DNA of 39,607 nt from Hadesarchaea archaeon. Lineage in GTDB: Archaea; Hadarchaeota; Hadarchaeia; Hadarchaeales; WYZ-LMO6. This document shows, piece by piece, positions 1-39,607 of the stretch. How positions within the stretch are numbered: position 1 is the stretch's first letter; each line of letters starts with the position of its first letter. The DNA lies in assembly GCA_029259185.1 (NCBI GenBank), contig JAPDJF010000017.1, positions 1 to 39,607 of the forward strand, in the 5' to 3' direction. The position numbers were made by a program, and so were the translations under genes. The notes under the pieces are model-generated. The model saw only the letters and a program-made list of their open reading frames with translations. It had not been told where the DNA came from and searched no databases.

Positions 1-127
1 TTCCCCCCGAATGGCGCCGGATGCAGCCAGCGGTGGAGCGGCTCGTAGCCGCGTCGAACCCGCTGGCAGAGGCGCAAAAAATCCCGTGTCAGACTGGTGT
101 ACAGTTTGATACGGAATTTTAGGATGG

Positions 128-562
128 ATGATCGTGCCTGATGTGGGTATCCACGCGAGGGGAGAAGTAGATCTACAGAGGCTCTTAAGGAAGATGAAGA
201 GGGAGGTCAAGGGGAAGGCCGGGGGAATAACGTGTTTTGTCGGTACGGTCAGAGGATCCACCAGAGGCGGGAAGAAAGTTAGATATCTTCACTACGAGGC
301 CGCAAGGAACGAAGCCATTGGTCAGCTGAGGGAGATAGCCTCCGATGCGGAGAGGAAAAAGGGGATACTACGGGTGATGATCCACCACATCGTTGACGAT
401 CTTAAACCGGGTGAGGACACGATATATCTTCTGATAGCCTCCGAGCACAGAGCAGAGGCTTTTTCAATCCTCCCCAAGCTTATGAACCGAATAAAAAAAG
501 AGGTTTTCATCTGGAAAAAGGAGGTATACGAGAGAGGGGCAAGATGGGTTGAGGATGATTAA
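128..562 (+). CDS. moaE: Molybdopterin synthase catalytic subunit MoaE
   Basis: GGITCFVGTVRG, LHYEA, H..DDLKPGE, ASEHRAEAF and IKKEVFIWKKEV match MoaE motifs. Confidence 0.88.
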   Translation: MIVPDVGIHARGEVDLQRLLRKMKREVKGKAGGITCFVGTVRGSTRGGKKVRYLHYEAARNEAIGQLREIASDAERKKGILRVMIHHIVDDLKPGEDTIYLLIASEHRAEAFSILPKLMNRIKKEVFIWKKEVYERGARWVEDD

Positions 563-1461
563 ATCCTCTTGAACCCACTCTCCGTGCATTCGATCTTTCC
601 CTGCATGATGAGTCGCTGGAGATGTTTCTCGATCATGATTCTTTCAGAAAGCTTGAAAAGCTTCTCCGGATGGGGAAATTTTCCGTAGATGATCGCTTGG
701 TTCACTATTTCGTCTAACCCTCGTTCTTCATTTAAGAGTTCCAAAAGCCTTCTCTCACGGTCGAAGATCTTGCGGGCAAACTCATCAAGTGCTTGGGATA
801 TCTCCTTTCTCCCACGTACTACCCCTCTGTGACTGGTCACTGCCACTTCGAGTTGAAGTTCCTTAATCCTCTCTATTGATCCCAAAAACTGGTCGATATC
901 GGAGTCGATACCCCCATACCATGGTCCAAAAGGGGTAAGATCCACATCCCCTATGAACGCCATTTTCTTCGAGGGAATGTAGAAGCAACAGTGTCCCGCG
1001 GAGTGACCGGGTGTGTGGATGACCTTTACCGTAAGTGAGCCGAGCTCGAATTCGCATCCATCCTCGAACTCGAAGTCGACCCTTGAGTCTCGGAGGCCGA
1101 AGATGTCCCTGAGGAATCCCCTCATTTCCTCCTCCGCATCGGTTCCCACAGAGCCGTAGATTTCTTCTAACTTCCTTACGGATCGGAGGAGAGGAGCATC
1201 AAGTTTATGACAGCATATCTCAGCATCTTCGAAAAGAGGATTGGACACGATGTGATCTTCATGACCGTGGGATATGAGGACAAGATCGATCCTCTTCTCC
1301 CTTATCAATTCCTCGATTGAGGTGGGACCTATTCCTGTGTCTATTAGAATCCTTTTGTCCCCCTCAAGTAGCATCGAGTTGGAGAACGGGTACCGCCCTT
1401 TGTTCTCACCCTCTAGGAAGAAAATGTGGTTAGAGAGTTTGAGATACTCGACCATCACCAT
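559..1461 (-). CDS. MBL-fold metallo-hydrolase with C-terminal winged helix
   Basis: LIDTG, SHGHEDH (HxHxDH), HTPGHSAGH, GD and TSH motifs. Confidence 0.85.
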   Translation of the reverse strand: MVMVEYLKLSNHIFFLEGENKGRYPFSNSMLLEGDKRILIDTGIGPTSIEELIREKRIDLVLISHGHEDHIVSNPLFEDAEICCHKLDAPLLRSVRKLEEIYGSVGTDAEEEMRGFLRDIFGLRDSRVDFEFEDGCEFELGSLTVKVIHTPGHSAGHCCFYIPSKKMAFIGDVDLTPFGPWYGGIDSDIDQFLGSIERIKELQLEVAVTSHRGVVRGRKEISQALDEFARKIFDRERRLLELLNEERGLDEIVNQAIIYGKFPHPEKLFKLSERIMIEKHLQRLIMQGKIECTESGFKRI

Positions 1462-1537
1462 CTTCTCCTCCTTGAGATTTTAATCATTGCGGGCCACATC
1501 GGGCACTTAATCCCAAAATCCGAAGATCGTGATGCTT

Positions 1538-2611
1538 CTAACTTCTAGATTCCAGTCCGTGAAAAGGAAAAATCAGATTCTTGACTTCTTCTACGACATC
1601 TTTCACTCGCTGGGGGATTCCCTCGCAGGGACGGGGTTCGTCACAAAGGTCTTTAAATCTCTCAACAGGAACCTCATCGATTGTAGCGAACATTATCGTC
1701 CAACACCTACAGACATCTGGTGGGCTGTATCCTCCTCCTCCTAGGATGATGTACCTTCCCATGCAGAGTTCATGGGTCAGCTCATGCATTCTCATTGCCA
1801 TATGTTGGTAAGCGTTCGTTGTCAAGCCCAAGCCGACTAGGGGATCTCGGAAGTACCCATCCACTCCGAACTGATGGATCACGATTTCTGGTTTGTAAGC
1901 TTGGAGCAAAGGGGGCACGATTTCTTTAAAGGCGAAAAGGTACGCGTCGTCGGTGGTTCCCGCCGGGAGAGGGACGTTTACCGAATATCCTTTTCCTCCT
2001 TCCTCTCCAATCTCCTCCGGATATCCAGTGCCCGGGTAAATCCCCTCTCGATGAAAGGATATGGTAAGAATGGGCTCCCGGTAGAATGTTTCTTGGGTTC
2101 CATCTCCGTGGTGGCCATCCGTATCGATGATGGCTATCCGTCTGAGGTCATACTCGCGTTGGAGAAATCGAGCAGTTATCGCGACATCGTTAAAAACGCA
2201 AAATCCAGCTGCATGGTCTTGGGCGGCGTGGTGGAGTCCTCCCCCCGGATTGAAGGCATGAGCAAATTTGCGCCCCATCACGAGCTTAGCACAAGTCAGA
2301 GATCCCCCTACCCGTGCACACGAGCCTTCGTAAATCCCCTTGGTTGCCGGAGTATCCCCGTAGTCCAGATATCCCGTTCCCATTTCGCTCATACGTTTAA
2401 CGAAATCCACGTACCTCCCAGAGTGAACGAGGAGCAAGTCTTCTTCCGTTGCGGAATCGGGCTCAAAGAAGTTTGAGCACTTGTCAACGATTCCAAGTTT
2501 CTGAAGTTTCTCAAAGGTATATTTTTCCCTTTCCGGTCGAAATGGGTGGAGCGGACCGAAGTGATACTTCAGGTACTCTTCCTTGTAAACGAAAACTGTC
2601 CCCCCTGTCAT
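1538..2611 (-). CDS. Histone deacetylase family / acetoin utilization protein AcuC-like
   Basis: HPFRPER, GGGLHHA, AGFCVFND, DTDGHHGDGTQ, YPGTG, GGGGY. Confidence 0.9.
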   Translation of the reverse strand: MTGGTVFVYKEEYLKYHFGPLHPFRPEREKYTFEKLQKLGIVDKCSNFFEPDSATEEDLLLVHSGRYVDFVKRMSEMGTGYLDYGDTPATKGIYEGSCARVGGSLTCAKLVMGRKFAHAFNPGGGLHHAAQDHAAGFCVFNDVAITARFLQREYDLRRIAIIDTDGHHGDGTQETFYREPILTISFHREGIYPGTGYPEEIGEEGGKGYSVNVPLPAGTTDDAYLFAFKEIVPPLLQAYKPEIVIHQFGVDGYFRDPLVGLGLTTNAYQHMAMRMHELTHELCMGRYIILGGGGYSPPDVCRCWTIMFATIDEVPVERFKDLCDEPRPCEGIPQRVKDVVEEVKNLIFPFHGLESRS

Positions 2612-2692
2612 CTTAAAATACTTCTCGTCTCTCTTTTAATCCTAGGTGACTAAAGTCTTTAGTCCTCGAAAGCAGCATGGCGGGAGAGGGTA

Positions 2693-3880
2693 ATGGAGGC
2701 AGATTTCCATCGCATCGCGCTGGAAAACGGTTTGACGATCTTACTTGAGCGCAGAGAACTTCCACTCGTAACAACCCTTCTGGCCGTCAGGCTGGGAGCC
2801 GGGCACGAACCGGTGGAGGTGAAGGGAATAGCCCACTACCTCGAACACTGCGTTTTTCAGGGGACTAAAACTCGCTCTTCTAAGGAGCTCTCAGCAGCAG
2901 TAGAAAAACGGGGTGGAGTGCTTAACGGATTCACAGACGAAGAGATCACAGCCTTCTGGATCAAACTTTCCTCCAAGTACTTAGAGCTGAGCATAGATCT
3001 CCTTGGAGACATGCTCACCAATCCAGCATTTGAAGATCAGAAAATAGAGAAAGAAAAAAATGTGGTGCTGGAGGAGGTCAAGATGTATCATGACGATCCC
3101 CGCACGTATACCATCGGAAAGGTGAAATCTCTTCTCTATGAACCACCGTTCGGGATGGATATCGTTGGAACGGAAGAAACCGTAAAATCTATCTCCAAAT
3201 CATCCCTTCTTGAGTTCTTCGGGAGGTATAACAATCCGGTACTCTGCGTGGTGGGAAAAGCCGACCCGGAGGAGGTGGTGGAGTTCTCCAAACGTTTTCT
3301 GCATGTAAAGCCCGCACCGAAACCCGAGCTTAGGGTGAAGAAAACGAGAGGAGAAAAGGTGGAGAGGAGGGAAAAACTCAAACAGGCGCATATCGCGCTT
3401 GCTTTTTATATCCCTACCCTTCGGGAGAGGGAGAGGTACGCCCTCCAGTCGTTTAATGCGATCTTGGCTGGAGGTGCCTCTTCTAGGCTCTTTCAAGAAA
3501 TAAGGGACAAGCGGGGACTCGCATATGAGGTCTCGGTTCATCCGGAGGTAGGGTTGAGTTATGGATACGACGTCTTCTACGTGGGGACGGATCCGAAGTA
3601 CGTAAAGGAGGTGAAGGAGCTAATGCTTAAAGAGATCAAAGCCGTACGGAACCTCGACCGAGATGAGTTTGAGGAATCTAAGGAACAGCTGATCGGTCAC
3701 TACCGTCTGATGCAGGAAAATAGTTATCAGGTTGCTCTGGCTCTCTTGCGAGAAGAGTTGGCCGGATCGGCGGAGGAGTTTTACGAGTATGAGAAAAGGA
3801 TCTCCGAGCTGAAGCTCAAAGAGGTTCGGAAGCTCGGGGAGCTGAGGGGGTACTCTTGTTTTACTCTGCTTCCCAAATGA
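2693..3880 (+). CDS. M16 (pitrilysin/insulinase) family zinc peptidase
   Basis: LENGL, GIAHYLEH (inverted HxxEH), SSRLFQEIRDKRGLAY. Confidence 0.9.
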   Translation: MEADFHRIALENGLTILLERRELPLVTTLLAVRLGAGHEPVEVKGIAHYLEHCVFQGTKTRSSKELSAAVEKRGGVLNGFTDEEITAFWIKLSSKYLELSIDLLGDMLTNPAFEDQKIEKEKNVVLEEVKMYHDDPRTYTIGKVKSLLYEPPFGMDIVGTEETVKSISKSSLLEFFGRYNNPVLCVVGKADPEEVVEFSKRFLHVKPAPKPELRVKKTRGEKVERREKLKQAHIALAFYIPTLRERERYALQSFNAILAGGASSRLFQEIRDKRGLAYEVSVHPEVGLSYGYDVFYVGTDPKYVKEVKELMLKEIKAVRNLDRDEFEESKEQLIGHYRLMQENSYQVALALLREELAGSAEEFYEYEKRISELKLKEVRKLGELRGYSCFTLLPK

Positions 3881-3908
3881 AGCCCCCTCAGGAAAGAGTG
3901 GGGATCGA

Positions 3909-4448
3909 ATGTTGAAGCTTCTGGGAGTCTTTCTGTCCACTTGGGTGTTCAGTCCGGTGGGGGGAACGGCCTATGCGGTAGCTCAAGGTTTTTCCTCGAT
4001 TCAAACGGTTGCCCTCATCGCAGCGATGAATGCGATAATCGTGGTACTGTGGTTCGGAATAGTAGGATTTTTCGCTCGGAGACTCGAGCGGGTCTTGATG
4101 CGAAGAAGGACAGTGCACGTGCCAATCGTTAAGCGAAGAAAGGTGGGACACCTAACGATAGCAGAAGTGGGTTTTATAGCTTTTGTAGCGGGGTCGGTTT
4201 GGGCCGTGATAATAACGTACATGACGAACGTGAATAAGCTGGTGGCTTGGGCCGTGATAACTCCTTGTACGGTGGGGAGTGGATTGCTTTGGACATTGGG
4301 TTCGCTTGGGGTGATCCCCTTTCTTCCATCCCCTTGGTGGCTTTATCTGATGGCGGTGGGCGCTACGGCCTTGTCGGTAGGGAGTAGGGTATATCGGAAT
4401 TTCGATAAAATCCGAGAAGTTATTAGAAAGATCCGTGAGAAATCTTGA
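3909..4448 (+). CDS. Hypothetical integral membrane protein (about 4-5 TM segments)
   Basis: Multiple hydrophobic segments with basic loops; directly downstream of the peptidase; family not recognised. Confidence 0.6.
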   Translation: MLKLLGVFLSTWVFSPVGGTAYAVAQGFSSIQTVALIAAMNAIIVVLWFGIVGFFARRLERVLMRRRTVHVPIVKRRKVGHLTIAEVGFIAFVAGSVWAVIITYMTNVNKLVAWAVITPCTVGSGLLWTLGSLGVIPFLPSPWWLYLMAVGATALSVGSRVYRNFDKIREVIRKIREKS

Positions 4449-4555
4449 GTTCAATGAAGACCTTCGGCTGAATCTTACACCTGTGGTGGTCTCTCGTGAG
4501 GATAAACCCTTCGCTTCTCGCTTTCCATTTTTACCTCCACAAACAATTTTCTAAT

Positions 4556-4651
4556 GGGCCGGTGGTCCAGTCGGGACAAGACACAGGCCTCCGGTTTCCT
4601 AGGAATGGAAGGGGAGAGCCTGTAACACGGGTTCGAATCCCGTCCGGCCCG
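4556..4651 (+). tRNA. tRNA-Arg(CCG) with 22-nt canonical intron (37/38) at 4595-4616
   Basis: Acceptor GGGCCGG/CCGGCCC; anticodon stem CAGGC/GCCTG; CCG at 4591-4593; T arm ACGGG-TTCGAAT-CCCGT; BHB with CUCC/GGGG helix, GGU and AGA bulges, UUCC/GGAA inner helix; CCA not encoded; T-tract follows. Confidence 0.95.
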
Positions 4652-4780
4652 CCTTTTTGAACATCAGAAGGAGTTCGAGCTTCAACCGGGCCCCACGGAC
4701 TGCCAACAGAACTAGGGCACTGAAGGGAAGACGACGGGCGGGGGAGAGATATATACGAGTGTTCGGAGTAGCAACATGGG

Positions 4781-4924
4781 ATGGGATCTTTGAAAGAGAA
4801 ACGAAGAGGAAGAAAAAGGTGCCGATGGGGGCTGAGGGGGCGCTACACCGTGCTCTGCCCGGTGTGCTGGTTCTGCAGCGATAAAGAAAAATGCAGGGGG
4901 AGAGCCCATAGTCGAATCCTATGA
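4781..4924 (+). CDS. Putative 47-aa basic Cys-rich microprotein (not in the ORF track)
   Basis: MGSLKEKRRGRKRCRWGLRGRYTVLCPVCWFCSDKEKCRGRAHSRIL; ATATATAC box about 25 nt upstream; overlaps the start of the downstream pseudogene. Confidence 0.5.
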   Translation: MGSLKEKRRGRKRCRWGLRGRYTVLCPVCWFCSDKEKCRGRAHSRIL

Positions 4925-5150
4925 TTTCGGTAGAGCGGTCATCAAGAGGAGAACCTATACCTCCGATCAAGTTAAGAATGGCTGGCGGCGCAAGGAGGAC
5001 CGCCAAGACTTGAAGAAACCGTGAAGGCCAAACCCGAAATTCTGATTGTAGGTACCGGTTATTCGGACTCGTAGAGATCCCGAGCAAAACAGCCGATTTC
5101 ATCCGATCGAAGGGTATCGAGTCTTGGCCGAACCTACCCGAGAGGCTTAG
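4908..5150 (+). pseudogene. Degraded Mth938-like (DUF498) domain gene
   Basis: Fragments in shifting frames: IVESYDFGRAVIKRRTYTSD..WRRKE / EETVKAKPEILIVGTGYS / LVEIPSKTADFIRSKGIE / LAEPTREA*; probable start reads ATA. Confidence 0.75.
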
Positions 5151-5192
5151 GTACAGGAAGGGTTTTATATGCCAAACTGCAGTCCCTTTCAG

Positions 5193-6065
5193 ATGAGAAG
5201 GCTTAGCAGGCCATTATTGCTTGGGATTGTAGTACTTACCCTCTCTTTGATCCTAGCAATGCCTCCATCCGTGGGTGTCGGTGGAGACGCTGGGGCGCTC
5301 ATTCCAGATGAATGGTTTGGAGAGCTTAGGGTGATCAATCCCTACGGGAAGCTTACCCAGCTCGTGTTCATAAGCTACGAGTCTGAATCTGCTCAGACAT
5401 CTGGGTCAGTAGAGATAGGTGATCCAGATGGAGATGGCGCCCTAGATGCTTATGAGCTTTTGGGCCTCTGGTGGAATCTGGACAAGCATCCAGATGGGGT
5501 TCCTTACACGGTCAATCCCTTGGGAGGGCTTTGGTATGGATTATCCACAAAAGCTGTGGTAACCGAAATCAAAGCGGCTCTCGAGAACTGGGACCTAGCC
5601 GTCGATTATGAAAACTATGAGAGCTACAAGACTATCTACCGCGTGGAGCTCTATGGTGATGAGGTAGCGGTCGATTACTTAGCTAGGGCGAGCACGCGGT
5701 ACCCAGATTATAAGAACGTAATAACTTGGGATCGATTAAGACCTGGAATAGTAGCGGTGGCGTCTATATGGTACGTGAGTGAGACGGGGGAGGTGGTTGA
5801 TGCCGATATCGTGCTGAACTACTTGTACAGGTGGGGAATAGACCCTGACGATGAGGGTGGCGCGGAGCTGTCCCACGCTTTTGACATTCAAAACGTTGTG
5901 ACCCACGAGGCGGGGCACTGGACCGGGCTTGCCGATCTGTACAATGAGAAATATTCAGAGATGACGATGTATGGGTACACGGAGTATGGGGAAGTGAAGA
6001 AAATTTCCTTGGAACCGGGAGACATAGCTGGGGCCCAAAAGGTATACGAGGGTTGGAGGAAATAG
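5193..6065 (+). CDS. Secreted metzincin (matrixin-like) zinc metalloprotease
   Basis: Signal peptide MRRLSRPLLLGIVVLTLSLILA; DADIVLN; HEAGHWTGLAD; Met-turn MTMYG; start moved to ATG 5193 based on TTTTATAT box at 5163-5170. Confidence 0.85.
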   Translation: MRRLSRPLLLGIVVLTLSLILAMPPSVGVGGDAGALIPDEWFGELRVINPYGKLTQLVFISYESESAQTSGSVEIGDPDGDGALDAYELLGLWWNLDKHPDGVPYTVNPLGGLWYGLSTKAVVTEIKAALENWDLAVDYENYESYKTIYRVELYGDEVAVDYLARASTRYPDYKNVITWDRLRPGIVAVASIWYVSETGEVVDADIVLNYLYRWGIDPDDEGGAELSHAFDIQNVVTHEAGHWTGLADLYNEKYSEMTMYGYTEYGEVKKISLEPGDIAGAQKVYEGWRK

Positions 6066-6511
6066 GCCTCACTTGTATTACGAAAACCTGCTCAGTGTTA
6101 ATCGTCAAATGTTGAAATCGTCGACATTCTAAGAACTTCGTAAGTTCTTGGGGCGTGTCGGGGCTCTACCCCGTTCGCTTTGCGATCTCCGCGACGGGCC
6201 ACCCTCCGGAGTGGGCAGTTTCGCCATGCCATGTAAATGTTGACGCCTACCGTGTCCACTGGGTATTTGTAGGCCCCCCTGATTTCCTTTCGAACTCGTC
6301 TTGGAGATGAGGGAATGGAAGAGGCGATCGAGGCGATAGTAAAATTTTCATAATCGATGCGGAGAGGTACGTAAGGTCAGAACGGGAGAGACCGTAGAAT
6401 AGCTGACGATTACAAATCGTAACCGTTGAAAGATGTTCGGTAATTCATCGATGGTGTTTTTGGAGGTAGGAGTTTAATTTTATACTCGATTCTTCTAAAT
6501 TCTTAGACCGG

Positions 6512-7330
6512 GTGTCCTCAGATCGAAGGAGTGAGAGATTGTTTCAGAGAGGAACTGGAGTCGGAAAAGTAATACTCGGGCTTGGAACCTCTTTCATCTT
6601 AGGTCTGCTTGTCGGGGCGGGGGTGTTTAGCCACCTTCTTCATCTTGAGGGAGCGGGTGGAAGGATTTGGTCAGTGGAGAACGTACGTGAGACATCGGTC
6701 CCCATAGCAGCAGTACGTTCAGATGGGGCTGGAATGATTTGTCAGCTCACGGTGAGGATATTCCCGGGTGAGGGGCGGGTTTTGGTCGATACGAGTCCAC
6801 TGGTTGGATTTGATTTCCAGTATGCAAATATCACGGCTTTAAAGGTGGCATGTGACATCACAGGAATTGCACGGGATGAGGATGGGGAGGGAATAAAGGG
6901 AGCAGACGTGCTATTCATCGTATGCACACCGACTGGGGAGAGGGTGGAAGTGCAGGCGATAGATGGACCGAGTGCTGGGGCGATAACCGCGATTGCTCTC
7001 ATCGCTGCGATCGAAAACAGGAAAGTCCGGAGGGATGTGGTTCTTACGGGGACGATTCAGGAGGATGGCACGATAGGTCCGGTCGGCGGGATATTGAGCA
7101 AGGCTCAGGCTGCAGAAGAAATCGGAGCGGGCCTTTTCTTGGTTCCCCCCGGACAGAGTAAGGTGGTTACCTACAGACAGGTGACCTATCAGCCATTCCC
7201 AGGGTTTCAGTGGGTCACTTGGGAACCAGTGGTGGTGGATCTTAACGAGTATGCGGAAAATCACGGATGGGCCATCCGCATCGAGGAAGTTTCCAACATC
7301 GAAGAAGTCATGGAGAAAATATTGGAATAA
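6512..7330 (+). CDS. Membrane-anchored S16 (Lon-type) serine protease domain protein without ATPase
   Basis: N-terminal TM; IDGPSAG catalytic Ser; TGTIQEDGTIGPVGGILSKAQAA catalytic Lys. Confidence 0.88.
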   Translation: MSSDRRSERLFQRGTGVGKVILGLGTSFILGLLVGAGVFSHLLHLEGAGGRIWSVENVRETSVPIAAVRSDGAGMICQLTVRIFPGEGRVLVDTSPLVGFDFQYANITALKVACDITGIARDEDGEGIKGADVLFIVCTPTGERVEVQAIDGPSAGAITAIALIAAIENRKVRRDVVLTGTIQEDGTIGPVGGILSKAQAAEEIGAGLFLVPPGQSKVVTYRQVTYQPFPGFQWVTWEPVVVDLNEYAENHGWAIRIEEVSNIEEVMEKILE

Positions 7331-7376
7331 CCCGCCAGATTGGGCTCAAATGGGTTCCCATGTCAGAGATCCAATG

Positions 7377-7886
7377 CTATCCCTTTCTCTGCCTCCACAA
7401 GGACTTGAAGTTCCTAACAATGCTTTCAGTCAAGTCGGGTGGGAGAGGATTCCTCCCGATCCCGAATTCGTCCAAATAGTATATCTTATTCCCTTTAATC
7501 CCGAAATTCGGCATTTTTACATCGAGTACATATCCCTTTTCTGCAGCTTCTCCTATGAGCTTTATTACCCCCCTCATCTTTGAAACGGAGAAGTAGTTCA
7601 GGGGTTTGATGTATTCGTGGAAAGAGATGAGCACCGGGTACAACTTTTTCCCCCTATTCACGCTTCCTATTACCGTGCCGTAATACTCGGGGAGGAAGGG
7701 GAGCTCCTCCCTCAGTCCCCTGATGCGTGAATCGGTCTGGGCAGCCCTTCTCCGGAGTTCCTCCAGAGAGTGTTTGTTACTTTCCACTTTAAGCACGAGT
7801 CTTCCCTTTTTGAACACGTACCTGAAAAGCCCTTTGCCTATGAGTTTTGGTTTTCCCTTCACACAAGCTATCTCTAAAACACTCAA
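7377..7886 (-). CDS. Small protein kinase-like fold protein
   Basis: IGKGLFRYVF (Gly loop), VLKV, LDVKMPNFG (DxKxxN), YLDEFG. Confidence 0.6.
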   Translation of the reverse strand: MSVLEIACVKGKPKLIGKGLFRYVFKKGRLVLKVESNKHSLEELRRRAAQTDSRIRGLREELPFLPEYYGTVIGSVNRGKKLYPVLISFHEYIKPLNYFSVSKMRGVIKLIGEAAEKGYVLDVKMPNFGIKGNKIYYLDEFGIGRNPLPPDLTESIVRNFKSLWRQRKG

Positions 7887-9010
7887 TATTTCCTCTCCAA
7901 GTAATTGTGGACGAAAACGGGAAGCTCCTGAATCTCCACTTTTGAGTTAAGCCTCTCGTTCACGAGTTTCAAGTGGAGGTAACAAAAGGGACATGAGGTT
8001 ATTATCGTAGACACGCCTTTTTCTTGAGCTTCCCTGATCAGAAGTTCCCCCACCTTTTCTGAGATCTGAGGTGAAAAGAGCCTTATGGTCGGGGCCCCAC
8101 AGCATAAGGCGTTAGCTCGATTCTCCTTGAATTCTATTAGCTCCGCCCCCATATACTTCAGGATTTCTCTCGGCTCTCGATAAATTCCACATCTCCTTCC
8201 TAAATGACAAGGATCTTTAAATACGACTTTTTTCCCCTTACATTCGTCCGTGAAGTTCAACTTTCCATCCATGATCAATCTGTGAATCGTTTGGGAGATG
8301 TGTTCGACCTCAAATTTGGGTTCTCGATATATGGAGGGGTAGATTGTGGAATATACATCGTAGCAAGAAGAGCAGGAGAAGATAACAGACTTCGCTCCGG
8401 TTCTTTCTATACTTTCAATGTTTTTCTTGGCAAGCTTTGCGATTTCTTCGTTTTTTCCAAATTGGAAGAAGTTCAATCCGCAACAGTTTTCTTTTTCCCC
8501 GAGCACATCGATCCGGAGTTCGGCTTGATTGAGTACCCGGACTACATCCTTTGCGATGTCTCTGAGTCGGTACGCTACGATGCATCCGGTGAGATAGACG
8601 GTTTCCGCTCCTGGAGTCAACTCGGTGGATCCATCGATCCACTTCAACCTCTCATGAGGGGGCTCTCTCAGGACCGAGCCGAGATTGGACATGTTTTCGA
8701 ACACATGTCGTATCCGTTTTGGTGTGGCTCCAAGGGTGTCTAGGCGTGCTCTCAAGTATTTTATCAATTCGGTTACTTTCACATGGGCTGGGCACTCCAA
8801 CTCACATGCCATGCAGAGGGTGCAGGCGTACGCTGTCTCCCTCTCGGACTTGGATAATTCCTCCCCCCTCAGCAGTTTTTCCGTTGATTTTATCCTTCCC
8901 AGAGGAGAAAAGGATTCGTTCTCACTCCCTAAGTATCCCGGACATACTCTTTTGCAGTTTTCACATCGGTTGCATTTTTCGATCTCTCTCCAGATGCTCT
9001 CAGCTTCCAT
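7883..9010 (-). CDS. (Fe-S)-binding oxidoreductase, GlcF/HdrD-like with CCG domains
   Basis: Two CxxCxxCxxxCP motifs; ENCCG, CSSC, DPCHLGR, ALCCG, SCPFC. Confidence 0.88.
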   Translation of the reverse strand: MEAESIWREIEKCNRCENCKRVCPGYLGSENESFSPLGRIKSTEKLLRGEELSKSERETAYACTLCMACELECPAHVKVTELIKYLRARLDTLGATPKRIRHVFENMSNLGSVLREPPHERLKWIDGSTELTPGAETVYLTGCIVAYRLRDIAKDVVRVLNQAELRIDVLGEKENCCGLNFFQFGKNEEIAKLAKKNIESIERTGAKSVIFSCSSCYDVYSTIYPSIYREPKFEVEHISQTIHRLIMDGKLNFTDECKGKKVVFKDPCHLGRRCGIYREPREILKYMGAELIEFKENRANALCCGAPTIRLFSPQISEKVGELLIREAQEKGVSTIITSCPFCYLHLKLVNERLNSKVEIQELPVFVHNYLERKY

Positions 9011-9118
9011 ATATCAAATTTGGAGGGGGGGTTTAAAACCGAGTGTGGGAAAAAATTTGGGGCTATGAAGAGGCTTTCGAGGATCGAAGGGAACTGATGA
9101 AGAACTGAAGCTGAGCCC

Positions 9119-9535
9119 CTACCCTACGTAATCAGGTTTTTCCTCTTTCTTTGAGGTGGGTTTGGGTATGCTCGGTAAGGGGATGGGTGGAGGAATGTGG
9201 AGAGATCTTGAGATGAGAGTTGCCTCTACTAAAGAGCTCCCAGTTATGGATTGCAGGAGCACGATAGGGGGGGTTCGTCGCTTCTCAAATTCTTCGCGGA
9301 TCTTTTCCAGCTCCTTTCGGTCTCCAGATAAAACGGCTCTCCCCTTCAGACTCATCTGAGCCACGGAGGGAGAATAGTTTATCGTGACTACATAAGGGGC
9401 CACGAGTCTCTCTTCTTGGAGCTGAATACTCACCACGTTGACGTTTGTGGAGATGTGGATTCCCTTGGGCAGTGGTTTCCCTAGCTCCCAGAATCTTTCC
9501 GCTGAGACGTAGTTAAGTTGGATGCTCACTTCCAT
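9119..9535 (-). CDS. Conserved archaeal hypothetical protein (possible SecB-like fold)
   Basis: Beta-rich N-terminus followed by helices and a PPPIPLP tail; divergent from tRNA-Trp; function not known. Confidence 0.6.
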   Translation of the reverse strand: MEVSIQLNYVSAERFWELGKPLPKGIHISTNVNVVSIQLQEERLVAPYVVTINYSPSVAQMSLKGRAVLSGDRKELEKIREEFEKRRTPPIVLLQSITGSSLVEATLISRSLHIPPPIPLPSIPKPTSKKEEKPDYVG

Positions 9536-9625
9536 TCTTTCATTCTCTAATCAGTTTACAAGCTTTTTAACTGTGGTAGCAAGTAAACTTTTAAGATTTT
9601 TTAATTTTGCGAGCTAAGAAAGTAA

Positions 9626-9760
9626 GGGGCCGTGGTGTAGCTTGGTAGCACAGCGGGCTCCAGTGAAGAATCGTGGGTCTACTGACATCGTGAATGATGA
9701 CCCACTGGAGCGGTGCGAAGAGACCCGCAAACCCGGGTTCAAATCCTGGCGGCCCCACCA
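9626..9760 (+). tRNA. tRNA-Trp(CCA) with 59-nt intron (37/38) at 9664-9722
   Basis: Acceptor GGGGCCG/CGGCCCC, A73, CCA; anticodon stem GCGGG/CCCGC; CCA at 9660-9662; T loop TTCAAAT. Confidence 0.95.
9663..9722 (+). ncRNA. Intron-encoded box C/D guide RNA of pre-tRNA-Trp
   Basis: C GTGAAGA, D' CTGA (9682-9685), C' ATGATGA, D-like GCGA (9715-9718); guides GTGGGTCT and CACTGGAGC are complementary to the two exon-intron junction regions; known architecture of euryarchaeal tRNA-Trp introns. Confidence 0.85.
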
Positions 9761-9797
9761 TTCGGGTTGCTCAACGATCCACCGTGTGCCGGTCCCC

Positions 9798-10061
9798 TCA
9801 CTTGAACCAGGCCGCATCTACGTATATGAGTTTAGCCCGCTTATCGACCCGGTAGCCGAAACGGTGCCTCCCGACACGCAATCTATGGCTGAACTCCTCA
9901 CCCTTCCAGGGCGCGATGTCCACGCCGGGCCTCGTTTTGAGGGGATTTTTTGCGAGTTCCCGAAGCCCATGAACGCACCGCTTGGCGTCCTTTGGAGCAT
10001 CCCTCGCAAGCTTTAGTAAATACTTGGATACGCCCGGGTGGAGCAGGACTTCATAGCCCAA
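9798..10061 (-). CDS. Type II toxin, RelE/ParE family
   Basis: YEVLLHP..KYL...L.ELAKNP...RLRVGRHRFGYRVD...IYV; start moved to TTG 10061 overlapping the antitoxin end. Confidence 0.8.
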   Translation of the reverse strand: MGYEVLLHPGVSKYLLKLARDAPKDAKRCVHGLRELAKNPLKTRPGVDIAPWKGEEFSHRLRVGRHRFGYRVDKRAKLIYVDAAWFK

Positions 10062-10266
10062 GTTTTTTTGCGACCTCTTCGAGAGGGATATACTCATCCT
10101 CTCTCATCTCCTTCAGTTCGCGGAGAGTCGGCGGCTTGCGTGGTAGCGTTTCCTCGAGCAGACGGTTGATCAGCTCGTCGTAGCTCTCGTTTCCGATGCG
10201 GTAGCGCTCAAGCTTGAGCTTGGTTCCTGGTCTGATAGCAATGGTAGTTCTTGTAGGTTTTTTCAT
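10051..10266 (-). CDS. Cognate antitoxin, ribbon-helix-helix type
   Basis: TTIAI...KLKL...ESYDELINRLL; C-terminal IPLEEVAKKLGL; overlaps the toxin start. Confidence 0.8.
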   Translation of the reverse strand: MKKPTRTTIAIRPGTKLKLERYRIGNESYDELINRLLEETLPRKPPTLRELKEMREDEYIPLEEVAKKLGL

Positions 10267-10530
10267 CGTATATACTTTTTCTATGGTTTATTTATAACTT
10301 ATCCAGTTAGAATCACCTAACCATCCCGTTGGAGTCATCGCGTCTGGATAAATCAGAGTACTCGGAGATATACCGTGGGGATCCTTTCAAATTTTGTGAA
10401 TCGTTGAGCATTCCGGACGGCAACGGCCCCACCAGCCTCGCCCGTGTTTGAGAAAAAAGTTGGGCGTGGAGAAGGAAACCCGAACCCCGAACCCGCAAAT
10501 TTTTTATCATCTCTTAACCAAGACAACTCA

Positions 10531-11121
10531 ATGCCCAGTCGAAAACAGGAGCTGGCCAATCCAGCCGCACTTGGATTGATGGCGTTCGGCTTTACAACGA
10601 TCCTGCTCAGCTTGGTTAACATGGATATCGTTGACGCAACACTTGAAGCTAGCTTCGTCCTCACCATGGGAATCTTTTTCGGAGGATTCGGGCAGCTGTT
10701 GGCGGGGTGGGTGGCGTTCAGGAGGGGGGAAATGTTTCCGGCAACGGTCTTTACCGCATATGGGATATTTTGGGAAAGCTTAGCGTTTTACTGGGTTTTG
10801 GTGGCACCCCCCGTGGGTATCGCGAGTGTGGCCTCTGGTGGGGCTATCGCTTCCTTTATGTTGATCTGGGGGATATTTACGCTTCTTATGTGGGTCTTCA
10901 CGTTTTACCACACCTGGAACTTGGTGTTCGTGTTTGGAACTCTGTGGATAACATTTTTCCTGCTCGGTGCACATCCCATTCTGGAAAGTGAGGTTATCCT
11001 CAAGTGGGCGGGAGGCGTCGGGCTGATATGTGGAGCACTAGCGGTCTGGACGGGATTTGGCTTGTTGTTCTTAGATCATACCGGAAGGAAGTTACCGGGT
11101 ATGGGCAGACCACTAAGGTAA
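10531..11121 (+). CDS. Acetate uptake transporter, SatP/GPR1/FUN34/YaaH family
   Basis: ANPAALGLMAFGFTT signature, GG.GQLLAG, YG.FW, six TM segments; start moved to ATG 10531 with TTTTTATC box 23-30 nt upstream. Confidence 0.9.
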   Translation: MPSRKQELANPAALGLMAFGFTTILLSLVNMDIVDATLEASFVLTMGIFFGGFGQLLAGWVAFRRGEMFPATVFTAYGIFWESLAFYWVLVAPPVGIASVASGGAIASFMLIWGIFTLLMWVFTFYHTWNLVFVFGTLWITFFLLGAHPILESEVILKWAGGVGLICGALAVWTGFGLLFLDHTGRKLPGMGRPLR

Positions 11122-11123
11122 GA

Positions 11124-12671
11124 TCAAGATCTTCTCAGGAAGTACCTGTTTATTCCGTTGATCATCGCCTCGACGCTTGCTAGTACGACATCTTCTCGGA
11201 CACCTTTGGAGAGGTAGAGATTCCCTTCCTCGTCTTCGAGTTTCACCGTGACCTCAGCCAAGGCATCGCTTCCTCCGGTGATCGCATCCAAGTGGTATTC
11301 CTTGAGCCTGAGTTTGGAAACTTCGGCAATTGCACCCCGGATCGCGTTGATGGCAGCATCCACCGGCCCAACTCCAACGCTGGATCCAACTCTCTCCTTT
11401 CCCCTCACCACCAACCGCACCGTGGCTGTGGGCGTGATGGTGTTACCCGTGCTGACTAAGACTTCCTTGATTTCCACAGCTTTCTTCTCCTCCGGGAGCT
11501 TTCCAACGATGTGCTCGGCTATAGCCCTTATGTCAGCATCCGTGATACGCTTACCCTTGTCGCAGAGGGATTTTACGTGCTTGGTTATCTCCTCCAGCTG
11601 CTTCTTCGTGGGTTTGAGCCCCATTTCGCGCACTTCTTTTTCGATCGATCTCATGCCTGCATGCTTTCCCACCACGAGTCTTCTGTGGTGTCCGACGAGT
11701 TCGGGGGAAAGCGGTTCGTAAGTTCCCGGAAAGCTCAGGATGCCGTGCACGTGGACTCCCGATTCATGGGCGAATGCGTTCTCTCCTACGATCGCTTTGT
11801 TTGGGGGCACAGGCACACCAGTGAGCCGCTCTACGAGTTCCGAGGTCTCCACTAGCAGCGGGGTTCGAACCTTGGGCTTTATTCCGTAAAAACTGCGGAG
11901 GGCCATGACGACCTCTTCCAAAGACGCATTCCCCGCCCTTTCCCCGAGCCCGTTTACCGTCACGTGGACTTGTTCTGCTCCCGCCTCCACGGCGGCGAGC
12001 GAATTGGAAACGGCCAATCCGAAGTCGTCGTGGCAGTGCACACTGATCGGAACATTTATCTCTTGTTTCAAGGTGGAGATGAGATGGTACATGGCCTTCG
12101 GAGTTATAACCCCGACGGTGTCGGGTACATTTATTCTATCAGCTCCCGCCTTCGTCACCGCTTTGTAAACCTCTTTGAGAAAGTCCAGATCGGTGCGGGT
12201 CGCATCTTCGGCCGAAAATTCTACGGTTATTCCTTTCCTCTTAGCGTACTTGACATGGTCTACGGCGCGCTTCAATACATCTTTCCTTCCCATCTTTAGC
12301 TTGTGTTTGAGGTGGATATCTGAGGTGGCGATGAAGAGGTGGATGCAGTCCACTCCACATTCGATCGCGACATCGACATCCTCTTTTGAGCACCTAGCGA
12401 GAGCGCATACCTCAGATCGTAGCTTGGCGTTTGCGATGCTTTTGACGGCCTGGTACTCCCCCTCCGATACCACCGGGAAACCGGCTTCGATGCTGTCAAC
12501 CCTCAAGTTGTCGAGTTGATGAGCTATGCGAAGCTTCTGCTCGGGTGTCAGGGATACTCCGGGAGTCTGTTCTCCGTCCCTCAGAGTGGTGTCGAAGATC
12601 CTCACATACTTCGGAAGCTTCGTTCGCTTAATTATCTCTTCATTCAGTTCACTGACGAGTGTTGGTTGCAT
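11124..12671 (-). CDS. leuA: 2-isopropylmalate synthase
   Basis: DTTLRDGEQTPG, EAGFPVVS, HLFIATS, HCHDDFG, GERAGNA, C-terminal regulatory domain; start moved to ATG 12671. Confidence 0.85.
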   Translation of the reverse strand: MQPTLVSELNEEIIKRTKLPKYVRIFDTTLRDGEQTPGVSLTPEQKLRIAHQLDNLRVDSIEAGFPVVSEGEYQAVKSIANAKLRSEVCALARCSKEDVDVAIECGVDCIHLFIATSDIHLKHKLKMGRKDVLKRAVDHVKYAKRKGITVEFSAEDATRTDLDFLKEVYKAVTKAGADRINVPDTVGVITPKAMYHLISTLKQEINVPISVHCHDDFGLAVSNSLAAVEAGAEQVHVTVNGLGERAGNASLEEVVMALRSFYGIKPKVRTPLLVETSELVERLTGVPVPPNKAIVGENAFAHESGVHVHGILSFPGTYEPLSPELVGHHRRLVVGKHAGMRSIEKEVREMGLKPTKKQLEEITKHVKSLCDKGKRITDADIRAIAEHIVGKLPEEKKAVEIKEVLVSTGNTITPTATVRLVVRGKERVGSSVGVGPVDAAINAIRGAIAEVSKLRLKEYHLDAITGGSDALAEVTVKLEDEEGNLYLSKGVREDVVLASVEAMINGINRYFLRRS

Positions 12672-12700
12672 GAGTTCACTATTGTTTATCCAGTCCACAG

Positions 12701-12710
12701 TATATATTAA
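12701..12710. promoter_or_regulatory. Shared, probably bidirectional TATA element between leuA and cimA
   Basis: TATATATTAA centred in a 64-bp gap, 26-35 nt from both start codons. Confidence 0.55.
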
Positions 12711-12735
12711 CTTGAGACCCACCAGAGGTTTTAGG

Positions 12736-14250
12736 ATGGTTAAACCTGTAGTGAGAGTTCTGGACACGACCCTGCGCGATGGGGAGCAAATGCCAGGGTT
12801 AGCCTTCAACTCGGAGCAGAAGTTAGAGATAGCTATGGCACTCGATGATCTTGGGGTGGACATAATCGAGGCCGGCTCAGCCATAATATCTGAGGGGGAA
12901 AGGGATGCCCTGAAGAAGCTATCTAGGGCGAGGTTGGATGCGGAGATATGTAGTTTTGCGAGAGGGGTTAAGGCGGACATCGATGCGGCGCTGGAGTGCG
13001 GTGTCGACAGCGTCCATTTGGTTCTTCCGACCTCCGATCTTCATCTGAGATACAAGCTCAGGAAGTCCCGCTCCCAGCTCAAAGAAACGGCGGCGGAGAT
13101 GGCTAGGTACGCATTGGATCATGGACTGAAGGTGGAACTCTCGGCTGAAGATGGAACCAGAACGGCTCCTAGTTTCTTGAAGGAGTTCTTCTCGGTGGGG
13201 GTGGAAGAGGGTGTGCATCGCCTCTGTGTCTGTGATACGGTGGGCGTGATGACTCCCGAGCGTATGCAGGAGTTATTTCTCGATCTCACTAGAACTTTCA
13301 AACTCCCCATAGCGGTGCATTGCCACAACGATTTCGGTCTTGCCACCGCAAACACGCTCGCAGCGGTCAGAGGGGGAGCTCAGGAAGTTCACGTGACGGT
13401 AAACGGGCTCGGGGAAAGGGCGGGGAATGCGTCTTTGGAAGAGGTCGTGCTTTCCCTCCACCATTTCTATAAAGTGGGGACGAACGTTGATCTGAAAAAA
13501 TTGTATAGGGTCTCACGCTTGGTGGAACGACTTGCAGGGCTCCCCATCCCTCCCAATAAGGCTGTGGTAGGAGAAAACGCGTTCTCACACGAGTCCGGAA
13601 TCCACACCCATGGGGTGCTTAAACACCCTTTGACATACGAGCCGATATCCCCCGAAGTGGTGGGACAGAGGAGGAAGTTCGTGTTCGGAAAGCATGTGGG
13701 GACATCGGCCATCCGGAACGAACTCAGACAGATGGGACTGAAGCCATCGGAGGAGCAAGTCAAAGAGATATTCAATCAAGTGAAACGACTCGGGGATCGA
13801 GGGAAGCTCGTTACGGATGCGGAGTGGAGGGCAATAGTCGATTCGGTGATGGGTCGTTCGTTTGAAGAAATCCTGAAGCTCAAGGAGTTAACGGTAGTGA
13901 GTGGAAACAAAATCACACCAACAGCCTCCGTACGCTTGCTCGTCCACGAGAAAGAATTTACTGACTCGGGGGTCGGGGTTGGGCCGGTGGATGCCACCAT
14001 CAATGCGATCAGGAAAATAGTTGAGGGGATGTCGAACATAAGGCTTCAAGAATACCATGTGGATGCGATCTCCGGTGGAACCGACGCGATGGTTAACGTG
14101 GTAGTGAAGCTCACCGATGGAAAGAGGATAATAACGGCTCGTGGAGCCTCAGGAGATATCATCATGGCAAGCGTTCAGGCTATGCTCAACGGAGTGAACC
14201 GATTGTTGTGGGACAAGAGGTTGAAGGGGAATGCCAAAAGAAAAATCTAA
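12736..14250 (+). CDS. cimA: (R)-citramalate synthase
   Basis: EAGSAIISEGER, DIDAALECGVDSVHLVLPTS, RLCVCDTVG typical of archaeal CimA; start moved to ATG 12736. Confidence 0.82.
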   Translation: MVKPVVRVLDTTLRDGEQMPGLAFNSEQKLEIAMALDDLGVDIIEAGSAIISEGERDALKKLSRARLDAEICSFARGVKADIDAALECGVDSVHLVLPTSDLHLRYKLRKSRSQLKETAAEMARYALDHGLKVELSAEDGTRTAPSFLKEFFSVGVEEGVHRLCVCDTVGVMTPERMQELFLDLTRTFKLPIAVHCHNDFGLATANTLAAVRGGAQEVHVTVNGLGERAGNASLEEVVLSLHHFYKVGTNVDLKKLYRVSRLVERLAGLPIPPNKAVVGENAFSHESGIHTHGVLKHPLTYEPISPEVVGQRRKFVFGKHVGTSAIRNELRQMGLKPSEEQVKEIFNQVKRLGDRGKLVTDAEWRAIVDSVMGRSFEEILKLKELTVVSGNKITPTASVRLLVHEKEFTDSGVGVGPVDATINAIRKIVEGMSNIRLQEYHVDAISGGTDAMVNVVVKLTDGKRIITARGASGDIIMASVQAMLNGVNRLLWDKRLKGNAKRKI

Positions 14251-14527
14251 GGAAATGGAGGAGAGACTCCGTCTCCCCGGTGAGGGGGAAGTCCTTGGAG
14301 TGGTCGAGCAAATAGTTGGTTTCGATAGACTTAGGGTGAGGTGCAGGGATGGACACGTTCGCATATGCAGGATCCCGGGAAAGATGAAGAAACGGAACTG
14401 GGTGAGGGTGGACGATGTGGTCATTATAACCCCTTGGGAGGTAGAGGGGAGCAGGAAGGGAGATCTCACTTACAGGTACACGAAAACCGAAGTTGAGTGG
14501 CTGAGGAAAAAAGGACTGTGGGAATAA
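14231..14527 (+). CDS. eif1a: Translation initiation factor aIF-1A
   Basis: RLRLPGEGEVLGVV, VRCRDG..RICRIPGKMKKR.WV..DDVVI..PW. Confidence 0.95.
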   Translation: MPKEKSKEMEERLRLPGEGEVLGVVEQIVGFDRLRVRCRDGHVRICRIPGKMKKRNWVRVDDVVIITPWEVEGSRKGDLTYRYTKTEVEWLRKKGLWE

Positions 14528-14530
14528 GCT

Positions 14531-15304
14531 TTGTCGAGCGACTTTAGAAAATTCTTGCGGAAGGAAGAACAGCGAAAGTTCGAGAGACTCGAGAAGGATG
14601 CTGAAACTTACAAGATAATGGAGAGGGTTTTCGATACCTCTACACTTCTCGTGTTGTATCGCATGATGAACCGGGGAACCATAGATCTCTTTCAGGGGGT
14701 GGTGAGTACGGGGAAAGAAGCACACGTCTACCGTGCGCTGGATCCGGAGGGGAGGTACGTGGCTGTTAAGATATATCGTGTGGCGACCTCTGATTTCAAA
14801 AATATGTACAGATATCTAGCTTGCGATCCTAGATTCAAAGGGGTTCACAAGGAACGCAGGCACGTGGTCCATGCTTGGACTTCTAGAGAATTCAAAAACC
14901 TGCAGCGAGCTTACGAAGCAGGGGTTTCAGTGCCGAGGGCTTTGGATCACGAAAAAAACGTGCTAGTGATGGAGTTTATAGGGGAGGGAGGGGTGCCGTA
15001 TCCCAGGATGAAAGACATTCCGCCAGAAAATCCAAAAAAAGTATTTGAGAATTTGGTGGAGAACATATCGCTCCTCTATAAGGAGGCGAATCTTGTGCAT
15101 TCTGATTTGAGCGAGTACAACGTCCTCCTAACTCCAGACCCCGTGTTGATAGACTTCTCGCTCGCCATCGACACCGCAAGCCCAATGACAGAGGAGTTTC
15201 TGATAAGGGATCTTAGGAATTTGACAAATTATTTCAGGAGACTTGGGGTTAAGGTCCCTAACGTAGGAGAGCTCTTGGAGGAGGTTAAAGGTGAACGGGC
15301 CTGA
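14531..15304 (+). CDS. rio1: RIO1 family atypical protein kinase
   Basis: STGKEAHVY, AVKIYR, W..REF.NL, LVHSDLSEYN, IDFS. Confidence 0.93.
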   Translation: MSSDFRKFLRKEEQRKFERLEKDAETYKIMERVFDTSTLLVLYRMMNRGTIDLFQGVVSTGKEAHVYRALDPEGRYVAVKIYRVATSDFKNMYRYLACDPRFKGVHKERRHVVHAWTSREFKNLQRAYEAGVSVPRALDHEKNVLVMEFIGEGGVPYPRMKDIPPENPKKVFENLVENISLLYKEANLVHSDLSEYNVLLTPDPVLIDFSLAIDTASPMTEEFLIRDLRNLTNYFRRLGVKVPNVGELLEEVKGERA

Positions 15305-15875
15305 GGAGAGGGTGGAGTGTATTCTCCTGCCCAAGGATCGGGTGGGGGTGGCGATAGGGAAGAACGGGAAAGTGAAAGAGGAGATCGAGCGGAGGGGGAA
15401 AGTAAAGCTGAGCTTTGATAGCGAGGGAGGAGAGGTGTGGATAACCTCAGGAGAGGATCCGTTATCCACCCTCAAAGTCAAGAACGTGTTGAGAGCGATA
15501 GGGAGAGGATTCAGTCCTGAAAAAGCCTTCAGACTCTTCGAAGACGATCAGTATCTAGAGGTGATAAATCTGGCTGACTATGTTAACTCAGAGAAGGCCA
15601 TGGTGAGGTTGAAGGGAAGGGTAATAGGAGAAAGGGGGAGAACCCGTGAGACGATAGAGACGGTGTCGGGAGTTCATGTCTCGGTTTATGGGAAAACGGT
15701 GGCCCTGATAGGTGAACTGGAAAAGTTGCAGGTGGCGAAAAGGGCTATCGAGATGTTGTTAGAGGGAGCAAAACATTCAACGGTTTATAGATTTTTAGAG
15801 CGTGCACGGAAAGAAATGAGAGAGGTTCAAGCCAGGGCTAAGTTCATCAGAGGGGCCACGAATGAGTTGAGGTGA
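15291..15875 (+). CDS. KH-domain RNA-processing protein (Dim2/Pno1/Krr1-like)
   Basis: IGKNG, AIGRGFSPEKA, RLKGRVIGERGRTR, GAKHSTVY; conserved aIF1A-rio1-KH-topoVI order. Confidence 0.92.
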   Translation: MNGPEERVECILLPKDRVGVAIGKNGKVKEEIERRGKVKLSFDSEGGEVWITSGEDPLSTLKVKNVLRAIGRGFSPEKAFRLFEDDQYLEVINLADYVNSEKAMVRLKGRVIGERGRTRETIETVSGVHVSVYGKTVALIGELEKLQVAKRAIEMLLEGAKHSTVYRFLERARKEMREVQARAKFIRGATNELR

Positions 15876-15879
15876 ACGG

Positions 15880-17457
15880 GTGAGGACTTTAGCGGATGAA
15901 CTGTTCAGGGAATTTCGAGAGCACTCGGTAAGTGAGTTCTTTCGGAAGAATGCAGCGATGCTTGGATATACCGGAAAAATCAGGTCGCTCACCACCGTCG
16001 TACATGAGGGAGTTACGAACTCAATCGATGCATGTGAGGAGGCTGGCATACTCCCGGAAGTGAAAGTTTGGATAAAGAGGGTGAACGAAGAGCCTGACCA
16101 TTTCCACGTGATTATAGAGGATAACGGCCCGGGGATACCTGAGGAGTTCATTCCGGATGTGTTCGGTAAGATGCTTGCGGGGACGAAATTACATCGAAAC
16201 CAACAACAGAGGGGCCAGCAGGGGATAGGTGTATCGGGTGCGACGATGTTCGCCCAGATGACCACCGGCAAGCCAACCGAAGTCATCACCTCTACCGGTA
16301 ACGGGGAGATAGTGAGGGCAGAGGTGATGATAGATGTGAACAAGAATGTGGGACAGGTAATCAGGAAGACGAAAATGAGGGGGAAGTGGAGGGGGACAAA
16401 GGTGAGGTTCGATGTCAAAGATGTTTCGTACATCCGTTCTAGGTATGGACCTTTCAACTATCTCAGGTTGACCGCGATAGCGAATCCACATGTCAGAATA
16501 ATTTTCGAAGAGCCGGATGGAACCCTGACGGTGTTTGAGAGGGGAAGCGAGGAGATCCCGGATAGGCCTAAGCCGATGCCACTCCATCCAGCAGGCGTAA
16601 TGGCCGATGATCTATTGGTTTTGGCGAAGCTCACCAAGAGCAAGACGGTAGGTAATTTTCTCGTCTCCGAGCTCTCGAGGATGACAAAAGAAAGAGTAAG
16701 TGAGGTCGAGCGGATCTCGGGGGTGAACATGCGAAAGAAACCATCTGAACTCACGTGGGAAGATGCGGAGAAGGTAGTGAGGGCGTTTAGGAAAATGAAA
16801 TTTATGGCTCCCTCCACCTCCGGACTTAGACCGATAGGGAAAGAGAATATCGAGAAGGGTATCCACCAGATCTTGAGTCCAGAGTTCGTTGCGGTGGTGA
16901 GCAGACCCCCAAAAGTCTATCGGGGGGGAATACCGTTTGCGGTTGAGTCAGCCATAGCCTATGGGGGAGGGGCAGGGAGGGCGGTGGGAAGGAGTGAAGA
17001 AGGCGAGATAGGCGAAGTCGAGACGGAGGGAATGGAGCTGATGCGCTTTGCGAACAGGGTTCCGCTCGTGTTTGATCAGGGGGGATGTGCGATAACGGCA
17101 GCCGTGAAGAGCATAGACTGGAGGAGGTACGGGGTCGACGTGACGACAGCTCCCATGACAGTAATGGTCAACATCGTCTCAAGCTATGTGCCTTACACTT
17201 CGGCCGGTAAGCAGTCAGTTGCGGCGGAGCCTGAGATCTATGAGGAGGTGAGAAACGCTGTGATGGATGTCGCTAGGGAGTTGCGATATCATCTCCATCG
17301 AAAGCAGAGACAAAAGGAGAGAGAGGAGAGGGCGGGAATATTTGAGAAGTACCTCCCAATAATAGCCACAAAGGCTGCGGGGCTCGCCGGGGTGGATCCC
17401 CCGAGTTTTGAAAGGGTTTTGATGAAGGTAATGGGGATGGAGGATGTCGAAGCTTAA
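15880..17457 (+). CDS. top6B: DNA topoisomerase VI subunit B
   Basis: [39 protein letters not shown]. Confidence 0.95.
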
Positions 17458-18547
17458 GGGGTTAGGGGGAGAACGCAAGAAAAAAGTTCTAGCCAAGCTC
17501 GGAGAGTTTGGGAAAGCCATCGTTCAAGATTTTGAGAGGGGAATTCCACCAAGGCTCAAGATTCCATCGAGGGGCACTTCGAACATAGTGTATGACGAAA
17601 GACATAGATACTATGTCTTGGGACCAGCTTACGGGATCCGCTCTGCTGCCAGCATGACGCAAGTAAAGAAATTGGCTCAAACCCTCTGTGTGGCGGATTT
17701 TTGTAGGCAACTAGTTAATTCTGGGAAGTTTGCTACCCTTAGGGAAATGTACTACACAGCCGAGGGGTGGGAGACCGGACCGTTCTATGATCAAGAGGAG
17801 TCAAACATTCTGGTAGAGGATCTAGAGGCCATCTTCGGACTCAAAAGGGAGGACTTGGGGTTGATGCCCGAAGAGGATGGCGCTGCAGTCTTCGGGGAGA
17901 TAGTTTTGAAGGAAGACAACTCGGTGATCGATGCGACAAAGGCGGGGAGAGGGGGATATACCATCCCGCCGACGATCGATGAGGTAGAATTTGTAAAATG
18001 CAAAGCTAAACGTGTGATAGCGATCGAAACAATGGGTATGTACCATCGTTTCGTCCAAGAACGTGCGTGGAAGAGGTTTAATGCCCTGATAGTAGGGCTC
18101 AAGGGGCAAGCCGCTAGAGCCACGAGGAGGTTCATAAAAAGGGTGAACGAAGAGCTCGGATTGCCTGTCTACTTGTTCACCGATGGCGACCCATTTGGCT
18201 TTCACATAGCGATGGTAATCATTTCGGGCAGCGCTAAACTCGCATACATAAATCACGAACTCGCGGTCCCTGATGCGAAGTATATCGGGGTGACGGCAAG
18301 CGATATAACGAATTACAAACTTCCAACGGACAAACTCCGGGAGCTCGATGTGGCCCGTCTAAAACAGTTGCAGAAAGATCCTAGGTATAACACGGAGTTC
18401 TGGCAGAGAGAGATCAAGAAGATGATTGAGCTCGGGAAGAAAGCCGAACAGCAGGCATTTGCGAAATACGGGTTGGAGTATGTGGTTAAGGAGTATCTCC
18501 CCGCCAAGCTTAGAGAGGTCGAGGGAGAAAAGTTCATCAATCCCTAG
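17444..18547 (+). CDS. top6A: DNA topoisomerase VI subunit A
   Basis: TLREMYY catalytic Tyr; TOPRIM IET..., FTDGDPFG; KAEQQA. Confidence 0.95.
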
Positions 18548-18628
18548 CTTTTTTAGGTCGAGTTTGGAAAGTTAGCCACTTCCGAGAGCGGATAAGAATT
18601 TATGAGAGTTGTTGGAATACTAACTAAT

Positions 18629-18645
18629 GCCGGGGAGTGCCGGGG
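18629..18645 (+). repeat. Tandem copy of the tRNA-Asn 5' acceptor strand in the leader (GCCGGGG twice)
   Basis: GCCGGGG at 18629-18635 and 18639-18645; leader GCCGGGGAG is complementary to CTCCCCGGC at 18779-18787. Confidence 0.85.
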
Positions 18646-18791
18646 TGCTGCCAGCAGCCCGATAGCTCAGTAGGTAGAGCGCTCGGCTGTTAAACCCGGC
18701 ATGGATGAAGAGCGAGCCTCAAAGGGTTGAAACGACATGGCCGGGTACCGCAACCGAGCGGTCAGAGGTTCGAGTCCTCTCCCCGGCGCCA
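18639..18791 (+). tRNA. tRNA-Asn(GTT) with two introns: 17 nt at 8/9 (18647-18663) and 60 nt at 37/38 (18693-18752)
   Basis: Removing both gives GCCGGGG-TA-GCTC-AGTAGGTA-GAGC-G-CTCGG-CTGTTAA-CCGAG-CGGTC-AGAGG-TTCGAGT-CCTCT-CCCCGGC-G-CCA; BHB at intron 1. Confidence 0.9.
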
Positions 18792-18836
18792 TTTTGACTC
18801 GAGAAACGAGCGATAGCTTTATTTCGAATTCTTTCT

Positions 18837-19841
18837 ATGGTAAGCGAGGTTCGGGGAGTGAAAATCTTATTCATATCAAGAACAGAAATCGAAGAGTTAC
18901 TTTTGATGCATGATGTGATTAGAGCAGTTGAGGAAGCTTTCAGGGCGAAAGGGCTCGGGAAAGTTCAGATGCCTTCGAAATCATACGTGTACCTCGATCG
19001 GTATGGGGGGGATTTCAGAGTGATGCCTGCTTACTTGGAAGAATCCGGCGCAACTGGGGTAAAGATCGTAAATGTTCACCCGAGAAACCCGAAGGAGTTC
19101 AATCTCCCAACGGTCATGGCAACGATCTTATTGTTAGATCAGAGAACAGGGGAGCCTCTAGCCATAATGGATGGGACCCACATCACAAACTTGAGGACGG
19201 GGGCAGGTGGGGCCATCGCGGCGAAATACCTAGCCCGGAGGAACTCCCATACGGCTGGCATGGTCGGGGCAGGGATTCAAGCAAGGGCTCAGTTGATGGC
19301 ACTATCGGAGCTATTCGAAATCGAGAGGGTGAAGGTGTGCTCTCGAACTCCTGAGAGTGCCAGAAGATACGCTGAAGAAATGAGTAAGCGACTGGGTGTG
19401 GATATCCGAGTGGTGAGCGAACCTGAGGAGGCGGTGAAAGATGTGGATATCGTGGTAACCTCCACTCCATCCAGGATTCCCCTAGTTCTAGACGAATGGG
19501 TAGCGGAGGGGACACACATCAACGCGATAGGCGCCGATGCTCCCGGGAAAGAAGAAATAGACCCGTTATTACTGAAACGGGCGAAGATCGTTGTCGATGA
19601 TTGGAGGCAAGCTGCGCACTCGGGGGAAATAAACGTTCCGCTGGCAAAAGGGTTGATCACAAAGGACGACATCTATGGGGAACTAGGGGAAATCGTGGCT
19701 GGAAAAAAATGTGGGCGTGCTTCGGAGGAAGAGATAACGGTTTTCGATTCGACGGGACTAGCGATCCAAGATGTGGCCACCGCTTGGTTCGTTTATCAGA
19801 AAGCGAGGGAGGAAGGAAAAGGGTCGGAGATGGAGCTTTGA
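18837..19841 (+). CDS. ala: Archaeal alanine dehydrogenase (ornithine cyclodeaminase/mu-crystallin family)
   Basis: QMPSKSY, DFRVMPAY, GVKIVNVHPRNP, RTGA, GAGIQA, AIGADAPGKEE, FDSTGLAIQD. Confidence 0.85.
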   Translation: MVSEVRGVKILFISRTEIEELLLMHDVIRAVEEAFRAKGLGKVQMPSKSYVYLDRYGGDFRVMPAYLEESGATGVKIVNVHPRNPKEFNLPTVMATILLLDQRTGEPLAIMDGTHITNLRTGAGGAIAAKYLARRNSHTAGMVGAGIQARAQLMALSELFEIERVKVCSRTPESARRYAEEMSKRLGVDIRVVSEPEEAVKDVDIVVTSTPSRIPLVLDEWVAEGTHINAIGADAPGKEEIDPLLLKRAKIVVDDWRQAAHSGEINVPLAKGLITKDDIYGELGEIVAGKKCGRASEEEITVFDSTGLAIQDVATAWFVYQKAREEGKGSEMEL

Positions 19842-19843
19842 AT

Positions 19844-20830
19844 TCATCTTCTCAGTCCTGCGTCCCTGGGGAGGACGGGTGATATCTCCTTTTTCAGGGT
19901 TTCCAAGAAAGTGTCGAAGAGTTCGACCGGGATCGATGCTCCGGCGGCTCCCTCGTGTCCCCCTCCAGACCCACCTATCCTTTCCACTATCCCGCGCAAG
20001 AGTTCGTTGAGATCGATCCTTACTCCAGCTCTCCTCCTTATGCTGATATCAACCTCTTTCTCACTCCTCCTCGTAGCCATCCCTATGTCCGCCCCCGTAA
20101 TTCCTAAGGAATGGAAGGCAGCTTTGCTAAGGGATCCGGATGGAAGATCCAGAACCATGGCTAGATTTCCCTCTTTCATAACGTGTTTTTTCACGTATTC
20201 CCATGTCTCCCATTCTCTCTTCGTAGCCTTCACCGCTCGCTCGATAATTTCAGGTATCTCGGTGGGCGGGGTGTTTTTGGCTAGAGCTTCAACCACATCT
20301 CGTTTGTAATGATAGTCTCCTGGGACCTCACCTAGGGCTTGGCTCAGGAGGCCAGCTTCCATGTAAATCGTGTGCCTGTTGTATTTGTTAAGGGTTTCCA
20401 ACACAAAAGGGGTTTCCTCACAGTAGTCCCCTATTGCCCCCCATAGGGCCACACGATCCAAATCGGGGTCGAGTGAGGATTGGAACAACCTGAAGGTGAG
20501 TTCAGAAGTGCTGGCACCTATCTCATGTACGAACTGAGTTACTGGTACGTCCCTCTTGAGGGTATCGGGGGGGAGAGGGTGGTGGTCGATGTAGAGGATT
20601 TCGTTGTGGAGGGCAAGCTCCCTCATCCTCTCGAATATCTGGTTCTTCTGAGTCTCATTGATTGCGATATCCAGAATTATCACGGTCGTCCCGACTTCGA
20701 TCTCGTTGAGGTCCCTCAGGAGAGTTACTGGTCTCGTGAACCATATCTCTACGTCTGGGAAACTAGCCTTGGCTAGGGCAGCCGAGCACACACCATCCGT
20801 GTCCCCATGGGCCAATATCTTGGTTACCAA
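19844..20830 (-). CDS. DHH/DHHA1 family phosphoesterase
   Basis: HGDTDG, ILDIA, YIDHH, AIGD, GGGH..AAG. Confidence 0.88.
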   Translation of the reverse strand: MVTKILAHGDTDGVCSAALAKASFPDVEIWFTRPVTLLRDLNEIEVGTTVIILDIAINETQKNQIFERMRELALHNEILYIDHHPLPPDTLKRDVPVTQFVHEIGASTSELTFRLFQSSLDPDLDRVALWGAIGDYCEETPFVLETLNKYNRHTIYMEAGLLSQALGEVPGDYHYKRDVVEALAKNTPPTEIPEIIERAVKATKREWETWEYVKKHVMKEGNLAMVLDLPSGSLSKAAFHSLGITGADIGMATRRSEKEVDISIRRRAGVRIDLNELLRGIVERIGGSGGGHEGAAGASIPVELFDTFLETLKKEISPVLPRDAGLRR

Positions 20831-20914
20831 ATTTGACCCGTTTCATTTTGGAGGCCGAGGATTTAATTTCGCCGGCGTCGAAATGCATTATAATCTGATC
20901 GGTATAAAGGAATT

Positions 20915-20926
20915 GGGCCCGGGCCC
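20915..20926 (+). repeat. Tandem copy of the tRNA-Ile2 5' acceptor strand in the leader (GGGCCC twice)
   Basis: GGGCCC at 20915-20920 immediately before G1 (20921); TTATAAT box at 20888-20894 places the likely TSS near 20915. Confidence 0.75.
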
Positions 20927-21055
20927 GTAAGTGGCCAAGCCACCGGGAAGCTCAGCCAGGTTAGAGCGCCCGACAACGTTAGTTGGGCGAAGCTCATAGG
21001 TGAAAGAGCCTGGGAGACCGGGTGGTCGGGCGTTCGAATCGCCCCGGGCCCACCA
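20921..21055 (+). tRNA. tRNA-Ile2(CAT) with three introns: 9/10 (20930-20949), 30/31 (20973-20991) and 37/38 (20999-21016)
   Basis: Spliced form GGGCCCG-TA-GCTC-AGCCAGGTTA-GAGC-G-CCCGG-CTCATAA-CCGGG-TGGTC-GGGCG-TTCGAAT-CGCCC-CGGGCCC-A-CCA; G1G2G3C4 acceptor favours Ile2 over Met; strict BHBs at introns 1 and 2. Confidence 0.9.
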
Positions 21056-21092
21056 GGATTTTTAGTCACTGGCTGAGATTTATTGGGTTTTC

Positions 21093-22340
21093 GTGTCAGC
21101 TCTGGGTGTGTTCTCAGCCGATTTGCACATCCATTCCAAGTATTCGGGAGGAACGTCATCTAGGATGAACCTTAAAACGGTATCCCAACAGGCAAGGCTC
21201 AAGGGGCTCGACATCGTGGGTACGGGGGATATATTCCATCCCGAGTGGATGGAGAGTGTTGAAGAGGAGTTAGTTAGGGTCGAAGAAGGTACTTTCGAGC
21301 ATCCTGAGTATAAAACTAGGTTCTTGCTTACGGCGGAAGTTGAGGATTCGAAAAGAGTCCATCATCTTATCCTCTTCCCCTCGATTTCGATAGTCAGGGA
21401 GGTGGGTGAACGGTTCATGAAGGATTCTCCGAGCTTGAAGCTCGATGGTCGCCCTCGACTGAGGTTGAGTGCACCCGAGATAGCGGAGATAGTGGTTGAG
21501 CAGGGCTGCCTGATAGGACCGGCCCACGCCTTCACCCCTTGGACGAGCGTATACAAGGAGTTTGATTCTTTAGTGGAGTGTTATATGGACATGCGTGCCA
21601 AGGTGAGCTTCTTAGAGCTCGGGCTGAGTGCGGATACTTCTATGGCAGACAGGATATCGGAGCTGTCCGACCTGACATTTCTCTCCAATAGTGATTCCCA
21701 CAGCCCTTGGCCCGACAAGCTCGGAAGAGAGTTCAACAGATTCGAATTGGCTTCACCTTCTTTTGAGGAGGTGCGTAGGGCCATCGAGCGGAGGGCCGGG
21801 AGACGTGTTGAGCTGAATGTGGGGTTCGACCCCCGGCTGGGTAAATATCACCGCACCGCTTGCGCCCGTTGTTTCAAACAATTCGGGCTGATGGATGCAG
21901 AAAATCTCGGCTGGAAGTGCGATCGTTGTGGGGGGATGATCAAAAAGGGGGTTTTGGATCGCATAAATGAACTCGCTGACCGTTCTGAGCCCGTACATCC
22001 AGCTCACAGGCCACCTTACCTGCGGGTGGCCCCGCTTGCCGAGATCATAGCGCTCGCGGTGGGGGAGGGAACGGACACCCATCATCCTGAGGTGCAAAAG
22101 GTATGGGCCAAGCTGGTTAGGAGATTCGGCAACGAGATAAGGGTGTTAGTGGATGTTCCCCCCGGGGAGATAGAGTCGGTTGGGGGTTCAGGGATTGCAG
22201 TTTTGGTTGAAGCCTTCCGTAACCAAGAGCTAAAGGTGATCGATGGTGGGGGTGGACGCTACGGTCGTCTGGAGGTTCCCTCAGAGCTACTGGTACACCA
22301 CCCGAAGAGGGTTCAGCGAAGGCTCACGGAGTTTGGGTGA
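21093..22340 (+). CDS. endoQ: Endonuclease Q (PHP family, TIGR00375-type)
   Basis: DLHIHSKYS, GTGD, EVED..RVHH, PAHAFTPW, ELGLSAD, SNSDSHS, LGREF, GKYH..AC..C zinc ribbon, GGGG.YG, C-terminal PIP box QRRLTEF. Confidence 0.9.
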   Translation: MSALGVFSADLHIHSKYSGGTSSRMNLKTVSQQARLKGLDIVGTGDIFHPEWMESVEEELVRVEEGTFEHPEYKTRFLLTAEVEDSKRVHHLILFPSISIVREVGERFMKDSPSLKLDGRPRLRLSAPEIAEIVVEQGCLIGPAHAFTPWTSVYKEFDSLVECYMDMRAKVSFLELGLSADTSMADRISELSDLTFLSNSDSHSPWPDKLGREFNRFELASPSFEEVRRAIERRAGRRVELNVGFDPRLGKYHRTACARCFKQFGLMDAENLGWKCDRCGGMIKKGVLDRINELADRSEPVHPAHRPPYLRVAPLAEIIALAVGEGTDTHHPEVQKVWAKLVRRFGNEIRVLVDVPPGEIESVGGSGIAVLVEAFRNQELKVIDGGGGRYGRLEVPSELLVHHPKRVQRRLTEFG

Positions 22341-22346
22341 AAAAGA

Positions 22347-23660
22347 TCATCGAAGCCAAGTGGGGATTCGATCAAGTCTGGTGAGATCCTCAAAAGTCTC
22401 CCTTTCCCGTATTATCTCACTCTTCCCGTTTCGGACGAGAACCATAGCTGGTCTCGGTTTAGCCGTGTGCTGGTTCGACATCGCCAGCCCGTACGCCCCC
22501 ACATCGAAGATAACGGCAAGATCCCCCCTCTCTGCCCTCGGTAACATCCTTTCCTTACCTAAGAAATCGCCTGATTCGCAAAGAGGTCCCGCGATATTCG
22601 TTAACGTGTCATTCGTGTGGTTCATCTTGTTGGCGAGTTCGATATGGTGGTATGCTCCGTAAAGCGCAGGTCTTAAGAGCGCGTTCATGCCGGCATCCAC
22701 CGAGATCCATACGGGCATTCCTGGCCGCTCCTTTACGTATCCCACCCTAGCCAGGAGAACCCCCGCATCTCCCACTATGTACCTCCCAGGCTCAAAGAAG
22801 AGGGCATGTTTTTCCAATTTCTTGTCTTCCTCTATTTGCTCCACTTTGGAGATCATACGTTCGGCGACTTCTTCAATATCGAGTTCCCTTTCACCCGGTC
22901 TGTAAGGAATCCCTACTCCTCCACCGAAATCGATGAACTTGAGAGTTATCCCCAGCTCCTCTTTCAAGGTGCCAACGAACCTCATGAGCTTTTCAGCCTC
23001 TTCCTCGAAAGGAGAGGGATCCAAAATTTGGGAGCCTATATGTGCATGAACCCCAATGACTTCGACGTTCTCCATCCCCTCTGCAGCTCGATACGCCGCT
23101 AAGGCCTGACCGCTTGACATATCGAATCCGAATTTGCTCTCCCTGAGTCCAGTGGCTATGTAGGGGTGAGTTGGGGTCCTCACATCAGGGTTCACTCTAA
23201 AGCCTATCCGTGCACGGGTCTTCAGTTTTTCAGCTAGCGAGTCGATTACTTTGAGTTCTTGGAGGTTGTCCACGTTTATAACTACATCGTTCTTTATCGC
23301 AAGTTCGAGTTCTTCTGTACTCTTGAAGTTTCCGTTGAAGACCATCGAGTTTCCAGGGATTCCCATTTCTAGGGAGAGTCGAAGCTCGTTTTCGGAACTA
23401 ACATCAGCTCCAGCACCCTCCTCTTGTAAAATTTTTACCACAGCTGAGTTCGAGTTGGCTTTGAGGGCGTAGCAGATATGGATTTCCTCCCGTCTTCTGG
23501 TGAAAGCCCTCCGGAACTTTCGATAGTTCTCCCTTATCCGGATCTCATCCATAACGTAGAGGGGAGTCCCGAATTCCTCGGCCAACTCCACTGCATCCGC
23601 TCCCCCAACCACGAGATGCCCCAAAGAGTTTACCTCGAAGTGGGGTTTGAGCATCAGCAC
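22347..23660 (-). CDS. lysA: Diaminopimelate decarboxylase
   Basis: YALKANS PLP Lys, HPYIATG..ESKFG, HIGSQI, EPGRY, RPALY, GPLCESGD, GAYG. Confidence 0.92.
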   Translation of the reverse strand: MLMLKPHFEVNSLGHLVVGGADAVELAEEFGTPLYVMDEIRIRENYRKFRRAFTRRREEIHICYALKANSNSAVVKILQEEGAGADVSSENELRLSLEMGIPGNSMVFNGNFKSTEELELAIKNDVVINVDNLQELKVIDSLAEKLKTRARIGFRVNPDVRTPTHPYIATGLRESKFGFDMSSGQALAAYRAAEGMENVEVIGVHAHIGSQILDPSPFEEEAEKLMRFVGTLKEELGITLKFIDFGGGVGIPYRPGERELDIEEVAERMISKVEQIEEDKKLEKHALFFEPGRYIVGDAGVLLARVGYVKERPGMPVWISVDAGMNALLRPALYGAYHHIELANKMNHTNDTLTNIAGPLCESGDFLGKERMLPRAERGDLAVIFDVGAYGLAMSNQHTAKPRPAMVLVRNGKSEIIRERETFEDLTRLDRIPTWLR

Positions 23661-25021
23661 TTTCGTCCTACCTCTCGGACGGCTTCGGTGAAAATATCTA
23701 GACCCAGCTCAAGGTCTTCCCGACTGATCACGAGTGGGGGGGCTATCCTTATTACAGATTTCCCCCCTCTGAAGAGAATCAGCCCCCGCTTGAGTGCAGC
23801 TTGAAGTACGAGGTCTCTCTCCCTCGTTCCCACCCTCTTCGTCTTGTCGTTTTTAACGAACTCCACCGCGATCATCAATCCTTTCCCCCTGACCTCTCCT
23901 ATGAATTTGAATTTTTCCTCGAGTTCCTTCAAATGCTTCAGTGCTAGTCGCCCCAGTTCGGCGGCTCTCTTCACCAGCTTCTGTTCCTTCAGGAGTTTTA
24001 GCCCCTCGATCGCAGCGACACAGGCCACCACATTTCCCCCGAACGTTGAGGCATGGGCCCCGGGTTCCCAGTTCATTACTCTGGCGTTGGCGATAGTTGC
24101 ACCTATCGGGGCTATCCCCCCAGAAAGGGCTTTCGCCACACACACGATATCCGGGATTACCTTCCAGTGGTCAATGGCAAACATCTTTCCGGTGCGCCCT
24201 AATCCACTCTGTATCTCGTCCACTATGAGGGGCCAGCCATGTTCATCACAGAGTTCCCTCAGCATTGGGAAATATTCAGGTGGAGGGATGATGTATCCAG
24301 CGTTCCCTTGGATGGGCTCTATGATAACCCCCGCCACCTCTTCGGGTGGGATAACCTTCCTCAGGTACTCGCGTATGAATTCAATGCAGAGAAAGTCACA
24401 GCCCGGGTAGCTTTGACGGAATAAGCACCGGTAGCAGTAGGGATAGGGCATGAAGCTTATACCGGGTACCAAGGGGGAGAAGTATCGGTGGTGCACGACG
24501 TTCGAAGATGAAAGGCTCATCGCTCCGAAGGTTCTGCCGTGAAATGCTCCGGTGAAGGAGATCACTCGCGGCCTTCGCTTATGCCATCTCACGCATTTGA
24601 ACGCAGCCTCAACAGCTTCCGCTCCGGAGTTACCAAAATAGACTCGTTTTGAAAAATTGCCCGGAGTGATCTTTGTCAGACACTCAGCCAACTCGACTTG
24701 GGCTTCGTAATAGAAATCGGTTCCCGCAAAGTGGGTTAACTTCTTCAGTTGTTGTTCGACAGCACTAACTATACGTGGATGGGAATACCCGTAGTTCAGA
24801 ACGAACATTCCAGAGCTGAGATCTAGAAAAATATTTCCATCGACATCCTTCACATAGCATCCCCATCCCTCCCCTGCGACTAGGGGTTCGGATCTCGTAT
24901 ACGAGGGAGACATTACTCTTTCATCACGTTTGATGATACTTCTTGCTTTGGGACCGGGAATAGGTCTAACGATCTTTGGTCCTCGAGTAGCCCAGCGGGG
25001 CCTAGAGGTGGTGGGCATCAC
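23654..25021 (-). CDS. Class III aminotransferase (4-aminobutyrate/acetylornithine-type)
   Basis: DVDGN.FLD, NSGAEAVE, FHGRT, EPIQG, DEIQSGLGRTG, AKALSGG, STFGGN. Confidence 0.88.
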   Translation of the reverse strand: MMPTTSRPRWATRGPKIVRPIPGPKARSIIKRDERVMSPSYTRSEPLVAGEGWGCYVKDVDGNIFLDLSSGMFVLNYGYSHPRIVSAVEQQLKKLTHFAGTDFYYEAQVELAECLTKITPGNFSKRVYFGNSGAEAVEAAFKCVRWHKRRPRVISFTGAFHGRTFGAMSLSSSNVVHHRYFSPLVPGISFMPYPYCYRCLFRQSYPGCDFLCIEFIREYLRKVIPPEEVAGVIIEPIQGNAGYIIPPPEYFPMLRELCDEHGWPLIVDEIQSGLGRTGKMFAIDHWKVIPDIVCVAKALSGGIAPIGATIANARVMNWEPGAHASTFGGNVVACVAAIEGLKLLKEQKLVKRAAELGRLALKHLKELEEKFKFIGEVRGKGLMIAVEFVKNDKTKRVGTRERDLVLQAALKRGLILFRGGKSVIRIAPPLVISREDLELGLDIFTEAVREVGRKC

Positions 25022-25101
25022 GTTTTACTGACATCGTTTTTCATTTAAAAATAGTTTGTTAAATTCTTACCATATGCTGTAAAGATGTTAATGGTGCATG
25101 A

Positions 25102-25707
25102 GTGGAGGGTAAAGTTGCGATAATAGACTACGGGGTCGGGAACTTGAAAAGTGTGTACAACGCGTTCAGGTACTTGGGCAGCGAACCCGTTCTGGTAAAT
25201 TCTCCGAAGGAGCTGGAAGGGGACTATATTGTGGTTCCCGGAGTAGGAGCCTTTGGGAAGGGGATGGAAAAGTTGGCGGCTTTTCAGGAGGTGATAAGGG
25301 AAAAGGTTTCTGAGGGAATCCCCCTGCTCGGTGTATGTTTGGGGCTGCACGTTATGTTTGAGGGTTCAGATGAATCTCCAGGCATTAGGGGGTTAGGGAT
25401 CATCAAGGGAAGGGTTCTGAAGATCCCGACTGAGTTAAAGCTCCCCCACATAGGTTGGAATTACCTAAAGGTGAAGAGACAGTGCCCCTTGTTTGACGGG
25501 ATCAGGGGGGGGCATGTCTACTTCGTCCATTCCTATCACGTCTCACCTGAGGAGGACGTGGTGGTGGCAACTACGGACTACGGTGCCGAGGTCGTTGCGG
25601 CGGTCTGGAGGGAGAACGTGTTTGGAACCCAATTTCATCCCGAGAAAAGTGGTTCTTTGGGTTTGAAGGTGCTTCACAATTTCTTGAGGGTGAAAGATGC
25701 TCTGTAA
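25102..25707 (+). CDS. hisH: Imidazole glycerol phosphate synthase glutaminase subunit
   Basis: [39 protein letters not shown]. Confidence 0.95.
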
Positions 25708-26521
25708 GCGCATTATCCCCTGCTTGGATTGTGACCTCGCGGTTCCGATGGGGAGAGTCGTTAAAGGAATAGAGTTTAAACAGATAAGGTACGCAGGGGT
25801 TCCTTGGGAGCTCGCTAGGCGATACTACGAGGAGGGCGCGGACGAGATAGTTTTTCTTGATATAACGGCAAGCCACGAACGGAGGGAGACTATGGTGCAC
25901 GTGATAGAACGGACTTCTGAGATGGTTTTCGTTCCGTTAACGGTCGGTGGAGGGATAAGAGGAGTGGAGGATGCAAGGAAGGTCTTCAACGCGGGAGCAG
26001 ATAAAGTTGCTATCAATACTGCAGCCCTGCTGGATCCGGATCTGATCAACGAGCTGGCACGTCACTTCGGGAGTCAAGCCTGCGTTGTCGCCATAGATGC
26101 GAAGAGGAGGATAGTGGGGTCTCCTCAGGAAGGTGAGGGAAAGGTCGTGGTAGACACCCCAGAGGGCCCATGTTGGTTCGAGTGTTCGATCTACGGAGGG
26201 AGGGAGTTCACCGGAGTAGATGCGGTTCAATGGGCTTCAGAAGTGGAGGGGAGGGGAGCTGGAGAGATCCTCCTGACCAGTGTGGACAGAGACGGCACCA
26301 CCGAAGGGTACGATCTCCCCCTAACGAAAGTGATAAGTGAGAGAGTCGATATTCCCGTTATCGCCTCGGGGGGGTGTGGGTTTCCTGAGCACATACACGA
26401 AGTGTTCAAGGAGACCCAAGCGAGTGCGGCACTAGCAGCCAGCATCTTCCACTATGGGAAGTACACGATAGGTGAGGTCAAAGAGTACCTGAGGAAAAGG
26501 GGGGTACCTGTTAGACTCTGA
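25697..26521 (+). CDS. hisF: Imidazole glycerol phosphate synthase cyclase subunit
   Basis: [56 protein letters not shown]. Confidence 0.95.
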
Positions 26522-26524
26522 ACT

Positions 26525-27853
26525 TCAGAGGGAGGGCAGGAGATTGGTAATCTCCCAATCAGTCACTTGACCTCTATACACCTCCCACTCTTTTTCCTTG
26601 ATGTATAGGAAGTGCTCGAACAGAAATTCGCCAAGGGCCTCTCTTATGAGAGCACTTTCCCTCATGTGATCCAAGGCCTCTCCAAGACTTTTTGGGAGGG
26701 GATATGCGCGGAGGGCCTTTCTCTCTTCTTCACTCATCCGGAAGATGTTTTTTTCCACGGGTTCGGGAGGGGATAGTCTCTCTTTTATCCCTCTGAGACC
26801 CGCGGCGAGCATGACTGTGAACTGAAGGTATGGGTTCCCCGCGGGATCCGGGCTCCGTAGCTCTATCCTGGTTCGGTCCCCCCTCCCCGAGGGCACCCGG
26901 ATGTAGGCACTTCGGTTCCTGTTTGCCCATGAGACGTAAACGGGGGCACCATAGCCCGGGACGAGTCTTTTGTAAGAGTTCACCGAGGGAGCCAAGATCG
27001 CACACATCTCCTTAGCGTATTTCAGCAACCCCCCAATGAAGTGCAGGGCGGTTTTACTGAGCTGATACTCTCCTTTGGGATCATGGAACACATTTTTTCC
27101 CTCTGGGGTCATCAGAGACATGTGGGTGTGCATTCCAGAGCCGTTTACTCCATAGATGGGTTTAGGCATGAAAGTCGCGAAGAGACCGTGTTTGTGTGCA
27201 ATCACCTTGATCGCGTATTTCGTGGTGACCACCCGGTCAGCCGAGGTGAGCGCATCGCAATATCGAAAGTCAATTTCGTGTTGTCCCGGGGCTACTTCGT
27301 GATGGGAAGCCTCGATTTCAAACCCCATGGCGTTTAAATGAGATACTACCTCCTTCCTTATTTCGTCTCCTCGGTCTCTCGTGAGGTCGAAGTATCCACC
27401 GAAATCAGAGGGTTTGGTGATGGGATTTCCCTTCTCATCGAGGACTAAAAGGAAAAACTCGTATTCTGGGGCCGTGTAAAAGATATATCCCATTTTTCTA
27501 GCCTTATCGAGTACTCTTTGGAGGGCATATCTTGGGTCCCCCTCAAATCTGTTGTTCCTGTGGTCGTAGACATCACATATCATTCTCCCAGTCTTTAGCT
27601 CTCCCTTGGTCCAAGAAAGTACGGCAAAAGTCCTTAAATCGGGCACGAGGCGCATGTCGGATTCCTCCACGGTGGGGTATCCGAAAATGGAGGATCCATC
27701 GAAGAAGATTCCCTCTTCCATAGCTTTCTCCAACTTGCTTACAGGGATTGTGATGTTCTTCACAGTCCCCACGATATCCATAAACTGTAGCTGAACGAAC
27801 CTTACACCCAAATTTTCGGCAGTTTTGAGAACTTTTTTCCTCTCTTCTTTCAT
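26525..27853 (-). CDS. glnA: Glutamine synthetase family protein (type I-like, altered Glu flap)
   Basis: FDGSSI, ESDM, PEYEFF, HHEVAPGQHEI, FMPKP..G.NGSGMH.H, NSYKRL, RNRS..IRVP, RIELR.PDP..NPY; start moved to ATG 27853. Confidence 0.8.
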   Translation of the reverse strand: MKEERKKVLKTAENLGVRFVQLQFMDIVGTVKNITIPVSKLEKAMEEGIFFDGSSIFGYPTVEESDMRLVPDLRTFAVLSWTKGELKTGRMICDVYDHRNNRFEGDPRYALQRVLDKARKMGYIFYTAPEYEFFLLVLDEKGNPITKPSDFGGYFDLTRDRGDEIRKEVVSHLNAMGFEIEASHHEVAPGQHEIDFRYCDALTSADRVVTTKYAIKVIAHKHGLFATFMPKPIYGVNGSGMHTHMSLMTPEGKNVFHDPKGEYQLSKTALHFIGGLLKYAKEMCAILAPSVNSYKRLVPGYGAPVYVSWANRNRSAYIRVPSGRGDRTRIELRSPDPAGNPYLQFTVMLAAGLRGIKERLSPPEPVEKNIFRMSEEERKALRAYPLPKSLGEALDHMRESALIREALGEFLFEHFLYIKEKEWEVYRGQVTDWEITNLLPSL

Positions 27854-28024
27854 CAGTAGGTAATTAGCAGAGAATGATTTAATCCCACCGGCAGGAAACT
27901 TTTCGGATGGGGAAGTCTCTATCCGGCGTTCCGACTTCGACCACGTTCGCTTGGCAAGTTCCCTATAGGGTGGGAGTAGTTCACGTGATTCACTCTTGCG
28001 AGGTTTTTCCAAGGTGATGTGAGC

Positions 28025-28588
28025 TCATTTCAGTTTCTCTCGCCATTTGAACCGATTTGAGTTGACGAAGTATAGGATCGTGGCGATGGTTTTGGCATCC
28101 ATCACCTCGTTGAGGTCTATCATTTGGATGGCTTTCTCCAACGAGACTTCGATTACCTCGATTTCCTCTCCGAGATCTGGATGATACGTGCCCGGGTTGA
28201 GATCGAAAGCCACAAAGGAATGTAGTTTTTCGGTACTGTATCCTGGAGCTAGGTACATCTCGAAAAGTTTTAAGATTTTTCCAGCTTTGTATCCCGTTTC
28301 TTCCTCGAGTTCTCTCTCAGCACACTCGCGAGGGTTCTCCCCTGGTTCAAGTGTTCCGGCAGGTATCTCGTATATCCATCTTCCTATTGCAGGCCTGTAC
28401 TGCTTTAACATCACTATTTTGTTCTCCTTTAGTATGGGCAATATGGCTACTGCCCCTCTGTGCTCGACGATCTCCCTTATGGTGACTTTTCCGGAGGGCA
28501 GGGCGAAGGTCGTCACCTTCACCGAGACTCGTTTCCCACGAAAGACGTATCGAGATTCTAGTTCTTTCCCACCTCTCGATTTCCTCAA
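28025..28588 (-). CDS. NUDIX hydrolase, ADP-ribose pyrophosphatase-like
   Basis: QYRPA, EIPAGTLEPGE....AERELEEETG NUDIX box, PG.STE, DAKT. Confidence 0.9.
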   Translation of the reverse strand: MRKSRGGKELESRYVFRGKRVSVKVTTFALPSGKVTIREIVEHRGAVAILPILKENKIVMLKQYRPAIGRWIYEIPAGTLEPGENPRECAERELEEETGYKAGKILKLFEMYLAPGYSTEKLHSFVAFDLNPGTYHPDLGEEIEVIEVSLEKAIQMIDLNEVMDAKTIATILYFVNSNRFKWREKLK

Positions 28589-29904
28589 GGAAAGAGCCTC
28601 CGTCTGTCTCTCGGGAAAAGGACCACTTCTCGTATGTTGTTCAGACCGGTCAGAACCATCATCAAACGATCCAACCCCAGACCAAATCCTGCGTGGGGTG
28701 GCATTCCATATCGGAAATTCTTGAGGTGGGACTCAAAGCTCTCTGGCTTCAGCCCCTTTTCCTTGAGCCGTTTCACCAAGAGTTCCTCCCGGTGAATTCT
28801 AGTTCCACCCGAAGCCAGCTCGAGTCCCCCATACATCAGATCGAATGCTTGGCAAAGATGCGGAGCATCCTCTTTCGGCTCGATGTAAAATGGCTTGATG
28901 GTGGTGGGCCAGTCGGTGATGAAGAAGGCTCCGCCCATCAGTTCACCGAGTGTCCGTTCTGCGGGGGTTGGAATATCCTCTCCCCATGGAATCTTCATGC
29001 CTACGGAATCCAACTTTTTGAGCACTTCATCATAGGAAATACGGGTAAACGGTTTCTGTGGGATCTCCAGATCCCTTCCCAGCACACCCAGTTCGTGGGA
29101 GCATGTTGTTTTTACATGGGAGAACACTTCCACTATCATATCCTCCAAAATCTTCATCACATCGTCTTGGGTCACAAATGCGGCTTCTATGTCAACCGAA
29201 GTTGTTTCGTTCAGGTGTCTCGGAGTGTCGTGTTCCTCTGCGCGAAATATGGGACCTATCTCGAAGACACGGTCTAAACAACCGGTTAATACTTCTTTGT
29301 ATAGCTGTGGGCTTTGGCTCAGAAAGGCTTCTTTCTCGAAATAAGTTACTGGGAACAGGGCAGCTCCACTTTCGGTAGCTGTAGCAACTATTTTTGGGGT
29401 CTGGACCTCGATGAATCCTCTTTTGGTAAGGAATTCTCTTATCTTTTTCGTCACTTCATGTTTCATTTTGAATATGGCTTTCTGTCTGGGGTGGCGGAGG
29501 TCCAGCAGACGAGCGTCAAGTCGCGTGTCTAGATTCGATTTTATCCTTCCAGTGGGGTCCAAGGGGAGAGGGGTGATCGCTTCGTTTAAAACCTTCAATT
29601 CCTCGGGGATAACCTCTATTCCTCGGGGCGCTTGTTTGGCGATCACTACTTTTCCCTTCACTGCAACGGATGATTGAGGGGTCAATTTATCGATCTTTTG
29701 AAAAACGTGTTCGCAAACTTTGGATCTTGGGGCAGTTATTTGAACGAATCCTTCTCTGTCATGGAGAGTGAAAAATTTTAGTCCCCCTAGGTCACGCACG
29801 TTTCCCACGAATCCCATCAGGATGACCCTTTCATCTTTGAGTTCTTGGGTTAGCTGGTTCGTGAAATGCGTTCTCCTCCAGTCTTCCAAACTGAACAGAT
29901 CCAT
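28585..29904 (-). CDS. aspS: Aspartyl-tRNA synthetase, archaeal type (probably non-discriminating)
   Basis: RDLGG OB fold, RLD.R.LDLR, LSQSPQLYK, FRAEEH.T.RHLNE, YGMPPHAGFGLGLDRL, FPRD. Confidence 0.95.
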   Translation of the reverse strand: MDLFSLEDWRRTHFTNQLTQELKDERVILMGFVGNVRDLGGLKFFTLHDREGFVQITAPRSKVCEHVFQKIDKLTPQSSVAVKGKVVIAKQAPRGIEVIPEELKVLNEAITPLPLDPTGRIKSNLDTRLDARLLDLRHPRQKAIFKMKHEVTKKIREFLTKRGFIEVQTPKIVATATESGAALFPVTYFEKEAFLSQSPQLYKEVLTGCLDRVFEIGPIFRAEEHDTPRHLNETTSVDIEAAFVTQDDVMKILEDMIVEVFSHVKTTCSHELGVLGRDLEIPQKPFTRISYDEVLKKLDSVGMKIPWGEDIPTPAERTLGELMGGAFFITDWPTTIKPFYIEPKEDAPHLCQAFDLMYGGLELASGGTRIHREELLVKRLKEKGLKPESFESHLKNFRYGMPPHAGFGLGLDRLMMVLTGLNNIREVVLFPRDRRRLFP

Positions 29905-29968
29905 ATCTTAAAAGATGGGTGTCAAAGGGTAAAAAAACAGAAGAAAAATGGAATCTCGGAAAAAGCTT

Positions 29969-30265
29969 TTAGCTTTTTCCGAGCACTATCTCTATCGTTG
30001 ATACGTTGATTTTGTCGCCGCTTTCAGTCTGCACTTCTTCAGTTCCAATTGCGATGTTTTTGGGGACCAACCCTTGAATGAAGCGGTTCCTCAGAATCTC
30101 TGCCACATCTACAGCTCTGCTTATTGCCTTGCCTCTAGCCTTCAACACGACTTCGTTGCCGCCCTCGTTAAATTGGGTGATGGCTGCTAACACGTAGTTC
30201 ATCACCGGTTTGGTCCCCACATAGACTGCATTTTCAGCGGCGCCTTTTTCCGATCCTGCTGCCAT
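29969..30265 (-). CDS. albA: DNA/RNA-binding protein Alba
   Basis: [39 protein letters not shown]. Confidence 0.97.
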
Positions 30266-30331
30266 ATCATGCCTCCTTGTTTTTTGATTGGTTGTAGGGG
30301 AAAATAATATAAATACATATCCTTTGGCTTC

Positions 30332-30775
30332 TCAGCTTAGCCCCTTCGTAAGGATAGCGATTCTTTTCTCTATCCGCTCTCTGATCTCTTCGATATCCCT
30401 TTCACCCCTCCGCATAGACACGTAATCTTCTAGATCCTCGAGAATGAGTTCAGCTATTTCTACGTCTAGGATTCCAGCGTAAATGGATAATTCCAAAGTG
30501 TAAAATGCACGCATGATGGTATCTAGTCCTCTTCTCCACCTTTTCCAGACTCCGGATCTTCCCATCTTCATCACTTTAGCGATTTTCTCGAAGTTCACGT
30601 TTTCTTCTAAGTAAAAAAGGAGGAGAATTTCAAAGGTTCTTTCGTTTAGTAGTGATTTTTCTAGGAGTATTCTCGCTAATGGGCTTTTTTTTAGCCAATT
30701 TTTTGCTAGTTGTTCGTTTTTCTTCCTCATTTCCCCTTTTAAAATTACATCGATTGGGTCTAATAATGTTTCCAA
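30332..30775 (-). CDS. Hypothetical HTH-containing protein
   Basis: FEKIAKVMKMGRSGVWKRWRR helix-turn-helix; AT-rich 5' part; upstream of and co-oriented with alba. Confidence 0.7.
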   Translation of the reverse strand: METLLDPIDVILKGEMRKKNEQLAKNWLKKSPLARILLEKSLLNERTFEILLLFYLEENVNFEKIAKVMKMGRSGVWKRWRRGLDTIMRAFYTLELSIYAGILDVEIAELILEDLEDYVSMRRGERDIEEIRERIEKRIAILTKGLS

Positions 30776-30818
30776 TTTTTGGAAACAGGAGAATTTTGGG
30801 GATCCTTTTTCTAAAAGA

Positions 30819-30951
30819 TGTAGGAAATAAGCCTACGGTGGATGAAATCCTACATGGGAGGGCTGAAGTGGCGTATCCCAACACTTTAATGTAGGCGAAT
30901 GGTCTACAATGTAGGAGAAAAGCCTACAAAAATGTAGGCCAAAAGCCAACG
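30819..30951. repeat. Array of five imperfect palindromes, consensus TGTAGG-N7-CCTACA
   Basis: 30819-30837, 30836-30854 (inverted, degenerate), 30890-30908, 30910-30928, 30933-30951. Confidence 0.85.
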
Positions 30952-30958
30952 GAGAACC

Positions 30959-31564
30959 ATGATGGAAATAGCGAAGTTCGTTCCGTCGGAAATGAGGATG
31001 AAAATAGTTAGAGATATAATCGAAAAAATCGGAATCCGTCCAGTTTCAAATTCAGTTGGGGTCAACTCTAAAACAGTTTACAAGTATAAGCTAAGGGAAG
31101 CGGTTCCAAAAGATGAAACTTTCGCTAAACTTCTGGAGCTCCTGAGGGAGAGGGATCCACCAACTTTCGATAAGTATGTGCGGGAGTTGGAGCGGGAATT
31201 TTTCCATGCGCTGGGTTTGATTTCAGCCACCCCGAAGATTGGGAATGGATGGAGAGAAACTCCTCTTCCTCCCCAAGCAAGGGCTGAACAGAAGGGAGAA
31301 GTCAAGCGATCTGAGATAGAGGTGTCTAGGTTTGAGATATATGAGAGATTGGGCATTCAGAGTCCACTCGAGCGGATGGGATTAGCAAAAATTTTGGGGA
31401 TCTTACAAGGGCTTAGAGAATTCAGACTGGAGGATCTCGAAAGAAAAATAATATTGCCAAGACATGTGGTGGAGAAATACGTGGAAATGCTGGTGAAGCA
31501 CGGCTATCTCAGAGAAACCCCAAGAGGCACATACGAGGTTTTAGTTAGACTCAAGTTCGGGTGA
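30959..31564 (+). CDS. Two-domain DNA-binding protein (N-terminal HTH, Pro-rich linker, C-terminal winged helix)
   Basis: IRPVSNSVGVNSKTVYKYKLREAVPKDE (Xre-like HTH); LEDLERK...VVEKYVEMLVKHGYLRETPRGTYEV (wHTH). Confidence 0.7.
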   Translation: MMEIAKFVPSEMRMKIVRDIIEKIGIRPVSNSVGVNSKTVYKYKLREAVPKDETFAKLLELLRERDPPTFDKYVRELEREFFHALGLISATPKIGNGWRETPLPPQARAEQKGEVKRSEIEVSRFEIYERLGIQSPLERMGLAKILGILQGLREFRLEDLERKIILPRHVVEKYVEMLVKHGYLRETPRGTYEVLVRLKFG

Positions 31565-31568
31565 TGGG

Positions 31569-32504
31569 TTGGAAGGAGGACTGAATAAATTCAAGCTGAA
31601 TGGGTTTGAACGCAAAAAGAACTCTTTTCTCAAGAAATTTGGATGGAGAGTCATGCCCTTTGCCCAGACGGATCCACTCCCGGATCCAAGACTCTTGGTC
31701 CCCCACCAAGTGGACGAAGTGATCAAACTCATTGACTTAATCCAGGAAGGGGATTTGGTTACGTTCGTAGTTTCCGATGTTGGTATGGGAAAAACTGCAC
31801 TTTGCAAATTTCTATCTGAGGTTTTGCCGCTTGAGCGCTCAGACGTTCTGACGGTGTTTGTTCCGGCTCAGTCGATTGAGACCCCAGAGCAGATGGTGCG
31901 TCTTTTGCTCAACAGGCTGGAAATCGAGTTCCAGCGGGGGGACTTGGTAGAAGAATTTGAGCGTTTCTATAGGTGGCATCAAAGTTATCCGGACCTTCGG
32001 TTGGTGGTATTCGTGGACGAGTTTCCCGAACTAGATGTGAGGGTAGCCGAGATGATACGAGTGTTGGCTGATCTGCGCAATGTCAACTGGGTTTTGAACG
32101 GTCAGAAAGATCGGGTTCTAAAATACTTGGAGAAGAACGTGCCTTCCCTTCTGAATAGGAGGAGGTATATGCTGGAAATGAAGCCCCTAAATTTAGATGA
32201 GGTTCGGGATTTGCTAGCTCTACGTATCGCTTGGGCGAAGGGGACAGATCTCACCCATGGGGCGCTTTCCATAGCTCCCTTCACTTTGCCGGCCATAAAG
32301 AAAATTTACAAACTTTCTGGTGGGATACCGAGAGAGGCTCTCAAAATCGCTAGCGATGCCGTGTACTCTGCGATCGAGCGAGGGGTATCCATCATAACCC
32401 CCAAACTTGTGTCTGGTCCGAGATCGGGAAAGGGATCCAAGCGCAAAAGCAAAAGGGCTGGAAAGTCGAGGCAGAGATTTCTAAGATTTTTTGGGAGGAA
32501 ATGA
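31569..32504 (+). CDS. AAA+ ATPase, ExeA/GspA-like
   Basis: N-terminal FLKKFGW..MPF; Walker A SDVGMGKT; Walker B VVFVDE; L..R arginine finger; SGGIPRE sensor II; basic tail. Confidence 0.8.
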   Translation: MEGGLNKFKLNGFERKKNSFLKKFGWRVMPFAQTDPLPDPRLLVPHQVDEVIKLIDLIQEGDLVTFVVSDVGMGKTALCKFLSEVLPLERSDVLTVFVPAQSIETPEQMVRLLLNRLEIEFQRGDLVEEFERFYRWHQSYPDLRLVVFVDEFPELDVRVAEMIRVLADLRNVNWVLNGQKDRVLKYLEKNVPSLLNRRRYMLEMKPLNLDEVRDLLALRIAWAKGTDLTHGALSIAPFTLPAIKKIYKLSGGIPREALKIASDAVYSAIERGVSIITPKLVSGPRSGKGSKRKSKRAGKSRQRFLRFFGRK

Positions 32505-33222
32505 AAAGTATAAACGGTTAACAGAGTTTCTCAATTTAGTGTTGCCCAAATTCGATTTCCACGTGCACACGATTTATTCAGATGGCTCCGCCCCCCCAGA
32601 GCGGATCGTAGAAATTGCGGAGAAGAGAGGATTGAAGGCGGTGGCGATTACAGACCATGGCCCGGGGTTGAGTGTAGGAGCAGAACCATCGAAGTTCCTG
32701 ATACTCGCTCAGGATGTCAGAGTAATCCGAGAGGAGACGGAGATACAGGTACTCGCGGGGGTGGAGAGCAACATAACTCCAGATGGGAACTTAGACATGG
32801 GTGAGGAAATTCTAAGAGAACTGGACTTGGTGACGGCAGGAGTGCACTACCTGAGATCAGGAAACTGTGAGGAACAAGCGATGGAATATATGAGAGTGGT
32901 CAGAAAGGCATTGCAATCCCATAAGTTCGATGTACTCGTTCACCCCTTGTATTACAATAAATACCTTCTTCCTTGGATTCCTCCGGAGGATATCGAGGAG
33001 TTCATTCAAGAGCTAGCCCGGGCGGGTGTTGCCGTGGAGTTGAATTCTAAGTACCATACTCCTGATAAAACGTTCATCCAAGAATGCCTGCGAGAAGGAG
33101 TAAAAGTGAGTGTCGGCACGGATGCTCACCATACGGAGGAGGTCGGTAGAATAGAATGGCAACTTTCCCTGTTGAATCGGGTGGGCGTCAGAAGAGAAGA
33201 TTTAGTGGTCGACCTGATTTAG
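32491..33222 (+). CDS. PHP domain phosphoesterase (YcdX/HisK/PolX-PHP-like)
   Basis: DFHVHTIYSDG, AITDH, GVE, GVH, LVHP, ELN, GTDAH; true start may be near 32539. Confidence 0.85.
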   Translation: MGGNEKYKRLTEFLNLVLPKFDFHVHTIYSDGSAPPERIVEIAEKRGLKAVAITDHGPGLSVGAEPSKFLILAQDVRVIREETEIQVLAGVESNITPDGNLDMGEEILRELDLVTAGVHYLRSGNCEEQAMEYMRVVRKALQSHKFDVLVHPLYYNKYLLPWIPPEDIEEFIQELARAGVAVELNSKYHTPDKTFIQECLREGVKVSVGTDAHHTEEVGRIEWQLSLLNRVGVRREDLVVDLI

Positions 33223-33225
33223 AGT

Positions 33226-33831
33226 TTAGGTTTCGAGTTTCTTCTCCTCGATTTCGCCCCCAGGCTCGATTTCGGTAAAAACCTGAGCTGAGAATTTGCT
33301 TATCCTAACGTCCTTTCGGAGCCAACAATCGGCACCTAATCCAGCTTTCATACAAGTTTGGCAGAGAAATTCCTCAGCGTCCCACTTCCATTCCACAGGG
33401 ACTTGGGGTAAGAGGAGTCCGGAAAAACCACCCCACTCCACGATCAGACCATCCCTACCTACTTTTACCAGTTTGGGATAGTCTCTCGGGTCTTTTACAC
33501 GGATGAGTTCGGGAGGAGTTAGCACGCTTACCTCAACCTTTATCTCCTTCATCTCCTCCAGATTAACCGGCGGGAACCTTGGGTCAGACCTTGCTGAGGA
33601 TATCGCGGCTTCTACTACGGCTTCGATTAACGGCAGTCGAGGAAGAGGGAAGCCGATACATCCCCTGAGTTCCTCACCTTTGGTGAGAGTAACGAATACT
33701 CCACAAGGTTCTCTGAACTTTTCCGGGAAGCTTCCGGGCATCGACTTCTTACCCGTTGTTAGGTATTCCTCAATGCTCTTTCGAGCCAATTTCACTAGGA
33801 ATCTCCCCTCTTCCAAGTTGAGCATTTTCAA
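33226..33831 (-). CDS. AMMECR1 domain protein (TIGR00296-type)
   Basis: GVFVTL..LRGCIG, DPRFPPV, EVSVLTPP, GLLLPQV, C.KAG. Confidence 0.92.
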   Translation of the reverse strand: MKMLNLEEGRFLVKLARKSIEEYLTTGKKSMPGSFPEKFREPCGVFVTLTKGEELRGCIGFPLPRLPLIEAVVEAAISSARSDPRFPPVNLEEMKEIKVEVSVLTPPELIRVKDPRDYPKLVKVGRDGLIVEWGGFSGLLLPQVPVEWKWDAEEFLCQTCMKAGLGADCWLRKDVRISKFSAQVFTEIEPGGEIEEKKLET

Positions 33832-34316
33832 TCTATCTCCCTTTCATATTCCGTGGCCATCTTCAATATACTTTCCCAGTGTTTCCCTTGCCAGTAGATT
33901 TTTCCGCATTGGGTGCACAGCCAGAACTTATCTTGCTTTGTAAAAACGGTAGCGGGAACCTTAGATTTTATCTCGGATTTGGGGGTAGAGATCAGCACAC
34001 CGTTGCACACCGGACATCGAGAATTCTTTGGATCTATCCATATCCTTTTTCCACATCTCTTAGATACCTCCACCAACTGCTTGACTACGTCCCTACCTCC
34101 AACGAAAACAACTTTGATCCCCTTCGTGGTTGCCCGCCTGTAGAGGATGATATCACCCGTTAAAAGGACACGGTGTTCTGTTTTCGCCTTTTCTATCAAG
34201 AAGGTGTCTTGGTTTTCTGCAGGGATTCCGAGGTCCCCGACATAAATCACATCACATCCAGCTAGACGAAGCCATCTACTGAGTTTCCCCAGCATCCCAT
34301 CGGTTAGGAATTTCAT
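33828..34316 (-). CDS. Mut7-C RNase (PIN-like plus zinc ribbon) protein
   Basis: FLTDGMLGKLSRWLRLAG, RVLLT.D, SRCPVCNG, C..CGKIYWQG.HW. Confidence 0.92.
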   Translation of the reverse strand: MKFLTDGMLGKLSRWLRLAGCDVIYVGDLGIPAENQDTFLIEKAKTEHRVLLTGDIILYRRATTKGIKVVFVGGRDVVKQLVEVSKRCGKRIWIDPKNSRCPVCNGVLISTPKSEIKSKVPATVFTKQDKFWLCTQCGKIYWQGKHWESILKMATEYEREID

Positions 34317-34456
34317 GGTTCAAGATATGCTTTGGTGAATGAGAAAAAAATCCTTTGATCCCCTTTAGCACCATGAGGTGGTCGGGGTCGGTCAATGGGC
34401 CCCTCGATGTGGGAAAGCCGCTGGAGGAGGATCCTTCTTTTGGGATCGCGGGTACA

Positions 34457-34559
34457 TTGGAAGTAGACACGATCTGTAGCTCGGATTTCGAAAAGAATGC
34501 CGAGCTGAGGTTCGGAGATTCACGTTTCCGAAGCAGATATCGTCGATCCACACTTCCAA
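34457..34559 (+). ncRNA. Candidate structured RNA (three-way junction), family unknown
   Basis: Nested stems TTGGAAGT/ACTTCCAA, ATCTGT/GCAGAT, AGCTCGG/CCGAGCT and TTCGGA/TCCGAA; downstream T-tract. Confidence 0.35.
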
Positions 34560-34642
34560 AATGGGACAGTTTTTAGTTTTGGTTCCGGGAAATCTTAGGA
34601 AAGTGGAAGAGGGAAGGTGTTTTCCAGCCAGGCATCTCATGG

Positions 34643-35206
34643 TCAACGCAATGCTTGAGCGAAACTTGTGGAGGGAATGATGATCTTTCCCTTTCCTCTT
34701 CCTATTTCGATGCTCCTGTCCCGGAGGTAAAACAGTGCAGTAATGGCCGCAATGCATGCGTCCACTTCATGTTTGTTCATATCCTTTTTTACTATCCACC
34801 CATTTCTTACGAGAGATTTTATCCACTCTTTTCTATCGGACTCCCTGAACAAAATCATCCCAGAAGTCCGGGGGTGAACCTCTATAACTTTGAACCCGCG
34901 TCTCCTAAGAGTCTGGCTTAAGGAAATTCCTCGATAGGTCAAGCTCCGCATTCCAGAGAACAGAGGTGGAAAAACCTTGAATCCGAGTTCGATGAGATGT
35001 TTATCCGCCGTTCGAAGAGTTCGACGGTGGGGAAGTGTCAAGGGAGCGTCTATTGCTATTAATTTCACCTTTTCACGCTCACAGATGTTTATTATTTCCT
35101 CATCTTCGTGCACTACCCTCGTCCTTAAGGTTTTATCCGAAAGCACAGCGATGCCGGTAGGATTTTTTTCCAGTCCCGCCAGATCCACTCCCATTACCTT
35201 TTTCAT
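34643..35206 (-). CDS. DUF429 family predicted nuclease (RNase H-like fold)
   Basis: GVDLAG...PTG, AIDAPL, R..D..L, M..LT.RG, IEVHP, HEVDA. Confidence 0.85.
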   Translation of the reverse strand: MKKVMGVDLAGLEKNPTGIAVLSDKTLRTRVVHEDEEIINICEREKVKLIAIDAPLTLPHRRTLRTADKHLIELGFKVFPPLFSGMRSLTYRGISLSQTLRRRGFKVIEVHPRTSGMILFRESDRKEWIKSLVRNGWIVKKDMNKHEVDACIAAITALFYLRDRSIEIGRGKGKIIIPSTSFAQALR

Positions 35207-35230
35207 GGTATCCCAAGAGAAGCTCTTTCA

Positions 35231-36544
35231 CTAGATTTCTCTACTCTCGTGCGCGACATGGACTTCACGTACTAGGGGTTTAGCCAAATGTCTGCGACAT
35301 CTAGGAGGAACTTCGAAAATACGTAGAAGTATCTTTCGGGGGAGGCGGATGGTCTCCGCTTTTCCCTCGGGCGCGTTTATCTTACATTTTTTACACGAGT
35401 ATCCCTTCCCTTTTCCCTCGGACTTCATCCGTCTCCCACACCGGGGGCACGTTGGATTCCTTTTTTCTACTAGAGGGACGAGTTTCAGAATAGAAATTTT
35501 CTCTAGATTAACGGTCAGGGGTAAATTCGGTTTTTCTTTTACCCCACCAAAAACTCTGACTTTGTCCCCGATTACTAAGCTTCGAGCGATTTCTCTAAAT
35601 TTTCGGGTTGGCTCATAAGCCGCACAGTCGATCTCCCCACTTCCGTTTTTCACGCTGAATATCACGTGCCCCCCCGGTATCGTCCTCGGGGCGCGACAGA
35701 CGGTTCCATCAACGATTACGGATCGGTAAGGTTTAACTTCAGAGATCTTCTTCAGTCTGAGATAATGTTCGTCTGTTCCTTGATTAGTCTTATAGGTTAT
35801 CATGAAATCTACTGGTTCTAGTGTCCTTACTAATTTGCTCGCTTTCTCCACAGCTTCGGGGGTCTCTCCGCGGATTCCGTACAGGATGGGACAAGGTGTG
35901 TGGGGTGTGATCCTTATCTCTCCGGTAAGTGGATCCAAGTTGTCAAACGTTTCAGGATAGGTTTCGGCGTTCATCCGGAAGACGGATTCAGCATCGATTT
36001 TTCGAGGGGTTCCCCAGTTTTCACGTATCCGGTAAGCAATGAGTTCAAAGGTCCAATCCCGATCGAGTGGGTGCCCGATAGCAGCCAACGCACCTATGAC
36101 ACCGTTGCCGAGTTTAAACTTGTGGATTTCTGCTTCCACCTCCTTGGCTAACTCTTCAGCCTCCTTCAGATCTACGACTTCTTGGACAGTTTTCTTGCTG
36201 AAAGTTTTCAGGCACTTTGGGATATCTTCAGACTCGTAAAAAACTACTCCAGGATTCGTGGTTTCGGACCGTAGCTCCGCTAGCTCTCGAACGGTATCCA
36301 AGACGATTCTCTTCACGATGGGGATTCTCTGTCTTGATATCCTTACTTTCATGGCCACAGCACAGTTACCTCTCGTTTTGTGGGGCCACATCGGGTTAAG
36401 GCGTATGAGTTTTGGGAACCCCTCTAGTCTTCCTCCAATTTCTCGTATTCTCCGGATGATTACGGCTCCAACGTATGTGGTACACATCCCCTTTTTCGAA
36501 TCAGTGTCATCGATTCCGATGTTGAGTATAACCAAGGATACCAT
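35231..36544 (-). CDS. tiaS: tRNA(Ile2) 2-agmatinylcytidine synthetase
   Basis: IGIDDTDS..GMCTTY, LIRLNP..P.KTRGN, G.GVIGALAA, PHTPCPILYGIRG, TNQGTD.H, GGHV, AAYEPT, C..CG..M.S.G, RRHLAKP; start ATG 36544 is uncertain. Confidence 0.93.
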   Translation of the reverse strand: MVSLVILNIGIDDTDSKKGMCTTYVGAVIIRRIREIGGRLEGFPKLIRLNPMWPHKTRGNCAVAMKVRISRQRIPIVKRIVLDTVRELAELRSETTNPGVVFYESEDIPKCLKTFSKKTVQEVVDLKEAEELAKEVEAEIHKFKLGNGVIGALAAIGHPLDRDWTFELIAYRIRENWGTPRKIDAESVFRMNAETYPETFDNLDPLTGEIRITPHTPCPILYGIRGETPEAVEKASKLVRTLEPVDFMITYKTNQGTDEHYLRLKKISEVKPYRSVIVDGTVCRAPRTIPGGHVIFSVKNGSGEIDCAAYEPTRKFREIARSLVIGDKVRVFGGVKEKPNLPLTVNLEKISILKLVPLVEKRNPTCPRCGRRMKSEGKGKGYSCKKCKINAPEGKAETIRLPRKILLRIFEVPPRCRRHLAKPLVREVHVAHESREI

Positions 36545-36577
36545 AAAAACTAGGGGATTCATAAATATTTGGAATAG

Positions 36578-36890
36578 GGTTCTGTCGCGTAATCGGGGTT
36601 CGTTTTAGTTGGTATCCGCACCCAACTGGTGGGAGGGCGGTCGCGCTGAAGGGCATCCGCATCGGTTACGAGCCCAACGCCGAGGGGGAGCTCATCGAGC
36701 GGTACCCAGGGCGGTTCAGGACTTCTTGGACGGAGCCGGATGGTCGAAGGATCCGGCAGACAGTCCAATACAAGTCGAACTGGAATTCCGTTCCTCTCTC
36801 CGATGTTCCGCCAAGCGGCATGTCAAGCGGATTGGTGGGGAACGATTGCGCCCCCCATCAGTTGCGTACCCCAGATTGCGCAACAGAACC
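36578..36890. mobile_element. 313-bp MITE-like element with IS6-type terminal inverted repeats; internally highly self-complementary
   Basis: Left end GGTTCTGTCGCGTAATC vs reverse complement of right end GGTTCTGTTGCGCAATC (15/17); flanks GGAAT-AG / GGAATTAG resemble an 8-bp TSD; no transposase; GC-richer than its flanks. Confidence 0.6.
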
Positions 36891-36951
36891 GGAATTAGAG
36901 TTTGACTTCAATCCTTATGGGGGAAAAAGTGGAAATTCAAAAGGGATATAG

Positions 36952-38793
36952 GTGGATCCATGGGAGGGATTGAGACAGGAGGTAGTTCGGCTCCTTGATG
37001 AGGGACTTTCCGGTCTAAGGTGGCGAGTATCGAGAAGCCTAGAAGAGACGTTGGAGGAACCACCAGACCCGAGGTTCGGTGACATAGCTACTACGGTGGG
37101 GTTCGAGCTTTCCAAAACGTTACGGGAAAACCCCCAATCAATCGCTAAGGAGCTGGTTGGGAAGATAAAACCTAGAGGACTGATAGAGCGGATTGAGCCT
37201 GTGGGTGGATATGTTAATTTTTTCGTCGAGTTCTCTAAGTTTGGTGAGCTAACGTTGGAGGCAATAGAACGCTTTGGAGAAAGATATGGGCATCTCGACA
37301 TAGGGAATGATCAGAAAGTGGTGATCGAGCACACGAGTGTCAATCCTACAAAACCATTGCATATCGGACATGGGCGAAATGCGATCATCGGGGACACCAT
37401 GGCCCGGGTATTTCGGGCATTGGGTTATCGGGTTGAGGTCCAGAACTACATAGATGACTTAGGGAGGCAGGTGGCCGAGACCCTAGTAGCATACGATGAA
37501 GTTAAGGAAAAGCCGAAAGGAAAATTCGATCATGTGCTTGGGATCATCTATGCCCAGTTGCATGAACGTCTTGAGGAAGATCTCGAGTTAGAGCAGAAAG
37601 TTCGAGGAGTCCTAGCTAGTCTCGAGAGGGGAGAGAAAGCCATATCTGAAGTGGCGCGCAGGTTATGTGAGCGTTGTGTCAAAGCGAACCTGCTTACCAC
37701 GGACAGACTGGGTATAAGTTACGATTTACTCGTGTGGGAAAGCGATGTGGTTCGCTCTGGTATCTTGGGAGAAGTTCTTGACCGTTTGAGGGCCACTCCT
37801 TATTTGGTGGAAGGCACTGGCGATAAATCTGGAACACTCGTTCTTCGATTTCCAGATGGGATAGAGGACAAAGTCTTGATCCGCTCTAATGGGACGGCAG
37901 TGTACACGGCGAGAGACATAGCATATCAGGTGTGGAAGTTTGGTTGTACTAAAGCTGGACTGAGGTTTCGATTCCACTCTAAGAGAAAGGATGGAGTGAA
38001 AACTTATACCACTTCGCCTAAGGGAAAAGCGATGCGAAGATTCGGTCGTGCGGATAAAGTGATAAACGTGGTGGGATCTGAACAGAAATTTCCTCAGCGT
38101 GTTGTCTTCGCTTCCCTCAAGCTCATGGGTCTTGAACAACAGTTTCGTAATTCTTATCATTTAGCTTACGAACATGTTCGCCTTCCCGATCAACGGTTTT
38201 CGGGGAGGAAGGGGACATGGATGGGCTTCTCCGTAGACGATGTTTTAGAAGAGACGATATCTAGGGCGAGGGCCGTGATGGAAGAGCGAGCTGGTACTAC
38301 CGATGAAAGGTTCAAACGAAGGGTCGCTGAATCCGTTGGGGTAGGGGCGCTGAGATTTTCCCTCCTGAGTACCTCCCCCGAGAAAGAAATAGTGTTCAAA
38401 TGGGAAGAAGCATTAGACTTCGATAGGAACAGTGGCCCAGCTATCCAATATTCTTATGCAAGAGCTTGTAGCATTTTGCGAAAGATCGGAAAGTACAAAT
38501 CCAAGCGCGTCCCTCCAACTTTTAGACTCCCAGAAGAGAAGAGCGTTCTCAAATTACTTGCAAAATATCCCGGAATTCTGCGCGCGGTTGGAGAGAAACT
38601 CCAGCCGAACATCCTAGCACGCTATGTGGCGGAGTTAGCTTTGGAGTTTAATAAGTTCTATGAGGCCGCTCCGGTGATCGAAGCCGAAACCCCGGAGATT
38701 AGGGTTTCTCGTTTGAGATTGGTGAAATGCACTAGGATCGTTTTGAAGAATTCCATGCGTCTGTTAGGTATTCCGGTGCTGGAGCGTATGTGA
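36952..38793 (+). CDS. argS: Arginyl-tRNA synthetase
   Basis: PP...FGD, EHTSVNPTKPLHIGHGRN, DDLGRQ, FSGRKG, GP.IQYSYARA, FNKFY, LLGI...ERM end. Confidence 0.96.
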   Translation: MDPWEGLRQEVVRLLDEGLSGLRWRVSRSLEETLEEPPDPRFGDIATTVGFELSKTLRENPQSIAKELVGKIKPRGLIERIEPVGGYVNFFVEFSKFGELTLEAIERFGERYGHLDIGNDQKVVIEHTSVNPTKPLHIGHGRNAIIGDTMARVFRALGYRVEVQNYIDDLGRQVAETLVAYDEVKEKPKGKFDHVLGIIYAQLHERLEEDLELEQKVRGVLASLERGEKAISEVARRLCERCVKANLLTTDRLGISYDLLVWESDVVRSGILGEVLDRLRATPYLVEGTGDKSGTLVLRFPDGIEDKVLIRSNGTAVYTARDIAYQVWKFGCTKAGLRFRFHSKRKDGVKTYTTSPKGKAMRRFGRADKVINVVGSEQKFPQRVVFASLKLMGLEQQFRNSYHLAYEHVRLPDQRFSGRKGTWMGFSVDDVLEETISRARAVMEERAGTTDERFKRRVAESVGVGALRFSLLSTSPEKEIVFKWEEALDFDRNSGPAIQYSYARACSILRKIGKYKSKRVPPTFRLPEEKSVLKLLAKYPGILRAVGEKLQPNILARYVAELALEFNKFYEAAPVIEAETPEIRVSRLRLVKCTRIVLKNSMRLLGIPVLERM

Positions 38794-38878
38794 CCTCGAC
38801 ACGAGCGATAACTTTCAACTACCTCTCCCTCCCCGAAAATCGCTTAAAAACACTGATAGAGCTTTCCATGGTGGAAGA

Positions 38879-39118
38879 TTGGGAGCAAAGGTGAAGGCTT
38901 TTCGAAGAAGGCTGGACCGGGAGGGCAGACTCCTACTCCCTAAGCTCCTCCAGAGAAGTCTTTCCACCGATATCAGAATATTGGGTTCAAATCCGATCAC
39001 AGTTTTGTACCCAGGATCTATGGATCTCATCGAAGCGGAGAGACATCTCTCTCACTTGCTTGTTGAAGTAAGAAGAAAAATTCATGAGGATTCACTGGGG
39101 AGCTACCAGACTTACTGA
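38879..39118 (+). CDS. Small AbrB/SpoVT/MraZ-like protein
   Basis: RRLDREGRLLLPK swapped-hairpin-type motif. Confidence 0.5.
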   Translation: MGAKVKAFRRRLDREGRLLLPKLLQRSLSTDIRILGSNPITVLYPGSMDLIEAERHLSHLLVEVRRKIHEDSLGSYQTY

Positions 39119-39239
39119 TTTCGGGTTGGAAGCGTAGCTAAACTTGTTGCGATCGAGGAAAAGTATTAACAAACATTGCAGGCTGTTTCAAGTTCAAATA
39201 AGCTTTTGTTCTGTAAGGCGTATTTACCTTGGGATAAAA

Positions 39240-39607
39240 TTGGAAGTGATCCAATCCGTTCAGTTCAGATATGAACCGAACGAGCAGATTCGGCAGTTAT
39301 TGAAAGATTACCTAGATATGGTGAACTCCTGCATCCGGGCGGCGGTAGAGGCAAGAGTAACTTCCTTGGGCAGGATTCACCACCTTACTTACGCGAAGCT
39401 CAAAAAGCGATACGACTACAACACCCAGTTTTTGGTTACGGCATATCGAACAGCTCTCTCCATTGTCAGGTCGTGGAGGAAGCACAAGCACAAAGGGATC
39501 CCCGTGGCCAAGCGTCCAATTGTCAGGCTCTCGAAGCTCGTCTCGAAACTGAACTCCGATGGTACTCTGAGGATATCCATCAGGCCGAGGGAGTTTGTAA
39601 CCCTGAA
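39240..39607 (+). mobile_element. tnpB: TnpB-like (IS200/IS605 OrfB) gene, 5' part, truncated by the window end
   Basis: Open frame from TTG 39240: EVIQSVQFRYEP...LLKDYLDMVN.CI...TSLGRIHHLTYAKLK....A...A..IVRSWRK....P..KRP....GTLRISIRPREFV; RuvC domain not visible. Confidence 0.75.

What the first reader, a model, noticed from the sequence alone, without database searches (positions are those of the whole stretch)
18629..21055. Decoy-leader system for splicing tRNA introns next to the acceptor stem
Seen: both tRNAs with an intron at the acceptor/D-arm junction have a leader copying their own 5' acceptor strand. In Asn, leader GCCGGGGAG (18629-18637) can form 9 bp with CTCCCCGGC (18779-18787). 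In Ile2, leader GGGCCC (20915-20920) can pair with nt 67-72. The Arg and Trp tRNAs here have only 37/38 introns and no such leader. TATA-like boxes (TTTATGAG near 18599, TTATAAT at 20888) put the likely TSS at the first G of each leader. Established: archaeal splicing endonuclease needs a BHB. In these two tRNAs the BHB central helix uses nt 3-6 (Asn) or 4-7 (Ile2), which competes with a very stable GC acceptor stem. Inference: the leader sequesters the 3' acceptor strand, frees the real 5' strand to form the BHB, and may hide the RNase P site until splicing is done. I do not know of this being described.
Basis: partly seen in the sequence, partly recalled or inferred. Interest (0 to 1): 0.9.

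Follow-up and report, generated by a model that had tools for sequence, protein, structure and literature searches.

The report
Decoy leaders for intron-bearing archaeal tRNAs
Some archaeal tRNA genes with an intron right beside the acceptor stem carry, just upstream, a spare copy of that stem's 5' strand, which probably holds the 3' strand so that the splicing signal can fold; this appears conserved and undescribed.

Summary
In the window, tRNA-Asn and a CAU-anticodon tRNA each have a bulge-helix-bulge (BHB) intron at position 8/9 or 9/10. The BHB central helix uses acceptor nt 3-6 or 4-7. Each has a copy of its own 5' acceptor strand directly upstream.

- **Within the genome:** exact copies occur in 4 of 44 tRNAs (Asn, CAU, Lys-CUU, initiator Met). 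These are exactly the four with such introns, against 0 of 40 others.
- **Across genomes:** among 56 distinct Hadarchaeota and Bathyarchaeia genes with such an intron, the leader pairs 7/7 with the 3' strand in 49 and 6/7 in 5. Among 91 tRNAs without the intron, none pairs 7/7.
- **Covariation:** five acceptor sequences each have their own matching leader.
- **Conservation:** the copy is 97% conserved where flanks are 39%. Internal variants are almost all C-to-U, which keeps G·U pairing.
- **Folding models:** the leader raises BHB probability about 100- to 10,000-fold or more.

Main caveats:
- No RNA data are available, so the transcription start is inferred only from promoter spacing.
- Micrarchaeota carry the same intron without any copy.
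- Models do not explain how the decoy is displaced after splicing.

Six literature searches found no description.

The parts
18599..18606 (+). TATA-like box TTTATGAG of the tRNA-Asn gene
   Evidence: Read. The position-weight-matrix site AATTTATGA starts 32 nt before the leader copy, the same spacing that 40 control tRNAs show to their mature 5' end (median -32.5).
18629..18637 (+). Asn leader copy (decoy). GCCGGGG equals acceptor nt 1-7; the following AG complements T-stem nt 65-64
   Evidence: It is conserved in 10 of 12 orthologues that have the 8/9 intron. The modelled minimum-free-energy fold pairs it with the 3' acceptor strand.
18639..18646 (+). Asn exon 1, tRNA nt 1-8 (real 5' acceptor strand plus U8)
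   Evidence: BHB scan. U follows this copy in all orthologues, while A or G follows the leader copy.
18647..18663 (+). Asn intron 1 (17 nt, position 8/9). The BHB central helix is 18641-18644 with 18658-18661
   Evidence: The inner helix shows compensatory changes in orthologues.
18664..18692 (+). Asn exon 2, nt 9-37 (anticodon GTT)
   Evidence: Rfam tRNA match 18663-18780, model positions 8-63. The in-silico spliced product is 76 nt.
18693..18752 (+). Asn intron 2 (60 nt, position 37/38)
   Evidence: My reading. An intron of about 55 nt is conserved here across the order.
18753..18791 (+). Asn exon 3, nt 38-73 plus encoded CCA. The 3' acceptor strand is 18781-18787
20888..20894 (+). TATA-like box TTATAAT of the CAU-tRNA gene
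   Evidence: CATTATAAT scores 4.3 at -29 from the leader copy, but a box at -55 scores higher at 5.1.
20915..20920 (+). CAU-tRNA leader copy (decoy) GGGCCC. Together with G1 of the exon it forms a full 7-nt copy
   Evidence: The same arrangement occurs in orthologues L038 and L046, and with a 1-nt linker in L044 and L045.
20921..20929 (+). CAU-tRNA exon 1, nt 1-9
20930..20949 (+). CAU-tRNA intron 1 (20 nt, position 9/10). The central helix is 20924-20927 with 20944-20947
   Evidence: A homologous intron with a compensatory inner helix occurs in tRNA-Lys on contig C3.
20950..20972 (+). CAU-tRNA exon 2 (D arm up to nt 30)
20973..20991 (+). CAU-tRNA intron 2 (19 nt, position 30/31)
   Evidence: BHB found.
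20992..20998 (+). CAU-tRNA exon 3, nt 31-37 (anticodon CAT)
20999..21016 (+). CAU-tRNA intron 3 (18 nt, position 37/38)
   Evidence: My reading. Orthologues without this intron confirm the junction.
21017..21055 (+). CAU-tRNA exon 4, nt 38-73 plus encoded CCA. The 3' acceptor strand is 21045-21051

Best explanation
The upstream copy is a cis-acting decoy (a surrogate 5' acceptor strand) in the primary transcript.

**The problem it solves.** In these tRNAs, the BHB motif that the splicing endonuclease needs must be built from acceptor nt 3-7 and the intron. That is incompatible with a closed acceptor stem.

**Proposed sequence of events.**
1. Transcription starts at or near the first base of the copy (inferred from TATA spacing).
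2. The real 5' strand folds locally with the intron into the BHB hairpin.
3. When the 3' acceptor strand emerges, it pairs with the free leader copy rather than displacing the BHB (modelled).
4. The single alpha-type endonuclease excises the intron.
5. After ligation, the real 5' strand exchanges with the identical leader strand on the 3' strand. RNase P, whose RNA gene is present, removes the 6-16-nt leader (inferred, not shown).

**Corollary.** In the leader-paired fold the true +1 site is not at the end of an acceptor helix. RNase P therefore cannot cut there before splicing.
For: **1. Specific association within this genome.**
- Exact copies occur in 4 of 44 tRNAs, exactly those with an acceptor-adjacent BHB intron, and in 0 of 40 others.

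**2. Pooled evidence across genomes.**
- Among 56 distinct Hadarchaeota and Bathyarchaeia genes with such an intron, 49 have 7/7 pairing, 5 have 6/7 and 2 have none.
- Among 91 tRNAs with a normal D arm directly after nt 9, none has 7/7. The one apparent hit, L105, was a misclassified intron-bearing gene.

**3. Covariation.**
- Five acceptor sequences each have their own matching leader: GCCGGGG (Asn), GGGCCCG (CAU, Lys), AGCGGGG (initiator Met), CCCGCGG (Tyr) and GCCCCGG (Thr).
- Intron positions 4/5, 8/9, 9/10 and 10/11 are all covered.

**4. Joint gain or loss.**
- Same-family genomes lack both the intron and the copy in the CAU tRNA and the initiator, but keep both in Asn and Lys.
- L134 has lost the intron and retains a mutated copy.

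**5. Purifying selection.**
- Mean pairwise identity is 0.97 in the copy against 0.39 in the 15 nt upstream (11 Asn orthologues).
- Linkers differ between lineages: AGT, AGC, AAAT, GAA, GT.

**6. RNA-level signature.**
- Internal variants of GGGCCCG are all C-to-T (GGGTCCG, GGGCTCG, GGGCTTG, GGGCCTG), which keeps pairing with CGGGCCC through G·U.
- Leader position 8 is never the tRNA's U8. It complements nt 65 in 10 of 11 Asn orthologues, as A-U, G-C or G·U.

**7. Folding models (probability of the central helix, with leader / leader deleted).**

| tRNA | 37 C | 75 C |
|---|---|---|
| Asn | 0.97 / 0.0002 | 0.81 / 0.008 |
| CAU | 0.15 / 0.0004 | 0.45 / 0.002 |
| Lys | 0.97 / 0.0001 | 0.47 / 0.002 |
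| Initiator Met | 0.25 / 0.00002 | 0.25 / 0.01 |

- Bathyarchaeial Tyr gives 0.22 / 0.00003 and Thr 0.60 / 3e-7 at 37 C.

**8. Machinery is present.**
- RNase P RNA scores 223 bits.
- There is one 177-aa EndA gene.

**9. Function is required.** Asn-GTT and the initiator are single-copy genes in a 95%-complete genome, so these genes must yield working tRNAs.
Against: **No RNA-level data.**
- The transcription start is inferred only from promoter spacing.
- That inference is weak for the CAU tRNA, where a better-scoring box lies at -55.
- It is unstable for the initiator. One run of the matrix preferred a box 36 nt before the real +1, which would leave the copy untranscribed.

**Exceptions to the association.**
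- Seven Micrarchaeota loci carry the same 9/10 intron with no copy at all, and the model gives their BHB a probability near 0. The decoy is therefore not a general requirement.
- One Bathyarchaeial gene (L106) has the intron but no copy.
- L031 has only 5 of 7 positions.
- L113 has an internal G-to-A change that breaks a pair even though the intron is present.

**Unexplained displacement step.**
- After in-silico splicing, the secondary-structure model still favours the leader over the real strand. The values are 0.95 for Asn, 1.0 for CAU and 0.95 for Lys at 37 C. Only the initiator flips.

**Limits of the folding argument and the counts.**
- A strand complementary to a competitor must shift the equilibrium, so the folding result is partly built in.
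- Related genomes are not independent, so the counts overstate the number of separate events.
- The outer exon-exon helix of the BHB is only 2-3 bp.
Confidence: 0.68

Rival explanations
1. The copy is a scar with no function. It is a short tandem duplication made when the intron was inserted or copied between tRNA genes, and it is carried along passively.
For: - In the GGGCCCG tRNAs the copy abuts or overlaps the exon (linker -1 to 1), which looks like slippage.
- The introns of the CAU tRNA and Lys are homologous and seem to have moved together with the copy.
- Micrarchaeota splice the same intron without a copy.
- A mutated copy persists in L134 after intron loss.
Against: - The copy is 97% conserved while the adjacent 15 nt are 39% identical and the linkers differ.
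- Five unrelated acceptor sequences and four intron positions show the same arrangement.
- Internal changes are nearly all pair-preserving C-to-U.
- Position 8 complements nt 65 rather than copying U8.
Confidence: 0.12
2. The copy acts in the RNA but for a different purpose. It might time or block RNase P or 3'-end processing, protect the 3' end, or mark unspliced precursors, rather than enable BHB folding.
For: - The modelled precursor has a pseudo-acceptor helix made with the leader. The true +1 site is then not a substrate for RNase P.
- Leader pairing with the 3' end is reported to hinder bacterial RNase P (PMC9433436; I saw only the abstract, in the listing).
- The leader remains favoured after splicing in the model.
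Against: - This does not explain why the copy occurs only with introns whose BHB uses the acceptor strand.
- tRNAs with D-loop, 30/31 or 37/38 introns only have none.
Confidence: 0.13
3. The copy acts at the DNA level. It would be a start-site or initially-transcribed-sequence requirement of the tRNA promoter, or it is not transcribed at all.
For: - The copy sits where other tRNAs have their +1 relative to the TATA-like box.
- One run of the matrix placed the best initiator-tRNA box 36 nt before the real +1.
Against: - An intron downstream of +1 does not change the promoter-to-+1 spacing, so no second copy would be needed.
- The variants follow G·U pairing rules on the transcribed strand.
- The copy is absent from 91 ordinary tRNAs.
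Confidence: 0.05

Closest known systems
Non-canonical BHB introns in archaeal tRNAs, at positions other than 37/38. Reviewed in PMC4090602 and PMC4033280 (I read passages only). The motif definition is taken from a passage of bioRxiv 10.64898/2026.10.13.758758.
   Same: The introns here have the defining 4-bp central helix, 3-nt bulges and flanking helices. They sit in a lineage, the Hadesarchaea, reported to have many disrupted tRNA genes and an alpha4-type endonuclease with an extra loop (PMC5829648, passages).
   Different: The passages I read in those papers mention no leader copy of the acceptor strand. The new part is the helper element outside the tRNA and outside the intron.
Complementary leader and trailer sequences of split and permuted tRNAs in Nanoarchaeum, Caldivirga, Thermofilum and red algae (PMC4090602, PMC4033280, PMC3218864; passages).
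   Same: Flanking sequence that is later discarded base-pairs to give the precursor a fold competent for splicing.
   Different: In those cases the flanking sequences pair with each other and form the BHB itself. Here the gene is colinear and in one piece. The leader pairs with an exon strand (the 3' acceptor strand) and only keeps that strand away from the BHB.
[quoted passage not shown]
   Same: The leader pairs with the 3' end of the tRNA and would affect RNase P access.
   Different: In the bacterial case the leader extends the stem. Here it replaces the 5' strand of the stem, is an exact mimic of that strand, and is tied to an intron.
Competing-helix switches such as transcription attenuators and riboswitch anti-sequestrators (general knowledge, recalled; no call).
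   Same: The logic is the same: a third strand decides which of two mutually exclusive helices forms.
   Different: The process is different (tRNA splicing), no ligand or ribosome is involved, and the switch would be reset by intron removal.

Membership tests
Archaeal BHB (hBHBh') tRNA intron | [quoted passage not shown] | tested here: met
   - Asn: CGGG with CCCG.
- CAU tRNA and Lys: CCCG with CGGG.
- Tyr: GCGG with CCGC. Thr: CCCG with CGGG.
- The initiator Met of this genome fits only as a relaxed form, GGGG with CCCC plus a 4-nt bulge (my reading).
Archaeal BHB (hBHBh') tRNA intron | Two 3-nt bulges whose cuts, after the second nt, give a canonical tRNA | tested here: met
   The cut rule was derived from the Ala tRNA on C4 by reading. 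Applying it gives U8-A9-G10 junctions and spliced products of 76-78 nt. Orthologues without the intron confirm the junctions.
Archaeal BHB (hBHBh') tRNA intron | Flanking helices of at least 2 bp | tested here: met
   The inner helix is 3-5 bp and the outer helix only 2-3 bp.
Archaeal BHB (hBHBh') tRNA intron | A splicing endonuclease is encoded, and cleavage actually occurs | tested here: inconclusive
   One EndA gene is present (177 aa, PF02778 plus PF01974). Cleavage cannot be tested with these tools.
Split or permuted tRNA with helper leader and trailer | tRNA parts on separate transcripts or in permuted order | tested here: not met
   All exons are colinear within 138-172 nt on one strand.
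Split or permuted tRNA with helper leader and trailer | Leader and trailer pair with each other to form the BHB | tested here: not met
   The BHB is formed by exon nt 3-7 and the intron. In the model the leader pairs with the 3' acceptor strand.
tRNA (Rfam RF00005) | Covariance-model score above the gathering threshold on the gene as encoded | tested here: inconclusive
   - Asn gives a partial match of 34.8 bits over model positions 8-63.
- The CAU tRNA, Lys and the initiator are not detected.
- ARAGORN finds none of the four.
- Their tRNA nature rests on the T arm, the acceptor pairing, the anticodon arm and orthologues without introns.
Integrase attachment-site duplication at tRNA genes | A direct repeat of the 3' part of a tRNA flanking an integrated element that carries an integrase | tested here: not met
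   The repeat is the 5' strand, the two copies are 0-16 nt apart, and no element lies between them. The neighbouring genes are topoisomerase VI-A, an ornithine cyclodeaminase/mu-crystallin family protein and a DHH phosphoesterase.
Leader-RCCA pairing that extends the acceptor stem | The leader pairs with the single-stranded 3' RCCA beyond the stem | tested here: not met
   The leader pairs in register with nt 72-66, and with nt 65-64 in Asn. It does not pair with the discriminator or CCA.

The most novel reading that the evidence does not exclude
An acceptor-strand mimic in the pre-tRNA leader is an ancient and general device of at least two archaeal phyla, Hadarchaeota and Bathyarchaeia.

- It is what allows BHB introns to settle next to or inside the acceptor stem, at positions 4/5 to 10/11.
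- It turns the precursor into a one-way conformational switch: the decoy-paired fold is spliced, strand exchange follows, and RNase P then removes the decoy.
- This enforces the order of processing and proofreads splicing.
- Lineages with broader-specificity endonucleases, such as Micrarchaeota, can do without it.
Probability: 0.45. Interest if true: 0.88.

Novelty: new variant of a known kind. Interest (0 to 1): 0.8.

Why it matters
- **An answer to a structural puzzle.** It would explain how archaea can splice introns whose recognition motif must be built from a strand that normally sits in one of the most stable helices of the tRNA.
- **A new class of helper element.** It adds a disposable exon mimic to the known repertoire of disrupted tRNA genes.
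- **A prediction about processing order.** It predicts an enforced order of splicing before 5' maturation.
- **A practical consequence for annotation.**
  - Gene finders miss these genes. Rfam missed 3 of the 4 and ARAGORN missed all 4.
  - A finder could also place the 5' end at the wrong copy.
- **Easy to test.** Short transcripts, one 177-aa endonuclease and compensatory mutants would be enough.

Tried and rejected
**Ideas rejected on the evidence**

- **The upstream copy is the real exon.** Rejected.
  - U8 follows only the downstream copy in all orthologues.
  - In the same-family genomes, the base before A9 at the 3' splice site is A, so U8 can only come from the downstream copy.
  - The inner BHB helix forms only with the downstream copy.
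- **The leader builds the outer BHB helix with the D-stem.** This is seen only in the Asn minimum-free-energy fold of this family. Other linkers do not conserve it.
- **'Exon switching' in the initiator tRNAs of L125 and L127.** I noted this in notebook entry 4 and then rejected it. The BHB scan shows an intron at 4/5 with the downstream copy as the exon and the upstream AGCGGGG or AGCGGGT as a leader copy.
- **Trailer copies of the 3' strand, for introns near the 3' end.** A loose scan of G000 and G041 returned 41 and 28 hits. None lay at a tRNA, apart from the Asn leader seen on the other strand.
- **Phe tRNA on contig C37.** I did not resolve its D-loop introns.

**Methods that gave little**

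- **Promoter matrix.** The iterated 9-mer matrix was unstable between runs for the initiator tRNA. I rely on it only for the control distribution and for Asn and Lys.
- **Strict BHB scan.** It does not find the 5' intron of this genome's initiator tRNA. I placed that intron by comparison with intronless orthologues.
- **RNA evidence.** No RNA holder was listed by the look-up of sequencing runs, which returned five DNA runs from two studies of hydrothermal-vent or marine metagenomes. I therefore did not use read laying.
  - Structure prediction, fold search, complex prediction and the protein database searches were not used, because the question concerns RNA.

**Literature**

- Six full-text searches found no description of an acceptor-copy leader.
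- I also read passages of five papers: 10.64898/2026.10.13.758758, PMC5829648, PMC4090602, PMC4033280 and PMC3218864. None describes it.
- Subscription papers are not in that library. This includes the original surveys of Thermoproteales introns, which I only recall.
- Supplementary files could not be seen and might hold relevant precursor drawings.
- Calling the CAU tRNA 'Ile2' rests on my recollection of archaeal tRNA-Ile2 sequences. It comes from no call.


Full report
**What is in the window**

The window is contig C12 of a 1.27-Mb archaeal metagenome-assembled genome. The genome is 95% complete, 52% G+C and in 54 contigs. DNA matching it occurs in hydrothermal-vent metagenomes.

Its relatives form an order of small genomes of 0.8-2.2 Mb. 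Named records carrying the same tRNA architecture are labelled Hadarchaeota or Hadesarchaea and Bathyarchaeia. I therefore take the organism to be a hadarchaeon.

Four tRNA genes lie in the window:
- Arg at 4556-4651.
- Trp at 9626-9757.
- Asn (GTT) at 18639-18791.
- A CAU-anticodon tRNA at 20921-21055.

Both Asn and the CAU tRNA stand alone in intergenic DNA. Their neighbours are genes for topoisomerase VI-A, an ornithine cyclodeaminase/mu-crystallin protein and a DHH phosphoesterase. ARAGORN found only the Arg gene, and Rfam found Arg, Trp and part of Asn.

**Checking the observation**

Asn:
- The sequence reads GCCGGGG-AGT-GCCGGGG-T.
- A 17-nt intron follows, and then A9 and the D arm.
- A 60-nt intron lies at 37/38.

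CAU tRNA:
- The sequence reads GGGCCC-GGGCCCG-TA, followed by a 20-nt intron and then G10.
- It has further introns at 30/31 and 37/38.

BHB scan:
- I derived the cut rule (after the second base of each 3-nt bulge) from an ordinary 37/38 intron of this genome.
- Using it, the scan gives Asn a central helix of nt 3-6 with CCCG.
- It gives the CAU tRNA a central helix of nt 4-7 with CGGG, an inner helix of 3-5 bp and an outer helix of 2-3 bp.
- Cutting there yields U8-A9-G10 junctions and products of 76 and 78 nt including the encoded CCA.

**The rest of the genome**

My scan for a T arm plus acceptor pairing found 44 tRNA genes (four further hits were not tRNAs).
- Exact tandem copies of the 5' acceptor strand occur in four: Asn, the CAU tRNA, Lys-CUU on C3 and the initiator Met on C2.
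- Lys reads GGGCCC-GGGCCCG and has the same three intron positions as the CAU tRNA. The introns are homologous.
- The initiator reads AGCGGGG, a 9-nt linker, then AGCGGGG.

A motif-free scan asked for a 7-mer, a linker of -1 to 20 nt, the same 7-mer, any 5-bp/7-nt hairpin, and then the reverse complement of the 7-mer.
- It returned the same four tRNAs plus two hits in a protein-coding repeat.

These four are the only tRNAs whose BHB uses the acceptor strand.
- The initiator intron lies at 10/11, as shown by intronless orthologues. Its BHB is relaxed.
- None of the other 40 tRNAs has a copy.
- With G·U allowed, the best in-register run among them was 6 in two genes and 5 or fewer in 38.
- Fisher's exact test gives p = 7e-6. 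Lys and the CAU tRNA share a sequence.
- tRNAs with introns only in the D loop (two Gln, Phe), at 30/31 or at 37/38 have no copy.

**Orthologues in the same order**

I searched 40 related genomes with each of the four genes.

Asn (30 loci):
- 12 have the 8/9 intron. Of these, 10 carry a full GCCGGGG copy, with linkers AGT, AGC, AAAT, GAA or GT.
- The other 2 carry decayed copies: GCCGGGA (6 of 7) and GCCGG (5 of 7).
- 15 lack this intron and have no copy.
- 3 could not be parsed.

CAU tRNA (30 loci):
- 6 have the 9/10 intron. Five have GGGCCC or GGGCCCG-A, and one has GGGCTTG.
- 19 lack the intron and have no copy. These include all five genomes of the sister genus.
- 4 were not parsed, and 1 locus was an initiator tRNA.

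Initiator Met:
- The intron and the copy occur together in six loci, with linkers of 7, 9 or 11 nt. One of these copies reads AGCGAGG.
- Fifteen intronless genes have no copy.
- One genome (L134) has lost the intron but keeps a mutated copy, AGCGAGG, with its linker.
- Two genomes (L125, L127) have a different intron, at 4/5, whose BHB uses the two bases before +1 and nt 1-4. They too have AGCGGGG or AGCGGGT 16 nt upstream.

**Other phyla**

A pattern scan of one genome per prokaryotic species looked for the GGGCCCG 9/10 intron. The pattern did not include the leader. It returned 47 loci.
- Four are bacterial chance matches with no tRNA 3' half.
- Of the 36 parsed loci labelled Bathyarchaeia, Hadarchaeota or similar, 33 have a leader that pairs 7/7 in register with CGGGCCC. 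Two pair 6/7, and one (L106) has none.
- All seven Micrarchaeota loci have the intron but no copy.

I then fetched a complete 1.98-Mb Bathyarchaeial chromosome (G041) and ran the motif-free scan on it.
- It gave three tRNAs and one non-tRNA hit.
- The tRNAs are the CAU tRNA, a Tyr tRNA and a Thr tRNA.
- Tyr reads CCCGCGG-GTT-CCCGCGG and has a 9/10 intron.
- Thr reads GCCCCGG, a 9-nt linker, then GCCCCGG, and has an 8/9 intron.

Pooling all distinct genes:
- 56 Hadarchaeota or Bathyarchaeia genes have an acceptor-adjacent intron. Of these, 49 pair 7/7, 5 pair 6/7 and 2 have no copy.
- My regular expression missed two further 7/7 cases.
- Of 91 genes with a normal D arm, none pairs 7/7.

**Signs that the RNA pairing is what is selected**

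- **Conservation.** Among 11 Asn orthologues the copy is 97% identical pairwise and the 15 nt upstream are 39% identical.
- **Variant pattern.**
  - The variant copies of GGGCCCG are GGGTCCG, GGGCTCG, GGGCTTG and GGGCCTG. Every internal change is C-to-T, which keeps a G·U pair with the 3' strand.
  - G-to-A changes occur at the helix ends (positions 1 or 7), and once internally, in AGCGAGG.
  - No transversions were seen.
  - By my estimate this amounts to about 7 lineages. The skew is therefore suggestive rather than decisive.
- **Position 8.** The base after the Asn copy is never the tRNA's U8. It pairs with T-stem nt 65 in 10 of 11 orthologues, changing from A to G where nt 65 is C.

**Folding models**

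ViennaRNA gives the least probable of the four central-helix pairs as follows, in the order with leader / leader deleted / poly-A leader.

| tRNA | 37 C |
|---|---|
| Asn | 0.97 / 0.0002 / 0.0003 |
| CAU | 0.15 / 0.0004 / 0.0004 |
| Lys | 0.97 / 0.0001 / 0.0002 |
| Initiator Met | 0.25 / 0.00002 / 0.00001 |

- The ranking is the same at 75 C.
- Tyr and Thr of G041 behave alike.
- In the minimum-free-energy folds the leader pairs with the 3' acceptor strand.
- The result is partly built in, because any strand complementary to the competitor would do this.
- The CAU tRNA case is the weakest.

**Where transcription starts**

No RNA run holds this sequence, so only promoter spacing is available.
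- In 40 control tRNAs, an A/T-rich 9-mer box starts at a median of -32.5 from the mature 5' end (interquartile range -35 to -31). Leaders are therefore normally very short.
- For Asn and Lys the box lies at -32 from the copy.
- For the CAU tRNA, CATTATAAT lies at -29 from the copy, but a box at -55 scores higher.
- For the initiator, the two matrix runs disagreed. By eye, CATTTATCC lies at -33 from the copy, and orthologues have CTTAAAGC at about -34.
- In Asn orthologues, the homologous box lies about 29-34 nt before the copy where a copy exists. Where there is none, it lies about 29-38 nt before +1 (my reading).
- The three G041 genes have TTTATATA-like or TTAAATA-like boxes about 32-33 nt before the copy (my reading).

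The copy therefore sits where a tRNA 5' end normally sits, and it is probably transcribed.

**Machinery**

- The genome has a full-length archaeal RNase P RNA (223 bits).
- It has one EndA gene of 177 aa, with the N-terminal and catalytic domains.
- Kaneta et al. (PMC5829648, passages) report alpha4-type enzymes with an extra loop in Hadesarchaea, together with many disrupted tRNA genes.
- A stricter enzyme might need a well-formed BHB. The three-unit enzyme of Micrarchaeota is described as having broad specificity (PMC3239211, abstract in the listing). This link is speculation on my part.

**The weak step**

With the introns removed but the leader still attached, the secondary-structure model still prefers the leader on the 3' strand.
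- At 37 C the values are 0.95 for Asn, 1.0 for the CAU tRNA and 0.95 for Lys.
- At 75 C they are 0.85, 0.98 and 0.73.
- Only the initiator flips to the real strand.

Displacement must therefore rely on something the model does not capture. Candidates are tertiary tRNA contacts, modifications, or irreversible RNase P cleavage of a minor conformer after isoenergetic strand exchange. None of this is shown.

**Verdict**

- It covers five acceptor sequences, four intron positions and two phyla.
- The copy and the intron are gained and lost together.
- The substitutions fit RNA pairing.

The decoy reading is the best explanation, at about 0.68. Its rivals are a functionless duplication scar, another RNA-level role in end processing, and a DNA-level role.

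Six literature searches and passages from five papers gave no prior description. Subscription journals and supplements were out of reach.

Noticed in passing
window 18693-18752, and the same intron in loci L003-L031: The 37/38 intron of tRNA-Asn (about 55-60 nt) is conserved across the whole order. It contains a C-box-like GGATGAAG (GGATGATGAG in L026), so it might encode a box C/D or k-turn RNA. By my reading its BHB central helix has one mismatch. Rfam gave no match at gathering score.
   Followed up: no
G000:C37:4131-4249 (minus strand), tRNA-Phe: The leader has TTGGGGG 21 nt upstream, which can pair 6 bp with the 3' acceptor strand. The D-loop intron contains GCCCCC, complementary to acceptor nt 3-7. 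This may be a looser version of the same principle, or chance: about four 6-bp runs are expected among the controls by my estimate.
   Followed up: partly
L134 (G030), initiator tRNA: The 10/11 intron has been lost precisely. A mutated leader copy (AGCGAGG) and its 11-nt linker remain upstream of a normal gene, a natural 'after' state.
   Followed up: partly
L125 (G009) and L127 (G018), initiator tRNA: There is an intron at 4/5, inside the acceptor strand. Its outer BHB helix (2-7 bp) is made by the linker (CTACCC) pairing with nt 5-10 (GGGTAG). The linker is homologous to that of genomes whose intron is at 10/11, which suggests that an intron was replaced or moved behind a retained leader.
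   Followed up: partly
G000:C2:41244-41415 (minus strand) and G000:C3:43721-43855 (minus strand): The initiator tRNA has three introns, at 10/11, 37/38 and 45/46. Lys-CUU and the window's CAU tRNA each have three, at 9/10, 30/31 and 37/38. The 5' introns of these two are homologous and differ by compensatory changes in the inner helix.
   Followed up: partly
window 4556-4653; the whole genome: ARAGORN calls only 1 of the 4 window tRNAs and gives it a 4-nt anticodon. Rfam misses 3 of the 4 leader-copy tRNAs genome-wide. Standard annotation would therefore under-count tRNAs in this lineage.
   Followed up: yes
L064 and L067 (named records): A contig labelled as an Acidobacteriota genus (Acidoferrum) and one labelled Hodarchaeaceae carry tRNA loci nearly identical to Bathyarchaeia (L082) and to a relative of this genome (L045). 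Mis-binning or mislabelling is likely.
   Followed up: no
G041:C1:1148679-1148753 (minus strand) and 1724275-1724330: The first is a Bathyarchaeial tRNA with an intron inside the T loop. The second is a partial tRNA match whose 5' acceptor strand I could not find.
   Followed up: no
G000:C13:14961-15303: Two tRNA-Gln genes (TTG and CTG) lie in tandem. Each has an intron in the D loop and neither has a leader copy.
   Followed up: no

Follow-up and report, generated by a model that had tools for sequence, protein, structure and literature searches.

Within the window, by which we mean the whole analysed stretch of 39,607 nucleotides, positions 20921-21055 of the plus strand hold a tRNA(CAU) gene with three BHB introns, at positions 9/10, 30/31 and 37/38, and a short leader element lies directly upstream. 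The same window carries a tRNA-Asn(GUU) gene and a gene encoding TiaS. The features are as follows.

18628-18788, plus strand: tRNA-Asn(GUU) gene with a leader copy, 5' end at 18639
20914-20920, plus strand: 5' leader element UGGGCCC, which repeats the acceptor 5' strand and can form 7 bp with 21046-21052
20921-20929, plus strand: exon 1, comprising G1-G7 (acceptor 5' strand), U8 and A9
20930-20949, plus strand: intron 1 (20 nt) at position 9/10, a strict hBHBh' of three outer, four central and five inner pairs
20950-20972, plus strand: exon 2, from G10 to G30 (D-arm, G26 and the first four anticodon-stem bases)
20973-20991, plus strand: intron 2, 19 nt, position 30/31, strict hBHBh'
20992-20998, plus strand: exon 3, from G31 to A37, with the anticodon CAU at 20995-20997
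20999-21016, plus strand: intron 3 (18 nt) at the canonical 37/38 site, hBH type
21017-21055, plus strand: exon 4, from A38 to A73, plus an encoded CCA (21053-21055)
35231-36562, minus strand: TiaS, which modifies C34 of tRNA-Ile2 (Pfam TiaS_FLD, 149 bits)

The BHB enumerator returned intron 1 as strict hBHBh', with flanking helices of three pairs on the outer (exon) side and five on the inner (intron) side. In the outer helix, G1G2G3 (20921-23) pair with C11U12C13 (20951-53), including one G-U pair, and in the central helix C4C5C6G7 (20924-27) pair with CGGG (20944-47), all four pairs being Watson-Crick. The bulges U8-A9-A (20928-30) and A-A-G10 (20948-50) have three nucleotides each and lie on opposite strands, and the inner helix GUGGC/GCCAC (20931-35 with 20939-43) is closed by the loop CAA. 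This geometry fits the BHB definition in the available text of a preprint on Asgard archaea (bioRxiv 10.64898/2026.10.13.758758). The first-pass annotation had described a BHB at 20921-20953, and sequence and enumerator agree with that description to the base. Excision of 20930-20949 joins A9 to G10. A one-base shift of the boundary (A9|A...A|G10 or U8|AA...A|AG10) leaves the product identical, but introns of orthologues that start with U permit no such slide and thus fix the boundary at 9/10. A cut after the second base of each bulge gives 37/38 for the canonical intron and 9/10 for intron 1, and the recovery of 37/38 from the same geometry serves as a check on the cutting rule.

Introns 2 and 3 come in addition to the single intron noticed at first. 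Intron 2 is built from the outer helix GAG/CUC, the central helix CGCC/GGCG and the inner helix CAAC/GUUG, and an intron at the 30/31 place is present in most Ile2 orthologues. Intron 3 has seven outer pairs once intron 2 has been removed, and one inner pair. When all three introns were cut out in silico, ARAGORN returned a perfect cloverleaf of 78 nt, CCA included, with the anticodon CAT; the unspliced gene on the window DNA was called neither by ARAGORN nor by Rfam. Two other parses were dropped: a single-intron parse of the partly spliced gene by ARAGORN (Pro, GGG), which has stem mismatches, and a 5' end placed at 20915, with an 'intron' of 26 nt, which lacks U8 and scores lower. Introns 1 and 2 also resemble each other at their 3' ends (20944-20954 and 20985-20996), where both end in GAA followed by GCUCA, and their outer helices use the same 3' exon word CUC, as is likewise the case in tRNA-Lys(CUU).

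The shape of intron 1 is by itself unexceptional. With an outer helix of at least 3 pairs, an inner helix of at least 5, an intron of 12-60 nt and G-U pairs allowed, 42 BHB motifs of equal strictness were counted over the two strands of the window, compared with a range of 18-46 over ten first-order Markov simulations, so that BHB shape alone occurs here at chance frequency. The local fold of the 33 nt around intron 1 is equally unremarkable (z = -0.97; 32 of 200 shuffles fold equally well). As both measures lie at chance level, motif count and local fold energy were dropped as support for the intron. What stands above chance is the context, namely the restored cloverleaf, the precise presence or absence of the insert in orthologues, and covariation.

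Thirty loci were retrieved from 40 relatives and the genome itself; in four of them the best match was a different tRNA, and the other 26 contain this CAU gene (25 orthologues and our own). The 9/10 intron is found in six of the 26 Ile2 genes (our own and five of the relatives') and is absent from 20 of the relatives' 25 orthologues, counts that come from related, non-independent genomes and therefore overstate the number of events. In the five relatives an insert of 20-24 nt sits at the same 9/10 point. In the 20 intron-free orthologues, among them those of all five sister-genus genomes, GGGCCCGUA is followed directly by GCUCAG; the junction A9-G10, which according to the first-pass annotation would be restored by removing the 20 nt, is thus the one found in these genes and in the cloverleaf made in silico. 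A search of 65 genomes of the order with the 9/10 pattern gave 15 matches in 14 genomes, and the reversed pattern gave none in the same 65. Across these 15 Hadarchaeales introns (14 distinct), three of the five inner-helix pairs have changed in both partners, and 97% of the cells remain paired. None of 500 shuffles matched the observed covariation score or the paired-cell percentage, and sliding the inner-helix partners by 1-3 columns left at most 54% of the cells paired. The outer and central helices are invariant in this alignment because the search pattern fixes them, and they are uninformative.

These comparisons bear on the possibility that the locus is a tRNA pseudogene in decay, with a 20-nt insertion that is not spliced out, or that the BHB is a chance hairpin. 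The chance frequency of BHB-like motifs of this strictness and the silence of the standard tRNA finders speak for such a reading. It is nevertheless extremely improbable, given that the Ile2 exons yield a perfect cloverleaf, that intron-free orthologues differ by exactly the 20-nt insert, that other genomes retain an intron at this position with compensatory changes, and that the genome, which is 95% complete and encodes TiaS, offers no second Ile2 candidate. Taken together, the evidence is best read as originally proposed, as a BHB intron at 9/10 of tRNA-Ile2, and the sequence comparisons indicate that intron 1 is very likely a real spliced intron. The identity of the tRNA calls for separate arguments, since Met and Ile2 cannot be told apart by the CAU anticodon alone and the spliced product is labelled Met by ARAGORN; on that reading the intron would be real, and the gene an elongator tRNA-Met. 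The acceptor strand GGGCCCG and A73, however, are identical to those of the tRNA-Ile(GAU) of the same genome and are shared by three Aenigmatarchaeota tRNAs with the unambiguous Ile anticodon UAU, and a separate CAU gene in the genome has a typical elongator-Met frame, with the acceptor GCCGGGG. Moreover, the window encodes TiaS, for which no substrate candidate other than this tRNA was found. This makes an elongator tRNA-Met improbable. Archaeal initiator tRNAs have A1:U72, and the G1:C72 of this gene argues against an initiator; a regular-expression search of the genome for an initiator tRNA returned only noise and the known Met gene, the set of CAU genes being incomplete.

We therefore assign the gene, with good confidence, to tRNA-Ile2. 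TiaS converts C34 of tRNA-Ile2 to agmatidine. The protein encoded in the window is full length, with four TiaS domains, and its NCBIfam match (E 2e-154) covers positions 2-414 of the 422-position profile at 514 bits, below the curated threshold of 600. As the gene is the only tRNA-Ile2 candidate and is missed by standard finders, automated annotation would leave the AUA codons of this genome without a decoder.

The closest counterpart of the gene within the genome lies on another contig.

43721-43849 of contig C3, minus strand: tRNA-Lys(CUU) gene with introns at 9/10 (21 nt), 30/31 (22 nt) and 37/38 (12 nt)

This gene, which neither Rfam nor ARAGORN called, has the leader GGGCCC, as in Ile2. 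Its 9/10 intron differs from that of Ile2 by one compensated inner pair (GUAGC/GCUAC vs GUGGC/GCCAC), the loop and the last base, and by its sequence the Ile2 intron is clearly related to it. In the sister genus, four of five genomes have the 9/10 intron in Lys and not in Ile2, and in the other large family it interrupts Ile2 in nine of 46 genomes; the nearest intron to that of the window is the Ile2 intron of one relative (G035), with 17 of 20 bases identical. A pattern search for intron-free tRNA-Lys orthologues gave no match in the 65 genomes. Old inheritance with losses, or copying between genes with identical flanks, would both fit this distribution, and 20 bases cannot decide between them.

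The tRNA-Asn gene of the window has a 17-nt intron at 8/9 (18647-18663, strict BHB) and a second intron of about 60 nt in the anticodon loop, and the Rfam match to it begins only at position 8. The first-pass annotation had regarded its 8/9 intron and the 9/10 intron of Ile2 as unrelated and as independent gains in the same region. The two sequences are indeed dissimilar save for their shared design, but independent gain is not demonstrable from 17-20 nt; nor is the Ile2 intron an orphan, as it has a clear relative at the same position in the tRNA-Lys(CUU) of its own genome. Common to the Asn and Ile2 genes is the leader device described below.

To learn about the spread of the 9/10 site, one genome per prokaryotic species was scanned, which gave 118 pattern matches in 117 loci. 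A tRNA context, defined as a T-arm and a matching 3' acceptor strand downstream, was present in 66 of the 118 matches. According to our own solver, applied after removal of the 9/10 insert, the anticodons of these 66 cases are CAT (30), CTT (13), TTT (13), CCT (4) and TAT (3), with three badly solved. By label, 40 of the loci belong to Bathyarchaeia, 12 to Hadarchaeota/Hadesarchaea, five to Micrarchaeota, three to Aenigmatarchaeota and three to Nitrososphaeria, and the remaining ones are one Geothermarchaeota, one Hecatella and one contig in a bacterium-labelled bin. The 66 interrupted tRNA genes thus span at least five archaeal phyla. The 52 matches outside a tRNA context, mainly from GC-rich bacteria, form a natural control: the inner helix reaches 3 bp in 54 of the 66 tRNA cases against seven of the 52 others, and at least two of these seven are archaeal tRNA genes that fail the T-arm test. 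Introns recur at the 9/10 site of tRNAs with the 5' frame GGGCCCGUA/GCUCAG (Ile2, Lys, Arg and Ile-UAU). At this site the exon provides the outer helix and half of the central helix, and this contribution of half of the BHB helps to explain where introns can persist.

Two individual cases in this collection deserve mention. The contig in the bacterium-labelled (Acidoferrum) bin, 5 kb long, carries an archaeal three-intron tRNA(CAU) (L037) that is almost identical to that of a Bathyarchaeota genome (L086), so that contamination of the bin is probable. In one Bathyarchaeota genome, three tRNA genes, with the anticodons CAU, UUU and CUU, are interrupted at 9/10 (L095, L144 and L145).

The leader of the Ile2 gene, UGGGCCC, can form 7 bp with the 3' acceptor strand and A73, and its presence goes together with that of the intron. 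Among the Ile2 orthologues a leader helix of 6-8 bp is found in all six genes with the 9/10 intron, and the helix is at most 5 bp long in all 20 genes without it. The tRNA-Asn gene has the leader copy UGCCGGGG at 18628-18635. A strict Asn pattern was found in 3 of 65 genomes, and a DNA search was used instead; after 10 of the 32 Asn loci had been left out because they did not fit the expression, and one more as a duplicate place, 21 parsed loci remained. In the parsed loci the leader helix has 7-8 bp in 12/12 genes with the 8/9 intron and 2-5 bp in 9/9 genes without it, and all 12 intron-bearing leaders contain a (U/C)GCCGGGG copy or a G-U variant of it. As the acceptor sequence of Asn differs from that of Ile2, tRNA-Asn provides an independent replicate of the leader association. 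In the genome itself, where 36 tRNA genes were scored, a leader helix of 7 bp or more is confined to Asn (8 bp) and Ile2 (7 bp).

Across phyla, a leader helix of at least 6 bp was found in 49 of the 66 genes with a 9/10 intron, compared with 13 of 66 for a reversed target, one of 64 for 15 nt downstream, and three of 66 for 15 nt far upstream (46-60 nt upstream). By group, the helix is present in 12 of 12 genes of Hadarchaeota and in 35 of 40 of Bathyarchaeia. Its absence from 17 of the 66 genes, including all those of Micrarchaeota (0/5), Aenigmatarchaeota (0/3) and Nitrososphaeria (0/3), means that it is not obligatory.

Folding calculations were performed with and without the leader. In the minimum-energy fold without it, the acceptor stem is formed and the BHB is not. 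With the leader, the BHB together with the helix between leader and 3' strand came to -66.7 kcal/mol, vs -64.3 kcal/mol with the acceptor stem forced; the unconstrained optimum at 37 °C, -73.6 kcal/mol, corresponds to neither clean conformer. When only the BHB was forced in the folding program, the leader paired with the 3' strand on its own.

We propose the following course of processing, from the cleavage steps and their order to the part played by the leader, as an inference from sequence. The window at 20921-21055 would encode the tRNA-Ile2(CAU) precursor of this Hadarchaeota (Hadesarchaea) archaeon, with three BHB introns. For the recognition of intron 1, tRNA bases 1-7 and 11-13 would pair among themselves and with the intron's 3' end, and because this BHB occupies G1-G7, it would exclude the acceptor stem. 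The leader UGGGCCC would stand in on the 3' acceptor strand, and the true 5' strand would stay in the BHB until the intron is removed. EndA would presumably cleave each bulge between its second and third nucleotides, and RtcB would ligate A9 to G10. After splicing, the real acceptor stem could form, and RNase P would take off the leader.

A part of the leader in folding is, of the claims made here, one on which we remain guarded. The intron may be real and the leader repeat without any folding role, being either a by-product of the origin of the intron, for example by local duplication, or a part of the promoter or initiator. The position of the leader copy, which adjoins the tRNA 5' end or sits a few bases from it, is what a duplication would be expected to leave, and the 17 intron-bearing genes that lack the helix include all the DPANN and Nitrososphaeria cases. 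On the other hand, the association recurs, in Hadarchaeota and in Bathyarchaeia, in two tRNA families with unrelated acceptors (GGGCCCG and GCCGGGG), and variant leaders keep the pairing through G-U (GGGUCC, GGGCUC and GCUGGGG). In our own reading of the output, the Lys leaders pair in another register that includes G73. Finally, intron and exon are complementary in sequence rather than copies of each other, and simple duplication does not yield an intron. We consider a leader without a folding role rather unlikely and lean, with modest confidence, towards a leader that acts as a surrogate acceptor strand and keeps the splicing signal folded. The broader proposal, that in Hadarchaeota and Bathyarchaeia introns at 8/9 and 9/10 are tolerated only with a leader surrogate strand, so that intron and leader would be one co-evolving device gained and lost together, has in our judgement an even chance of being correct. 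If true, it would constitute a precursor-specific folding switch, which the accessible part of the searchable literature does not describe for tRNA splicing. Leader coupling offers a testable answer to the question of how a BHB that consumes the acceptor strand competes with a very stable acceptor stem.

The genome encodes components for such processing. Its single EndA gene (contig C15, 1252-1785 of locus L152) encodes an alpha4-like protein of 177 aa that aligned end to end with the chain of the M. jannaschii homotetramer (1a79, E 1.9e-38), and the strict BHB of introns 1 and 2 suggests that relaxed EndA specificity should not be needed. The RtcB ligase is also encoded in the genome; its Pfam match (contig C5, 18449-21118) is split into profile positions 1-52 and 49-426, about 1.3 kb apart within one frame of 941 aa, which suggests that the gene carries an intein.

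A home-made census of tRNA genes, anchored on an intact T-arm, gave an incomplete inventory in which several genes were missed or under-spliced. Further interrupted genes were noticed in the genome. In tRNA-Ala(GGC), on contig C24 at about 8000-8101 (minus strand), an apparent 27-nt intron lies in the 3' acceptor strand (at about 67/68), with HBh' geometry and an 8-bp inner helix, and Rfam matches only positions 6-65. The tRNA-His(GUG) gene, on contig C25 from 6128 (plus strand), has a 22-nt T-loop intron of hBH type after raw position 58. On contig C37 at 4131-4201 (minus strand) lies the 3' part of a tRNA-Phe(GAA)-like gene for which the 60 nt upstream contain no 5' acceptor strand that matches; it may belong to a split gene or to one with heavy interruption.

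Non-canonical BHB introns of archaeal tRNA genes have reportedly been described by Marck and Grosjean in 2003 and by Sugahara et al. in 2007 and 2008. Intron 1 is an additional case of these known BHB introns, in a lineage known for tRNA gene disruption. In its accessible text, the review of Yoshihisa 2014 (PMC4090602) lists the intron positions 20/21, 22/23, 25/26, 29/30, 30/31, 45/46, 53/54, 56/57, 59/60 'etc.', and gives 3/4 as an extreme position. The introns described here share with those covered there the hBHBh' geometry, the occurrence of up to three introns per gene and the presumed removal by EndA and a ligase, and the positions of the 30/31 and 37/38 introns of Ile2 are among those listed for known archaeal BHB introns (PMC4090602). 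Unlike in that part of the review, the lineage here is Hadarchaeota and not Thermoproteales. Position 9/10 is not named in the available text of PMC4090602, PMC4033280, PMC8450103, PMC3218864, PMC5829648, PMC2237900, PMC12397907 or bioRxiv 10.64898/2026.10.13.758758, and the primary catalogues may list it.

Hadesarchaea are rich in disrupted tRNA genes and have an alpha4-type EndA with an L3 loop, according to the accessible text of Kaneta et al. 2018 (PMC5829648). Our genome belongs to the same lineage and likewise has one EndA, of 177 aa, but the accessible main text of that study gives no intron positions and nothing on leaders. The D-arm introns of Asgard archaea are, as far as the available text of the preprint goes, missed by tRNAscan-SE, have canonical BHB boundaries and were gained repeatedly (bioRxiv 10.64898/2026.10.13.758758). 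Like these, intron 1 lies on the 5' side, is overlooked by standard callers and has canonical BHB boundaries; the preprint, however, concerns a different phylum, and its available text summarises acceptor-stem and junction cases only as 'other' and does not contain the word 'leader'.

The 9/10 site is common in uncultured archaea, and it is the leader coupling that may be new: in the accessible text of the same eight papers on tRNA introns (PMC4090602 to bioRxiv 10.64898/2026.10.13.758758), pairing of a leader with the acceptor 3' strand is not described. The nearest parallel is provided by the split tRNA genes of Nanoarchaeum equitans, in which, according to the accessible text of PMC4090602 and PMC3218864, leader and trailer pair to build the BHB. 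As in our proposal, sequence outside the mature tRNA pairs there during BHB-dependent processing. In N. equitans, however, the extra sequences form the BHB itself and join two transcripts, whereas the leader described here would pair with the 3' acceptor strand and serve the removal of an intron in cis.
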